Shown here one piece after another: positions 1 to 64,000 of a stretch of 64,000 nucleotides of DNA. Origin of the DNA: Basidiobolus meristosporus CBS 931.73. Its lineage: Eukaryota; Fungi; Basidiobolomycota. The notes under the pieces were generated by a model. It was not told where the DNA came from, searched no databases, and worked only from the letters and a program-made list of their open reading frames with translations. Location of the stretch: the NCBI GenBank assembly GCA_002104905.1, contig MCFE01000045.1, positions 1 to 64,000 on the forward strand, written 5' to 3'. Every line of letters begins with the position of its first letter. Within the stretch, counting starts at the first letter, position 1. A program made the translations under genes and the position numbers.

Positions 1-627
1 GTGGACTGGCGGTTACCTCCTCATAGATGTTGATGGTTTTGTTTCCATCAACATCTATGTCTGGGGTAAAGTAGGCATCAACATTCTCGTCAAAACTGTT
101 GTTGGCAATGCATGGAAACGTAAAGTACTGTGGATAGGCAGATACGATACGCTCAACTAGACCAAGCGTCTTGAATGAGCCATGAGTTAGAATACGCCTC
201 TGTATCACCTTTATGAAATTAGCCAACCGTGGAAACTTACATCTAGATAGCTAGCTTCTGTAGGGCCAACATTACCCACTCTATTCAGTGGGATTTCAAA
301 GAACTTGTCGTATTGGCTGAGGAGTCCCGCGCTGGTAGAGGATATATTTATCAGTACTTGAAAGCTGCACGTACTTCCAGTTCATTCTGTATTCGATACT
401 ACGCTCGGTTTCGATATTAACTAAACGAACAGAAATGATCAGTAAGCTCTCGTAGTGCTGCTACGAATGAAATGGCTCATACATGTGACTTTGTCTGGGA
501 AATAGTCGGTGGCTGGGTCATAATTCTCTACTGTGAATGATGGATCTACGATGTTCGAGGTGAGTACCTCACAAGAGACAGCAGTAAGGCCGAGGAAAGT
601 AAGAGTGCAAATGCTGAAGCAACGCAT
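1..627 (-). pseudogene. Periplasmic-binding-protein-like (CBA1/BtuF-like) paralog, copy 1; runs off window start; frameshifted
   Basis: Exon 1 627-483 (MRCFSICTLTFLGLTAVSC signal peptide), exon 2 420-241, exon 3 from 169 (TLGLVERIVSAYPQYFTFPCIANN). Exon 2 is 180 nt versus 194 nt in intact copy 3: a 14-nt deletion between two CAGCCA microhomologies near 314-319 shifts the frame. Confidence 0.8.
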
Positions 628-1858
628 GTGTATTGATGTTGGATGTTTCGTGATGCACACTTAAATAATATCTGGCCATTGTACATTCGAACACATTGGC
701 TGATCATCCAAAAATATGGACAAATAGGGCACTAACTATTGTGATCAAATTACTTACACAAGTAGCAAGATATCATCTGGCCATTTACACATTGGAACAC
801 ATTAGTTGATCCACCGGAAACATCCCACTAATTAGGATAGATTCCGTTGATGATGTGATGAAACAAGTTAGATACGTTTCTTTACGAGCCAATTGGGGCT
901 ACAAATCTTGCAAGCACCATTCGTGGATGTCAAATAACCATCTATGGAAAATCAATTCACTGCACCGAGGAACAACTTCCAAAAAGCTGACAGTTAATGA
1001 GATAGATTGGATGAATATCATAGTCATTGCCTTGGGTGAAAACGATTTGTGGTATAGCTTACAGCCTTCATCTAGATAAACGTCTACTTGCATTTCTGAA
1101 CTTATATGTACACTAGCTGTGGCCCTCTGCGACTACTGGGGCTTTTGCTGATATTTATAACGACTCTGGCTCTTTATACCTCAGGAAAGATTACGTACAA
1201 GCCTACCCGTTAGACTTATTTTACTCCCCTCAACTCAAATCATAGTATACCTCAGCTTAGAAGAAAAGCTCTGATAATATGCCTTCCGGTATGACATATG
1301 TGCCATCTCATTAATCCTTCCCCGCTAACTAAGCATCAAGAGGTGCTCCCATCCCAACATAAAGCCTCTTGGTAGATACGGCTGAACCCTAGCAAGTACA
1401 TAATCCGAGAACTAGCAATCCCATTCACACTCTCAATGGTAACCATGACAATGGGTGCAAAATTACATTTCACCATTGGTCCACCTCCTCTCAGCAACAT
1501 TGCTATTAGGTTGACATTCACCGAATCACTCAGACCAGCACAAACGCTATGGATAGGTTACTAAGTGAAATCATGATTACTAGGCTCGAGGACGTTTTGG
1601 GAGATACGGCTGGTACTACAACTGGGACTACCTGTTTGATAAATAAATGAATCAGTAATTTCATATCGCTGTGATACTTGTCCCCAACACGCACACACTA
1701 ATCTAGCTCAGAACTGTGCATAATGACAAGACTTGAATCCAGATCGTGAAATCAATGAGATCGCCATAATGTTACGATATAAAATTATTTATGAGATTGC
1801 CTTCGATTATAACCGGTTACCTACAGTAATAGTTGCTATATTGGTGATGTGTAATGCA

Positions 1859-3297
1859 CTAGCCCAAATAGGCAGCTACAACAGAAGCCAACCCGAAGTA
1901 AACAAGAGCTGAGCTGGGACTGAAAAGGCTAACCCCATCGTTGGTATCAGTCTTGATCTTGGCGTCACACTTGTATGCCACATTTGCAAGTGACGCCTTA
2001 GGATCGATACAAGTGCCTTGCTGCGTACCGTTCAGCTTCTCACTATCGAAAAGGTTACGCATCCAGTGGAAAGTGTAGTTACTCTTGAAGCCAGGGTGGA
2101 CCATATTCACTGTGTCTTGCAGTGCAGCATCAGCCATCACAACGGCATTGAAGAACCAATCGGCATCGCCACTCTTGGTTTGGGTTTTGTCTACGCGGTA
2201 TACTGCCTTGTTGCTGATGAACTTGTATTGTGTGTCAGCCACAGAAAGGTTGTACAGGTGCAGTACCTCATCAACCCTAGGATAGGTAATGTTCAGGTGA
2301 ATGAAACTTGACATATCTACTAAGATGTCTGCATCCTTGATGACTTCTAGGAATTCATTCAATGGATTCCCCAAAGCTGAAATACCATTGTTTTCCTCAA
2401 ACTCTATTATTGATTGTGCGCCACTATCCCGCATCAGATAGTGTAGGTAGTTTGGAGTGTAGAGAACGTATGATACTCCTGAGGTTAAATAATCGGTTAT
2501 ATAGACCCAAGCAATCTTTGGCGTTGTCTTAGCCGTCATCGACTGTACCTCGCTCTTGACGCAGTTATAGTTGCCCTCAATGTCCTGTGTGATCTTGTTG
2601 GCGGTCTTCTCCAGGTTAAAGAAAACTGAATAAGTCCTGAGCAAATCCGACCTCGTGAGTGGCCTGGACATCGTCAACTCATTGATGTTGATGGTATCGT
2701 TCCTATCAGCATTTACACCTGGGGCAAAGTAGGCTCCAACATTTGCACTTGAACTGTTGTTGGCTATACACGGGGATGTAAAGTATTGTGGTTCGACAGA
2801 TACGATACGTTCACCTAGGCCAAGCATCTAGAATAAGCATATGTCAGAAATTGCTACCAAGTCGATGTTATCAAATGAGCCATCAATGGTAACTCACATC
2901 TAAAAAGCTAGCCGCAGTCGAATTTGCAATGCTCACTCGATTCACGGGATTTCAAAGAACTTGTCATACTTGCTGACACGTTCCGGCTGAGGAGTCCCAC
3001 GCTGGTAGAGGATGTACCTGTTAGTCTGTGAAAGCTGCACATACTTCCAATTCATTCTGTATTCGATACGGCTCTCTGTTTCATTATTGACTAAGCGAAC
3101 GGAATGCATTAGTAAGCCATCTTAGTGTGAATACAAATGAAGTGGCTCGTACATGTGACTTTGTCTGGGAAATAGTCGGTGGCTGGGTCATAGCTCCCTA
3201 TCTTGGCTGAGGGATCTACGATGTTCGAGGTGAGTACCTCACAAGAGACAGCCGTAAGGCCAAGAAAAGTAAGAGTGCAAATGCTGAAGCAACGCAT
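1859..3297 (-). CDS. Periplasmic-binding-protein-like paralog, copy 2, with signal peptide and C-terminal GPI-type hydrophobic tail; one 1-nt frameshift in exon 2
   Basis: Exons 3297-3153, 3090-2898, 2827-1859 with GT..AG introns. Motifs YILYQRGTPQP, PLTRSDLLRTYSVFFNLEKTAN, PKIAW, DWFFNAVVMADAALQD resemble Fe/B12 substrate-binding proteins. Exon 2 is 193 nt (one base short, in a C run near 2945): a real frameshift or a sequencing error. Confidence 0.75.
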
Positions 3298-4939
3298 GTG
3301 TATTGATGTTGGATGTTTTGTGCTGCACATTTAAATAATAACTGGCCATTGTACAATCGAATACCTTGGCTGCTTATCCAGAGCCATCGCGCAAAGTAGG
3401 ATAGATCACACCAACTATTGTGCTCAAGTTAGTTACACAAGATCATTTACCACGAGGCATGGAACGCTTTGTATGTAACAATGTTGCTTCCATTCCTTAT
3501 CAGTGATGTTGTAGCAATTACATCACTATCACTGGTGAATACCAAACAATCTCAATATGGTAGATTGGTGCTTGGCATCGCTTTTCCAAATAATGGGTAA
3601 TTGGTTGGTCAGATTAAACAATATTCCAGTGTATAGTCACAGACAAAATATCCTGTGGAGACAGTATATTTGACCACCATTTTTGGTTCTACTCTACTGT
3701 TCACTTGCCGACAATTACCATTTCAAGTTCTTTATATCCAATTGTACTGATAGTATGCGTCGGCAATCTGATAATGTACAGGCGATGAGTGAGCAAATTC
3801 AAATCATTCATCATACCCTAAATGTAGAGGAAACTGAGTGCACCTACTGTGATGTTGTATTTATAAAAATTCAGGAAGAGAACTGTAGTTTGTGTAAATC
3901 CCCTTTTCGTTTCACATGGCTGCTGAAAAGAATGCAGTCATATCAACTGAATTCAACTGGGTGCCAAGAACTTCCCTATATTCGGCTTCGTGATATATAA
4001 GCTGTGTATAACAAATATCTGAATCCCTAGTCTGATCATATGCTCATCAAAAAGACAGGATCGTGTGATAAAACGCTGGTATATTGAATAGAAAACAACG
4101 AATTCATCGGAATACCGTCACTCGTCTTTACACCAGAGAATTGCCTGATGCAGATTAGCTCGCTAGGGATCATATACCGTTTTCATTAAACTGACTAGGC
4201 TTACCAAATCATATGATATATTCTAGTGCTATTACAAAAGTTTGTTCTGCTTTAAGCTAATGCCTCAGAACTCGAACTGGAATATGATCAGCCAACTAGC
4301 AAGCCCATTCCCTCTTCTACTAGCCACACTGGTCATGGGCGCTCAGCTGCAGTCTACCGCTGGCCCAGTCTCCTTCAGAAAGGTGGCCCTTCAGCGAGTC
4401 CCTTAGCCCAGCACAGAATCGTAATGATGGATATACCATCCGGGAGTTCAAGTCAAACAAGAAGGAAGACGCATCAAGGATCATGAGCCTTATTCTCCAG
4501 CAGATGACGAACAGCATGCAAAAGAAGGAGTATACCCCACTCTCGAACATGCTTGACATAGATGAGGCGAAGACTGGTACCGCCTCCGATCCGAAGGATC
4601 CCACTCTAGGCAGCAAAGGTGGAGATGAAGGTGAGGGTATTTCTGAGATGAACCCCGAGGAAGCTGAGCTTTGGGGCAATTATGGTCGCTGGAGACGTGA
4701 ATACTGGGAGATATGGTGGGTGTAGTCGGTGGGGAGGCAGAAGATATGGCGGGTGCTATGACTGGGACTGCTGATTTCATAAATAAATGAACCAGTCATT
4801 TCACTACACACTTGTGATGTTCCTTTCATCATGCTGGCAGTGCGGCATCCATACATCCACACATATCTATCTCGGATCAAAGAACAAAGACGATTCTCGA
4901 AATGAAATCATGAAATGTTGTTAGATTACCTTTGACATA

Positions 4940-5135
4940 TAGGTTAGATACAGTAATAGCCTGTACAGAGGCTGAGTTTGTATTGCAAAGCCAAGACCAT
5001 CACTGGTATTTATGCATCCAGTGGAAAATAGAATCACCTCGACGCCGCAGCTCCCACAACTAATCTTACTGTTATTGTGAGTACGCCACGCTATTTGAAT
5101 GTCAGGCTTAGTACTGGCGGTAATTGTCTGGTGTA
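4940..5135 (-). pseudogene. Heavily deleted remnant of a further PBP-like copy
   Basis: Fragments ITASTKPDIQIAW (cf. MTAKTTPKIAW), FHWM (catccagtggaaa shared with other copies) and INTSDGLGF (cf. TDTNDGVS), followed by the same 3' flank as the other copies. Confidence 0.6.
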
Positions 5136-5888
5136 TTACTTCTCCATATATTCGTCGCAGCAACAATACAATCCAAAGCTTTTTCGCAGGTCATGGTCTA
5201 TCAGATGCGTGAACAACACTGAGATATGAATATTCAATCCATCAAACCCCCGTCAATCTTTGCTACAGACCCAATTATATTCCAAATATCTCTACTTGAT
5301 TAAGGGTAGCTCATTGCCTTTGTCATGAGGGCCAATGCCGTGGAACCTGACCTGCGATAAGATCAGCCAACTAGCAATCCCACTCAACCTCCTTGGCCAC
5401 GGGTATTTCACTGCACTCCATAACTGACCAAGACACTCGAAAAGATATAGGCACCGAACCTGTATCTACCGATTCATTTAGTCCTACACAAAACCCCGAG
5501 GACGGATATATCCTCCGGGAGTCCCAGTTAAGCAAGATATGTCGAGGATCATGAACCTTACTTACCATCAAATGACTCAAAGCATGCAGAAGGAATTTAT
5601 AAATAGGAGAACTGATGATATCTCTGCTTCCAAGTATCCAACCATATACCACAAAAGCGACTCGAAGAATCCCAAGTAAACTGAATCATGAAGTTATTTG
5701 TTACTTTCTAAATAATTCGGCATTATGGTTGATCGTTTGATGGATACAGTGAGGTTAGATACAGTAGCAGGCACTATGGTGAATACATAAATTACACTAT
5801 TTCAGACAGGTAGCTGCAAGAGAAGCCAGCCCGAAGTAAGCAACAGTCGAACATAGATTAAAAAACCAATCCCATTGTTAGTAATTAT

Positions 5889-7232
5889 CTAGATCCTGGC
5901 ATCACATTTGTAGGCCACGTTTGCAAGTGGCGCCTTGGGATCAATACAAGTGCTGTGCTTCGGACCATCGAGCTTCTCATCGTCGAAAAGGCTACGCATC
6001 CAGTGGAAAGTGTAGTTACTCTTGAAGTCATGGTGAGCCATATTCACTGTGTCTTGCAGAGCAGCATCAGCCATCACAACTGCATTGAAGTACCAATCGA
6101 CATCACCGCCCTTGGTTTGTATTCTATCTACACGGTATACTGCCTTGTTGCTGATGAACTTATATTGTGTGTCAGCCACGGACAGGTTGTATAGTTGCAA
6201 TACCTCATCAACCGTAGGGTAGGTAATGTTCTGGTGAATGAAATCTGATATTTCCACTACAATGTCTGCGTCCTTGATGACATCTAGGAACTCATTCAAA
6301 TTTTTATATCCGTGAGCCAAAGCGCCGTTATCTTCGTCAAACTCTATTAATTGTGCGCCACTATCCTGCATCAGAGAGCCCAAGTAGCTCGTTGTGGAGT
6401 AAACGTAGTACACATCCGAGCCGTGATATTTGTAATAATCGGATCTATAGATCCAAGCAATCTTTGGCATTGTCTTGGCCTTCATCGACCCTACCTCGCT
6501 CTTAACGCAGTTATAGTTGTCCTCGATCTCCCGTGTGATCTTATTGGCGGTCTTCTCCAGGTTGAAGAAGACAGAATAAATTTTGAGTAAATCTGATCTC
6601 ACAAGTGGACTGTACCACGGATCCTCAGTAATGTGGATGGTTTTGTTCCCAACGATATATCTGTCTGGGGAAAAAAGTGCATCAACGTTTACCCCTGAAT
6701 TACTATTGGCAATGCACGGGGATGTGAGGTATTGTGGTTCGGCAGACACGATACGCTCACCTAGGCCTAGCATCTATGATAACCATGTGTCAGGAAATGC
6801 TTCTAAATCATTCGTATTAGTAAGAACTCACATCAAGATAGCTAACCGCAGTCGAGTTCACAACTTCCACTCGATTCAGCGGGATTTCAAAGAACTCGTC
6901 GTATTGGCTGATTCGCTCTGGTTGAGGAGTCCCACGCTGGTAGAGGATATACTTGTGAATACTTGAAAGCTGCACATACTTCCAGTTCATTCTGTATTCG
7001 ATACGGCTCTTTGTTGCATTGTTAACTAAATGGACGGAATGCATTAGTAGGTTATCTCAGTGTGAATACAAATGACGTGACTTGTACATGTGACTTTGTC
7101 TGGGAAATAGTCGGTGGCTGGGTCGTAATTCTCCACCCTGAAGGATGGATCTACGATGTTCGAGGTGAGTACCTCACAAGAGACAGCAGTAAGGCCGAGG
7201 AAAGTAAGAGTGCAAATGCTGAAGCAACGCAT
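5889..7232 (-). CDS. Periplasmic-binding-protein-like paralog, copy 3; intact 407-aa ORF lacking the C-terminal anchor tail
   Basis: Exons 7232-7088 (145 nt), 7025-6832 (194 nt), 6773-5889 (885 nt) total 1224 nt in frame. An AAG>TAG stop follows CDARI; the decayed tail is still readable at about 5790-5888. Confidence 0.85.
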
Positions 7233-7276
7233 GTGTATTGATGTTGGATGCTTCGTGCTGCACATTTAAATGCAAT

Positions 7277-7340
7277 CTGATCATTGTACATTCGAACACA
7301 TTGGCTGATCATTGTACATTCGAACACATTGGCTGATCAT
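7277..7340. repeat. 28-bp tandem duplication in the copy 3 promoter
   Basis: ctgatcattgtacattcgaacacattgg x2 plus ctgatcat. The motif cattgtacattcgaacacattggctgatc also occurs upstream of copy 1. Confidence 0.9.
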
Positions 7341-7755
7341 CCAGAACTATCGCAGAAATTAGGATAGATTGCACCAACTGTTGCGCCCCAATTAGTTACA
7401 CGAGATCATTTATCGCGAGGAAAAGAACACTCATATGTAACACTGTTGCTTCCACTCCCAACTTCATGATATCTCAGCCATATAGAGTGTCAGACCTGGC
7501 ATTGACGGTAAAAATACTTAGACTTGTAAGGTAGAAGGTATAGCGGGCTTCATAAACAAATGAACCAACAATTATTTCATAGCTATACATCCACATATAT
7601 CTATGCCGGACCAGTGAGCAAAGACAATGCTTGAGGAGAAGTTCGAAATTGTAGGGATGAACTACAATGATATTGCATTCAACTATTTATTAGATAACTT
7701 GAGACTAAAATAGCTTGATGCTGTGATAGACAGTATAGTGAAGACGCGTAATACC

Positions 7756-8202
7756 ATAGCCCAGATAGATGGCTACAATAGAAGCTGAAAACGAGTAAAC
7801 AAGAGCCGACCTTGAGTTGAAAAAGCCAACTCCATCATTAGTATCACACTTATAAACCAAGAAGCTGAAGTGGTACCATATTGCATTGAGAAGGCCGAGG
7901 AGTGCCGCGCTGATAAAAGATTCAAGTCTAATAGAAAAGCTGTAGATACTTCCAGCTCTTTTGGTAATAAATACGATTCTCCATTCGGGCGTCAACTAAA
8001 TGAATGGAATGGATCAGTAAGCTCACTTAGCGTTGCTACGAATTAAGTGACTCATACATGTGACTTTGTCTGGGAAATTGTTGGAGGCTGAGTCGTAAAG
8101 CTCTATCTTGAATGCTGGATCTACAATGTTGGAGGTGAGTTTCTTACAAGAAACGGTAGTAAGGCCGAGGAAAGGCAGAATGTAGGTGCATAAGCACCGT
8201 AT
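7756..8202 (-). pseudogene. PBP-like copy 4: start codon lost (ATG>ATA), exon 2 degenerate, nearly all of exon 3 deleted
   Basis: Exon-1 homolog IRCLCTYILPFLGLTTVSC...FPDKVT, a decayed exon 2, then a jump to YKCDTNDGVGFFNSRSALVYSFSASIVAIYLG. Confidence 0.8.
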
Positions 8203-9106
8203 GTGTACTGATGTTGTATGTAGTATGTTGAACACTTACATAACATCATAGCCTTCAAACACATTAGCTGATCCACAAGAAACGTCGGACAATTTAGACA
8301 TCAACTGCTGTGATCAAATGAGCTACATGAGTTTCTTTAACTATAGGCTAAGATCATATGCAAGTGACACTGTTGTTTGTTTTCCTTATCAGTGGTGTTA
8401 CGATCTCCAAATCAATACTACTGTTGGATAACAATCTCTATATGGTAGATCCGTACTTGACATTACTCTCTCAAATGAAAGAAATTTTGCTGGTCAGATA
8501 GAATGATATTATAGTGTGTAGTCGGATGCACCGTCCAGGAGCTCAAGTCAAGCAAGAAGGAAGACGCGTAACGAACCATGAGCCTTATTTACCACCAAAC
8601 GACAAGCAGCATGTACCAGAAGGAGTATTCTCCACTCTCAAACATACTTGACATTTAAAAGACAAGAGCTCATTCAGTCCTCGATACAGGGATACCACCA
8701 TCGACGACAAAAGTTGAGCGGAGGATAAGGGCAATTTTAAGGAAACATTACTAAGTGGGGAAGATACGGTCGCTGGAGACATGGTTACTAGGTTTGAGGA
8801 CGCCACGGGATATATACCAACTATGCTCGGTGGGAAGGTCGAGGGTATGGCAGGTTCAAAGACTGCTAGTTTGATAAGTGAACAAGCCAGTAATTCGGTA
8901 TAATCACTGTGATACTCTTTCGAACATGCTAGCAATACACTCACACAACACCAACTTAGAGTTGTGAATAATGACAAGACTTGAAGCCAGATCATGAAAT
9001 CAATGAGATCGACATAATGTTATGACTTACAATTATTTATTAGACTGCCTTCGATTATAATAGGTTACTGACAGTAATGGTAGACGTATTGATGATGTGT
9101 AATGCA

Positions 9107-10090
9107 CTAGCCCAAATAGGCAGCTACAACAGAAGCCAACCCGAAGTAAACAAGAGCTGAGCTTGGACTGAAAAAGCTGACCCCATCGTTAGTATCAGTC
9201 TTGATCTTGGCATCACACTTGTAGGCTACATTTGCGAGTGGTGCCTTGGGATCAGTACAAGTGCTTTGCTGCGTGCCATTAAGCTTTTCATCATCGAAGA
9301 GGTTACGCATCCAGTGGAAAGTGTAGTTACTCTTGAAGCCAGGGTGGACCATATTCACTGTGTCCTGCAGTGCAGCATCAGCCATCACAACGGCATTGAA
9401 GAACCAATCGGCATCGCCACTCTTGGTTTGGGTTCTGTCTACGCGGTATACTGCCTTGTTGCTGATGAACTTGTATTGTGTGTCAGCCACAGACAAGTTG
9501 TACAGTTGCAGTACCTCATCAACGGTAGGGTAGGTGATATTTTGGTAAATGAAACTTGACATCTCCACTATGATGTCTGCATCCTTGATGACTTCAAGGA
9601 ACTCATTTAATGAATATCCGAATGCTGTAATACTATAATTTTCCTCGAATTCCATCATTAGTTGAGCGCCACTATCCTTCGTCAAAGAGTATAAGTAGTT
9701 CGGAGTGTAGTAGACGTAGGATATGTTCGAGGAGAAGGTGTAGGCATCGGTTGTGTAGACCCAAGCAATCTTTGGCGTTGTCTTAGCCGTCATCGATTTT
9801 ACCTCGCTCTTGACGCAGTTGTAGTTGCCTTCAATGTCCTGTGTGATCTTGTTGGCAGTCTTTTCCAGGTTGAAGAAGACCGAATAAACTTTGAGTAGAT
9901 CTGATCTCATAACTGGAGTGTACCACGTATACTCAACAAGGTTGATGGTTTTGTTTCCATCGGCATATATGGATGGGGAAAAGAGTGCATCAACATTTGC
10001 ACTCGAACTGTTGTTGGCAATGCACGGGGATGTAAAGGATTGATTGCACATACTTCCAGTTCATTCTGTATTCGATACGACTCTCAGTTT
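9107..10090 (-). pseudogene. PBP-like copy 5: exon 3 almost intact with GPI-type tail, but 5'-truncated
   Basis: 314-aa ORF close to copy 2. Upstream, the start of exon 2 (ETESRIEYRMNWKYVQ) is fused out of frame to exon 3 near 10045. Exon 1 and the signal peptide are absent. Confidence 0.75.
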
Positions 10091-11240
10091 TTTGAGTTGC
10101 AGAGCTTGATAGTGGCTTGATCAATCACAATTCTTCATATCTAATCCAGAGAATTAAATATCACTGAATGTTCTCACCCACTGTGATAAGTGAGATACAT
10201 ATAACAAGTAGAAAGTACTACGTCATCTTCTGAGTGGCTCTTAGCTGTATACTGGCCATTTTTTGTTTAGTTGTATATTCCAATCAGGCTTGCAACCATT
10301 TGCTTCACATTTTTTGGCAGGTGGTAGAATCTCCTTGAGTTGATGTTGCTAAGGTTATATAATACTTTGTTGCACAGTTATGAGACTTAAACAGAGTGGT
10401 AGCACATCTAACAGCTTCATATTTAGCCCCTGGGACATTGATTTCAGTATCAAAACATTTGATATTACTATAGCATTCTTGCAATGGATTCTGTTGCACA
10501 TATCCATACTCCAGGTGGATATATATGTATTATATATCAATAGGATCCTTACAGTTGAAGGAGCTTGTTGCTGAGATCAAATTTGATTAATAGGTAGTCC
10601 AGAATGGCTGTTAACAGCTCCAGTATTTGCATTCTCAGCCTCATTTTGAGTGGCAACAGATTTTGGTAAAATCCTCCTCTGGCAATCATTGAATAATGAT
10701 CTATTTTTTTTGCAATTTAGGATTGTATCCTGTTCAAAGCTTGTCTAACAGTCAATTGTAGTCATATGAGTACATATAGTAATATATCTTGCAGTAGATC
10801 TGGACCCACAATTGCTGGAATTACGCAATTTTCTTCAGTAGTAGTAGAGATTTAGAAACTCTTAGCAGGCTTCTTTATATTTTAGCTATAGTAATTTTTA
10901 TAACTACTTTGCAAAATAAAGATTTCACCATAATGGCAACTCTTTCCTCCTCCCCCCCCCCTCTAAGGTTCTTGGCATCTACACCCTAGGCAATAACCCC
11001 CCCCTGCATTCTTGTAACCCACAATTGCAGGATAAAGAGAGGGGCTAATGGAGTTCTTCCACTTGACCTTTAGAATATGGATATTAGAACCACAAAAACA
11101 GAATTTTGCCTTCAGCCGTGTTAATACTATGAGCAATCAGCTACTTGCAAAAAGCAATGTTGAGCTACTACTTCCTAGAGACTGCCTTTAAAAACTGTGT
11201 ATTAGAGATCTTTAATGATTGGCTCTTGATTTCTGCGGAT
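10090..11240 (-). mobile_element. Degenerate AT-rich, CpG-depleted element, possibly the 3' part of a non-LTR retrotransposon
   Basis: About 4 CpG in 1.15 kb, stop-riddled frames, weak KVKWKNSISP and PLW*NLYFAK fragments. It begins where PBP copy 5 breaks off. Confidence 0.35.
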
Positions 11241-11533
11241 CAGACAGAAAATTCTAGTCTTATTAGTAATGATGATTGTTTCAACATTCGATTTTCTTGA
11301 TGGTTTAATAAAATATACAATTATGGAAGTAGCTGTGTTTGCTCATTGTTTGGATGATTTTCGAGGTTCTTGGCCTGCACAAACATTCATAGACATCATC
11401 AAATTTGGTTAGTCCCGTCTTTCTAATCTAATTAAATCCATTTTCATCCGCAGCACTCGCAAAGACCTCTTGGGCAAGTGGTTACACTGATATAAAAAGC
11501 GGATTCGAGCAAAACCTGATCAACATCCAAAAT

Positions 11534-12547
11534 ATGAAGGTGATTCAGCAAATAAGCGCTGGGACAAACTCCGACCTAGAAGAAGCGAATGCTCCCAAGC
11601 CAGTTCCAACTGGTGCCGATATCTTGATTCGCAACCTGGCCGTCTCGGTAAATCCTGTTGACAACTTGGCCCGTTCTGGAGAGCTCAATCATCAATTCCC
11701 CTTGGTACTCGGGTGGGATGGAGCTGGCATTGTAGAAGCAGTTGGTGACAAGGTGCAACAGTATAAAGTTGGGGATGAGGTTATGTACGCTGGTTCTATT
11801 GCTCGTCCAGGTTCCAATTCGGAGTATACATTAGTTGATGAAAGAATTGTTGGTAGAAAGCCAAAAACACTTTCGTTTACCGAAGCTGCAGGGCTTCCTT
11901 TGACAGCCATCACCGCCTGGGAAGCACTCGTTGAGCAGCTTTTGATTCCTATCCCTACTGATACTGGAGTCAAAACCCCCAAATCTCTCCTGATTATCAA
12001 TGGAGCAGGTGGGGTTGGTTCGATTGCCACGCAGATAGCATCCAAGGTTTTGAAACTGAAGAACATCATCGCCACCGCGTCACGTCCAGAAACCGCGGAA
12101 TGGTGTGAAAAGATGGGGGCCACACACGTCATAAATCACCGTGAGGATCTCAAACCTCAGCTTGACTCGCTTGGGTTAACGGTGGATTACATGTTCATCT
12201 GCCATTCATCCCAAAAATACCTACCCATGGCCCAAAACATCGTCAGCCCCTTTGGACGGATTGTAAGTATTGTGAAGGATTTGGAGACCCTACCATTCAA
12301 CAACATGATCAGATCTTTGTCGTTTTCCTGGGAAAACATGTTCACCAAAAGCGTCCTCAACCACAATATGTCTTCGCAATCAGCAATATTGAATCAAGTG
12401 GCTGACTTGATAGATGCTGGGGTTATGATACCCACTGTCACCGAAACGACTGAATTCTCGTTGGACGAACTTCGGACAGCTCTGAAGAGAATCGAGGCCG
12501 GCTCTGTGATAGGAAAGATCACCTTGGACATGAAGAGCTGGCCGTAA
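11534..12547 (+). CDS. MDR-superfamily zinc-type alcohol dehydrogenase-like / quinone oxidoreductase; intronless
   Basis: 337 aa; AVSVNPVD, LGWDGAGIV, AAGLPLTAITAWEAL, LLIINGAGGVGSIATQ, SFSWENMF. Confidence 0.93.
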   Translation: MKVIQQISAGTNSDLEEANAPKPVPTGADILIRNLAVSVNPVDNLARSGELNHQFPLVLGWDGAGIVEAVGDKVQQYKVGDEVMYAGSIARPGSNSEYTLVDERIVGRKPKTLSFTEAAGLPLTAITAWEALVEQLLIPIPTDTGVKTPKSLLIINGAGGVGSIATQIASKVLKLKNIIATASRPETAEWCEKMGATHVINHREDLKPQLDSLGLTVDYMFICHSSQKYLPMAQNIVSPFGRIVSIVKDLETLPFNNMIRSLSFSWENMFTKSVLNHNMSSQSAILNQVADLIDAGVMIPTVTETTEFSLDELRTALKRIEAGSVIGKITLDMKSWP

Positions 12548-12594
12548 TTCAATCCCTGTTTGTCTGTGTTAGGAAAGATCACCTTGGACATGAA
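12503..12594 (+). repeat. 32-bp direct repeat (period 60) duplicating the last codons of the MDR gene
   Basis: tctgtgataggaaagatcaccttggacatgaa at 12503 and tctgtgttaggaaagatcaccttggacatgaa at 12563. Confidence 0.9.
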
Positions 12595-13744
12595 CTCGAC
12601 ATATGTGTAAATCCAATGTAAATAAAGTAATATTTACACGTACGAAACACTGGAAACTCTCTAGGTTTGGTGTGAGTTATACACAACTGTAGAGATCTGA
12701 TCATTAGAGACCAAAACAAGCAGTCGTTGCATAGTTGAGAATTGTAACTGTATTCACATGAACTTGGTCACTTGGAGGGAGACAGCTACCAACAGGTGAT
12801 ATCACTATTTCAATTGAACCAAAGAAGCCACAACCACTACTGTAGTTTCCTAAATAAAATATTAAGGCTAAAGCAAGGATAATCCATCAGTGCTCAGTAC
12901 ACTGTTGAGGGGCTAGGAGGAAGAAGTGGCAAGAATGAGATAGCAATTGAGTTTGTAGCTTGTGGGTCACGTGGAGAAAGTGTTGCTGAAGCCTATAGCA
13001 CTGAGGGCAACTCGTATCCACCTTTTGGCGTGGTGTATATTCTGTTGTATGGTGTTCCTTTTGAGAAGATTACCTTAGATAGAGCCCTTGAATGTATGCT
13101 TTAAGCTGAATCCAGTCACGTACCACACTACTGGCCAATACAATTACATTCGAAACGTGAAGCATCACTGTATGATTGTCGCAGCCAATTGACACCCATC
13201 CCTATCTCGATCATCAGCAGACTTCAACTTATTGCGGTACCTTCCTCACCGCCAATTATCAAAGGTATTGGCCATAAAGCGAAATGCTTTGATTTGGTCT
13301 AGATCGTCGATTCAACTGACAACCACACAGGTTTATATATTCAGATAATGGCCATCACGTAGGGTAAGGCACCTTAACATGCACTCCTAAAGTTCGGTAA
13401 GATAAGTGAAATATATCATGAATATCTTGGCCCGAAGCCACCAAATTGCTAGAAATACTGTTGTTTGAAATCGGTGCTGCTAGCTGGATCATTGCCTTTT
13501 TGGTAGTATATCTTTGCGGTACTAATTTTAGTAATAAGCCCATCTCCTTATATCGTTAATCAGTGACTGTACTCCGTTATAAACACCAATCATTAGGGAA
13601 TCGCGAAATATTCTATCAATGCTTACCAAACTATGTATTACTAATCAGTACCAGGTTCTATTTCATTCCAAGGATGTGTGATGAGTTTATATATGAACCG
13701 TACTTGCTTCAATGACTCATTACACAAAGTTTCTTTCATTCACA

Positions 13745-14797
13745 ATGCTCAGCTCTACAGATACTCAGTTTGACTGCTATGCCTGCCACGGCAAGGACGA
13801 AGCGTTGAAACCATGGGCTTACAAACCACGTCCCCTTGGTGAGGACGATGTTGAAATAGCCATTTCTCACTGCGGAATATGTGGTTCCGACATCCACACA
13901 CTTGATTCAGGATGGGGAGCAACTAAGTACCCAGTGGTTGTAGGCCATGAAATCGTTGGAAAAATTGTTGACAAGGGCCCTAGAGTTTCAGGTCTAGAGA
14001 TTGGCGACAGAGTAGGTGTAGGACCACAAGTGTTTGCTTGCTTGAAGTCGGATTGTAAGGCTTGCAGTTCCGGAAATGACGCTACGTGCCCAAATAAGGT
14101 TGGAGCTTACAACAGCAAGTACGCCGATGGTTCCAAATCCTATGGAGGGTATTCAAAGGGAATCAGAGTTCTTTCACACTACGCCTTCAAAATTCCCGAA
14201 GTTATTGACTCTGCCGAGGCTGCCCCTATTCTATGCGCAGGTGTTACCGTCTTCACCCCGATGAGGAGATATGGCGTAAAGGCCGGAGATCGCGTTGGCG
14301 TAGTTGGAATTGGCGGGCTTGGACATTTGGCTCTACAATACGCCAAAGCCTTGGGTGCTGAAGTAACTGCCATTTCCACTTCCACAAACAAAAAATCTGA
14401 AGCTCAACAATTAGGCGCGTCCCATTTCGTCAATTTGAGAGATGAAGAAGACATGAAGAAGGCATCTCGCTCTCTAGATTATTTGTTTATCACATCCAAT
14501 GCCTCTGATGCTCCATACGACCAATACGCCAGCTTACTGGATACATTTGGTAAAATGGTTTTGCTCGCTGCACCTGAAGACATCATCAAGATTCGTCCTT
14601 TCAGTTTGATTCCCAGGAATATCACACTCGTAGGTAGCATCATTGGCTCTATTGAGGATCAAAAGGCAACCTTGGAGTTCTCTGCCAAACATAACATCCG
14701 CCCTATGATCGAGAAGCTCCCTATGAGTAAAGTCAACGAGGGCCTAAAGCATGTCCGTGACGGCAAAGTTCGTTACAGAGTTGTGCTTGAAAATTAG
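13745..14797 (+). CDS. NADP-dependent (cinnamyl-type) alcohol dehydrogenase, ADH6/AdhC-like; intronless
   Basis: CGICGSD, GHEIVG, structural-zinc cysteines, ILCAGVTVFTP, GIGGLGH, VRYRVVL. Likely start MLSSTDTQ at 13745; an in-frame ATG also exists at 13712. Confidence 0.95.
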   Translation: MLSSTDTQFDCYACHGKDEALKPWAYKPRPLGEDDVEIAISHCGICGSDIHTLDSGWGATKYPVVVGHEIVGKIVDKGPRVSGLEIGDRVGVGPQVFACLKSDCKACSSGNDATCPNKVGAYNSKYADGSKSYGGYSKGIRVLSHYAFKIPEVIDSAEAAPILCAGVTVFTPMRRYGVKAGDRVGVVGIGGLGHLALQYAKALGAEVTAISTSTNKKSEAQQLGASHFVNLRDEEDMKKASRSLDYLFITSNASDAPYDQYASLLDTFGKMVLLAAPEDIIKIRPFSLIPRNITLVGSIIGSIEDQKATLEFSAKHNIRPMIEKLPMSKVNEGLKHVRDGKVRYRVVLEN

Positions 14798-14964
14798 ACT
14801 GTACAGACAAAATAAATGGATTCAGAGCAAGTTTCAGACCAATCTAAAATTATGCATGTAAACCCCATATGATACACATTCTCTCCATCTGGATAGTTGA
14901 GGCTATTTGGAGCGTGTTTTTTATTTGGCAAAAATCAATCTTCTATTTACAATGGAGAATATGT

Positions 14965-16130
14965 TCAAAATCGAACTTTGACAAGTCTGGGACTAGTGCT
15001 GTGATACTCTTGCCTTAGCTCCGCCGGACTATACCAGGGTATTTTCACATCTTCCAAAGGCTTCGATATATCCACATGCACAGAATCGCGTTTGGGGACT
15101 TCTCTCAGGGTTTCTAACTGGTAGGTATTGTTATTTCCTACCTTTAGAATCCGGCACGGCCCTTCCCAGCTTGGTTTCAGCCCAAACCGTAACTCGTGCC
15201 TCACAGGAACTAGGCCCCCACTAGAAATTCAATAGGGTTCACTTTGGCATCGCACTTCTGCTCCTCTTTTGCCGCCGCTGCTTTTGCCCGTTTCTTACCA
15301 GTAGCACAGGCTTGTCCCAGGTCAGCCAGATGTCTTACGGCTAGGTCGGCAATTGTTCTAGGATCTCTCTGGCTCGTTATAAATGGCCTGGTGGTATCTC
15401 CGGGGATTACAGGATCACGATCGTATACTAAAAAAAGGGGGGTTATTTTGCAATAGACTGAGTTCTTATGCAAACAGTGCTTACTTCACAAAATTGTCTC
15501 ATCGATACTTCCGTATCATCCTCCTCAGGACGCCATCGAGCCCCTCACATATGCCATCGGTTCGTGGATGGAAAGCGGATGTTAGCAGATGATTAACATC
15601 GGTTCTCTGCAAATAATACATAATCACTTCGGCCATAAAGCTTTTCCTCTGTCTGTCAATATCTCTTGTGGGCACCCAAAGCTTACGACGATTTCCTTGT
15701 AGATGAAATTGGCTACTGCCATGGCTGTTGCGTGTGGCACCGCTCTGGCTATTGATCAGTTGGTGTGATAATCCACAGCCACTAATATCCATCTATTACC
15801 TTGTGTTGCAGGCACCAACTCCCTGTTGTCGCATTATTTAAGGCTCGGTAATCAATGCACATTCGCATTGCTCCGTCCTTCTTCTTAATGATTAATACTG
15901 GCATACCCCAGGGGGAATTACTTAGACGTACCAACGGCTTCTGTAAGAGTTCTTTTAGCTGACATTTTAATTCTTGCATTTCCAGAGCTCATTCTGTACG
16001 GTGGATGACTAATAGGCTGAGCCTCCCCTGTCTCTATAGCATATGTAACCTCACGTTCCGGTCTTTGTGCTGATTAAAGGGTCTGTGACTTTGTGGTTCA
16101 GAGGACTTGGACTATTTTTCATCCTAAGAT
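14965..16130 (-). mobile_element. Internally deleted, degenerate Ty3/Gypsy LTR-retrotransposon pol
   Basis: RT N-terminus ([29 protein letters not shown]), integrase core ([27 protein letters not shown]) and C-terminal LKPSWEGPCRILKV; several frameshifts and stops. Confidence 0.9.
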
Positions 16131-16317
16131 TATTATTACGTTCTGTAGGTGGCCTTAAAACTTCTTGTTCCTGATTGACTAGGTATCACTACGAGAGACT
16201 CGAAACTCCATAATTGGAATAATTGGAATCACAGACTAAAGTCAAAATGCATCCTTGGGGCTAAGATACTCCGTTCTGAGGGGTTTTCAATGGAGACACG
16301 TACAATGCCGATGAGGA

Positions 16318-17207
16318 TCATTGGAATTTACCAAAAGCGACTGCAGTTCGATTCAAAGTATCGAGGCTGACCCAATCAGGATATCTGTTCTTTAAGAGGC
16401 CGTAAATTGTTTGGGATGAGTAGCCTTTTCCGTAGATATGACGTTCAAAATGTTCGATATATTCTATAGTTGCTTGAGTATCGGACACCTTAGGTTTCTC
16501 AGCACTGGGAACATGCCCAGCGATCACTTTCTTTGGCTTGAGGCTGGATAGGTCTAAAGATATATTTAAAACCAGATGTCTATCTACGATTAGGAAAATA
16601 TACTCACGGCGCAGGCTACGCACCCATCCCATTCTGTGATTTGACCCCAAGGCTGAAGCTAACCACACATGCATCCTACTTGAGAACATCATGTCACCTG
16701 CTATCAGCGCCTTTTGGAAAGGAATCTAATAAGCCGTCACATCTTCCGAATCCCATCAAGTGGCTGTAGTAGCTTGATTGGCTCGTTCTTGTTTCCTCTG
16801 AGAAAAATTGACTTGCCTTTGAATGATTTAGGCAATTTTGGCACCTGCGGAATCTCTACTGATCCGTAAGCCATAGTCCATTGACTCACTAAAATGAAAT
16901 AAACTCTGTAAAACGAAGGAATCGTCGGGCGAACCTTTTTCTTCCTCCTGTTTCCTTATTCTCTTAACTATAATTGGCGAAGCATAGAAACCAGCTTTAG
17001 GGAAGGCTTTGAGGATTTCAGTAGAGAAACAGAGTTGATAAACCCAGCATCAAGGATGAATACTTCCTTCTGGCCGATAATGGCGGTTAAAGCAGTTGAC
17101 AACGTAGAATCGGATGAGCTATGGTAGAGCACCTTAAGCTTCGAACTCCCCAAAACAGGCAAGAATAAAGTGGCCAAGGTAATTGCTTTCGTATGGAGCG
17201 ACCTCAT
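16318..17207 (-). pseudogene. Secreted metallo-beta-lactamase-fold hydrolase pseudogene A
   Basis: Signal-like MRSLHTKAITLATLFLPVLG, EVFILDAGF, TEILKAFPKAGFYASP, LIAGDMMF, KPKKVIAGH, YGLLKNRYP. The HxHxDH segment is deleted, there is an in-frame stop (TAY*IP), and intron-like gaps are present. Confidence 0.75.
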
Positions 17208-17776
17208 GGTATGGCGATGTTATTTTGCCTGAAGTACTGGCCCACCTCCCCTTATATCCATTCAAATTCGTAGTATAACAGAGAATTAGTCATCGACGAA
17301 GGAAAACATCATCAGTTAGTATTCTAAAGCTTCTATACCAAGCCATGTACATTGAAAATTAAAATGCTTATTGGCTTAAGTTTGGTAAAAAAGATAGCCA
17401 TAAGGTAGGGTACTGTTTGCTATATATAGAACGGGTTCCAACTTAATCGAAGCAACTAGTAGTATTCATATGACCGATCTCGGAAATTTCTTGATTTGGT
17501 CAGCGATATGAGATTATTCCTCAGCGCGTACCTTATGGTTAATGGGGGAAATTTCTACTTGAGCATTCATTTTACAATTAGCTATTACGAATTTCCGGGG
17601 ATGGTTTGATCGAGATTAGATAACTTTATGTACTTCGGTTGTTAATTGTGAAGTCAATAAATTCTTTGAAGAGTGAAGGGTATGTACCAATTTTTATAGT
17701 AGTTTGGATTGAAAAATGATTCAAAAGGAGTTTTATTGGCCTATTTGGAAATACTGAAGTGGCATGATATACAGTT

Positions 17777-18389
17777 TCATTGGCCACGACCGTACGCTGT
17801 TGCTGTGAGGTTCAAGGTTTCAAGAGCAATACGGTTGGGAAATCTTTTCTTCATTAACTCATAGATTTTTCGGGCTGTATACACTTTGCCGTAAATGTGG
17901 CGATCATGTATGTATTCGACATACCCCTTGGATCTCACCAGGCGCATATGCACCAGTCCATTGCTTTACTACAATAGGGTTTGTCCATGTCAGTATGCTC
18001 CTTGGCAAATGATGGATAGGGGGTACCTTTTTCATCTACATACTGCTTGATTTTTTTCACAACAATTGGCGATGCATAAAAGCCGGCTCTAGGGTAAGCC
18101 TTGAGAATCTCGGTGGCACCAAAGTAATGATTAGGATGCTCGTGAGTAGCAAATATTTTGGTAGCTGGAAGCTTAGTGGTACTCTTGATAGGAAAGAGCA
18201 ACTCTTGTGCGGCTGATCTGGTGAATCCAGCATCAAGAATGAAGACCTCCCTCTTTGCAATGACGGCGGAAGAAACATCAACATAGAGACATCCGAGGAG
18301 CTGTAGTGAATCACCTTAAGCTTTGGACTGCCAAAAACGAATAAGAAAAGAGCTGAGAGAGTGAGTTATTGAACAATTCGATACTTCAT
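17777..18389 (-). pseudogene. Secreted metallo-beta-lactamase-fold hydrolase pseudogene B
   Basis: EVFILDAGFTRS, THEHPNHYFGATEILKAYP and C-terminal IYELMKKRFPNRIALETLNLTA. It has an early stop, a 1-nt frameshift near 18275 and a large internal deletion. Confidence 0.75.
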
Positions 18390-19504
18390 TGTGAATAATG
18401 GACTGAATGCCTGACTCTTCCGTGCTTTTGCTCTTTTTATCTATTCAAGCTCCTATTCAGATACGAAGAATTAGTCATCAGCTGTGCAAAGGACGGTTGT
18501 GAATATTGCAAATGAGGATAAACTTGATATGTTTGGTACATGTGTCCTGGATCAAGCCCCAGAAAAAGGGACGATGTTTGGATAGGGCGCTCGTATTAAT
18601 TCGGGAAGAGCAATCTCGGCCCACCTTGGGACATCAACGAAGTGTGCATGCAACCACATTGATTTAAGGCACAGTGGCTATATTTGGTTAGGGCGCTAGC
18701 TGGTCGGTTTCAACACTCTATCCAATGAAGAAATCATCCCAACCTTTCATAGGACATTTAATTGATTAATGCATGCATCCAATGTGCTCTTTCAATAAAA
18801 AATCAAAATGATGATTGAATCATTAAACCAACACCAAATTGGAATCTGCCAATTCCCACTCCACAACTTCTATCAATAATACTGCCATCAATCTGATAGC
18901 GTATATTATATTAAAAACGTAAAGTCTAATCATCTAAGCTTAAGCAGTAATAGTACTAAGATTCTACACCATTAGATAATGACCTTTGCTGGCACTATCC
19001 AAGTCCTTTATACTGACTGATGAAGTGGGTATGAACGGTGCAAACTTCAGACTCACCTTCTTGGCACCACAATCAGCCAAATTGGTATTCCGATTATCAG
19101 TGGCTATTATTCAGAATTCACTATGTATGGAGCAAACGATATACCAGACTTTACGGAGCAAGAAAGAGCCTACTGGAGTGGTTACCATTGGACTACTCAA
19201 TTTTCATTTTGAAAATTTGTTGATTCAAAAGATGCTGATTAGAATAGGATAGATAGTATTATTGGTTGCAGCTTTGGAAACAAGGTAATTGCCTTACGAC
19301 ATCCTCAAATCTGCACTTTGTTACCATTTCAGCTTGACTATCTGAGCAAGTGTCAAGATACATGACTTTAAAACAAGGCTTGGGTGGCTTATTACTTTTT
19401 AATTTATGGTCATGGTTTGTGGAATTTATCTACTACTTGTGGAGAGATATTGTTAAGCATTTGTTCGTGCATTTGAATCTTCTTTACTATCCTTAGCTGA
19501 GTAA

Positions 19505-20356
19505 TTACTTGGTTGCAACAGCAACCCAAGCAACCATTGGTAGGGAAACGGAACCGTCATCACCGTGTTGTGCAATTTTGGGATTTTTCAGGACTTCAAG
19601 CACAGCGGCATCCCACTTTTCAGTTTGCTCAGGGGACCAGGATTTAGTTAGATGAGAATAAAACGATTCCTTCAGTAATGATGCAAGATCATGAATGTCA
19701 CTTCCTCTGTAGCGTGCGGGTTTCTCATAAATCTCAACGTTGTCAAAGCCCGCAGTTTGTAATACCTCTGCAAGGGTTTCCTTTTCATGCCATTCTTTTT
19801 TTAGAGGCACCTCAAAAGGTTTTTCACCTGGACTGATGGCATTTTGAATTTCATGCAAGGCAGGAAGGTATCCGAGAGATTTCCATATGGATACTGTAGC
19901 ACTTCCACCCTTCTTGAGAGTACGATAAATCTCTTGTGCGCCTTTAAGCGGGTCTGGAAACATGAAGATCCCCATGTTGGTGAACGAATGAGTGAAGATG
20001 CTATCTTGAAAGACAAGCTTTTGTGCATCCATTACTCCCACTTCGACAACACTACTATACCCCCGATCATCGATACGGCCTCTCAATATGTCTGTCATAG
20101 GCTTTGACAAATCCACAGCATGGATTTTAGGATTATTGCTGTTATCGTTGAGAGCAGGTTGAGTTTTCAAAAGCTCAAGAGTGACTATTCCCGTCCCGCA
20201 AGCATTGTCGAGGATTTTGGAAGAGTTGGTTATAGGCTTGATGAGAGTTATTATGTCTGATGCTATATCTCGGGTACAGCCACCGGTTTTCCTGTCATAC
20301 TGTAGTGCTTGTGATTCATAATTCATAAAGGAAGGTAGGTTTGTGGAAGAGGCCAT
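19505..20356 (-). CDS. Class I SAM-dependent methyltransferase; intronless
   Basis: 283 aa; KILDNACGTGIV motif I, AVDLS, VMDAQKLVF, FTNMGIFMFPDP. Confidence 0.93.
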   Translation of the reverse strand: MASSTNLPSFMNYESQALQYDRKTGGCTRDIASDIITLIKPITNSSKILDNACGTGIVTLELLKTQPALNDNSNNPKIHAVDLSKPMTDILRGRIDDRGYSSVVEVGVMDAQKLVFQDSIFTHSFTNMGIFMFPDPLKGAQEIYRTLKKGGSATVSIWKSLGYLPALHEIQNAISPGEKPFEVPLKKEWHEKETLAEVLQTAGFDNVEIYEKPARYRGSDIHDLASLLKESFYSHLTKSWSPEQTEKWDAAVLEVLKNPKIAQHGDDGSVSLPMVAWVAVATK

Positions 20357-22667
20357 TGCTGAATTAGTAATCTATATCATTGACCCTGTCCTCGTTTTAT
20401 ACAATCCGCGATCTACGTCATGCCCACTTTGAGGGTACACACCCTCCAATTGCACTCGGAGTAATCATCGAGTGTATTGATTGGGTCGTACTCACTGGTA
20501 GGGTACACACCATCCAAAAGGGACAATCTTGAGAATGCTTCGTAAGCTCTCACTGAGCATACGGATTGATTGGGTTTGGAATGTAACTAAATGGTCACCA
20601 CTAACACCGCTGTAACCAAGGGCACAATATTATTCCATTCTTCCGAATCATTGATTTTACTTATTTTGTCGCCAGTAACCTGTCAGGGGTCTATATTACT
20701 GCGGTCAGTAACACAATTTGCTCTGGGGCATTTTCAGCTTGGCTTCGTGATTTGGCATTCATCCTAACTGATAAATTGGGTATACTGATTGGGTTAAATT
20801 GATGGGCTGAATCATAGCGTAAAGGGAGTAAGACTGCACTTGGATTGCTTATAGCCCATAAGGAATACCTATTCATTCGCTAATATACATACCTGAAGCA
20901 AATTGGGACAATGCATCGCAATACTATAGGACAATTGCAAACGATCAATGTGATCTTCTAGCTCTGGCCCTAATAAGCTCCAGTATCCCGAAAATGGACC
21001 AGCAAATTGTACAATAACCTGTCCAACACGCAAGAAGAGAAAACAGCTTAGTTTATTTGTCTGATAAGCTGTCCCGTCGGAAGAAGTCTATACATTACCT
21101 AATACAGTAGCGGTGGTTTGAAGCCCGAGAAACGAAACAATACCTGCCGACATTGTGTGCTACTGCGGAACCCAACCCATATCAATATTTCCCGAGTTTT
21201 AGTTTTAAATTAAAATTGATGTGTAACTTGGAGGTTTATCTGGGTACCTCATCAGTCATCATTCTGTATGGCAAAACCGTAACTTAACTCGAGTACCAAA
21301 ATCATTGGTAGTTTGGTGCGTACCTTGGCCGTTGGAGGGTAGTACCTCATCAGCTAAATTATTGGATCTTGGTCTGTTTCGATATTCTATCAGTCGTTGT
21401 GGTGCAATATCTGATGACCCTAAGCTGGATGATGATGAAGGTAATGCCAAATGGTATATCCGAAATCTCTATCTAGTACAGGGACTAGGGATCTCGATTT
21501 TTACCCACCAAACCTATCTGGTCAATTTGTTGCTCATAACGTTTTGCCTTGGAGTTGGGTTTAATATATAGAATTTCCCAACCTCTTTCACTTCCATATT
21601 TCTGTTTGGCACCTTGATGTGGCTGGTGGAAGTAGCACTTCGCATGACTAGTGACCTAAGTACCTCTTGGGCTACCAGCATGTAAGCAATCTAGTCAATA
21701 CCACATTAGTGATAGAGATATTTCCATTAGCCATTTACACTCAGGTGATTGTTCCAATAAATGCCGATTACCTTGGAATCAATTGGTACCATATATGGCA
21801 TGCTGCGGTGTTTCTAGCATCGAAACCTTTGGTTTAGTGTCTGAGCTTCACAATCAAGAAGAACTACTGATCGTTCATATATAACGTCAGTTTTGGCGAT
21901 TTATAAATCTCCTCACCATAATTCTTTCAACCTTACGATACATATAATACCAATGAACTTGACTGATAACGAATATTAAAGCCATTCAGAATAATCCCGC
22001 TTTCTTTGGAACGCCCATTAGACGCCACAATGATGGGATTCTGTCAATGAGAATTAATGCATAGTATCATGAATTTAAATGTTTGTATATCTATGTATAG
22101 AATTCAAATTAATCAAATCGAGAAAAAGATATTTATGACTCCTGACAATCCCATAATATACCTGATTCCGGATCTGGATTTAAAATAATGGGGATTCTCT
22201 CTGTTGAAAATCAATTCTCAGTAGGAAACTTTTACCTGTTATTTTATAAATAACATATAGTTTTCTTTATGATGCAAACGGGACTCATTACTTACTAATG
22301 ATTAAAAGAACCCAGGTACACTCGGATTGCAACCCGGGTTTGTATCGTCTGCTGACTTGAGAATCTCTCTTCAAATCTCTGGAAATTATTAATAGTCCCC
22401 TCAACTTCTTAAACTCTGCATTATAAGGTTTCATACGAGTTCTCAGTATGCAATAACATTCGAGATACTAGGAAATACTTGAGTTGGTAGACTTTGTAAA
22501 CTTGATGAACATCAATCTAATTATTCATGCGAAAAGTTCTTGATAGATCACAGATTTAAAGTGTCTATATGCGCATTTAATGAAATCAAACATCAATATT
22601 GTATTTGGGTTGCTTTGATAATTTTTACATAGATTAAATCTACTTTTCGCAATCAAATCCTTACGTT

Positions 22668-23940
22668 ATGTCGGCTCGAGTATCCGTAGAGAGAGCAACT
22701 CGTAATCGACTCTATAAGAGCTCTCCTCTGGCAAAAAACATTACTATGCAAAGCAACATCATAGATAATTTAGGTTGTGGTGAATGTAGCCGTTCATCTG
22801 ATCACCTAGTGAAAGCTCTCCCAAGGCGTGCTAGCATAGTGATAGAGCCAATAAATGTAGTTGCTCCACTAGACACAGAAGAAGAAACGGATCACATAGA
22901 ATCTGCCGAAGGTCTCCAAGAAGATTTCTTCACTCAGCTTGAAAGTTTAGATTGTAATGCTCTAAGCGCTATATCTACCAGTAATCCCACATTCAACAGT
23001 ATGCTAAACGAGAATACCTCACATTCATTGACAGGCATGTGATATTCTAATAATGTCCCGTGCTATTCTTCTGTTGCACTTATTAAACCCTATAAAACGC
23101 CAATATAGAGCCAAAGCAATGCACAGAAACTTTAATAAGGCAAGAGACTCCGAAACCGTGCCTATCTGAGAAACGTGAAAAATGTGAAGTTTCTTTCACC
23201 GTTACCATTATGCTAGTCTAATTTTTCAGCATCGTTCACTAGCGACCTGGCTTGACAAGCAAGCTGAATTACATAGCAAAAGCCAATCGATAATTAGTGA
23301 TACATCGTGCGAGCTTTCCAATGAAAAAGGAGTATCTGGAAAAATCCGGACAGCGAACTCTCTTTTGATTGATGATACAGAGGATCCTTTTGGCTTCACC
23401 GTGGCTGAGAAGCGAATCAAGATGAAAAAGAAACAAATTTCACAGATTTCCGAGACCCTGATCACTCCCCCATTGAATGAATTAATTGTACACTTGAAAA
23501 TTCCATCCCCAATGCAGGACCAAAATGAAATATCCTGCGAAGGTGTATCCTTCAGACCCTCCAACACGGAGAGTAATGATGAAGCACCATTACTTCGGAA
23601 AAGGGAAAATCAGCGTCACACCACGAACAAGAAATGTAGTAGAGAACCTTTTGTGGAAATAATTGTCAAGGTGCGTTCATCTGAATCCTTGGTCTTTCAT
23701 GCAACCACAATCTCAAGAGCTCGAATTTATTATAGGCTTCGGGAAACAATCGAAAGCGAAATCAAAAACGAAGAACTAGAGGTAAACAAGCATTGAAGAT
23801 CAAAGTAGGAGATACATTATATTTGATTACTACAAGATTCTTCTAATATTCATTAAAAGATGAAAGGGGAGAAGGTTGAACAGTCTCTCTACTTCAGTGA
23901 GATAGACAAGTTCAAGCTAGCTGAGGAATACGTATATTAA
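22668..23940 (+). CDS. Sororin-like cohesion regulator (FGF motif plus C-terminal Sororin motif); multi-exon
   Basis: Model: 22668-23034, GC-AG intron 23035-23108, short exon, exon to 23670 carrying DPFGF (FGF at 23389-23397), exon 23736-23804, last exon 23860-23940 MKGEKVEQSLYFSEIDKFKLAEEYVY*. The last two junctions are canonical and in phase; the 5' exons are less certain. Confidence 0.7.
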
Positions 23941-24207
23941 TATATTTGCAAAGATGTAAGATTAATTGTACCCTCCTTTGACATCAATAAACTCATCATT
24001 CACAACCCTATGGAACTAGGCAGTGTAATAGCACAGGTATCCATTTATTCTTAGACGGTAATTGTCTGATGAACCTGATACTCGGTATATCACAGAGTAG
24101 AAGCAAATTGGGGACAAAGTTGGGCACACTCACGGAAACAAAAGGAAATGCTGGGAATCTCTTATTGGGCGTATCACTCTGATTGAATTGCAGGTATTTA
24201 GTCGGAT

Positions 24208-25440
24208 TCACGAGTTGAGGTACTGATCATAGAGGGCCCTTCTTACTATCCCAGTGAAGCCATATAATATAGCATTGGTAAGGCCAGTAAGCTGTGGAAT
24301 CGATTGAAGCAACTCAAGCGTGAAAAGGCCAATACCAAGAGTCTCCAACAGACGGATAAGTAGTCCTGGGAGGGTGATTATCACGTACACCAAAGGGTAT
24401 AAGTAAACCCTCCTCATAGCCATGGCGATCTGTTCGTTATTTTCCGTGGAGAACTCCGGTTTCATGCTTGACTTTTCTGGAGCATCAATGGACTCATTTT
24501 CCGGCAGATTTTTGATGTGGATGCTCACTACCACTAGATTTCCCTCGCTTGATTTATCGTTACCATTCAATAGCATCGTGTCGTACAGCAGTTCACTGTT
24601 TGTGAATTGGCCATCACCGAAAGCTTTTCGCCCCAACCCTTTTGCGTCAAAATAACCGGTATCCATTTGGCGGGTCGTTTTGTAGTAGACACGTAGGCTG
24701 CCATATAGATAGCCATATAAAAGAGCAATTGATACAATAATTACAAAGGGGATACCAAGAGATAGCACTGCTCTGATCCACACAGGATCACGCGGCACAC
24801 TGCACCAGTTCCCACTATCTGTACAGAATGAGCAGGTTAGATATTATTGAATGAGGGCAAAGGCTGAAATTGGTACCTAGTGTGAATCCACTAAATTTAT
24901 ACCCAACGAGCGCTGAAATATTTGGAGCAAGCCATATAAACGTGAATACAACAACTCGGTGGCGAGTCAAAAGCGGTTCATAGCTGGCAGAATTAAGCGG
25001 CCCCTTCAAAACCCTGATTGTCACCAATGCAATTGCTAGGACGGTGAAGTCTCGGGTCTTCAAAGCATTAGTTATCAAGTCGAGGTAGGAAGTAGCGGCT
25101 GTCAATCAGCCCTTACCAGAGAAGAGTATTGATAGATGTATCCATTGATAGTACAAAACGCACCGACAGGGATGTTGCCGTTAATTATCAGCAGAAGACC
25201 TGATATGGAGTTGTTTAAAGAATAGATGAAGTCTAGGCCAGGGAATCCATGAGTGAGGTGACCTCGGATTTATGGACGATTGGACATTCACGTACCAGAT
25301 ACAGCCAAAGAGCATATCAGTTGATGGCGGAAGGTTCCTGTGATGGGTAAGAACATACTACAGACGACCATGGAGCCACTGCCAAGCATGCTGAGCACAC
25401 TGCTCACCAAGATAACAATTTGAATAAGGAAAGGAGACAT
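24208..25440 (-). CDS. G protein-coupled receptor, Git3/cAMP-receptor-like; multi-exon
   Basis: Spliced MSPFLIQIVILVSSVLSMLGS...FRHQLICSLAVSDFIYSLNN...FCTING...GNWC...RRVYLYPLVYVIITLPG...GLTNAILYG; seven hydrophobic segments. Confidence 0.85.
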
Positions 25441-25635
25441 TCGCTAGATAGCTCTCAGGATAGCGACATGATTAGAATGAGGTGAGGAAGCATTGCCGCC
25501 CAAGTAAGATATAGACTAGCATCATATAAAACGCGGGTTTGGAGAAAATTTACCTAGATCGGGGATTAATCATCAAACCTTAACCGGGGTTTCGAGAGCA
25601 GTCATGTTTGCCTCGGATATTATTGAAGGCATCCC

Positions 25636-25703
25636 GGGGAAGCAGCGATAATTATCAGCAATCAAGTTTGGGGAAGCAGCGATAATTATCAGCAATTAAG
25701 TTT
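25636..25703. promoter_or_regulatory. 34-bp tandem duplication, each unit with palindromic GATAATTATC, about 200-260 bp upstream of the GPCR
   Basis: ggggaagcagcgataattatcagcaatcaagttt x2 (one mismatch). The repeat is seen directly; the regulatory role is inferred. Confidence 0.6.
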
Positions 25704-25924
25704 ATTTCTAACGATATTCTTTAATATACATGAATTAGTCAGCCCAGTTTAGCGATTTAAGGGTTGAGATGCTCTATGTGCAGTCAGGTTTTAGGATCTG
25801 CTCACGATATGCATTAAAATGATCCTGCTCGTGTGTAGCCCAAGATGGTTCGGTCTAGGTATGCGCTCATGTAACTCAGGATGGTTCAGTCCAGGTGTGT
25901 CAGAACGAACGGAGGAATATTCAC

Positions 25925-26691
25925 TCAGTAGTTGGTAAGTCTGGTTGTGAAGAGCTGTGATGAATTGATGGGTTGTTGCAAGGATTCGAAGTGGCCGATT
26001 GGGAAATAACCAGGCCTTCCCTTCCCTGTATCTTTGGCAGCGTACACGCTCTGGTAATACGATCTAGTGAGCTTGCCCGAGAACTCCTCATCCTCTATGG
26101 TGGGAACCGACGAGGAGTCCCAGTCATCTTCATCTGTGTAGGGCTCTTTTTCTTCCAACCGCTCCGATGATGATCTCTCACTACTATCATCAGACATCAA
26201 GTCTGCAGATACAAGATGGTGCGACATGAACTCCTGAAGATCATCATCCAGGAAATCGACTGAAATGAAAATCGGTTAGTTGAAAGTGATTCCGATGGGA
26301 ATAGATCCACCTTACCTAGGCTCTCCGCAGGTGTCATGGAAGGCTCGGGACGCAGTGACTGAAGATAGACCACGAAATCTTCTTTCAGATCGTCATGCGT
26401 GTAATCGGCCATCTCTGGATCGTTGCTAGCATCATCAATCGTCTCTAGATAGTAGTCATCCAACAGCTCTTCAAATATACTCCTGCTAGGTCGTTCTTCC
26501 AGCATTGCCGCTGATTCTTGGGACAGTGTGATGAGCAAATTGATATCGGCAGTCTGTAACTCTATAGGCTCTTTGGTAGGGATTCGAACGCTTCTCAGTG
26601 CCCGCTTAAACTGCTTCTGTAGGGATTTGTTCTTTCGGGTATTGTTGATGGTCTCCATGGACATTGCTCTTCGTAGCCTGTTGGTATTCAT
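25925..26691 (-). CDS. Hypothetical acidic protein, two exons
   Basis: The 164-aa and 100-aa ORFs join in frame through intron 26315-26260 (GTAAGG...CTAAC...TTCAG), giving ...SLVDFLDDDLQEFMSHH... Confidence 0.7.
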
Positions 26692-27329
26692 GCTTTAAAT
26701 ATTCGGAAGAACGAAATCAAGGACCCTTTCACAGAAGAAGTACCAGGAGAAGAGATGATGAGACTGGGTTGAGATTAGATTGGATTTGAAGTTGAATGGT
26801 TGGAGAGCTAGCTTGCTTAAATATCCATGAGGAGAGTTGTCCCTATCGATTCATTAACCCCTCTGCCAATCACCAAAGGCCCCTCCGCAACGACCAGAAT
26901 AAACCATGGGATTCTCTAGGTTTCCAATGGTTGACTGCATACATTTGTCATCGCAAAGGTGGTTATCTCTTAATCTCGTCCTGGTGTCAATGCCTCATCA
27001 AGCCTCAACCCACATCGATTGGTCAAGTGAAGCAGTGAAACTAGTCAAACGCAATCTCCGGTGGAGGGTAACCTTGATGATAGCCTGAACATCCGCTGCA
27101 CAATGTCTCGTGGTCAGGAATCTAGCTTGTGTTTGAGAGAAAGCGCGATGTTTCATGGCAAAGGAGAGTAGTGATGGATTGCGGGTAGCCGATGCCATAA
27201 ATAGCCCGTGAAACAATGTTGATTTATTAGTGATGTACAGTAGAGCATGGATCTATAGATAATCGAAGCGACAGGAGCGGAAGGGTGGAAATATCTTACA
27301 AATGAATGAAATGCATTGGGAAGCAGTGA

Positions 27330-28495
27330 TCAGGCCCAACGGCCGATCAGCGCCATGATCCCTGCCCCGGTCCATAGCGCAATGTAACAAGTGACCTTCA
27401 TTAGTTTGCTTTGCTTGATGAACTCTGGGCTGTTCTGAAACTCGACCGCTATCAGGTTCACAAAGGCCATGTAGATGAGAATGCCAGCACTGACGGCGTC
27501 GAAGATTCCGTTGACTAGTAGGGCGGTGGGGGAGTTTTCGTTGTAGCTACTGTGTATTCCCAGACCAATGGCTACTCCGATCGGAGTGATGACTGCGTAG
27601 AACATGGCTGTGATATAAGGGACCAATCGATTCGAGTACGTAAGCTCACCAATACGTGCCCCAAGTGCCAGCCCTTCGAAGAATTGGTGAAATACGATGG
27701 CACACAACAATGAATTGAACTCAGTGCCTGAAGTCACTCCGACTGAAATTCCAATCAACACGGAGTGCATGGAGATGCCAAATTCCAGTAAATACGTGGA
27801 GATTCTACGTTGTTGATCAGCATCTATCAGACCCCCATGGTGGCATCCACCATGGCCACTCTCGAGATTGTGTGTCTTCTCCAGGACGCCACTGGGCTCT
27901 CTCTCGACACTCAACGTGTCTTCACTGTTGGAGTCTACGGAGTCCGAGGTTTGCGCCTTGCCGAAATGCTGGCTAGCGGTAAACTCGATCAATTGAAGAA
28001 TCAGTGCGCCGAACATAGCAAACAGCCCGGCGTAGGCGGTGTAATTTTCATGGAAAGCCTCTGGAACACAAGGGTTGGTGAGCGCAAACAATGCACCAGG
28101 GAACATATGTATGAACCCTGTGGCCAGAATCACCCCTGTGCCGAAGTGCTTCCCAAGCGTTACAAAGTTGCGTCCCTTTGAAATATGTTTGAAGCGAGAT
28201 GCCAAGAGGGAGGAGAAGACCCCCAATGCACTGGCAATCAAGATAATGAATATGGCGGCAACATGCAAGGGCATGTTATAATTTCCTGCATCGCCTGCGC
28301 TGCAGCCATCCGATTCATGTTCATGCTCATGACTGGGACCTGTCGGGACATAAAAATCAGTAAAGGTGGGCTCCGAGCATGACGTAAGTGCACATTACCT
28401 GCATGTTTGGGTACGATGGTGACTTCTTGAGAAGATACAGGAGCGACGCTAAAGAAGATCAACGAAAGTATGGGCAGTAATGATGTTTTCGGCAT
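27330..28495 (-). CDS. ZIP (Zrt/Irt) zinc/iron transporter with signal peptide and His-rich N-terminus
   Basis: Exon 1 MPKTSLLPILSLIFFSVAPVSS..., intron 28398-28340, then PSHEHEHESDGC; FGTGVILATGFIHM, LEFGISMHSVLIG, FHQFFEGLALG. Confidence 0.95.
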
Positions 28496-29410
28496 CGCAG
28501 AGAAGTGGGTGGGGTTGAGGGAAAATAGTTGGGTTGCAGAGGAGCGTAATCTATAAATGCATGGCTGTCCGTGTTACACGAGTCCAATCTACGGGGGGTA
28601 GCTTGATGATGAATGAACAGCAAGAAAAAAACCCAATTTGGAAGGATAATTAACTCACCCAGTGTCAAATTCTCCATTTCCACCAATCATCTCTCCATTT
28701 CGATGATTTGATGCTCCAAGATTAAGGCCAACAAGGTCCTTAATATTCCCCTGTCCACATCATCTGTACCACTCATGATTGGCTCACTGGACTGATAGGG
28801 TCGCCGTCTACCTTGGAGGTACTCATGGATGATCTTGAGCACAGCTGGCTTCACATGGCCGGCTTTACTACTGAGTCATCATGGGCAGGCGGTAGGTGAC
28901 ATGTATCGAAGCGAAGAAGTGTACTCGCGTCCCTGAGTAAATATATACATAGAGCATCTTTTGAGTAGTAGATCTCCACCAACCGACATACTCATCTAGA
29001 TATGCTTAACTTTAAACCGAATACTAAACAGAAACAAGCCCTCAAGCATCCTAATTGGCAACTCTATACCCATCGATGTACTCGCCGGATTTGGCCCAAA
29101 ATCCACGTAATTCATTCTGGGCAATAGGAGACCCATACTTGGTCAACTTTCCCGTATTTCTCTTTATGGGTTTATCGGCAGATCAGTAACTCCCAGAAAC
29201 TTAGTATGGTAGGGTAGTTAAATTACCCAGGGAGGTAACATGGAGCGGATAAAAATGGAAGGCATAGTGAGGTACTATTGATCAGAGTACGGAAACCACT
29301 CGGTATCATTAGGAATTAGACAAGGCGCAACGAGGTACTGTTAATGAAAATTTATTTACAATTCGAGTCTATTTAGGGGGTAATAATCAATCGGCAATAA
29401 TCAATACTGC

Positions 29411-30073
29411 CTACAGGTAGTGGCCAGGAAGAAATATGGTGGTTCTTGGTTTGATGGCTTGACAATCGTTTGCCTGGTAATGGCGCTTTCTGGCGTCCAC
29501 CCTGGCAAAGCCCTTGTTGCAGAATGTGCATTTGTAGGGCTTATCCCCGGTGTGAAGTCTTGAATGTCTGTCGAGATCGTATTTCCTGGCGAACGCTTTG
29601 TCGCAGAAGGTGCATTGATATGGCTTTTCCGTGGTCGAAGCCTGCTTCTTGTTGGTCTCTGGGGTTATAGAGCGGGCACGCTTGCGGGTGTCTGATGCTT
29701 TAGTATCTTTGATTGGCTCCAGTTCAGCGGATAGACTACGCTTCATTCCGCGGGCCCGGCGGTTGGAGACATGCTCCTTGATGTTGGTTGAATCGCAGTT
29801 GACGAATTCAAAGGTCGAGGCGCTGGTGGAAGTGGAAGCGGTGGTTGCGTCATCCTGGTTATCCCACCCCGGAATGCTACTCGTGTTCAGCAGCGATAAC
29901 AGAAAATGGTTGAGATCGTGATCGAAATTCAGGTTCGATCCTGGGAGTTGATGATTTGGAGTCAGCCAGGCTTGTTCGACAGGCTGCTCATAGAACAAAG
30001 GGAGGGAGAAATCGTTGAAACTCATGCTGGATATGGATACCGGTGGGTGGTATAGGCGCTGCCTTATATACAT
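29411..30073 (-). CDS. Two-finger C2H2 zinc-finger transcription factor
   Basis: CTFCDKAFARKYDLDRHSRLHTGDKPYKCTFCNKGFARVDARKRH; start may be the internal MSFNDF. Confidence 0.9.
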   Translation of the reverse strand: MYIRQRLYHPPVSISSMSFNDFSLPLFYEQPVEQAWLTPNHQLPGSNLNFDHDLNHFLLSLLNTSSIPGWDNQDDATTASTSTSASTFEFVNCDSTNIKEHVSNRRARGMKRSLSAELEPIKDTKASDTRKRARSITPETNKKQASTTEKPYQCTFCDKAFARKYDLDRHSRLHTGDKPYKCTFCNKGFARVDARKRHYQANDCQAIKPRTTIFLPGHYL

Positions 30074-31698
30074 TCGCGACGGGAGAAATTTTGATTTCGG
30101 TGGCCCAATTGATGAGGGGGGACTAAATTAAGCAAATCGGGCTATTGGCGAGCTCGGAATTCTCAGCTAGCTCCAGAAGGCATAAGCTTCGCTGCATTCA
30201 ACCCCAACCAAATCAGCTAGAGTGTGGAATATTAGCGGTGGTTAAATATAAACATTCGCATTGCCATCTAGGGGAATCTCGATTGGAGCTGATGTAATGG
30301 TGCGAAAAAACTGAAATCGCGCATGAACTGCTGCCGTGATATATCTGGCATATACACCCGCTAATTCAAACATACATATCTGGTATAAACATCCGCTATT
30401 TCCTATGAACACTCGACAGACTTTAGGAATTCTGCAGAGTGATCAGTGATACGTCGCACCAAGAACGATTCCATTCCAATCTTACCTATTTTGGGACGAG
30501 GTTGGTGATTTATTTGTGAGGATAGTGAAGCGATATTTCCACCAATGCGCGCCCAGCAAGAGCAATCAGCGTTTCTTGGAATTCTGAACAATAGATTTAG
30601 TTGTCCCGTATATTACATTGACTACTTAGTTGTGCTGTATATTACATTGACTAAATATGTGTTCATGATGATGCCAGTCAGCAGAACTTCATTTTGGCGA
30701 GCCAATCAACTGACGGATAGGCACCTGCCGATCGTGAGCATGGTGTTTGGATTCATTGAGGATGGATTCGTTGCTCTGTAAGATGGACCCACTCCCTCTG
30801 CACAACGAATGTATCACGGAGGGAAACACTGACCATTCAAAGCGACTACAAGAGGATGGATTGTAGAACAGGCTATAACACAGGAATCCCATGGGAATTG
30901 TTGCCATTTCCGGCGGTGGGGGAAGATCGGCAAGAGAATCCCAGCTGCTGCACATTGGCAGCAAGCAAGCCCCAGAAAGTGCAAGCGATGCCCAATCTGT
31001 CGAATCTAGAATAGTGCACACCACTTCAATTAACCGATGCGATCTATAGCCAGGCCTCCATAAAAACGGGTTCGGGTTTAGAACTACTATTGGGAGAATT
31101 GAATGCGGATGGCTGACTAAGTGAAAATAACCGAAGCTAAGCTCACCAAAGATGATGCTCGCCATGCCAAGCGCAGTTCTGCATATGGTATTAACGAGTT
31201 CCATATTCGAACCCTCGTAATTAATGTGGCTCAGGACCCTATATTCAGTCAAGCTCATTTGAGGGTGATGCTTGACTCCCTTCGCTACGTCTACTACATT
31301 CTACGGAGGCACAAGGTCGCGTATCCGAATAGAAATCAGATTCACCGGGTCCAGATAGGAGCTTTTCCACTGAGCCAATGAGAGTTACTCAGATGGAGGA
31401 CTTTCCAGACAACGTTACAATAGCAAATATGATATCGATGGTTTGTAATCACATCGCGAAACATACATTCTAGGTGGCATCGCTGGCATCACATACAATC
31501 TAGGTAATATCGCAAGCACATCGTGCGTGAGAAGCTGAATTGAACAATCATAGATGAGTAAGTCTTAACTAATATGGCCTTTATAGTAATGACATGATTT
31601 CGAGTTGCTTTACTTGTCCAGAGTGTCCTCTCATACCTTGGGTTATCGGGAGATAAAGATGAGGATGATAAGGTAGAGCCATAGCATAGGGTGCCGCT

Positions 31699-32463
31699 TT
31701 GTTATATAAAGACAATGGAGGCAACCCCGGACCTTCAATGAGCCCGCTAACAACCCAGAGTCTTTCAAACATGGGATGGGACTTCTACTTTCCTAATGCT
31801 GCTGGCGACAGGTCCTACCTTCAGCTGGATTACGCTGCCATCGTTGATCAGACACAGATGACTTGGCCCAACTCATTAATCGACTCATTGCTAACCAATT
31901 CCGAACCTAGTCATGATCCCTTGGTGTCACGGCCTGTGAACCAAGACGTGTACAATCCCATGATACCACCCGATCTCCTCGGTGAGAATCTTCCCTTGCT
32001 ACAGGCTTCGTTTGATCGCACACAGCAATTTGAGTTCATCCACTGTAATACAGAATTGATCAATGCTCCCTCTCGAAAGAAGCGTTGCCGGAGCCAACCC
32101 AAGCCTGAGGAGCACGAATCCAAGCTAAACCACATCTCACATATCCCATCCCCTCCGGACACTCCACCGCCGGAGCTTGACTGCTTCTCGGATAGAAAAT
32201 CCTCCAGCGCACCGAATCAATCTGACGACCCCAAGAAGCTGAACAGGCCCAAAGACCGGACTTACCCATGTGATTTTTGTCAACGAGTGTTCGCACGAAA
32301 GTATGATCTAGAACGGCATCAGAGATTGCATACCGGATACAAGCCGTACAAATGCGTCTATTGTCACGAAGGTTTCACCAGGGTGGACGCACGTCAGCGA
32401 CATTACAGAAGCCACAGCTGTAGACACCCCATTATCATCGTACCCCCTCCCCCGTTGTCTTGA
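31699..32463 (+). CDS. Two-finger C2H2 zinc-finger transcription factor, divergent from the previous one
   Basis: CDFCQRVFARKYDLERHQRLHTGYKPYKCVYCHEGFTRVDARQRH; start may be MGWDFYF. Confidence 0.9.
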   Translation: MLYKDNGGNPGPSMSPLTTQSLSNMGWDFYFPNAAGDRSYLQLDYAAIVDQTQMTWPNSLIDSLLTNSEPSHDPLVSRPVNQDVYNPMIPPDLLGENLPLLQASFDRTQQFEFIHCNTELINAPSRKKRCRSQPKPEEHESKLNHISHIPSPPDTPPPELDCFSDRKSSSAPNQSDDPKKLNRPKDRTYPCDFCQRVFARKYDLERHQRLHTGYKPYKCVYCHEGFTRVDARQRHYRSHSCRHPIIIVPPPPLS

Positions 32464-33095
32464 CCCTCAGCCTCATGTTACTGGCACTGACACTGACAAG
32501 AAATTGTCGAAATTCAATGTAAAATACCTCGGCAATACTGTAAGATCCTGCTTCGAAATAATCCATTTCTCATCAATCTCTGCTTGTCCAATATACTTCG
32601 CCTGATCGGAACCAGTGAGACAAAATGGAAACATGGAGCCAGAGCCAGAGCCAATTGGACATACGGTTACACTGGCCTTGGCTGAAGGTGGGTTGTTACC
32701 TGGATTGGGCGAACCGCTATCTAGAAATGGCCATATGAATTCCGAATCGATTGCATTTGGGTGGCGTGCTGGTCTGTGAGTGATTGGAACCTGGGATTCG
32801 TGGCAGTGCGCTCTGTTTGTTAATGTTGGGGATTATCAAGATCCCGGAAAGCCGGTCTTCGATCGGCCATCACCCGGTCATCGCCGGTATTTTCATGTGA
32901 TGTTCCAGTATGGGTTTGTTTAATGTCCACATCTATTAAGTCCGGTGAATTACTAATTTAGGCGAGGGCACTGGCAATGATTATGACCGTATTACAACTA
33001 TACAACAACTGGAAGCGTGGTGGTGGTGGTGGGGGGGGGGACATGTGATATTAGAGATTAAAAATTTCGACGGAACCGTCGCCTCACATATCTAT

Positions 33096-36000
33096 CTAAG
33101 CATCTGTGTCTTGCGTTTCTGCTTTGAGGCTGGATGTTCTGGACATCGGGGTGGCCACCCGGGGCGCTACTTTGGGGCTTTGCGTATCCTGGGCCGTAGA
33201 TGGTGTAACCGGTCTCGAGTTGATACCGGTCACACCAGAGGTGGATCTTTCCAGTAGTGCGATCCTTTGCTCCATAGCGTGCACGTACCGTCTGGCTTTC
33301 TCCATCTCCATCTCCTTCATCATCAGGGCTTGCTTGTAGTCCTGCTCCTTCATGTGGTACATCATATCTTGTCTGCGAACGTATTCCACCATGTCTGTGC
33401 ACTTCACCGTCAACGAATACACCTCTTGCTGCATGTTCATCAGGAGAGTGACCAACTCGGATTTCTCGGTGAGCAGAGTTTGTACGAACTTCAGCATGTC
33501 ATCGTGCCCCATATTCTGCAGATCCGCAAATCCTGGGGGGTGCATGCCCATGGCGTTGGGCATGCTCGGCATGGTGGGTGGCATGGGCATTGCACTGTTC
33601 GGGGCAGCCGCGGCGGCGGGTGGCTCCATAGCAGGTGCTGGGCGAGCCATGCCAGTAACACTCTCCGGTGGAGTGGCTATGCCATGAGCTCCGGGAGCGG
33701 ATTCCACTTCAGGAACTGATCCAGCATGTATAGGGCTTGTTGGGTTCTTGCCTTCATTGGGTGGGTTATCAACACGTCGCCATGTCGATGCTGTATCGGA
33801 TGGTTTCGGGGGATGGTCCCTTTTGGTTTGTTGTTGAGACTGAGCAGAGTTGCTTTTGGCAATTCCAGGTGGCGGATTCAGCTTTCCTGCAGTGGCAGTG
33901 ATCGACTCAGGTTGCGTAGTGGAAACATGTGGAGAAGGGGTTCGTGCAGGTGGATTGGGTTTGGCGAGTTTAGGTGCTTTCTCCGGCTCAGGTGCTGGCA
34001 AGCTAACAGTATCGGCGAATGAAAGTGGCTTGCTGGGTGGGACAGGGTTCTTGGTGGTTTTCGTTGGGCGATTAGGTGCAGCGGCTGCCTTTTGCGTTTT
34101 CCCGGTCGCACCATTCGGTTTTGCTGCAACTGCAGTATCGGTCTTTGGCTTGTCTGAAGCACTATTGGTGGTGGGTGAGCTTTCCACCGAGACCTTGGTT
34201 TTAACCGCCAATTCGGTTACTGGCGGTTGGGAGGTGACGTGCGCAAATGATAACCCAGGTGGAGGTGATTGGGATTTGGCTGCCTTGAGCTTGGGAGGCG
34301 GGATGTAAGACTCTGGTGCACGGGGCTTCTCTGGCTGTGTCACGGGGGCTTTGGGTGCTGATGAGGAAGCCTTAGCCTCTGGCACATTAGGCTTGTCGGA
34401 TTTTCCTTGAGGTTGCATGGAAGGGGCTTTAGAGGCTACAGGTGAAGGTGTGGATTCTGCTGCATCTGCTTTTTCGGACTTGGCTTGGGGTTGGGTACTG
34501 GTCGCCATAGGGATCGCGCGGTCAGCTGGTGGAAGTTGGTCTGCCTTATTTTGACTCTCGTTGCCCTTCACCCCAGCTGTAGAAGCCACTTTCGAGAGGA
34601 GTGGCTTTGTGGGTTTTTCCTTAAGTTCCTGCGATACTTGTGGTTTACTGGGGGCTTTTGCAACATTGGTTGTGTTGATTGCCTCTGGCAGCTTTAACTT
34701 TTCTTCCACTGGGCTTGACGCAGTGGAGGAAGCAACACTGGTGTTGTCAGCAGCATTCTTCTTGTTCTTCTTCTTCTTCTTCTTGTTTGCCTTGCCCTTC
34801 GCTTCCGTATCCAAATCGGAAGAATCCAACGAATCTGTGTCGTTGTATATGCCAAGAAGCATCCGCTCTTTATGCACAGAGACGCGTTCTTCAATCAAAC
34901 GAAGGCCCTCTCGGAGGAAAAGTTTTCCCAAGACGGCGCCAAGCGTAGTGCGACCTGTGCTGACGCCTGCATCAAATTGCTCCTTGATGTCTTGCTTGCG
35001 AGCTCTAATCGAATCGACAAGCTCTTGGTGCTGCTCGATTAGCTCCTTCAGCTTGGCAGGTTCGAGATCTTCCGCGTGGAGCATTTGTACACCCAAACAT
35101 GGAACCAAAATCTGCGATAACTCCCGGGAAGAGAGGAAGGTTTTCATTTGGGAAACACACCAGATTCTTGCCGCTTGGCCGAGTGCCTCTACCCTCTTGA
35201 TCTTTTTCTTGAAATCCTTGTTGGCGGCCTTCTCGAGGCGTCCGTGCAAGGTGGATTGGGACTCGTTCAACCAAGCCTCCTTGATGCTGTCCAGCTCCCC
35301 ATAGATCTCGGTCAGCTTCACCCCAAATTCAACATCCAGCTGAGATAGCTTCGCCTCCATCTGCTGGTTCAGTCCCTGCAGCAGCTCCAGCACCTTGTCC
35401 GATTTATTCTCCAGCTCAGCCTGGAACTTCCCGGACCCGTTGTTCCTGTAATGCTCCCGGGCAAGATTGACTACAGACGTGGAGGCTTGGAAGAGATCCC
35501 GAATCAATTGCTGGCAGAGCTCAATCTGTGGCTGAAGGAATTCTTCTTTCCACGACTCGAAGCTCTGTCGCACATTGCTCAGGAACTTGAAGAAGGTGTC
35601 GTCGATCTCATCGGCGGTTGCGGTGGATGATTTGTCACTCTTTTTTCCCTTGGATTTTTTGTGGATCTCAGCCACCGGTGACCAATAGTCGTTGAAGGTT
35701 TGGAGGATCTCCTGGTGTTTCTGGTTGAAATGGGATACCTTCTGGAAGCAGCCCTCCCCGGCAATATCCGACCGAACATACTCGATCTTTTTGATTTCGT
35801 CCAGGAAGGCGCGTGTGTTGTCCCACACCGAGCCCAGCTGCTGTAGCATGGCGGCTCCAGAGGACTTGGCCTCCTTGGCTATGGCGGAATTGATGATATT
35901 CTGGAAGGACTCTAAATCTGAGGGGGTATTATCTTTCGTTGGAGAATGTTCACAAGTGGGATTGTCATGGTTGGCAAGGATCTTGGGAGTGATGGTTCGA

Positions 36001-36575
36001 AGTAGGGGGAAATCCGCCGCTAGAATGGTAAGTTGCGACTTCTCGCTCTCCACTTTGAGTATAAGTTGACTGGGATCTTCTGGATCTTTGGTCAGGGCGA
36101 TGGCTTCAGGAGAAGCGTCGTGAGTGATGGGGGCGAAGATCGCATCTAACGCGAGAGTGGTGGCCGATTTTCGAACAAGGTATTCGCCCACCATATCATG
36201 GATGTACATTAGGATACTTTCCCCATCTTTCTCCTGGTCTAATCTGGATTGGAGGTCCTGCTCAAACTGGTGAATGAACTCTTTGACTTTCTCTCTGGGT
36301 GGGGTGACGACCGAGACGTCCGCCGCCTTCTTGCGGGTTTTGTTTCCTACGGAGAAGTGTTTTTTGTGAATCAGTTGGGCCCATTCTCGGCAGTAGAAGC
36401 AGGCGTAACCGTCGCAGGCTCGGAATTTGTTGACCTCTTTCGAAAGATTTGAGGCGTCAATACGTATGTCCGTGATAGGCTTTGAAGAGTCTCCCTTAAG
36501 AACACCAGGCTTGACCCTTAGGGCGATCATTTTGTTGACGATGGCGGTGGGATTTAAAACAAGATCGTTGGCCAT
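33096..36575 (-). CDS. Large hypothetical protein: coiled coils, Lys-rich patch, long Pro/Ser/Ala-rich disordered region
   Basis: 1159-aa open frame. In-phase upstream exons are possible (KKSLILINLDGHLV|YIIFFSLNM), so the start may lie near 37.0 kb. Confidence 0.8.
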   Translation of the reverse strand: MANDLVLNPTAIVNKMIALRVKPGVLKGDSSKPITDIRIDASNLSKEVNKFRACDGYACFYCREWAQLIHKKHFSVGNKTRKKAADVSVVTPPREKVKEFIHQFEQDLQSRLDQEKDGESILMYIHDMVGEYLVRKSATTLALDAIFAPITHDASPEAIALTKDPEDPSQLILKVESEKSQLTILAADFPLLRTITPKILANHDNPTCEHSPTKDNTPSDLESFQNIINSAIAKEAKSSGAAMLQQLGSVWDNTRAFLDEIKKIEYVRSDIAGEGCFQKVSHFNQKHQEILQTFNDYWSPVAEIHKKSKGKKSDKSSTATADEIDDTFFKFLSNVRQSFESWKEEFLQPQIELCQQLIRDLFQASTSVVNLAREHYRNNGSGKFQAELENKSDKVLELLQGLNQQMEAKLSQLDVEFGVKLTEIYGELDSIKEAWLNESQSTLHGRLEKAANKDFKKKIKRVEALGQAARIWCVSQMKTFLSSRELSQILVPCLGVQMLHAEDLEPAKLKELIEQHQELVDSIRARKQDIKEQFDAGVSTGRTTLGAVLGKLFLREGLRLIEERVSVHKERMLLGIYNDTDSLDSSDLDTEAKGKANKKKKKKNKKNAADNTSVASSTASSPVEEKLKLPEAINTTNVAKAPSKPQVSQELKEKPTKPLLSKVASTAGVKGNESQNKADQLPPADRAIPMATSTQPQAKSEKADAAESTPSPVASKAPSMQPQGKSDKPNVPEAKASSSAPKAPVTQPEKPRAPESYIPPPKLKAAKSQSPPPGLSFAHVTSQPPVTELAVKTKVSVESSPTTNSASDKPKTDTAVAAKPNGATGKTQKAAAAPNRPTKTTKNPVPPSKPLSFADTVSLPAPEPEKAPKLAKPNPPARTPSPHVSTTQPESITATAGKLNPPPGIAKSNSAQSQQQTKRDHPPKPSDTASTWRRVDNPPNEGKNPTSPIHAGSVPEVESAPGAHGIATPPESVTGMARPAPAMEPPAAAAAPNSAMPMPPTMPSMPNAMGMHPPGFADLQNMGHDDMLKFVQTLLTEKSELVTLLMNMQQEVYSLTVKCTDMVEYVRRQDMMYHMKEQDYKQALMMKEMEMEKARRYVHAMEQRIALLERSTSGVTGINSRPVTPSTAQDTQSPKVAPRVATPMSRTSSLKAETQDTDA

Positions 36576-37054
36576 ATTGAGTGAAAAGAATATGATATAC
36601 TACACCAAAAGAACAGAGTTGAAAGGAGAGCAGTGGGAAATCTATCACCACAAGTGCGAATTTACCACCAAATGCCCGTCGAGATTGATTAAAATCAAAC
36701 TTTTTTTCTACCCGATTAACCATTTCTTAACTATCTTGCGTAAGTTTCCGCTTTGGTATGGGTGGGAAATACCTTCCTTGGGTCGATGTCTGAGGAATAG
36801 GGAGGACTTGGGCGGTCGATAATTGGCACAGCTTGACTGTGTCTGACATCCGAGTCCCTGGATAGAACCGCCCACCTCTACCAACCCAGCAACTGCGACT
36901 ATCGGGGCTAAACCACATGAGGTGGTCAAAATCCCGATAAGCATGAATCGCTTGCTGATTCAGCTGATAATGAGGGGATTTCATTTCATCAACGACGTCA
37001 TAACCCGCTTTAAATGCCTCGGACACATGCCGTGGACCATTGAACTACTACACG

Positions 37055-38310
37055 ATGGCCACACACATTTTGATCCTAGGAGGGGGAGCGGCTGGTATAT
37101 TGTCTGCGCTGAAGCTTTCCACCATCAAGAGTCGATACGACCTGGAAGTCACCCTGGTGGATCCGAAATCCTACTTCGAATACACCCCCGGAATCATCTC
37201 GGTACTGGGGACCAGGCTGGACGAACTCGAGAAGAGATTTGAGGCCATCACTCAAGCTTATGAGACGCTTCTACCTTCTTGGGGGATCAAGTTCGTCCAA
37301 GGGGAGGTGGAGGAGGTAAACGACTCGGAAGGTACTTTGGATTTCTCTAGAAACGGTGTCCGTGCAGCCAAAACTAACCAACCACTTTTCAAGTCATCCT
37401 TACGTCCCAAACCCATCTGGCCTACACGTATCTGATCGTCGCTACGGGCTCTTCGTACCCGTTTCCCTTCAAACCCACCACCACGCAGCTAACATACGCG
37501 GAGCGACTCGAAGCACTCCGGGCCGACAGGGCAAGCCTCGAGGCAGCCGAGCGAGTACTATGCGTTGGTCTGGGTCCGGTGGGCGTTGAGATGGTAGGTG
37601 AGCTGGTTGGCACCAAACAACTGACTGTCGTTCATGGGGGTACCGAGGTATTACCAAGGCTCGGCGGGGAAAAGTTTGGGAACAAGGTGTTGAGCGTGTT
37701 GAAGAAGAACCATGCCCACGTGATCCTGGGGGAAAAGGCCGAGGAGCAACCAAGCGCGGACGGTCAGTCGACCAGAGCCTTCGTCACCGACAAGACTCAC
37801 CAAAGGTTGGAGGCCGAGAAGGTCTACATCAGCAACGGGCTTCTCCCCAACACCCGCTGTCTGGTCCGGAACTACGCCGCCTCTCTAAACCGCGGCTTCG
37901 TCCGGGTGAACGAATACTTCCAGATCCCCGGCCACGAGAAGATCTTCTGCATCGGGGATATCATCGACATCGACGAGGAAAAGCTCTACTTCACCGCCCA
38001 TATGCAGGCCGTCCATCTGTTCAAGAATCTTTCGGCCATACTTGCCGCCCGTTCCGCCGGCCAGGAGCCAACCCTTGCCCCGTACCCCGGTGTGCGCCTG
38101 GCCGTGGTGCTCAGCATCGGACCCTCCCGGGGGATCACCTACATAGATCCCCTCGTGAGCATGGTCGGGTTCGGCCGAGGCAGCCTGTTGGCAGGAGTGA
38201 TGAAGTGGTGCATCGAAAAGATCACCATGGAGCCGTCGATCAAGATGTGGATCAACGAGGGCCTGTATTTCGTCCAGAAGCACCGGACCCTGAAGGCGAA
38301 GCTCGACTGA
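37055..38310 (+). CDS. AIF/AMID (FSP1)-like FAD-dependent pyridine nucleotide-disulfide oxidoreductase
   Basis: MATHILILGGGAAG; intron 37332-37393 joins to YTYLIVATGSSYPFP, VGLGPVGVEMVGE, IFCIGDI. Confidence 0.9.
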
Positions 38311-38738
38311 GTGATGTTTGGAATATTAACTATCCTACATATTTTTATTATACGATTAAAGAACTTACGAAAATACTCGAGATGAAGAAAGTATATGCTG
38401 ATATTTACTAGGGACATCTGGCGGGGCGTATCCCAGGAAATGTAGAGAAAAAATAAACCGAATATAGTAAGAGCAATAATGTTGGGATGAATGGTGACGA
38501 GAGGAGAGGAGAGGGGAGGGGAGGGGAGGGGGAAATATGGCTCTACAATCTCCATACGGAAACAACTAAAAAGATAGGACTCCAGCTAGGTGGACATTCT
38601 CGAAATCGATCGTATCTTTTGGTAATAAAATATAATAAAGTAAACTAAATAATTTCAACTGGCGTTGCTTGAATGATTCTCCGAATCAGAACGTGTATGT
38701 CCTGGAATCTCAAAACTCGACCGAGCATCGCGTGGCCC

Positions 38739-41700
38739 TTAGTAGTGCTGACGGAATGTTGGGTGGTTATCGGAGGAAACTACATTATCACTAGAAAATT
38801 TATCTACAGAAAATTCGGTGGACGAGGTAAGGCCCCCGATGGCTTGACTGGCCGATCCGTTGTCGTTACTCTTTGCAGTGTTTCCAAAACGCGGTTGAGA
38901 GGTCATGGTGGATGGGTTCTCTTGATTTTCTTGCTTCTGATACTGGAGCTGTTGCAGCTGCATTTGAAGCTGCTGTTGCTGCAACTGCTGTAATTGCTGT
39001 TGGAGTTGCTGTGGGTTCTGGCTGAGGTTTTGGTATTGGTTTTGGGCGAGGTAGTTGGGGTTGTTCCCCTGGACCATCGGTCCGTTGACCATCCCGGGGA
39101 TGTTCATCATAGCATATGGGTAGGTGTTCAAGAGGGAGTTGTACATGCTGGCGTTGACATACATGTTGTTGTACGCCGCCTGGGGGTAGCCAGCTCCCAT
39201 CTGAGGGTTGGCCAATAGAGCATTGAACAGTGGGTGTTGCCCAGCTCCCTGGAATTGAAGTGGATTGCCAACGCCAGAGCCACTGCCCTGTAGGCCACTT
39301 TGAGAATTGAGCTTGGAATTTACGTCATGGTTGTTGGGGAAGGTGTAGCCGGCCCCGGCTAGGTCGGAGTACTGCTTGAGGCCAAAGCCTAGCCCTAGTT
39401 CTTCCATCAACCGGCGATATCCTTGCACCTGGTGAACCTGGAGCTTACCAAGCATCAACTTGACTCGCTCCGAGAACTTGCCCTTATCTGCTTCTTCGAT
39501 ATAGTTGCTAGCCAGAATCTTCTGGATAAGACCGACGCCGTGAACTTGGTCGCTAAGAACATCCTCCAGGACCTGGTCTTGCATGAACAACCCTTGCAAA
39601 AGAAGATCCCGAGCATCAGGCTCTACCTTTTGATTGATCATCTTGAAGAAGGTCAACGAAGCAAGCTTGTGGGTGCAGAGGTGGCTCAAATGGTTGATAA
39701 ACTGAGGAGCCAAGGCTCTGTACCGTCCTGCCAAGTTGGACGAGTCGAGAAGCCATGTAAGAAGAAGCGATCCGTTGGGGTTGGTGGCCAAAAGAAGTGC
39801 GTTGTGGACAAGAGCAACCGAAACAAGCCTCTGCTGACGCTTGGTAGTATATTGACTCTCAAGGCAAGCACGGATGGCGCGAGCACCAAATCTACCCTGG
39901 GCAACCTCCCAGCAACGCGCATGGATAGCGTCATAAATGAATTGGTTACGCTGTGGTCCCAAACGGAGGCAGCATTGTATAACATAATTGCCAAACTGAT
40001 CCAGAAGCAACGGCGGCGCGAAAGGCTTCAAAGAATTAACGATGGGCTGCATCTGGGCAGGTGTAGATGCGCAGTCGATCATTTTCTGGATGGCCCAGGT
40101 GCCGTTCTTGTGGATTCCGATGGATGCCATATGTGGAGCTACTCTCTCGATCAACATCAACTTGTGGCTGTCCCCACCACGCTCCATCAACTTTTGAATG
40201 ACGGTATTACCAATGTAATCTATAGAAGAGCCAGGTAAGAAGCCTGCATCAATGTTGAAGCATATAATCATATGTTACCTGAGCATAAATCAACGGAATC
40301 GTCATACAACTCGTGGAAGGCTGACTCGACATCCTTGGCTGAAGACGTATGACTATCAAGCCTCTTACGGATCTCTCGCAAACGAGATTGATCAATCTTG
40401 CGATTGAGGTTTGGCTCCGGAATGGGCGGGAGTGAGGATGCGTATGGGAAAGCGATCAGCTTGTCATCCATCACCAGAGGACCCAATAAATCTACGGTTT
40501 CGTATGTTCCAGGGCTGTTGTTCAGCGCGGAGCTAAGGGAGGACTCTTGCTCACCAGCAGATGAGCTGACAGAGTTTCCACCCAATGAAGTGACGCTCGA
40601 ACTCCAAGGAGCCATGGAAGTGGAGGCTTGAGAGAGCGTGGACGAGAAGGGAAGGCCAAATGGCGTAGCACCGATTTTGGAGGTGGTGGAATCCTTTGGT
40701 GGGACTTTGGCGTAGCCAATTCTCACCGCAGATCCATAAATCTCCTTGTTGTTCATTTCCTTTCTTGCTTTGGCGGCATCTTCTACTTTTTCGAAGTTGA
40801 CAAATCCGCAGTTCTTATGGGTAAGAATTCGTGCCGATTCGATAGCCCCGAAGGGAGCGAAAACCGCCTGAAGCGCAGCAGGAGTAATAGAGGCCGAGAT
40901 ATTGCCAATCCCTATTTCATAGGATGCAAGTTAGAACCTGGAACCAAACTCCACAGGAAAGATTCATGCAAACGTACATAAGGCCCTAGTGGGCTGCATT
41001 GTCTGTGCGTCAGAAGTATAGATATCGGCCTACAGGAACGAACTTGACTAAGCAATGGCTCACAAGGAGGTACACTCTTCAGCACATACCTTGCCATAAC
41101 CAACCCGAATGATGCAGTTTCCTACTCTTCCACCTTGCATCTCCTCACGTGCACGTATAGCATCCTCAATTTTGACATAGTTGACAAACGCGCACTCTTT
41201 CTCGGGGAGTAGGCGGAGAGATTCGATGGGTCCGTATGGCGAAAAGATTGACATAAGATCAGCAGTTGTTAAAGAGCTATCGATATTCCCGATCCATAGT
41301 GAACGAGTAGGTGTCATATGGTCGGCAGCAGATAACTCGAGAGGATCCATGTACTGTAAAAAGGTTTCATGTTAAAAGGCTTCGCTAAGCATCACAGTGT
41401 CCCTGGAATTACCTCGTGCTCAAAGTCGTTTCCACTCTCGAATGAGTGTCTATGGCTCAAAAGCTATATATCACGAAGTGTTTAGCGCACGGTTGAAAGG
41501 GATCGATGAAGAAATAGCTAGCATACATTCTCAGAGCCACTTAGCCCCATGCTTTGCATAGATCCATTGTCGTTGAGCATCATGTTCTCATTGCTGTACT
41601 TTCCACCGACGGATACCTCGGAGCTCGAAGAGTTGTCGATAGGCGTGAAGAAGCTCTGCGGCGCTTCCAAAAACCCAACAGAAATAGCACGAGTGCGAGA

Positions 41701-42701
41701 TGGAGTATTTCTGAGGTGCTGGAGAGCTGGTGGGAGGGGTGTCATCATTTCATCGCCGTAGTTTGCAGTGGAAGACATGGAATGGGAACGGAGTCGCCCA
41801 AGGGATGCCCTCAAATTAGTGACAGCTACAACAGCAAAAGATTTCATTAATACATAATCTAGCGGCAAACCAGTTCACTTCTACCATCAACTTACACTTC
41901 GCCTCAGGTGGTGAATCGTATCTGGTACCGCCAAGACTATCGTTGAGTGGGCGGGATGAGTGATTCGACGAATCATCCAAACCAAGATAGTCCAGCGTTT
42001 GAATGACAGGATTAACGGAATCGTCATTGCTTTCGGTATATTCGCTTTTGTCGTTTCCATCGTCGGGGTTGACTTGCCAAGGAGAGAAAACGCTCGACCC
42101 AAAAGTGCTCGAAAATGCAGAGGAAGGAATGCTCAAAGAATTACCGCGGGAACGAGCAGTATTCCCACTACTCATTCGTGTGGGAGTAGTGGTGCCTGAA
42201 GTAGGATAATTGCTTCCGATTGGGGAAGCCTCGGAAGAAGTGCCAGGAGATACACTACGGAAAGGATATCTGGACAGTGAAGAAGGCATGGTATCTGCAC
42301 GTGCTCTTCTAGTAGTAGGGAAACTGCTAGAACTAAGCCCCGAAGAACCAGAAAGAGAGTCTAATAATGAGAGGCCAAGCTTAGACTCTGGGGTTTTAGA
42401 ACGAGAGCCTTCATCAAGAAGAGAGCCATTATATGATCCAAGTAAGGAGTTGACTGAAGAAGTATGAGTGGGAGAACGATAGGGCAATATGCCTTCTTCA
42501 GCTTGGATTTCCATAGTTCTACAAATCATCGGTTGCAATCAGCACAAAACTCAGAGAAACCCAGGATTCCTTCGACCTAGGAAACTAGGAAAAAGAAGAA
42601 TACCTTTTCGAAAGAAGTCTCTCGGGTATTCCTGTCGGAGAAGACATGGATGGTGAAGTTGATAACCCCCGAAGAGGATCGGGAGTCGGAGATTTAGACA
42701 T
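38739..42701 (-). CDS. Jsn1/Puf2-like RNA-binding protein (two RRMs plus Pumilio repeats, Q-rich tail); multi-exon
   Basis: RRM exons TRSLWIGNID...CAFVNY and ...AVRIGYAK; Pumilio repeats GTWAIQKMI, FGNYVIQCCL, FGARAIRACLE; Ser-rich N-terminus. Confidence 0.9.
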
Positions 42702-43908
42702 TTTCTGTGCGCTTAACACCCTTAAATAAACTTGAAAAGTGAAAACTATTGGTAAGTATTCGTACGAATGGAGTGTAGTTAAGTCGAGGGTAGGAAACAT
42801 TTCCAAACTGCCAATTCATATTTTCGATCAAGAACGATGACTAAAAGGAATCCAGCATTTCCTGTAGGTTCATCAGCAAAACTATGACTATAACGTACCA
42901 ATAGAACTCTAGCAGAAAAGACGATAAGTGCGACCCGCTGCCAAGGGCTCAGAGGAAAAGGTAATCGAATGGAGAAAAAAACAAGTGAAGGACAAAGGGG
43001 CAAAGAACGAGGAAAACAGCGCTCAGTGAGAGGAAGAGCCAGATAATTAAAGGCCACACAATGTCTGGACCTGTGATTATCGATGATTTCTTATATTAGA
43101 GATCAATGAATAGACTATTTTAAAATAGGAGTCGTAATGAATCAATCCTTCCCATTTTTCCCAAAACACGTGGAATACGAATACAAGACCCTGAGTTGCT
43201 CTCAGCCAGCATCAGAGTGAAAAACAGATGAATTGGCGGTGACCTCATGAGCAATAACCAGCCGTCTGTTCACTTGGTTTCATCGAAGAGGCGAGGCCCC
43301 CCGCACGTTCTCGGGGCTGAATATATGCCTCATTTACAGGCAGCAGTGGAATGGCGACGGCAAGCACTCCTAGTGCTTACGTCCTCGCAAGAGTGTTTCG
43401 TATGTTTTGTTCGTATCTATCTTCCAATCACAAGCCCCCGTATCATCAAGTAAATTTTTACCCCAGGAAACCATCGATATTGGTGAGAAGAAATCACCCA
43501 CATTACTTCCCGCTGAATCATGCTTATTGACACCCCAATTTATTCAGCTGCTCCAGGGAAATGAAATTTTGGGTGAACATCCCACATCCACATCCACATC
43601 CCACATCCCACATATTGCTGTCATCATCGGGATGGCGATGGTTTATCATAATCACCCGGACTATACACACTCCAGATTTTAATCAACATACCCATCAACT
43701 CATGCATTGACAAGACACCGTCTGTTTGCTAAATCAAAATCAAGATCATCATAGATCTTGAGCCAATCAATCCCTGAAAGGTGAGCTGAGACATTGGAAA
43801 ACTTTTGTGAGCGCACGTGATCGAGCTTGTCATTTCTATCTTTTTTTTTCTAACAGTAGCTTGAATCAACCCAACCTCAGGGCAACGGCAGCCGAGTATT
43901 TTCCAAGC

Positions 43909-45098
43909 ATGCGTGAAACAAAAATCTTCTCCGGTACCTCTCATCCTGAGCTTGCTGAGTTGATCACTCAGCGCTTGGGAGAGAAAACCTCCCCTGTCGC
44001 TTTGAAGAAGTTCTCCAATCGCGAGACCTCCATCGAAATCGGTGTCTCTGTGCGTAACCAGGATGTCTTCATCATTCAGTCGGGAGGTTGCGGAAATGTG
44101 AACGACCATCTTATGGAGCTTCTTATCATGATCAACGCCTGTAAGATTGCCTCGGCCAAGCGTATCACCGCTGTCATGCCTGCTTTCCCCTATTCTAAGC
44201 AATCCAAGAAGAAGTCTCGCAGCGCCATCACTGCCAAGTGTGAGTCGACCGTATAATGATGGGTGAAACGCCTTGAATTTTAATCCTTTTGGTTATCTAG
44301 TGATCGCCAACATGCTTACTGTTGCTGGTGTTGACCACATCATTACCCTTGACCTTCACGCTTCGCAAATGCAAGGCTTCTTCAACAAGCCTGTCGACAA
44401 TCTCTTTGCCGAGCCAAATATCGCCAAGTGGATTATGGAGAACGTTCCTGACTACAAGGACGGTGTTGTCGTGTCCAAAAACGCTGGCGGTGCTAAAAGG
44501 TGAGTGATGACGGAGAAGCTGCCTGTAGTTTGGCTAAACTAAGAATGCTGGATAATTTATAGAGTCACATCTCTCGCCGATCGTTTGAATGTGGACTTTG
44601 CATTGATTCACTCGGATCCCAAGGTCCGCTTCCACCAGTCATGTGAATCCGAGACCCAAAACTGCATTACATCCCAAGACGATGAGGGTATTACCTTGGT
44701 TGGTGACGTCAAGGGCCGAGTTGTCTTCCTCTTGGTAAGCAGTCCTAGTACCCGAGATTTACTAGATTTTGGCTAAGTCTATCTGCCTGTAGGATGACAT
44801 GATTGACAGCATCAAGAGCTTCCTCAAGGCCGCTGACCACTTGATGCAAAACTGTGGTGCTCAGCGTGTTTACATCGTAGCTACTCATGGAATTCTCTCC
44901 GGTGACTCGCTGACCAAGCTCGAGAAGTCTAACAGCGTCTACCAGGTTGTAATCACCAACACCATTGCCGTCCCTGCGGAGAAGCGTGCCATGAGCACCA
45001 AGCTCCAAGTCATCGATATCTCTGGCAGTCTTGCCGAGGCCATCCGCCGTATTCACAACGGTGAATCGATCTCCTACCTTTTCCACAATGCTGTTTAA
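43909..45098 (+). CDS. PRS1: Ribose-phosphate pyrophosphokinase, Prs1-like
   Basis: Exons 43909-44239, 44301-44499, 44563-44734, 44793-45098; [49 protein letters not shown]. Confidence 0.93.
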
Positions 45099-45879
45099 TT
45101 AGGACCTGGAAGCATTTGTCAACATTTTTTGAACACCCACTCTTACACGCCATTCCACTACCCTTCTAGACAATAAACCTAACCTGTGTATACTTACATC
45201 CATCGGCAAACCTTTTTTGAAGCGATCACCTTAACTCCAACAGTAAGACGGTTAGGGTTAGATTGGTCTATAAATAGTAACTATTGACTGACTAATAGGC
45301 TGGATGTGCGTGAACCAATAAACAGCAATCCATCTACGAATATGTTGTTCCAAGTCATGATAAGCCATTGCCTTTTCGTTAGTGGAAGCAATGGTTGTCC
45401 GTGTGAAGGGTGGAGGTATTTCAGGATTACTCTAACGTGATTTAACTCTTGAATAATCCAGATTAAATCCCCGTTGAGCGAAGTACTGAGGGAGCCTACA
45501 AATCAAGTAATCCATTACTGTTCTCTGCACCAAATCGACTCCTATCTACGCGGTGACGTGATGGGGAAATATTAATTTAACCCAGAAATATTTAGCTACC
45601 GATCATTAATCCATTAATATGCGATCAGCTAATATCGATTGGCAAGTGTTTGTCGCGTTGACGAAGAGCTTGACACCCTTGATGCTCGCCAATCAGCAAC
45701 TGAATCATTGCTATCGATTTAGGATAATTGCTCTTGCATCTTCAACAACACAGGAGCCGTTCATTTACTAGATCCACTCAGATCAAAGTTAATATGAGGT
45801 GCGAATGACGATGTCCCTTACTAAATTAATCCAGGGCAAATCTAGACGGCCGTTGCTCAGCACCAGTATTTAAGGCGCT

Positions 45880-46599
45880 TTGGGAGTCCGCTCAACCTCG
45901 TCCTCTCAGCTTCGAACGAATATGTCGTTTTATGTACCTGATCATCCATGGTTCCCCGACATCAACGGGTTCTTTTACGGAGTCGGTGACGTCCAACAAC
46001 AACAATCGCAGATCTTCTCTACTCTGAAAGATCGCATGGTCTCTTTAAGCGATGCACCCGACCTACCGATCTCCGAAGTCCCCAAGCTGATGCACGATAG
46101 TTTCCTCGCCCAGTACGACCCCTTGGTGGCCTCGCTGAACCCTTCCCTCAATCTACAACCTAATATACTTGACATGACAAATCCACTCGAGTGCTACGCG
46201 CCCTTCCAAATGACTCAACCGGTGGTGGAGAGCAAGAAGCCTCGCCCGAGGAAGGAATCCTGGCCCAAGAAAAGCTCTAAGCCCAGTAGCCGGCGTTCCT
46301 CCACAGCCTCGTCCTCTGATCCTGCCGACAGGCCCTTCCAGTGTGATCACTGCGAGCGCGCCTTCACACGTAAACACGACTTGCAACGGCATGTGCGTCT
46401 TCACACCGGCGACAAGCCCTACCACTGCATCGTCTGTAATCGAGGATTCGCCCGAGTCGATAGCCGTCAGAGACATTATCGCGTGGAGGAGAGCTGCAGA
46501 AAGATCCTGGAGGCGTTTGATTCTTTGAATCAGAGATTCCCCATCACCACCAAATTCCCGGTCACTTACTTCGAGCCCTCTCGTAGGTTTTCCCAGTAG
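45880..46599 (+). CDS. Two-finger C2H2 zinc-finger transcription factor, third paralog
   Basis: CDHCERAFTRKHDLQRHVRLHTGDKPYHCIVCNRGFARVDSRQRH; likely start MSFYVPDH near 45922. Confidence 0.9.
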   Translation: MGVRSTSSSQLRTNMSFYVPDHPWFPDINGFFYGVGDVQQQQSQIFSTLKDRMVSLSDAPDLPISEVPKLMHDSFLAQYDPLVASLNPSLNLQPNILDMTNPLECYAPFQMTQPVVESKKPRPRKESWPKKSSKPSSRRSSTASSSDPADRPFQCDHCERAFTRKHDLQRHVRLHTGDKPYHCIVCNRGFARVDSRQRHYRVEESCRKILEAFDSLNQRFPITTKFPVTYFEPSRRFSQ

Positions 46600-47187
46600 T
46601 CACCTTCGACCCTTACTTCCAACATGTATACCCTCATGTATATATTCCAGTGTATCAGCATTACTCGTGTTCTCTCTCTAATCTCAATGTACATAAAGGT
46701 CGCTGATTTCAAGATTATCGACGCGCACGGTAGATACCGTACCTCGTTTCAAACCGGATTTCTCCCACCCCATTGAGCAATAACCATCACCCCACTCAAT
46801 CCATCAACCCATTGCCCTCCAATGAGCACGCACACCGTCCAAAAAGAGTATCAGTCCGATGGATATGATCCCCAAACTGGCCTCTCGATTAAGCTTAAAC
46901 AAGGTGTAACCTTCATTTTCCAACAGCTCGTTTTGGATGGGATCGTGAAACTGTATTCCATCCGGATGTGGAGTCTATATGGAAGCATATGGATCATGCT
47001 GTATTCGTTACACGCTGATACTGTCCACCTGTGGACGCTCGAGAATGGTTCGTTAATCTATGGGTGGTTGGTTGAGCACATAAGCCACCCCATGTCTGTA
47101 TACGCTACATACGCTATATACGCTTTTTACAACATTTCCTTTTATTAGTTGAATGGATGAAATGCGACATAAATAAATGCTAGGATT

Positions 47188-49445
47188 CTACTGATCAATC
47201 TCAAGATCAGGGATTTCGGTTTGCTTATAGTTGGCAGAGAGGATGGGTCGGATGACGGACTCGAAGTAGGGCACTGGTTGCTGAGGGTTATTGGCCTTGA
47301 CGAGGTTGAAGTAGGCCTCGTAGATGTTTCCATCGTATCTGCCCAGAGGGGAGTTGATGATGTAATCGGTGTAGTTGAAGGAGTCGACCAGTGGGATGGC
47401 GTCCTTACGGATCACCGAGCACAGATGGTTGACTTGCTCACGAATGACCGAAAGCTGGGATGCGGTGAAGTACTCACAGCTGAGGAACTCCCCGGCATTT
47501 TGCTTGATGCTGTGGAGACCGTAGAGTAGGCAGAGGTTGGTCAGCACGGTACGAATGCTCTCAGGCGCTTGGCGTACGGCATCCGCGAAGCGATTGAAGA
47601 TGTAGCCATAGCTGTGCATACGGGCGGCATGCAGACGCTCAACTGCGCAGCTCTCCAAGGCGGCATCTTTACTGATTCCCTTGGCCTTGGCTGCCTCGTA
47701 AATGTCGGCCGAGATCTTGACTGCATTGGCAGCAACTACACTCCATGCCTCAGAGATGGTATCCAGGTTGGCGATGGATGCGACATCATCGCCTGGACAT
47801 TTCAAGGCGCTCAACTGTCCAGCGTTCTTGAGGTAGCTGAATCCTTTGGAGACATTCTTTCCTCGCTTGATATCAAGGTATGCGGTGATCAGGGAACGGC
47901 CGGTTTGAAGGGTCAGGATGGTGTTGTCCCCTTCCCAGGTGCATTGAATGGCGAAATCGGAATACATTGATGCCAATCCAGTGTATCCAGAGTACCCGTG
48001 GCCACCACACGCTTGGCGACACTGCTCAATGGCGCTCAGACAGTTCCATGTACAGAACGCCTTGAGTCCAGCGGTGGTAGCGTGGGTCTCCTTGAGGAGC
48101 TCGATGGTTTCAGAGAGATCTTGGCCCGGGCGGGCATTCTCTAACTGATCCATCAATTGGTTGTACAGCTTTTGGACCTCAGAGCTGGTGAAGTTCACGG
48201 CCACTGCCTCGGCCAACAGAGGCAGCAGTCGATTCTGGTGGATCACATAATCCAAGATCTTGGTCTCCGGCTGCTTAGGGTTGGAAGAGAACTGGCGACG
48301 GACTGCAGCATATCTCAGCGCAATGGTGAGGGCTTTCTTGGCGTAGTTTGCACTATCCCGGACCATGGAGACTCTGCCACCAATGAGCGCGCCGTAGGCA
48401 AGCTGAGCGAGTGGGGGCTGGATGACCTTACCAGTGCGGGTGACCTGTGCGTACTTCATCAACATGTTTTGTCGAGGAATGCGGACGTGTGTGAACTGGA
48501 TCCAACCGTTGTCAATACCATCTCGACCCATTTTCTTGCCAATATCTCCGATGTTGATGCCTGGCAGCAGGTTGAATGTTTTGGGATCGCGAAGAGGGAC
48601 TACGAATGGTTTGACACCGTAGTTCTTGCCCTTCACGATCAACTGAGCGAAGGCGGTTGTGTGAGTTGCTGTATGGGCCGCACCACCAATCCACCATTTG
48701 GTGGCGGTGACGGTGGGCGTATGAACGATGAACTCGTCGGTAGCTTCATCGAAAGTGGCGGTGGTCTCAAGTCCAGCCACATTAGATCCATGTCCGAGCT
48801 CGGTCATGGCAAAGCAGCCGGTAACTCCGTTCAAGGCCAGAGCCCCCCTCTTGACCCAATATTCATATTGGGCAGGGGTGGCTTGGCCCTGGATTGTGCT
48901 GAAGAATAGGCCAGTGTGGACACCAAGTCTGGTGTAAAAAGCGGGGTCAACCAATCCCATGAGAATCATTCGTTTGTGGAAGGACTCCTTGGATTCATTG
49001 GCCAAATAAGGAAGAACGTTTCGGAGTTTCAGCAATGTGCGCTCTCTCACTTCCGGAAGGGTCAAGTTGTAATGATCATCCATTCTCCATAGTGGGTCTC
49101 TTTCCAGTTGAAACATGAATTTCTCGGTCAGCTAATGGGTGAAAGCCGGAGTATTAGGCTTCGTTCATGGTACAGGAAACAACTGCTGGGACAAACCTTG
49201 GTCTCCTCTTCGCCACCGTCCAAATAGTAGGTTAGCTCGCGTATGGGGAAGGAGGGGTTCGCACGCTCCTCAGCGAGGCTTTCGGTAGGTCTAAAGTGAA
49301 TCCATTGGTTAGTACGAACACTCGATAGTACCCCTTGATTTGTGGCTTACTTAGGTGGTTGACTCTTATTTACAGTGGAGGTCTGCTTTTTAGGCTCCAA
49401 ATGGGCCTTGATAGAAGCAAGACGGGTATCGGTATTTGGAGTCAT
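47188..49445 (-). CDS. POX1: Peroxisomal acyl-CoA oxidase, copy 1
   Basis: CFAMTELGHGSN, KWWIGG, KMGRDGIDNG, CRQACGGHGY, TWEGDN; two short 5' exons from MTPNTDTRLASIKAH. Confidence 0.95.
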
Positions 49446-49864
49446 GAAAGCGGTTGGTGGGTTATAGAACAGGTGCGAAGGGGAACTTTAGTACAGATGG
49501 GTACAGTATGGTCGATTTATATATATACATCGGAATCGGGTCGGGTTTAGGCAGCAGCGAATTCAGATGACAAAGAAAATCAATGATGTGAGCCAACGTA
49601 ACCCAAATTGGTAACACTGAGATGGATCCCCTGGGCTTCAACCAATTGCGGCATTCCAGTGTGTAAGCCCTCTTTTATTTGAGATTGGAGTTGGTCCACG
49701 GGAATCCCATCATGTCTAGGAACATTTGTTTCGTATTAGTCATTCGATTTAGTTACTGAGAATCACATTTATACGTATATCACACAGCAGGCACGTGATT
49801 CTGGCCATTAAATGTACAAGGATCAGGTGGTAAACGAAATATAAATATTGATGGATTGGATCAA

Positions 49865-51593
49865 TCAAATAAGGCCCAGTTTACGCGCCATCCACACCAA
49901 GAACACCCCTAACATCGACATGAAGCACACGATGGCATAAAACCAGCCAAGACTTTCTTCATCATCCTGGCCAGGGACCTTTACATTCATCCCCCACAAC
50001 CCGGTGATGATGTTCATCGGGACAATCACCGAGGCGAGTAGGGTCATCTTGGCCATAACGTCGTTGGTACGGTTGGCGGTTTGGGTGATTTCGATGTTGA
50101 TCTGAGCCAGATAGTTGGCATGGGATCGGGAGAGGATCTTCTCGTAGTGGTTTGCGCTTTGTAACATGGTCAGGATGTGATCTAAGTTATAGGGAGAGGA
50201 GGGCCTAGTTTAGCAATCGGTTAATGCCAGCGCCGTGACTGTGGTTACCTTCGATGTCCCCTAAGTACAGTCCGATGTCGGCCACCGGGCTAGGCAAAGA
50301 GTTGTATTCTTTGCATCGTTTGATTAGCCTCTTCACCACATCCGCCTTGGGCCCGAGCAGCCGTAGCAGGCCCATGACCACTTTGCGGGCGTATCCAATC
50401 CGGCGTAACATGTCCGCCTGCTCGGTTTCTTTCAGGATGAGCACTAGCTCGTCGATGGAGTCCGCCTCGAACTCGATGTTCTGAATCAGGGGTCCAAATG
50501 CATCGGTAACATCGTCGATGATGGCATAGTTGACCCAATCTAGCGCAATATCAGTAAAGCTGTGCTGGTAAAAACGAATTGCCACCGCCAACAATCCACT
50601 AACCTGGCGTGACCTTGATGATGTTCTTCAAATGTCGGATTCTCCGAAGTACATTCGACACATGTGGGATCGAGCGAAAATGGAACTGGGCCGGGGATAG
50701 ACACGTTAGATTCAGTGGGGCAATGGATCGGACCATCAGAGTACCAACCGTGAGGATTCCTTCCTGCATGATGATGTTGTATATGCTGATGGGCTCCATG
50801 TAGGTGGAGCTGTTGGGATCTTGGTCGAATGTTCGGTAACAGATGAAATAATAATTTGTGAAAACCTCGAATTTTTCTCGCGTTTCTTCCCCCTGGATAT
50901 CCTCCGTAGTAAGGGGGTGGATCCTAAAGACCTGTGGGTGGGGTGAGGGGTTGGAAGGATTACTCGGGATTCTGAAAATCCACGAACCTTACTCATTGCC
51001 TTGAGTTCAGCGTCGGTTGGATCCAGTACGTCCAGCCAAAAGTGATCTCTAAGCAGTTCAGGTAGACTTTCGTTGTCGGTAGCGATTTCGTGGAAAGAGC
51101 GGGAATAGACGATCCCCGTGGTGTCGGAAAAAAACGTGAACCGATAGCGGGTTTCCTGGAAAAGTGTGAGCTTGGTCCAAGACGAAGCGGGGAAAGGATT
51201 AGACGTGGTTACCTGGCTTTTGAACGAGAGGGCCTGGGATTTGAAGGTCGTCTGTTTAGTGGGTAAGGTTGGCTGGATGGTGGGCGAAGCCACCTCTTCT
51301 TGGGTTTTTTCTTCCAAGTATCCCTTGAGCGCCTCAAAATCAATCCCTTCTTCGCCGGAGGGGACAACTTCTGGAGGCAAGCAAACGTCATCGTGGGAAA
51401 GAGCGCTTGCTGAGTCGAAGTTCCCGTCCTCGATATTAAAGGCAACATAAGCTGGCACAAACTCGGGGTCCTCCTCCTCTTCGATCACATTGATTCTTAG
51501 TTCCACTTCCGGTGTCCCGTAGAGTTGATTGGGAAGCGAGCGACTCAGCAGCGGTGTGGTGGGTGAAGTAGGGGCGGATTGGGAGTAGGGCAT
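49865..51593 (-). CDS. CorA-family Mg2+ transporter (Alr1/Mnr2-like); multi-exon
   Basis: FWLDVLDPT, spliced FRIHPLTTEDI, AIIDDVTDAF, GLWGMNVKVPG followed by a second TM helix. An alternative start is at 51629. Confidence 0.93.
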
Positions 51594-52307
51594 TTTGGCT
51601 GGTGAGAAGGATCTGTTAGAGCCTGGCATCCCGAAAAATATGCGGACGTATGAAAACAGCGGGTTGCTGACAACCTTGGTAACCTGTGATAAGGAGACTG
51701 ATTGATAACCGCAACAGTCACTTCCCAATTCCATGACTCAGCACGTCAACCCATGATCATTGGTGATTTCAAGAAGGGATGGGTTTATCAAGGGCATAAT
51801 ATGGAGGTTTAGAGCTTTCATGCCTTTTCATTGACCGGGCTGATTTTTAAGCCACTTCTCAACACTTGAATTCCTATGTTTGCCACCGATCTTTGTCAGA
51901 AAATCATTCCCTGACTTGGAGTTGTTTCCAGGTGATTAGTTCAGCATCCTTGGAGACTTTAGTCACAAAAAAATCATTCAAGTGTGACACTAGGAAATAA
52001 CTTACCAATTATATGTAATAATATAAGCTGACTACAAGAAGTTGTTGATGGGTCAAGGCCAAGTAGCAAGGTTCCTGACTAAATAAACAACAGGATCAGT
52101 CAGATTTGGAGATTTTCATACTGCATGTAATATTTTTAAGTTAAATCATGGATAGGCTTGAAGTTGGTGAAACCAGATGGGACTCAAGTCCTCCATGATC
52201 ATGAGCCCTGAGCATTAAGCAACATTGCTTCCTATTAGATGAGTGGATGGGTACAACATGTTTATTTGGTGAATGGATGAAGTGAGACATAAATAAATGC
52301 TAGGATT

Positions 52308-54572
52308 CTACTGATCAATCTCAAGATCAGGGATTTCGGTTTGCTTATAGTTGGCAGAGAGGATGGGTCGGATGACGGACTCGAAGTAGGGCACTGGTTG
52401 CTGAGGGTTATTGGCCTTGACGAGGTTGAAGTAGGCCTCGTAGATGTTTCCATCGTATCTGCCCAGAGGGGAGTTGATGATGTAATCGGTGTAGTTGAAG
52501 GAGTCGACCAGTGGGATGGCATCCTTGCGGATCACCGAGCACAGATGGTTGACTTGCTCACGAATGACCGAAAGCTGGGATGCGGTGAAGTACTCACAGC
52601 TGAGGAACTCCCCGGCATTTTGCTTGATGCTGTGGAGACCGTAGAGTAGGCAGAGGTTGGTCAGCACGGTACGAATGCTCTCAGGCGCTTGGCGTACGGC
52701 ATCCGCGAAGCGATTGAAGATGTAGCCATAGCTGTGCATACGGGCGGCATGCAGACGCTCAACTGCGCAGCTCTCCAAGGCGGCATCTTTGCTGATTCCC
52801 TTGGCCTTGGCTGCCTCGTAAATGTCGGCCGAGATCTTGACTGCATTGGCAGCAACTACACTCCATGCCTCAGAGATGGTATCCAGGTTGGCGATGGATG
52901 CGACATCATCGCCTGGACATTTCAAGGCGCTCAACTGTCCAGCGTTCTTGAGGTAGCTGAATCCTTTGGAGACGTTCTTTCCTCGCTTGATATCAAGGTA
53001 TGCGGTGATCAGGGAACGGCCGGTTTGAAGGGTCAGGATGGTGTTGTCCCCTTCCCAGGTGCATTGAATGGCGAAATCGGAATACATTGATGCCAATCCA
53101 GTGTATCCAGAGTACCCGTGACCACCACACGCTTGGCGACACTGCTCAATGGCGCTCAGACAGTTCCATGTACAGAACGCCTTGAGTCCAGCGGTGGTAG
53201 CGTGGGTCTCCTTGAGGAGCTCGATGGTTTCAGAGAGATCTTGGCCCGGGCGGGCATTCTCTAACTGATCCATCAATTGGTTGTACAGCTTTTGGACCTC
53301 AGAGCTGGTGAAGTTCACGGCCACTGCCTCGGCCAACAGAGGCAGCAGTCGATTCTGGTGGATCACATAATCCAAGATCTTGGTCTCCGGCTGCTTAGGG
53401 TTGGAGGAGAACTGGCGACGGACTGCAGCATATCTCAGCGCAATGGTGAGGGCTTTCTTGGCGAAATTGGCGCTGTCTCGGACCATGGAGACTCTGCCAC
53501 CAATGAGCGCACCGTAGGCAAGCTGGGCGAGTGGGGGCTGGATGACCTTACCAGTGCGGGTGACCTGTGCGTACTTCATCAACATGTTTTGTCGAGGAAT
53601 GCGAACGTGTGTGAACTGGATCCAACCGTTGTCAATACCATCTCGACCCATCTTCTTGCCAATATCCCCGATGTTGATGCCTGGCAGCAGGTTGAATGTT
53701 TTGGGATCGCGAAGAGGGACTACGAATGGTTTGACGCCGTAGTTCTTGCCCTTCACGATCAACTGAGCGAAGGCGGTTGTGTGAGTTGCTGTATGGGCCG
53801 CACCACCAATCCACCATTTGGTGGCGGTGACGGTGGGCGTATGAACGATGAACTCGTCGGTAGCTTCATCGAAAGTGGCGGTGGTCTCAAGTCCAGCCAC
53901 GTTAGATCCATGCCCGAGCTCGGTCATGGCAAAGCAGCCGGTAACTCCGTTCAAGGCCAGAGCCCCCCTCTTGACCCAGTATTCATATTGGGCGGGAGTG
54001 GCCTGCCCTTGGATGGTGCTGAAGAACAAGCTAATGTGAACGGCGAGCCTAGTATTAAAGGCGGGATCAACCAAACCCATCAAAACAAACCGCTTTTGGA
54101 AAGACTCCATCGACTCATTGGCCAAATAAGGAAGAACGTTTCGAAGTTTCAGCAATGTGCGTTCTCTCACTTCTGGAAGGGACAGGTTGTAGTGACCATC
54201 CATTCTCCATAGTGGGTCTCTTTCCAGTTGAAACATGAACTTCTCCATCAGCTAATGCCAGGTGGGAAGGGATTAGGCTTCGCTTATGGAACAAGTAAAG
54301 ATTAGTCTGGTGCTCGAACAAACCTTGGTCTCCTCCTCGCCGCCGTCCAAGTAGTAGGTTAATTCCCGCACTGGGAAGGAGGGATTGGCACGCTCAGCAG
54401 CGATGCTTTCGGTGGGTCTACAGAGAAGTCGTTGGTTAGCGCCAATACTCCCAAGTGTTCTTCCGCTGTTAGGTTACCTGGGTGGTTGCTGAGTGTTTAC
54501 ATTGGAGGTGTGCTTCTTGGGCCCGATGTGGGCCTTGATTGAGGCAAGACGGGCGTCGGTATTTGGGTTCAT
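52308..54572 (-). CDS. POX1: Peroxisomal acyl-CoA oxidase, copy 2
   Basis: Same motifs as copy 1; 5' exons from MNPNTDARLASIKAH; offset 5120 bp from copy 1. Confidence 0.95.
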
Positions 54573-55782
54573 GGCAGTGGTTAGAGGATCAAATGAGAAG
54601 TGACACTTGAAGAATATAGCCAGGACGATATATATATTTCAGATTCTGGACGGATTTGGGAACGTATGCAGATGGTCCATAATGCATGGATTTCAACCAA
54701 TTGTCTATCGGCTATCGGTTAGAGTTGTAGGCTATTTTCAGTTACCAACAGTCTGCCTCGGATTTCCTTTGTAGGTATGGCATACAGCGTATTGATGGAT
54801 TGGCTTGATCAGATAACGCCCTCCGATAGATGACCCTTTATTACATAGTTGTTAAGGTTTGGGTCATTTGTTATGCTCCAGGGGAGCCGTTGGAGTGAAA
54901 ACATTTCCCCACTTTACTCGGAACCCTCGTTGGGGAAGTTTGCCGTCTTCCACAGTCTCCGAGGTCCATTGGTAATCTGATAAGGGTTGGATTTAGTGAC
55001 CAAGGCTATTTCTCCATTAAGGAATGGCCTCCTTCAGTGCGGATCAGATTACCAATTGTTGTTTTATGCTAGTTACGACAACTGGTGCATAAAAGTGTTA
55101 CACTTGATATCCATTGGCCGGGTTTCCTGGCTTTTGTCCCTCGCGTTGTAGGATATGTAAATCAACGGTAATGGTTGCGATGCATGGATCTGAGCACGAG
55201 ACATGCTGGACGATCGTGGAATAATGAGATGCCCCAACCTCCTTGTACGTGCCGCGAATTTGCTTTCGTTTTTTTCGCAGCCGTCGGGACCTGGCTATCC
55301 CCAACGTTTGTGGACAAGTGGTTGTCGACCATGTTTTCTTGTTGTGAAATGCGCGCATTTTGTTGTGCGGGGTCATCATCCAAATGAAGCCATTTGCAAC
55401 CCGCTCTTGGGCGAAACACTTGGTCATGGCGAGTTGCATTAATACAGGAAGCAGAAATACCAGAACGTTTGGACCGCTTGAATGGTATGAACATGGTCCA
55501 ACCGTATCATGCCGATTTGCATTTGGCGTTTGGTGGATCAATTTTAATCACCGATTAATTTGTCACCCTAGGGTACAAATATGCGGGTAAGACATTCACC
55601 CTAAGCCGTTTCTAAACCTTTGCTCTTGTAGCCTTGAATTTTAAACCTAAAAAGGGCTGCGTCAGGGAGAATAATCTCTATAGGATGATGGTTGAGGGGC
55701 TACTACATATTGCCTGCAGTATGTTAAGTTCAGAGGATAAGTAGTGAGAGAAGTCATTCATATGACAAAACAGCAGATTAGA

Positions 55783-56790
55783 TGTGATAGTTAGTATCTG
55801 TATGAGCATCCAATGTACTCATGCAAAGCAGTTGAGCCCAGAGCACTTTCTTTTGTAAGAGCTTTGGAAATATTGGAAGTGATTGGGAGAACAAGTAGAT
55901 TATGTGGTTTTCCCTTAGTGATTTATTGAATGTAAAGGTAGTATTTATACTTTTACATGATTGTGGCAGAAAAAACACATATAATATGCTTGCAAAGGAC
56001 TCAAGAGCATGTGTGCAAAGTTTGGTGCTCTTTGGACATCTTTGAGAATTCACATGTTCTGCATTCCTGATGTTTTGGTGATAGCATTCTAAGTATATCC
56101 TGACAAGGAATTTGGTCAGAATTCTCTAAAATTTGAAGGTATGACTTAAGTAACTAACCTAGGTCAATGTTCAGGTGCAATTTTAAACTCTTACAATACT
56201 CCCACTTAACTAAATATCCATATTAACTAGTCCTTACTGTGATCTGAGATATTCAAGTTGGTGTCTGGCTAATGGTTTGGTAAATATGCCTGCAATCATT
56301 TCATCTGTAGGACAGTAAGTTAAGCTAGCTAAGTTGCTCTCCATAGCCTCATATATGAAAATATGTCAAATATCTATGTGCTTAGTTCTAGCATCAAGTG
56401 CTGAGCTTCTACTTGATTGTATACATCTTTGATTATTATGAAATAATGTAATAGGGACTCTTTGATACAAGCCCAAGTCATTAAGCATCTTTATTAAGCA
56501 CATGGATTTTTCTATAGCCTCACAGACTGCCATATACTCTGCCTCTGTGGTGCAAAGTGTTACAGTTGATAGCTTTCTTGATTTACACAAAAATGCTCCT
56601 TTACAGTGCAGAAAGCGGTATCCTGTGGTAGATCTTCTATCTTCTAATTCTGCCCCCAACCTGCATCAGAGTATCACAAAAGATCCTGTTCTTAATACTT
56701 ATAGGTGTACCTTAAGCAGATACTGGCAGCTCCTTTTAGGTATCCAAAAATATGCTCAACTGCTGCAATATGATCCCTTTGAAAAATGAT
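55783..56790 (-). mobile_element. Ty1/Copia relic: end of RT, RNase H, polypurine tract and probable 3' LTR (about 55783-56195)
   Basis: HIAAVEHIFGYLKG, DRRSTTGY, TTEAEYMAV, RTKHIDI; then aagtgggag directly before TGTAAG..., with TATAAAT, AATAAA and a terminal ...ATCACA. Confidence 0.85.
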
Positions 56791-56794
56791 TGGG

Positions 56795-59700
56795 ATAATC
56801 CCATCAAAAGGCTGTCACAAAGTTTTTATCCCATGACTAAGAGGTATTGACACAATTAGGACATCATGCAAAGACTGTTAAAAAGAACTGCACCTCTGAT
56901 CTAATAAAAACTTGGTCAAATTTTTTCATTACAGGGGTGCATCAGTGGCTCTTGATTGAATCTCTGACACTAAATTGACCACTATATTTCAGTACATTAA
57001 TTAATCTGCCTACTCTGAGTATTCCTCACATGTAATGCCTCCAAGGTCAGTTGGCTATCAGCACAGTTTCCTGTGAGTGTATTGAGGTCTGAGAGTAGAG
57101 GCTCAGGTAGTGGCAAGCAGCAGTGATCACACAAATCAACATGCCAGAATATCAATACAACAGATAATGATTTATTGTCAAGAGGGTCCCTATGGAAGAT
57201 TATTGAGATGATCCCATCAAAAGGCCGTCACTAAGCAAATGTCCCATGACTAAGAGGTACTGATCTTGTCAGGACACCATCCAGAGACCGTTGAAAAATA
57301 ATTGCACCCCAGATTTCACAAAAAACTTTGTCAAAATTTTTCATCACAACAATGTACAAGTGGCTTTTGAGTTGTTCCCTGCCAATTTGCCCACTTTCTG
57401 ATCCCAGACACTCTATTGCCTCCTGTGTTTGTGTGAATTGATTGGCTATTGCCTCTTTTTCACACTCCTTACTTCCTGACTCAACCATTTTGCTTACTTT
57501 TCATGCATACAAATTGATTTATTTCTGTTGAAACTTCAGTTGTACCTCAATTGCCAATTGTATTGACCTATACAAGTCTCTATTCCCTACACTAACATTA
57601 ATCCCAACCCCACACTCAACAAGTAACTCCATTAAAATCCATCACTCAATAAATATTTCTGCTGTAACACTCTGGTTCCACAACTTTGGCAAGAACCCAA
57701 TGGCTTTATGCCACTGTTCATTCACTGGTTCCCACATGTCCTGGTCTTCAGCCAGCACTACAAGGTCTAGCACCACATCTGCCAGTCTTTGCAATAAATC
57801 CTTGCAATATTCCAGTGCATTTTCTTGAGCACTGCTCTTGAAGAAGTGCAGCAACCTCTTGGTGTGCCTATTAATGCTCCAAAATTCCACTGAAGGCATT
57901 GTGATAGTCTTTTGAGCTCATGACATTATAGCCATGTCTGTCAGTGGGATCTCCACTCTATCAACAATGGAGGCTGTGGAGGCTGTGGTAGATGAGTTTG
58001 CTGAAAAAGGCAACTCATCTATCTTGCTGGAGTGTAGCTCAACTGGCTGCGCTTCCAACTCTTGCAAAAACAGCTGTTTTCTTGTTGGTAATTCTTCTTG
58101 GCTATGATGGGATTCAGTCTGTTCCTGGCTTGCAGCGTTAATTGGCAAGAACTGCAGCTTTTTTTGCATGCCTCAGGACTTTTGAACATTTAGTTCTCAG
58201 AGAAACAATATTGAGTTTGCTTATTAATGTTTCAAAATTCCACTGAAGGCATTGTAATAGTCTTTTAAGCTCTTGACATTGTAGCTTTGTTGGTCAGTGA
58301 GATCTCCACTCTGTCAACAATGGAGGATGTGGAGGCTGTGGTAGATGAATTGCCTTTTTCAGCAAACTCATCTACCTTGCTGGAGTGTAGCTCAACTGGC
58401 TGTGCATCCAACTCTTGTGAAAATAGCTGTTTTCTTGTTGGTAATTCTTCTTGGCTATGATGGGATTCCATCTGTTCCTGGCTTGCGGCATTAATTGGCA
58501 AGAACTGCAGTTTTTTTTGCATGCCTCCCTGTCTCAGGCTTGGGTAGACATTTTACCTTAAACTTTTTCCTTTATCACTGCCAGGTCTTTCACTGCTACA
58601 TTGTCTGAGTGCTTCTTGTAAAGAAGTACATTTTCTCCTGGATAAATTCTGCTCTGACTCATCTGTTTTGGCCTGCTTGTCCCTTGCTGGCACTCTTCTG
58701 GTAACCTGATGTTTCTTTTCTGCTTTTTTTGAACTCTCAACTGTAGTTGTGATGAGCTCCTGTAAGAGTAGCTGGTTTTGTCACTGCCAGATCCTTCACT
58801 GCTACTTTGACTGGGTGCTTCTTGAGTGGTACTATGCTTTTTCCTTGATAAATATTGTGCTGGTGCATCCATGTCTGCCTGCTTGTCCATAATTAGCACT
58901 CTTCCAGCTACCTGATGTCTCTTTGATGCTTCTCTGGAGCTTTTGGCCCTGCTTGTAACAGGCACTGGAGGAAGCCACTGGTTTTTAGCCATGGTACCCT
59001 TGTTCTTCTGCCTTTGATAGTTTCTGCTATTCCTAAGATACTCTCTTAGCATACCAATACTGGCCCAAAATCTGTTTGCTGGTTTGAATCTAGTATAATG
59101 CTCATGAAACAAGTCAAGTGCATTCTGCTTGGCCTTGAGTTCCTGATGGTCTAATGGCATGCTGGCCTTAAGGTGATGGCATGCTAGACTTCTGACAGCC
59201 TCTTGTATATCAGCCCACTCTTCATTATTGCACTCAGTGGCTTCACAGATCTTCAATGTCTTTTGATTTTTAGGCTCTGGTATAAACACCACATTGTCTC
59301 CCTCCCACACTGTGTTAGGTTTTTCTGTGGCTTTATCTTTGGGCACTGTTGTTGTGCTTCAAAGACCGTACAGTGTTCCTCTGCTGTTACACTGGGAAAT
59401 GGCCCAATTCTTGGCTGTGACATTGAGCTACTTGAGTTCCTTCTTTGCAGCAACAATACTGCTTTCTCTGCCTGTGATACTGATTGCTATACACATATTA
59501 TCCACTCACCCTGTTTCTGGACTATTTCCTGATTTCTCTGGGCCATTGCATCTATCTTATCAGCAACTGCACCTAATTGCTTCATTAATGGTTTGCTATG
59601 AGCTGACAACATACTTGCTAATATGGGTGGTGGTGATGTTATCATGGCCACTTGCTGATCATCAATAGAGGGTACTGCATTTGCTATATTCTCATCTACC

Positions 59701-62700
59701 TGAGGATAATGGTCAGCTTGTGGCTCTGCAGAGGTCCTCAATTGCCTACTTGACTGAGAGCCTGAGGAGTCTGCATTATTACCTTCAATGGGCACACTGT
59801 CCACAGGGTCTTTGTTTGATGTAGCCCCACTTGTTGCACTGAATGTCAAAGCAAGCTGTTGTCCAACCAGTCATCTTTTGAGGTTGTGGTGGTGTATAAG
59901 TCCAAAGGGCAAAATGCAGCCAACACTTCTCAAGCATGTATGTGTGTGGGGTGTTCACTGGGTGTGATAACCTCTGGCAAAAGCTTGCTAGGAATACTGG
60001 GTCTTTTAACTAATCTAATGTGAAGGGGGATAAAGCCTCAAGCTTGTCAAGGGGAATCTATTGAGCTACAATCCCCAACTTAGTTGGCTTCTTAACAAAA
60101 GCTTATACTGGCTTCCATGTCCTTTGAGATGAGAGTGTACTAAAGCTTCCAAAGTCAAAACAACTGTAAACTCCACCAACAGGGACTTGATAAGAATGCA
60201 GCTTTGACCACTATTTACAAAGACTGAAGAGTATCTTTACCTGTACAAAAACAAACTTGGGAAAACAATCAAATATAATAAAATATACCTACTCTGAGTA
60301 TTCCTCACAAGTAGAGCCTCCAAGGTCAGTTGGCTTTCAGCGCAGTTTCCTGGGAGTATTGTCAGGTCTGTGTCAGAAAGTACTGGTAATAGGTAGCAGT
60401 GATCTCACTAATCATTTTTCCGCTTGTTTTGAGCTCTCAACCGTAGTTGTGATGAGCTCCTGTAAAAGCAGCTGGTTTTGTCACTGCCAGGCCCTTCACT
60501 GCTACTTTGACTGGGTGCTTCTTGAGTGGTACTATGCTTTTTCCTTGATAAATGTTGTGCTGGTGCATCCATATCTGCCTGCTTGTCCTTAATTGGCACT
60601 CTTCTAGCTGCCTGACATCTCATTGATACTTGTCTGGAGCTTTTGGCCCTGCTTGTAACAGGCTTTTGAGGAAGCTGCTGGTTTTTAGCCATGGTACCCT
60701 TGTTCTTCTGCCTTTGATAGTTTCTGCTATTCTTAAGATACTTTCTTGGCATACCAATGCGGGCCCAAAATCTGTTTGCCAGTTTGAATCCAGTTTAATG
60801 CTCATAGAACAAGTCAAGTGCATTCTGCTTGGCCTTGAGTTCCTGATGGTCCCATGGAATGCTGGCCTTAAGGTGATGGCATGCTAGACTTCTGACAGCC
60901 TCTTGTATATCAGCCCACTCTTCATTTTTGCACTCAATGGTGTAGTGGAGTGACAGTGACACCCACTGACAGATGTACTCATTCCCATATTTTCTACTTC
61001 CCTATATCTCTACTACACATATTTTAGTTTTATCCCATTGGTCTTACCTGATCAGTACTATCCCATAAGCTGGTTGACTATCACACCTGCTTACCTTATT
61101 CCATAAGTTACCCCTCACTTTATGTAAGATTACTAGCTATAAGTGCTTCTAAATTAGGCAAGTTCCTGCGCCAGTACCCAAAACACATGGTCAACCTGTT
61201 TCACCATCCCTACCATTTCTATACCATATATGGTATCCCTATGTTACACAGGTTTCAGAAAACTGATTCCTGATTGGTTGGATGTGCTGTGCCTCTTAGA
61301 ACCTTCTGGCACCTACTTAGAGCATTATTAGGTCATTCTGATGTCATTAAGACTTCTGTTGATATCTGCAACCTTCTGGAACACCATGATTAGTAATCAC
61401 TTAGCCAGTAAGAAAAGTATATAAGGGAGGCTATCCCTCAACAATAAATCATCATCCATTTTATCAATATATTGACTTGTTGATTAGTGTGATCACTGCT
61501 ACCTGCTGCTACCTGAACTTCCAGCCCCAGACCACAGGACACTCCCAGGAAACCATGCTGACAGCCAACTGACCTTGGAGGCACTACTTGTGAGGAATAC
61601 TCAGAGTAGGTATCTTTTATTATATTTGATTCTTTCCCAAGTTTGTTCTTGTGCTGGCAAAGATACTTCTCTGTCTTTGTAACTATTGACCACAGCTGCA
61701 TTCTTATCAAGTCCCTGCTGGTGGAGTTTACAGTTGTTTTGACTTTGGAAGCTTTAGTACATTGTCATCTCAAAGGATGCTGATCCCAGCACATACTTTT
61801 GTTAAGACACCAACTAAGTTGGGGATTGTAGCTCAATAGTTTTCCCTTGATAAGCTTGTGGCTTTATTCCCCATCACATTAGATTAGAGACAAAACCCAA
61901 ATATTCCTAGCAAGCTTTTGCCAGAAATTATTGCACCCAGTAGACACCCCACACACAAATCACTTGAGAAGTGTTGGTTGTATCTCTCCCTAGGACCTAT
62001 ATGCTACCACAACAGCTTCACAGATCTTCAATGTCTTTTGATTTTTAGGCTTTGTTATAAACACCACCTTGTCTCCCTCCCACGCTGTGATCGGTTTTTC
62101 TGTGGGCTTTATATTTGGGCACTGTTGTTGTGCTTCAAAGACTGTACAGTGTTCCTCTGCTGTTACATTGGGAAATGGCCCAATTCTTGGCTGTAACATT
62201 GAGCTACTTGAGTTCCTTCTTTGCAGCAAAGATACTGCTTTCTCTAACTGGGATATTGATTGCTCTACACGTATTATCCGCTCATCCTGTTTCTGGACTA
62301 CTTCCACATTTCCCTGGGCTATTGCATCTATCCTATCAGCCACCTCTTGTAGTTGCTTCATTAATGCTTTGCTATGAGCTGACAACATACTTGCTAATAT
62401 GGGTGGTGGTGATGTTTTCATGGCCGCTTGCTGATCTTCAACTGAGGGTACTGCATTTGCTACATTCTCATCTACCTGAACATAACAGTCAGCTTGTGGC
62501 TCTGCAGAGGTCCTCAATTGCCTACTTGACTGAGAGCCTGAGGAGTCCACATTATTACCTTCAATGGGCACACTGTCCACAGGGCCTTTTTTGGATGTAG
62601 TCCCACTTGTTGCACTGAATGTCAAAGCAAGCTGTAGTCCAACTGTTCTTCTGTTGCTATCAGCAGTGGGGATTGGTTGAGAACCAGGCAACTTTGCTTT

Positions 62701-62715
62701 ATTTTTTGGCGGCAT
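56795..62715 (-). mobile_element. Nest of rearranged, decayed copies of a transposon-associated ORF (MPPKNKAK..., coiled coil, helical WADIQEAVRSLACHHL...MLREYLRNSRNY domain)
   Basis: Three overlapping partial copies (62715-62015, 60940-60415, 59880-58558), a tandem duplication of about 300 bp (57868-58174 / 58222-58528), a duplication at 56795/57210, many frameshifts, and CpG depletion. Family not identified. Confidence 0.7.
59920..61977. repeat. Inverted repeat, arms 59920-60414 and 61481-61977, spacer about 1.07 kb; partial third copy at about 57008-57190
   Basis: For example gagctacaatccccaacttagttgg versus ccaactaagttggggattgtagctc, and cctactctgagtattcctcacaagtag versus ctacttgtgaggaatactcagagtagg. 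Confidence 0.9.
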
Positions 62716-62845
62716 ATATATGGAAGTGAGTCAAACCAAAGGGGAAATAGTGTTACATATACTTGTGTATGTGGTGCCACAACTTTATTTATAATGCTTA
62801 CTATGGCAGGTCATCATTGAATCTTACATTCATGTAGGTACAATA

Positions 62846-63576
62846 GACTTGTTCTGTTGGATAGTGCCTCATTGAGCCATGAGTGCCAAATAGTGCATAG
62901 TGTGCCTGAGAGTCATAGCAGACCTAAACTTGGCCACAGAGTGTGGCATATAGTTCTTCATATTCATGCAAAGCAGCCCCTGTGTTTCACCTATGGTGCA
63001 GGAGAAAATCAATTTTTTAACCTTTTTTTTGGGATCAAAATTGTGTATGACATAAAAGAGCACAGACAGACTGAAGATATGCATCTGATACATAATACTC
63101 ATGGCACTCTAAATCTAGCCCCACAGGCTTGTAGCATGTCACAAAAATGCATGGCACTATCTTGGTCCACTGGTACTATCTGGCACTATACTTAAATATT
63201 AGCCCTAAAGTAGAACCTATACAAAGCACTTATAGTGCCAGATAGTACCAGTGGACCAAGATAGTGCCATGCATTTTTGTGACATGCTACAAGCCTGTGG
63301 GGCTAGATTTAGAGTGCCATGAGTATTATGTATCAGATGCATATCTTCAGTCTGTCTGTGCTCTTTTATGTCATACACAATTTTGATCCCAAAAAAAAGG
63401 TTAAAAAATTGATTTTTGCCCGCACAGTAGGTGAAACACAGGGGCTGCTTTTCATGAATATGCAGAACTATATGTCACACTCTGTGACCAAGTTTAGGTC
63501 TGCTATGACTCTCAGGCACACTATGGCACTATTTGGCACTCATGGCTCAATGTGGCACTATCCAACAGAACAAGTC
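62846..63576. mobile_element. Foldback/MITE-like palindromic element: arms of about 345 bp, 40-bp loop, TA on both sides
   Basis: 63005-63190 is the exact reverse complement of 63231-63416. The outer arms match with about 10 differences. TGGCACT motifs recur in both arms. Confidence 0.9.
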
Positions 63577-63696
63577 TAATGTCTCAAATACAAGACTGTC
63601 TTAAGTTCACATGAGTATTGACCCAAAAGTGATATAATAGCATTATGTTGTTGAGGGTCAAACTGTTAGCCCCATGGACAAGACTACTTTGACTCA

Positions 63697-63950
63697 ATGC
63701 TGTAAGAGAAGAGAAAAAGACCATGTGGCTATTGTGGCAAGCCTCTCAGCCATGAAGCATGCAGACAGCATAGGAAGTATTACAAGGATCATGGCCAGTG
63801 TTTTGCCACCCAAGTCCTATTTGACCATTCATTGGTCACCACTGTACTAACATTATCTTGCCAACCAGTTGATACTTTATATTGGCACCTGGCTGTCTTT
63901 GTCACCTTGCACAAACTGAGTCAGGTGAGTTTGTGACGCCTTTAGGCTCA
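63697..63950 (+). pseudogene. Decayed ORF start with CxxC...H...C motif, transposon-like
   Basis: ML*EKRKRPCGYCGKPLSHEACRQHRKYYKDHGQC, inside CpG-depleted DNA. Confidence 0.4.
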
Positions 63951-64000
63951 CCTCATCCTTCTGAATATGGCACGCAGAGTGATAGCTCTGACAAAGAAGG

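What the first reader, a model, noticed from the sequence alone, without database searches (positions are those of the whole stretch)
1..10090. Tandem array of six CBA1/BtuF-like binding-protein genes in a fungus, in birth-and-death
Seen: six related copies on the minus strand with the same 3-exon layout, each followed by the same 3' flank. One is intact, one is a single base from intact, and four are broken by different lesions. Knowledge: the motifs YxLYQRGTP, PLxR....FFNxExxAN, PKxAW and DWF..AV..D..L.D..HP match the Fe-siderophore/cobalamin periplasmic-binding fold, which includes algal cobalamin acquisition protein CBA1. Inference: a lineage-specific expansion of cell-surface B12 or metal-chelate scavengers, working without a bacterial ABC permease (none is in this window).
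Basis: partly seen in the sequence, partly recalled or inferred. Interest (0 to 1): 0.8.

Follow-up and report, generated by a model that had tools for sequence, protein, structure and literature searches.

The report
Fungal CBA1-like binding-protein gene array
The fungus Basidiobolus meristosporus carries a decaying tandem cluster of expressed genes for secreted, probably surface-anchored relatives of the algal vitamin-B12 uptake protein CBA1; the family was already known in early fungi, and its ligand in fungi is untested.

Summary
The window is the first 64 kb of Basidiobolus meristosporus contig MCFE01000045.1. Positions 1-10090 hold five, not six, minus-strand copies of one 3-exon gene, plus an orphan 3'-flank pair.
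- A: 14-nt deletion, cut by the contig end.
- B: one base from intact.
- C: open, but a stop removes the C-terminal hydrophobic tail.
- D: gutted relic.
- E: 5'-truncated at about 10090.

Two other versions of the array, 97-99% identical, lie on contigs 530 and 1028. They carry intact copies and different small lesions.

The proteins belong to the eukaryotic CBA1 family. All 16 conserved positions published for CBA1 line up: 12 identical, 3 conservative, and one pocket Glu replaced by Phe. A confident AlphaFold model (pLDDT 89) matches siderophore/haem/B12-type periplasmic binding proteins at Z 17-18. On the tree the copies are a Basidiobolus-specific expansion inside zygomycete fungi, so they were not acquired from bacteria. 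Exon 3 dN/dS is 0.22-0.32. RNA-derived contigs show that C and B are spliced and expressed.

The genome has B12-dependent enzymes, so corrinoid capture is the best guess. Iron-chelate binding remains open. Fungal CBA1 homologues were already reported in 2023. The scan also noted other CBA1/BtuF-like genes elsewhere in this genome.

The parts
1..627 (-). Copy A: exon 1 (ATG at 627), intron 1, exon 2 with a 14-nt frameshifting deletion near 315, intron 2, and the start of exon 3. It is cut by the start of the contig.
   Evidence: The contig start equals window position 1.
1336..1858 (-). 3' flank of copy B. It shares repeat elements with the flanks of E and C and with the orphan flank.
   Evidence: 1685-1984 matches 8933-9232; 1602-1663 matches 4742-4803; 1372-1426 matches 4256-4310 and 5331-5385.
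1859..3297 (-). Copy B. Exon 3 is 1859-2827, intron 2 is 2828-2897, exon 2 is 2898-3090 with a 1-nt deletion at about 2945 (codon 98), intron 1 is 3091-3152, exon 1 is 3153-3297. The start codon, both GT..AG introns and the TAG stop are kept. It is transcribed and spliced.
   Evidence: RNA joints 2827>2898 and 3090>exon 1, RNA contigs identical to the window sequence, and both states of the deletion in DNA contigs.
4241..4803 (-). Orphan 3'-flank element with no gene body beside it. It is the likely remnant of a sixth repeat unit and is weakly transcribed.
   Evidence: RNA contigs cover 3959-4599.
5331..5592 (-). Partial 3'-flank element downstream of copy C.
5797..7232 (-). Copy C. Exon 1 is 7088-7232, intron 1 is 7026-7087, exon 2 is 6832-7025, intron 2 is 6774-6831, exon 3 is 5889-6773 and ends at a premature stop (codon 405). 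The decayed remains of the tail codons lie at 5797-5888. It encodes 407 aa without the hydrophobic tail. It has the highest RNA contig depth of the two copies laid (B, C).
   Evidence: RNA joints 6773>6832 (depth 258) and 7025>7088 (depth 267). P0002, from contig 530, differs from it by one residue.
7700..8202 (-). Copy D, a relic. The start codon is ATA, exon 2 is riddled with indels, and most of exon 3 is deleted so that only its extreme 3' end remains.
   Evidence: The same relic is present on contig 530.
8524..9106 (-). 3' flank of copy E.
9107..10090 (-). Copy E. Exon 3 is open (9107-10051) with the complete hydrophobic tail. Only 46 nt of exon 2 remain (10045-10090), joined straight to exon 3 with the rest of exon 2 and intron 2 missing. 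Homology ends at 10090, so exon 1 and the promoter are missing.
   Evidence: Full-length counterparts exist on contigs 530 and 1028.

Best explanation
This is a Basidiobolus-specific tandem expansion of the eukaryotic CBA1 (cobalamin acquisition protein 1) family.

Each full gene has three exons and encodes about 435 aa: an N-terminal signal peptide, a two-lobed class-III solute-binding domain with N-glycosylation sequons and four cysteines, and a terminal 16-residue hydrophobic stretch. That stretch looks like a GPI-attachment signal or a tail anchor.

The most likely working is as follows. The protein is exported and held on the outer face of the plasma membrane or wall. It captures a scarce bulky chelate between its two lobes. 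A corrinoid (vitamin B12) made by gut or soil bacteria is the best guess. The ligand would then be passed to an unidentified internalisation step (endocytosis or a transporter), as proposed for algal CBA1.

Copy C has lost the tail and would be released as a soluble binder.

The array is turning over. Some units are old relics (D and the orphan flank). Others carry recent version-specific frameshifts (A, B) or a structural truncation (E).

Shown here: family membership by signature, the fold, vertical fungal descent, purifying selection, and transcription with splicing of B and C.

Inferred: export and anchoring, the ligand, and the uptake route.
For: - Family: a profile of the copies finds 341 proteins at E<=1e-3. 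The named ones come from fungi and other eukaryotes. They include the Allomyces (P0107) and Mesostigma (P0055) proteins listed as CBA1 HMM hits by Sayer et al. 2023.
- Signature: all 16 residues that paper gives as conserved in CBA1 map to conserved columns of my alignment. Mesostigma and Chara reproduce them exactly. Copy C has 12 identical, 3 conservative and 1 radical change.
- Fold. Profile against PDB: 5joq at E 2e-4 and IsdE at 0.012. Fourteen of 77 family members hit Peripla_BP_2.
- Descent: all Basidiobolus proteins form one clade (SH-aLRT 98) inside zygomycete fungi. The array copies form a clade (99) sister to the paralogue P0004.
- Selection: exon-3 dN/dS is 0.22-0.32 at dS 0.26-0.58.
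- Expression: spliced RNA contigs exist for C (depth about 260) and B (about 40-70).
- Export signals: a hydrophobic N-terminus and C-terminus, 8 sequons and 4 Cys in exon 3.
- B12 need: B. meristosporus is listed with MCM 1, MetH 2, class II RNR 5, CblAdo transferase 3, MeaB 1 and CblD 1 (Orlowska et al. 2021, Table S1).
- Function of the family: CBA1 is required for B12 uptake in Chlamydomonas and Phaeodactylum (PMC10828217).
Against: - No binding or uptake data exist for any fungal member.
- The Glu of the conserved W-F-E pocket cluster (CrCBA1 E396) is Phe in the array copies. It is lost in all Basidiobolus paralogues examined.
- 22 of 75 family-conserved positions differ in copy C, including the Trp of the RAEW motif and a conserved Cys pair. 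The ligand may therefore have changed.
- Land plants keep CBA1 homologues without using B12, so family membership does not prove B12 binding.
- The best structural matches are siderophore and haem binders, and BtuF is not among the rows shown.
- In this window no copy is complete.
- The GPI or tail anchor rests on hydropathy only.
- RNA evidence comes from one run held as contigs. It gives no expression level and no growth condition.
Confidence: 0.55

Rival explanations
1. The array proteins bind iron chelates (Fe-siderophores or haem) rather than corrinoids. They would serve as surface receptors for xenosiderophores in the iron-poor amphibian or reptile gut.
For: - The top structural matches are catecholate or hydroxamate siderophore and haem binders: CeuE, YiuA, PiaA, FhuD, ShuT, HmuT.
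- The profile hits in PDB are Lmo2184 and the haem binder IsdE.
- Basidiobolus has an unusually expanded siderophore NRPS repertoire and measurable siderophore activity (PMC7466969).
- The pocket Glu conserved in CBA1 is lost in this clade.
Against: - The match to siderophore binders is at fold level only, at 8-15% identity. No CeuE-type His/Tyr/Arg iron-siderophore ligands were identified here.
- The only experimentally characterised members of the family act in B12 uptake.
- Three of the four predicted corrin-pocket aromatic positions are kept.
- Fungi already have dedicated siderophore transporters (own knowledge).
Confidence: 0.25
2. The array in this window is essentially a graveyard. The copies here are pseudogenes or redundant alleles, and function resides in other loci (P0004, P0010/P0152, and the intact copies on contig 530). 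Copy C would be a transcribed but functionless truncation.
For: - Every copy in the window has a lesion.
- B is transcribed although it is frameshifted, so transcription alone does not prove function.
- The tail region of C has decayed further after the stop, with a 1-nt deletion at codon 413.
Against: - dN/dS of 0.22-0.32 between paralogues shows long purifying selection.
- C and C' differ by 2 synonymous and 0 non-synonymous changes in exon 3.
- C keeps its start codon, both introns and the whole binding domain. It has the higher RNA contig depth of the two copies laid, B and C.
- Intact F' and B' exist in a 97% identical version of the array.
Confidence: 0.12
3. The genes were acquired from gut bacteria by horizontal transfer. 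This has been proposed for many Basidiobolus secondary-metabolism genes.
For: - The fold is a bacterial-type periplasmic binding fold.
- Basidiobolus is reported to be rich in horizontally acquired genes.
Against: - The copies have spliceosomal introns.
- They nest inside a fungal clade with Coemansia, Mycoemilia, Calcarisporiella and Mortierella. Chytrids, Allomyces, streptophyte algae, Acrasis and a foraminifer lie further out.
- Of the hits whose source was looked up, every named one is a eukaryote.
Confidence: 0.03

Closest known systems
CBA1 (cobalamin acquisition protein 1) of Chlamydomonas reinhardtii and Phaeodactylum tricornutum (Bertrand 2012; Sayer et al. 2023, PMC10828217)
   Same: - Signal peptide, one class-III binding domain, and one C-terminal hydrophobic segment.
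- The same 16-position conserved signature, including FFNxE, PxVxW, DWF and D.
- Similar length of about 435-490 aa.
- No adjacent transporter gene.
- The organism has B12-dependent enzymes.
   Different: - The pocket Glu (E396) is replaced by Phe, and the RAEW Trp and a conserved Cys pair are lost.
- The genes are present as a tandem, partly decayed multicopy array.
- The C-terminal segment lies at the very end and looks like a GPI signal, whereas CrCBA1 is predicted to have a transmembrane helix.
- One expressed copy lacks the tail.
- No functional data exist.
Fungal CBA1 homologues reported by HMM search (Allomyces macrogynus, Spizellomyces punctatus and others; Sayer et al. 2023, supplement)
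   Same: They belong to the same family. The Allomyces protein (P0107) is retrieved by the array profile at E 1e-10 and keeps most of the signature.
   Different: The word 'Basidiobolus' does not occur in the supplementary files of that paper that are held as text. The Basidiobolus clade is more divergent and is expanded.
Bacterial cluster A-II substrate-binding proteins (BtuF, CeuE, FhuD, IsdE, ShuT; Pfam Peripla_BP_2)
   Same: Two alpha/beta lobes joined by a long backbone helix, with a ligand cleft between the lobes. Z is 15-18 over about 230-270 residues.
   Different: - Sequence identity is 8-15%.
- The window copies score below the Pfam threshold (16.6 against 27.5 bits).
- The gene is eukaryotic, with introns.
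- It has an extra N-terminal beta region (about residues 26-100) and a Cys-containing C-terminal extension.
- There is no ABC permease partner.

Membership tests
CBA1 family (eukaryotic cobalamin acquisition protein 1) | The 16 conserved residues given by Sayer et al. 2023 (K78 P118 L136 E206 F214 F215 N216 E218 P251 V253 W255 G289 W394 F395 E396 D408, CrCBA1 numbering) | tested here: met
   All 16 map to conserved columns of alignment A3 with matching spacings. Mesostigma and Chara show the exact string. Copy C (through P0002) reads K P L D F F N E P I W G W Y F D, which is 12 identical, 3 conservative, and E396 changed to F. CrCBA1 itself was not in hand, so the mapping is by motif and spacing.
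CBA1 family (eukaryotic cobalamin acquisition protein 1) | Significant sequence relationship to proteins accepted as CBA1 homologues | tested here: met
   The profile of the array copies retrieves Mesostigma P0055 (E 1.4e-16) and Allomyces P0107 (E 1e-10). Strings of both occur in the CBA1-hit list of PMC10828217. The authors' own HMM could not be run.
CBA1 family (eukaryotic cobalamin acquisition protein 1) | BtuF-like class-III periplasmic-binding fold | tested here: met
   AF2 pLDDT 89.4 and pTM 0.89. Foldseek probability 1.00 and E about 1e-8. VIA Z 16-18. The nearest Atlas models are Mucoromycota, Streptophyta and Zoopagomycota clusters at TM 0.80-0.85.
CBA1 family (eukaryotic cobalamin acquisition protein 1) | N-terminal signal peptide and a single C-terminal hydrophobic anchor | tested here: inconclusive
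   Hydropathy shows both features in the intact reference copy B' (contig 530), and the same tail sequence is present in window copies B and E. Copy C lacks the C-terminal segment. No dedicated signal-peptide or GPI predictor was available.
CBA1 family (eukaryotic cobalamin acquisition protein 1) | Required for, or active in, vitamin B12 uptake | not testable with these tools
   Only context is available: the genome is listed with MetH, MCM and class II RNR.
Pfam Peripla_BP_2 (PF01497) | Score at or above the gathering threshold of 27.5 bits | tested here: not met
   Exon 3 of B scores 16.6 bits at E 0.0055, and the other copies and P0002 give no hit. Fourteen of 77 family members match at E<=0.01, the best at 1e-7. 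The copies are remote homologues, not members by Pfam's rule.
BtuF / BtuCD-F type ABC importer | A cognate membrane permease and ATPase encoded with, or working with, the binding protein | tested here: not met
   The eight largest ORFs of the window outside the array and the alcohol dehydrogenase genes, scanned against Pfam, showed a methyltransferase, a ZIP transporter, a PUF protein and acyl-CoA oxidases (three gave no hit); alcohol dehydrogenases lie beside the array. No ABC component was seen. The rest of the genome was not searched.
GPI-anchored fungal surface proteins | A C-terminal omega site, a spacer and a hydrophobic tail that is cleaved and replaced by GPI | tested here: inconclusive
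   The tail ...TNDGVSLFSPSS followed by a 16-residue hydrophobic end fits the pattern. No predictor or experiment was available.

The most novel reading that the evidence does not exclude
The tail-less copy C is a secreted 'corrinophore' and has the highest RNA contig depth of the two copies laid (B, C). It would scavenge a corrinoid, or another bulky chelate, away from the hypha. It would then hand the ligand to the anchored paralogues (B, E and F type) at the surface. This would be a eukaryotic counterpart of bacterial haemophore relays, evolved by duplication and loss of the tail within one array.
Probability: 0.1. Interest if true: 0.7.

Novelty: new member of a known kind. Interest (0 to 1): 0.4.

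Why it matters
How non-Dikarya fungi take up vitamin B12 is unknown, although they have B12-dependent enzymes. CBA1 homologues are the only named candidates, and none has been tested. Basidiobolus lives in animal guts among B12-producing bacteria. It has expanded this family into an expressed multicopy array with natural anchored and tail-less variants. That gives concrete genes for binding assays and for complementation of algal cba1 mutants. The finding extends a published observation rather than opening a new category.

Tried and rejected
- Single-sequence phmmer of exon 3 against PDB found nothing.
- AlphaFold with only the close paralogues as alignment failed (pLDDT 29.8). It worked only with the 77-sequence family alignment.
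- Word-based homologue searches returned few proteins and no algal CBA1. I therefore never held CrCBA1 or PtCBA1 as sequences, and the link to them goes through the published signature and two shared proteins.
- NCBIfam gave no hit for the fungal proteins.
- The search for a sixth gene body was negative.
- Horizontal transfer from bacteria was considered and rejected on the tree.
- I considered that the single-base lesion of B might be an assembly error. It is rejected, because short-read-derived DNA and RNA contigs carry it. The same question stays open for the 1-nt indels on contigs 530 and 1028.
- DNA contigs could not separate the three array versions, because contig assembly keeps one path of near-identical variants.
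Exons were searched apart by reference. The database protein P0002, which differs by one residue from window copy C, stood in for the spliced product. Scripts projected exon coordinates internally only to count frame and stop codons.

Full report
**Source.** The ORF at 11534-12544 is encoded letter for letter on NCBI GCA_002104905.1 contig MCFE01000045.1, and window coordinates equal record coordinates. Protein hits name the organism as Basidiobolus meristosporus CBS 931.73. Window position 1 is therefore a contig end. That is why the first copy is cut.

**What is in 1-10090.** ORF listing, repeat finding, tblastn and self-blastn show five related gene copies on the minus strand. I aligned each copy exon by exon to an intact reference copy. 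The reference is B' on contig 530, with exons of 145, 194 and 969 nt, 435 codons and GT..AG introns.
- A (627..1) has a 14-nt deletion in exon 2 and runs off the contig.
- B (3297..1859) is complete except for a 1-nt deletion at codon 98 (about 2945).
- C (7232..5797) is open through 407 codons. A substitution stop at codon 405 of the reference, followed by a 1-nt deletion at codon 413, removes the C-terminal hydrophobic tail.
- D (8202..7700) has ATA for ATG, many indels, and has lost nearly all of exon 3.
- E has an open exon 3 (10051..9107). Homology ends at 10090, so exon 1, most of exon 2 and the promoter are absent.

A sixth gene body does not exist at any sensitivity I could apply. Between C and B lie two copies of the 3'-flank element with no gene between them (5331-5592 and 4241-4803). 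These are the likely ghost of a sixth unit. The rest of its description holds.

**Three versions of the array.** P0002 (407 aa) and P0003 map to the end of contig MCFE01000530.1 (L002). P0001 maps to contig MCFE01001028.1 (L003).
- L002 is colinear with window 1-10042 at 91-98% identity (mostly about 97%).
- L003 is 98.5% identical to the window and 99% identical to L002.
- Both other versions continue upstream with a full-length E and an extra copy F, next to a Cg6151-P gene. The window instead continues into alcohol dehydrogenase genes.
- Shared by all versions checked: the stop and tail decay of C (all three) and the orphan flank; the D relic is shared with contig 530 (its copy on contig 1028 was not analysed).
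- Version-specific lesions: the 1-nt deletion of B (window), a 2-nt deletion in B'' (contig 1028), intact B' and F' (contig 530), a 1-nt deletion in E' (contig 530), four 1-nt indels in E'' (contig 1028), the 14-nt deletion in A (window) and a 1-nt insertion in A' (contig 530).

Scattered 1-nt indels between 99% identical contigs are also what long-read assembly errors look like. I count only the deletion in B as verified.

**Reads.** One look-up found three runs of one study. Laid on 1800-7300, run X3 behaves as RNA.
- X3 contigs skip exactly the predicted introns: C intron 2 (6773>6832, depth 258), C intron 1 (7025>7088, depth 267) and B intron 2 (2827>2898, depth 44).
- X3 leaves the stretch upstream of copy B (3272-3823) uncovered.
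- X3 contigs match window copy B without a single difference. None of the depth of 65 at position 2944 carries the extra base.
- In the DNA-like runs X1 and X2, about half of the depth carries the extra base.

So C and B are transcribed and correctly spliced, and the frameshift in B is real. Contigs give no expression level and no growth condition.

**What the protein is.** Pfam gives only a sub-threshold Peripla_BP_2 hit for exon 3 of B (16.6 bits).

An exhaustive HMMER search with a profile of the copies found 341 proteins at E<=1e-3, most of them 430-500 aa. The named ones come from:
- other Basidiobolus paralogues, B. ranarum, Calcarisporiella, Mortierella, Coemansia, Mycoemilia and Umbelopsis;
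- chytrids and Allomyces;
- Acrasis, a foraminifer, and the streptophyte algae Mesostigma, Chlorokybus, Chara and Mesotaenium.

The family consensus carries FFNxE, PxVAW and DWFE. Sayer et al. 2023 (PMC10828217) list 16 conserved CBA1 residues. In my alignment these fall on conserved columns with the same spacings. Mesostigma and Chara reproduce the string exactly. Copy C has 12 identical, 3 conservative and one radical change, E396 to F. Two of my hits, Allomyces P0107 and Mesostigma P0055, contain strings of proteins listed as CBA1 hits in that paper's supplement.

With the 77-sequence alignment, AlphaFold gave pLDDT 89.4 and pTM 0.89.
- Foldseek and VIA-align place the model firmly among class-III binding proteins: CeuE, YiuA, PiaA, FhuD and haem binders, with Z of 16-18 over about 260 residues.
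- The family profile reaches PDB entries 5joq and IsdE.
- The ESM Atlas neighbours are Mucoromycota, Streptophyta and Zoopagomycota clusters. After them come bacterial Peripla_BP_2 clusters, one of which is fused to CobD/CbiB.

**Descent and selection.** A maximum-likelihood tree (quick search, SH-aLRT support) puts all Basidiobolus proteins in one clade (98) within zygomycete fungi. The array copies form a clade (99) that is sister to the single-copy paralogue P0004. This rejects recent bacterial origin and supports a lineage-specific expansion. Exon-3 dN/dS between paralogues is 0.22-0.32 at dS 0.26-0.58. Between versions, dS is 0.01-0.05.

**Mechanism.** The N-terminus and the last 16 residues are hydrophobic. 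There are eight N-x-S/T sequons and four exon-3 cysteines that fall on family-conserved columns. I therefore infer export and a GPI or tail anchor. C has lost the tail and would be soluble.

The ligand is not shown. Three points favour a corrinoid.
- The only tested family members act in B12 uptake.
- B. meristosporus is listed with MetH, MCM, five class II RNR genes and B12-handling proteins.
- Three of the four predicted pocket positions are retained.

Four points argue for caution.
- The conserved Glu is lost.
- 22 of 75 conserved positions differ in copy C.
- Plants keep CBA1 homologues without using B12.
- Basidiobolus invests heavily in iron chelation.

**Novelty.** Fungal CBA1 homologues and the idea of testing them were published in 2023. 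UniRef already names P0002 with a label beginning 'Periplasmi…', and names its B. ranarum relative P0005 'Periplasmic binding protein' in full. What is new here is the expanded, partly decayed, expressed array with a natural tail-less member, present in three near-identical versions. Other notes of this scan flagged further CBA1/BtuF-like genes elsewhere in this genome.

Noticed in passing
window 1-10042; L002 (MCFE01000530.1, 44049-61688); L003 (MCFE01001028.1, 1301-19641): The assembly holds three colinear versions of this array, 97-99% identical, and two of them end at contig ends. The paralogue pair P0010/P0152 is likewise near-identical on two contigs. This suggests unresolved haplotypes of a polyploid or very recent segmental duplication.
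   Followed up: partly
window 10090: Array homology stops abruptly inside exon 2 of copy E. The other two versions continue with exon 1, copy F and a Cg6151-P gene, while the window continues into alcohol dehydrogenase genes. This is either a real rearrangement or a mis-join in contig 45. I could not test the junction with reads.
   Followed up: no
window 3959-4599 and 5014-5563; L002 12795-13167 and 1814-2332: The repeated 3'-flank element is weakly transcribed (RNA contig depth 14-40). It carries small annotated genes on the opposite strand (112 and 172 aa, no Pfam hit). An odd 75-nt skip with GT..AC ends occurs at 5195>5271.
   Followed up: partly
L003 7104-8539: Copy E'' on the 19.6-kb contig 1028 has four separate 1-nt indels, although it is about 99% identical to E' on contig 530. 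This pattern is typical of unpolished long-read sequence, so single-base 'pseudogene' calls in this assembly need read support.
   Followed up: no
window 11534-12547 and 13712-14797; 47188-49116 and 52308-54248; 27330-28274: There are tandem pairs of zinc-type alcohol dehydrogenase genes and of acyl-CoA oxidase genes, and a ZIP metal transporter gene 17 kb from the array. Local tandem duplication seems common in this region.
   Followed up: partly
proteins P0006 (1169 aa), P0008 (927 aa), P0009 (1525 aa), P0014, P0020: Some family hits are long proteins with two or three CBA1-like domains in tandem. Their organisms were not looked up.
   Followed up: no
alignment A3, P0002 positions 32, 79, 175, 342: The Basidiobolus paralogues mostly lack a Cys pair that is conserved in the rest of the family: YQCGTP is replaced by YQR/H/KGTP in all of them, and the N-terminal Cys is lost in most, though P0007 keeps it. 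All of them lack the pocket Glu. The array copies and P0004 also lack the Trp of the RAEW motif.
   Followed up: partly
Fold search atlas, row 5: Among the nearest bacterial structural neighbours is a cluster in which the binding domain is fused to the cobalamin-biosynthesis protein CobD/CbiB. This is a weak hint of a corrinoid context.
   Followed up: no

Follow-up and report, generated by a model that had tools for sequence, protein, structure and literature searches.

Sororin, as it has come to be defined, is a short disordered protein with a box at its very C-terminus and a K/R cluster ahead of it (PMC11148194; PMC10656103; PMC12758814), the cluster and the box being separated by a polar linker of 10–20 residues (PMC11148194). 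An FGF motif lies upstream in vertebrates and Schizosaccharomyces pombe and is lacking in plants and Sordaria, and so is not universal, while KEN and YSR are confined to animals, both being absent from S. pombe Sor1 and from AtSORORIN, and KEN also from Sordaria Sororin (PMC11148194; PMC12758814). F299, V302, D303 and Y305 of Sor1 are each essential in S. pombe, and YFRDIDAFE is the Sororin domain of plant Haspin (PMC11148194). Sor1 was first seen at an E-value of about 1 (PMC11148194), and a later survey found that no single HMM captures all orthologs. A 2025 preprint (10.1101/2024.01.07.573240) takes Sororin back as far as the last eukaryotic common ancestor and warns of convergent short motifs. 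Its Supplementary Table 1, where counts are at the level of species, has two Sororin, two WAPL, two Eco1 and one PDS5 for ‘Basidiobolus meristosporus B9252’ (JGI Basme2finSC), and one Sororin for Mortierella, two for Neocallimastix and none for eight other early-diverging fungi.

The window considered here is a stretch of 64 000 nucleotides from Basidiobolus meristosporus CBS 931.73, contig MCFE01000045.1 of assembly GCA_002104905.1, and its coordinates are those of the contig. One gene within it (Table 1) is, judging from its sequence, a good candidate for the Basidiobolus counterpart, or ortholog, of Sororin/Sor1, with a product likely to be a short, mostly disordered nuclear protein of linear motifs.

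A spliced gene and its Basidiobolus ranarum ortholog

The locus overlaps the deposited gene K493DRAFT_346090, whose product ORY03505.1 is a ‘hypothetical protein’ of 182 aa without a Pfam domain. It was recovered via a word-indexed protein search with the open frame 23188–23793 as query, scored over exon 3, and was the sole match. Rebuilt from the window, its exons are 23053–23059, 23109–23183, 23354–23670, 23736–23804 and 23860–23940, and splicing out 23671–23735 and 23805–23859 reproduces the deposited protein exactly. These two introns had been proposed in a sequence-only reading of the stretch; they are GT-AG, in phase 0, present in the deposited model and at the same places in Basidiobolus ranarum. 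The strings quoted in that reading, DPFGF, RKRNQKRRTRGK and EQSLYFSEIDKFKLAEEYVY, the latter with its TAA stop read at 23878–23940, are all where it placed them.

Table 1. Features of the locus and of its two flanking genes, in window coordinates
Feature	Position	Strand	Basis or remark
UbiE-type methyltransferase gene	19505–20326	-	Deposited annotation
Exon 1, ATG at 22668	22668–23038	+	Absent from deposited model; B. ranarum match; third-position-biased differences
Conserved N-terminal island, PRRASIVIEPINVVA.LDT.EE ... QEDFFTQLE.LD.N	22812–22988	+	B. ranarum alignment; third-position bias
Intron 1, GTGATA..TATAG, 70 nt	23039–23108	+	Donor forced, acceptor inferred
Exon 2, 49-nt micro-exon, inferred	23109–23157	+	Reading frame stays open between exons 1 and 3; least certain part
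Intron 2, GTGCCT..TTTTTCAG, 72 nt, inferred	23158–23229	+	Deposited model uses intron 23184–23353 there
Exon 3, with DDTEDPFGFTVAEKRIK and EPFVEIIVK	23230–23670	+	Stretch 23354–23670 common to deposited model
DDTEDPFGFTVAEKRIK block	23371–23421	+	In exon 3
FGF	23389–23397	+	Within DPFGF
EPFVEIIVK	23644–23670	+	In exon 3
Intron 3, GTGCGT..TATAG, 65 nt, phase 0	23671–23735	+	In ORY03505.1; B. ranarum intron at same position, after EIIVK
Exon 4	23736–23804	+	In ORY03505.1
K/R patch RKRNQKRRTRGK	23751–23786	+	In exon 4
Intron 4, GTAGGA..AAAAG, 55 nt, phase 0	23805–23859	+	In ORY03505.1; B. ranarum also has a phase-0 intron before the last exon
Exon 5, 26 codons and TAA	23860–23940	+	Conserved C-terminus; regex match
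Sororin-box-like tail LYFSEIDKFKLAEEYVY	23887–23937	+	In exon 5
Git3-type GPCR gene	24208–25105	-	Pfam Git3 E 0.003 on ORF 24211–24798, below curated cut-off

The sole relative found is KAK9766908.1 (‘hypothetical protein K7432_003659’, 405 aa) from B. ranarum, which an exhaustive phmmer search with ORY03505.1 against 1.84 billion representatives retrieved at E 3.7e-4. A word-indexed search with a profile (A1) matched the two Basidiobolus proteins only, and no second B. meristosporus relative appeared in the word-indexed searches, that with profile A1 included, or in phmmer against the 1.84 billion representatives. Synteny accompanies the protein match: in both species a Git3-type receptor gene, a gene for a product of ~240 aa and a Zip transporter gene lie downstream on the opposite strand. 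Five exons make up the B. ranarum gene, one of its introns following ...EIIVK and another immediately preceding the last exon.

Identity between ORY03505.1 and the B. ranarum protein is 32% over the BLASTP alignment, and the conserved islands are, in order, an N-terminal one of RRAS/IVIEPINVV and an acidic DFF helix, DPFGF, EPFVEIIVK, the K/R patch and a C-terminal F.EIDKF.LAEE. At the N-terminus both proteins begin MS[AS]R, and the window ORF at 22668–23038 is 53% identical to the B. ranarum N-terminal part over 75 residues (E 8e-23). The FGF block, DDT[ED]DPFGFT.AEKRIK, is identical at 16 of 20 positions, and EPFVEIIVK is so at nine of nine despite five silent changes. The last exon has 12 of 20 residues in common with the B. 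ranarum C-terminus (E 4e-6), where the tail reads HFVEIDKFELAEEFVF. For the K/R patch it is the place that is kept, B. ranarum having there a K/R/S-rich stretch that is not alignable with RKRNQKRRTRGK.

Third codon positions hold 67 of the 115 nucleotide differences between the two species in five conserved blocks totalling 108 codons; by NG86 dS is saturated between the two Basidiobolus sequences. Since the differences in every conserved block are mainly at third positions, the comparison indicates that the locus is under coding constraint in these frames, in exon 1 as in the last exon.

Within exon 1 an acidic stretch, LDTEEETDHIESAEGLQEDFFTQLESLD (22869–22952, + strand), has LDTQEEQEYIDAVDTDIQEDFFTQLEKLDD as its B. 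ranarum counterpart. It resembles residues 38–64 of the human splicing factor ESS2, with the pattern LD.EEEYI......IQ.DFF...EKL, at a non-significant E of 1.2 in a PDB profile search, and the likeness may reflect a short motif common to both or chance alone.

Sororin-type motifs: descent or convergence

The order in the protein is that of an FGF, the K/R patch, a polar linker and then a box at the extreme C-terminus (LYFSEIDKFKLAEEYVY-stop). In the C-terminal string F-S-E-I-D-K-F-K-L-A-E-E, the F, I, D and F stand at the spacing of Sor1 F299/V302/D303/Y305, and against the animal consensus FxE[A/hydrophobic][E/D]x[F/Y]ELx(hydrophobic)E seven of the nine defined positions, counted by eye, are matched and two are not. 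No counterpart of the animal box's upstream half, [WFY]xxx-hydrophobic-N, can be made out in the Basidiobolus tail. From RKRNQKRRTRGK to the box phenylalanine there are 17 residues in B. meristosporus, and the linker in B. ranarum has ~34. A regex for the Sororin box, for which random sequence would give 0.005 matches per 64 kb, has the exon 5 tail as its sole match in the window; it was written after the peptide had been seen and a whole genome was scanned, so on its own this counts for little. FGF alone is uninformative, with 11 occurrences in the window versus 10.7 expected, and its flanks in Basidiobolus differ from the vertebrate [S/T]-hydrophobic-FGFExL. KEN and YSR are absent from all exons and from the B. 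ranarum ortholog, which for KEN bears out what was first remarked of this locus.

The protein is short, ~336 aa in B. meristosporus and 405 aa in B. ranarum, and AF2 renders the latter as mostly disordered (mean pLDDT 48, with 269 of its 405 residues below 50). It places helices at the N-terminal acidic island (residues 99–131, pLDDT 74–78) and right after the FGF, and no confident C-terminal helix or structure for the box.

Profile searches are silent on the family. Neither PF25220 Sororin_C nor PF09666 Sororin_middle of Pfam gave anything at E<=10 with the exons, ORY03505.1 or the B. ranarum protein, HMMER filters discarding most weak matches. The sequence-only reading had been prepared to fall if the terminal peptide did not score against the Sororin profile, and no Pfam Sororin score was obtained for it at E<=10. 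Such failure is not decisive, as it is normal for non-animal Sororins, Sor1 itself being the case in point. None of the Pfam, PDB sequence and phmmer searches ties the locus to a named Sororin with statistical significance, and no Pfam domain reaches its curated cut-off in ORY03505.1 or the B. ranarum protein; the gene model was searched exon by exon and by way of the deposited protein and the ortholog. Sub-threshold Pfam matches to SOBP, Ead_Ea22 and the like were rejected as matches of composition. The PDB sequence searches, with ORY03505.1 and with profile A1, yielded only BCCIP (E 2.5) and ESS2 (at the E given above), neither of them significant.

Comparison by language model gives a different kind of lead. 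Among the neighbours listed for ORY03505.1 are a chordate Sororin cluster at 0.88, a plant Sororin_C cluster at 0.87 (rank 4) and an arthropod Sororin_middle cluster at 0.79, the top Sororin clusters (0.87–0.88) having 184–185 shared features, and among those listed for the B. ranarum protein are an arthropod Sororin cluster at 0.81 and a chordate one at 0.76; all lie below the Atlas score of 0.9, under which a match counts as ‘a lead only’. For both Basidiobolus proteins, Sororin families are the only Pfam-named ones among the neighbours listed.

Is the likeness to Sororin one of descent? We think it rather unlikely that this is a Basidiobolus-specific disordered protein with a role in another pathway and that its Sororin likeness came about by chance or convergence. 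Such an origin would fit the lack of any significant HMM or BLAST link to a Sororin, an FGF no rarer than chance, a family that as detected has two members, both from Basidiobolus, and the fact that its strongest conserved blocks, RRASIVIEPINVV, QEDFFTQLE and EPFVEIIVK, are not known Sororin motifs. It would however have to account for three Sororin features that co-occur in the order expected of the family, sit at the appropriate end of the protein and are all kept between species. It would also have to account for Sororin being the sole named family among the language-model neighbours listed for two proteins with just 32% identity in the BLASTP alignment, and for an independent study (10.1101/2024.01.07.573240) scoring Sororin as present in B. 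meristosporus. The proposal of a sororin ortholog is partly supported, by architecture, by conservation in B. ranarum and by language-model neighbours, and goes without backing from the Pfam Sororin models. Descent from Sororin remains the reading that we consider likely to prove right, resting as it does on motif architecture, conservation and similarity of a non-alignment kind, and not on a significant profile match.

The 5' end of the gene and its annotation

The ORF beginning at 22668 runs into a stop at 23040–23042, so at least one further intron is needed, with its donor at 23039, which is the sole GT to be had after the conserved block and ahead of that stop. Here the sequence-only reading, right as it was in its strings and in the placing of its introns, fell short, for its two introns alone leave the 22668 ORF unconnected with the exons downstream. 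Intron 1 and the first intron of the deposited model end at one acceptor, 23108. Enumeration of splice sites gives 89 open joinings between 23039 and the FGF block, so the path is not unique; the preferred model has five exons, with the plan and spacing seen in the B. ranarum gene. Its exon 2 parallels the 72-nt exon 2 there in position, the exon 2 sequence itself not being conserved. The model has 1008 coding nucleotides and 336 codons for amino acids.

None of its four donors, GTGATA, GTGCCT, GTGCGT and GTAGGA, is of the GTAAGT-type consensus; the B. ranarum gene has one GTAAGT donor, beside three that start with GTTTGT, GTACCG and GTACTG. GC content in the window is lowest, at 0.369, in the bin that holds the locus (22001–24000), and it rises to 0.51–0.52 within 32001–38000.

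Taken together the comparisons tell us that the gene is real, that its 3' end is spliced as first proposed and that it starts at 22668. ORY03505.1, whose model leaves out ORF 22668–23042, lacks ~150 N-terminal residues, the 5' third, with the best-conserved block among them, and the true product probably has ~336 aa encoded in five exons, as against the 182 aa deposited. That the deposited model is nonetheless the true product, ORF 22668–23038 being a 5' leader or a small gene in its own right, is improbable. JGI models are often transcript-guided, the introns on the 5' side of this one (23060–23108 and 23184–23353) are each GT-AG, and the joining of exon 1 to exon 3 has the ambiguity just described. 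Against it, in B. ranarum the N-terminal block and the FGF and box parts belong to one annotated protein of 405 aa from five exons, exon 1 evolves as coding sequence, and the N-terminal 27 residues of the deposited protein have no counterpart in the ortholog. That there is no gene at all, chance ORFs having been joined via chance GT-AG pairs, is scarcely credible, weak donors and low GC content notwithstanding, given a deposited model, a syntenic ortholog with conserved intron positions and a third-position bias in substitutions.

With the five-exon model, then, what had been suspected of the annotation needs dividing. The gene was not missed, K493DRAFT_346090 already having both 3' introns and the tiny last exon, while the suspicion of mis-modelling was well founded, the conserved first exon having been omitted from the deposited model. 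To call the gene hidden was an overstatement, the 2025 preprint counting two Sororin for the B. meristosporus JGI proteome, and yet as deposited it is ‘hypothetical’ with its 5' end missing. What results is a correction of the gene model for ORY03505.1 and a name for two ‘hypothetical’ Basidiobolus proteins. In the deposited annotation a 2.7-kb stretch without genes, 20327–23052, separates the UbiE-type methyltransferase gene from K493DRAFT_346090, and exon 1 of the corrected model occupies the last 385 bases of this gap.

The downstream Git3-type gene has a deposited model of 152 aa (24208–24666), where its syntenic counterpart in B. ranarum encodes 365 aa, and it too is probably under-modelled, or decaying.

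Proposed role and relation to known Sororins

By analogy with the Sororins already studied, cohesin would be the docking partner of the K/R patch and the C-terminal box, either at SA2/STAG2, as published interaction data would have it, or at the interface of the Smc3 head with the Scc1 N-terminus, as in published AlphaFold predictions, and that of DPFGF would be Pds5 or the cleft in the C-terminal domain of Wapl. Wapl would be kept from opening the Smc3–Scc1 gate, and sister-chromatid cohesion would in consequence be held after replication. S/T-P sites and the conserved RRAS site may allow control by mitotic kinases. One can go further and envisage the extra N-terminal module (a RRAS site of the basic-kinase type with IVIEPINVV, and the acidic DFF helix) and EPFVEIIVK as new elements that bind cohesin, Pds5, SA or SUMO and replace the animal YSR. 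We think this distinctly unlikely; if true, the N-terminal module and EPFVEIIVK would give this early-diverging fungus a Wapl antagonist that is wired differently.

The novelty is low, this being a new member of a known family and probably one that the preprint had already counted, and no long-standing question is opened or closed by the Basidiobolus gene. It does furnish an early-diverging fungal example with an FGF, in support of Sororin being older than animals, plants and Dikarya, a view that the 2025 preprint already states.

How does the Basidiobolus protein stand beside the known members? As in vertebrate Sororin/CDCA5 and insect Dalmatian, an FGF comes first, a basic stretch next and the C-terminal box last, and the core F-x-E-hydrophobic-[DE]-x-F-x-L..E matches; the vertebrate Sororin and Dalmatian clusters are the nearest named ones among the language-model neighbours listed for the Basidiobolus proteins. 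Unlike them, it has no KEN, no YSR, no recognisable upstream half of the box and no Pfam score. S. pombe Sor1 (SPAC9E9.05, 313 aa; PMC11148194) is of like size and largely disordered, and has an FGF, a K/R cluster and a C-terminal box and is without KEN; like the Basidiobolus protein, it is undetectable at standard significance thresholds. The second aromatic of the box is Y in Sor1, whereas in Basidiobolus it is F, as in animals and plants, and relative to the published description of Sor1 Basidiobolus adds the conserved N-terminal island and EPFVEIIVK. AtSORORIN is without an FGF and Basidiobolus has one. The Sororin domain of plant Haspin, set against the YFSEIDKFK of Basidiobolus, has Y, F, I, D and F in common with it, together with an equivalent pair of D and E.
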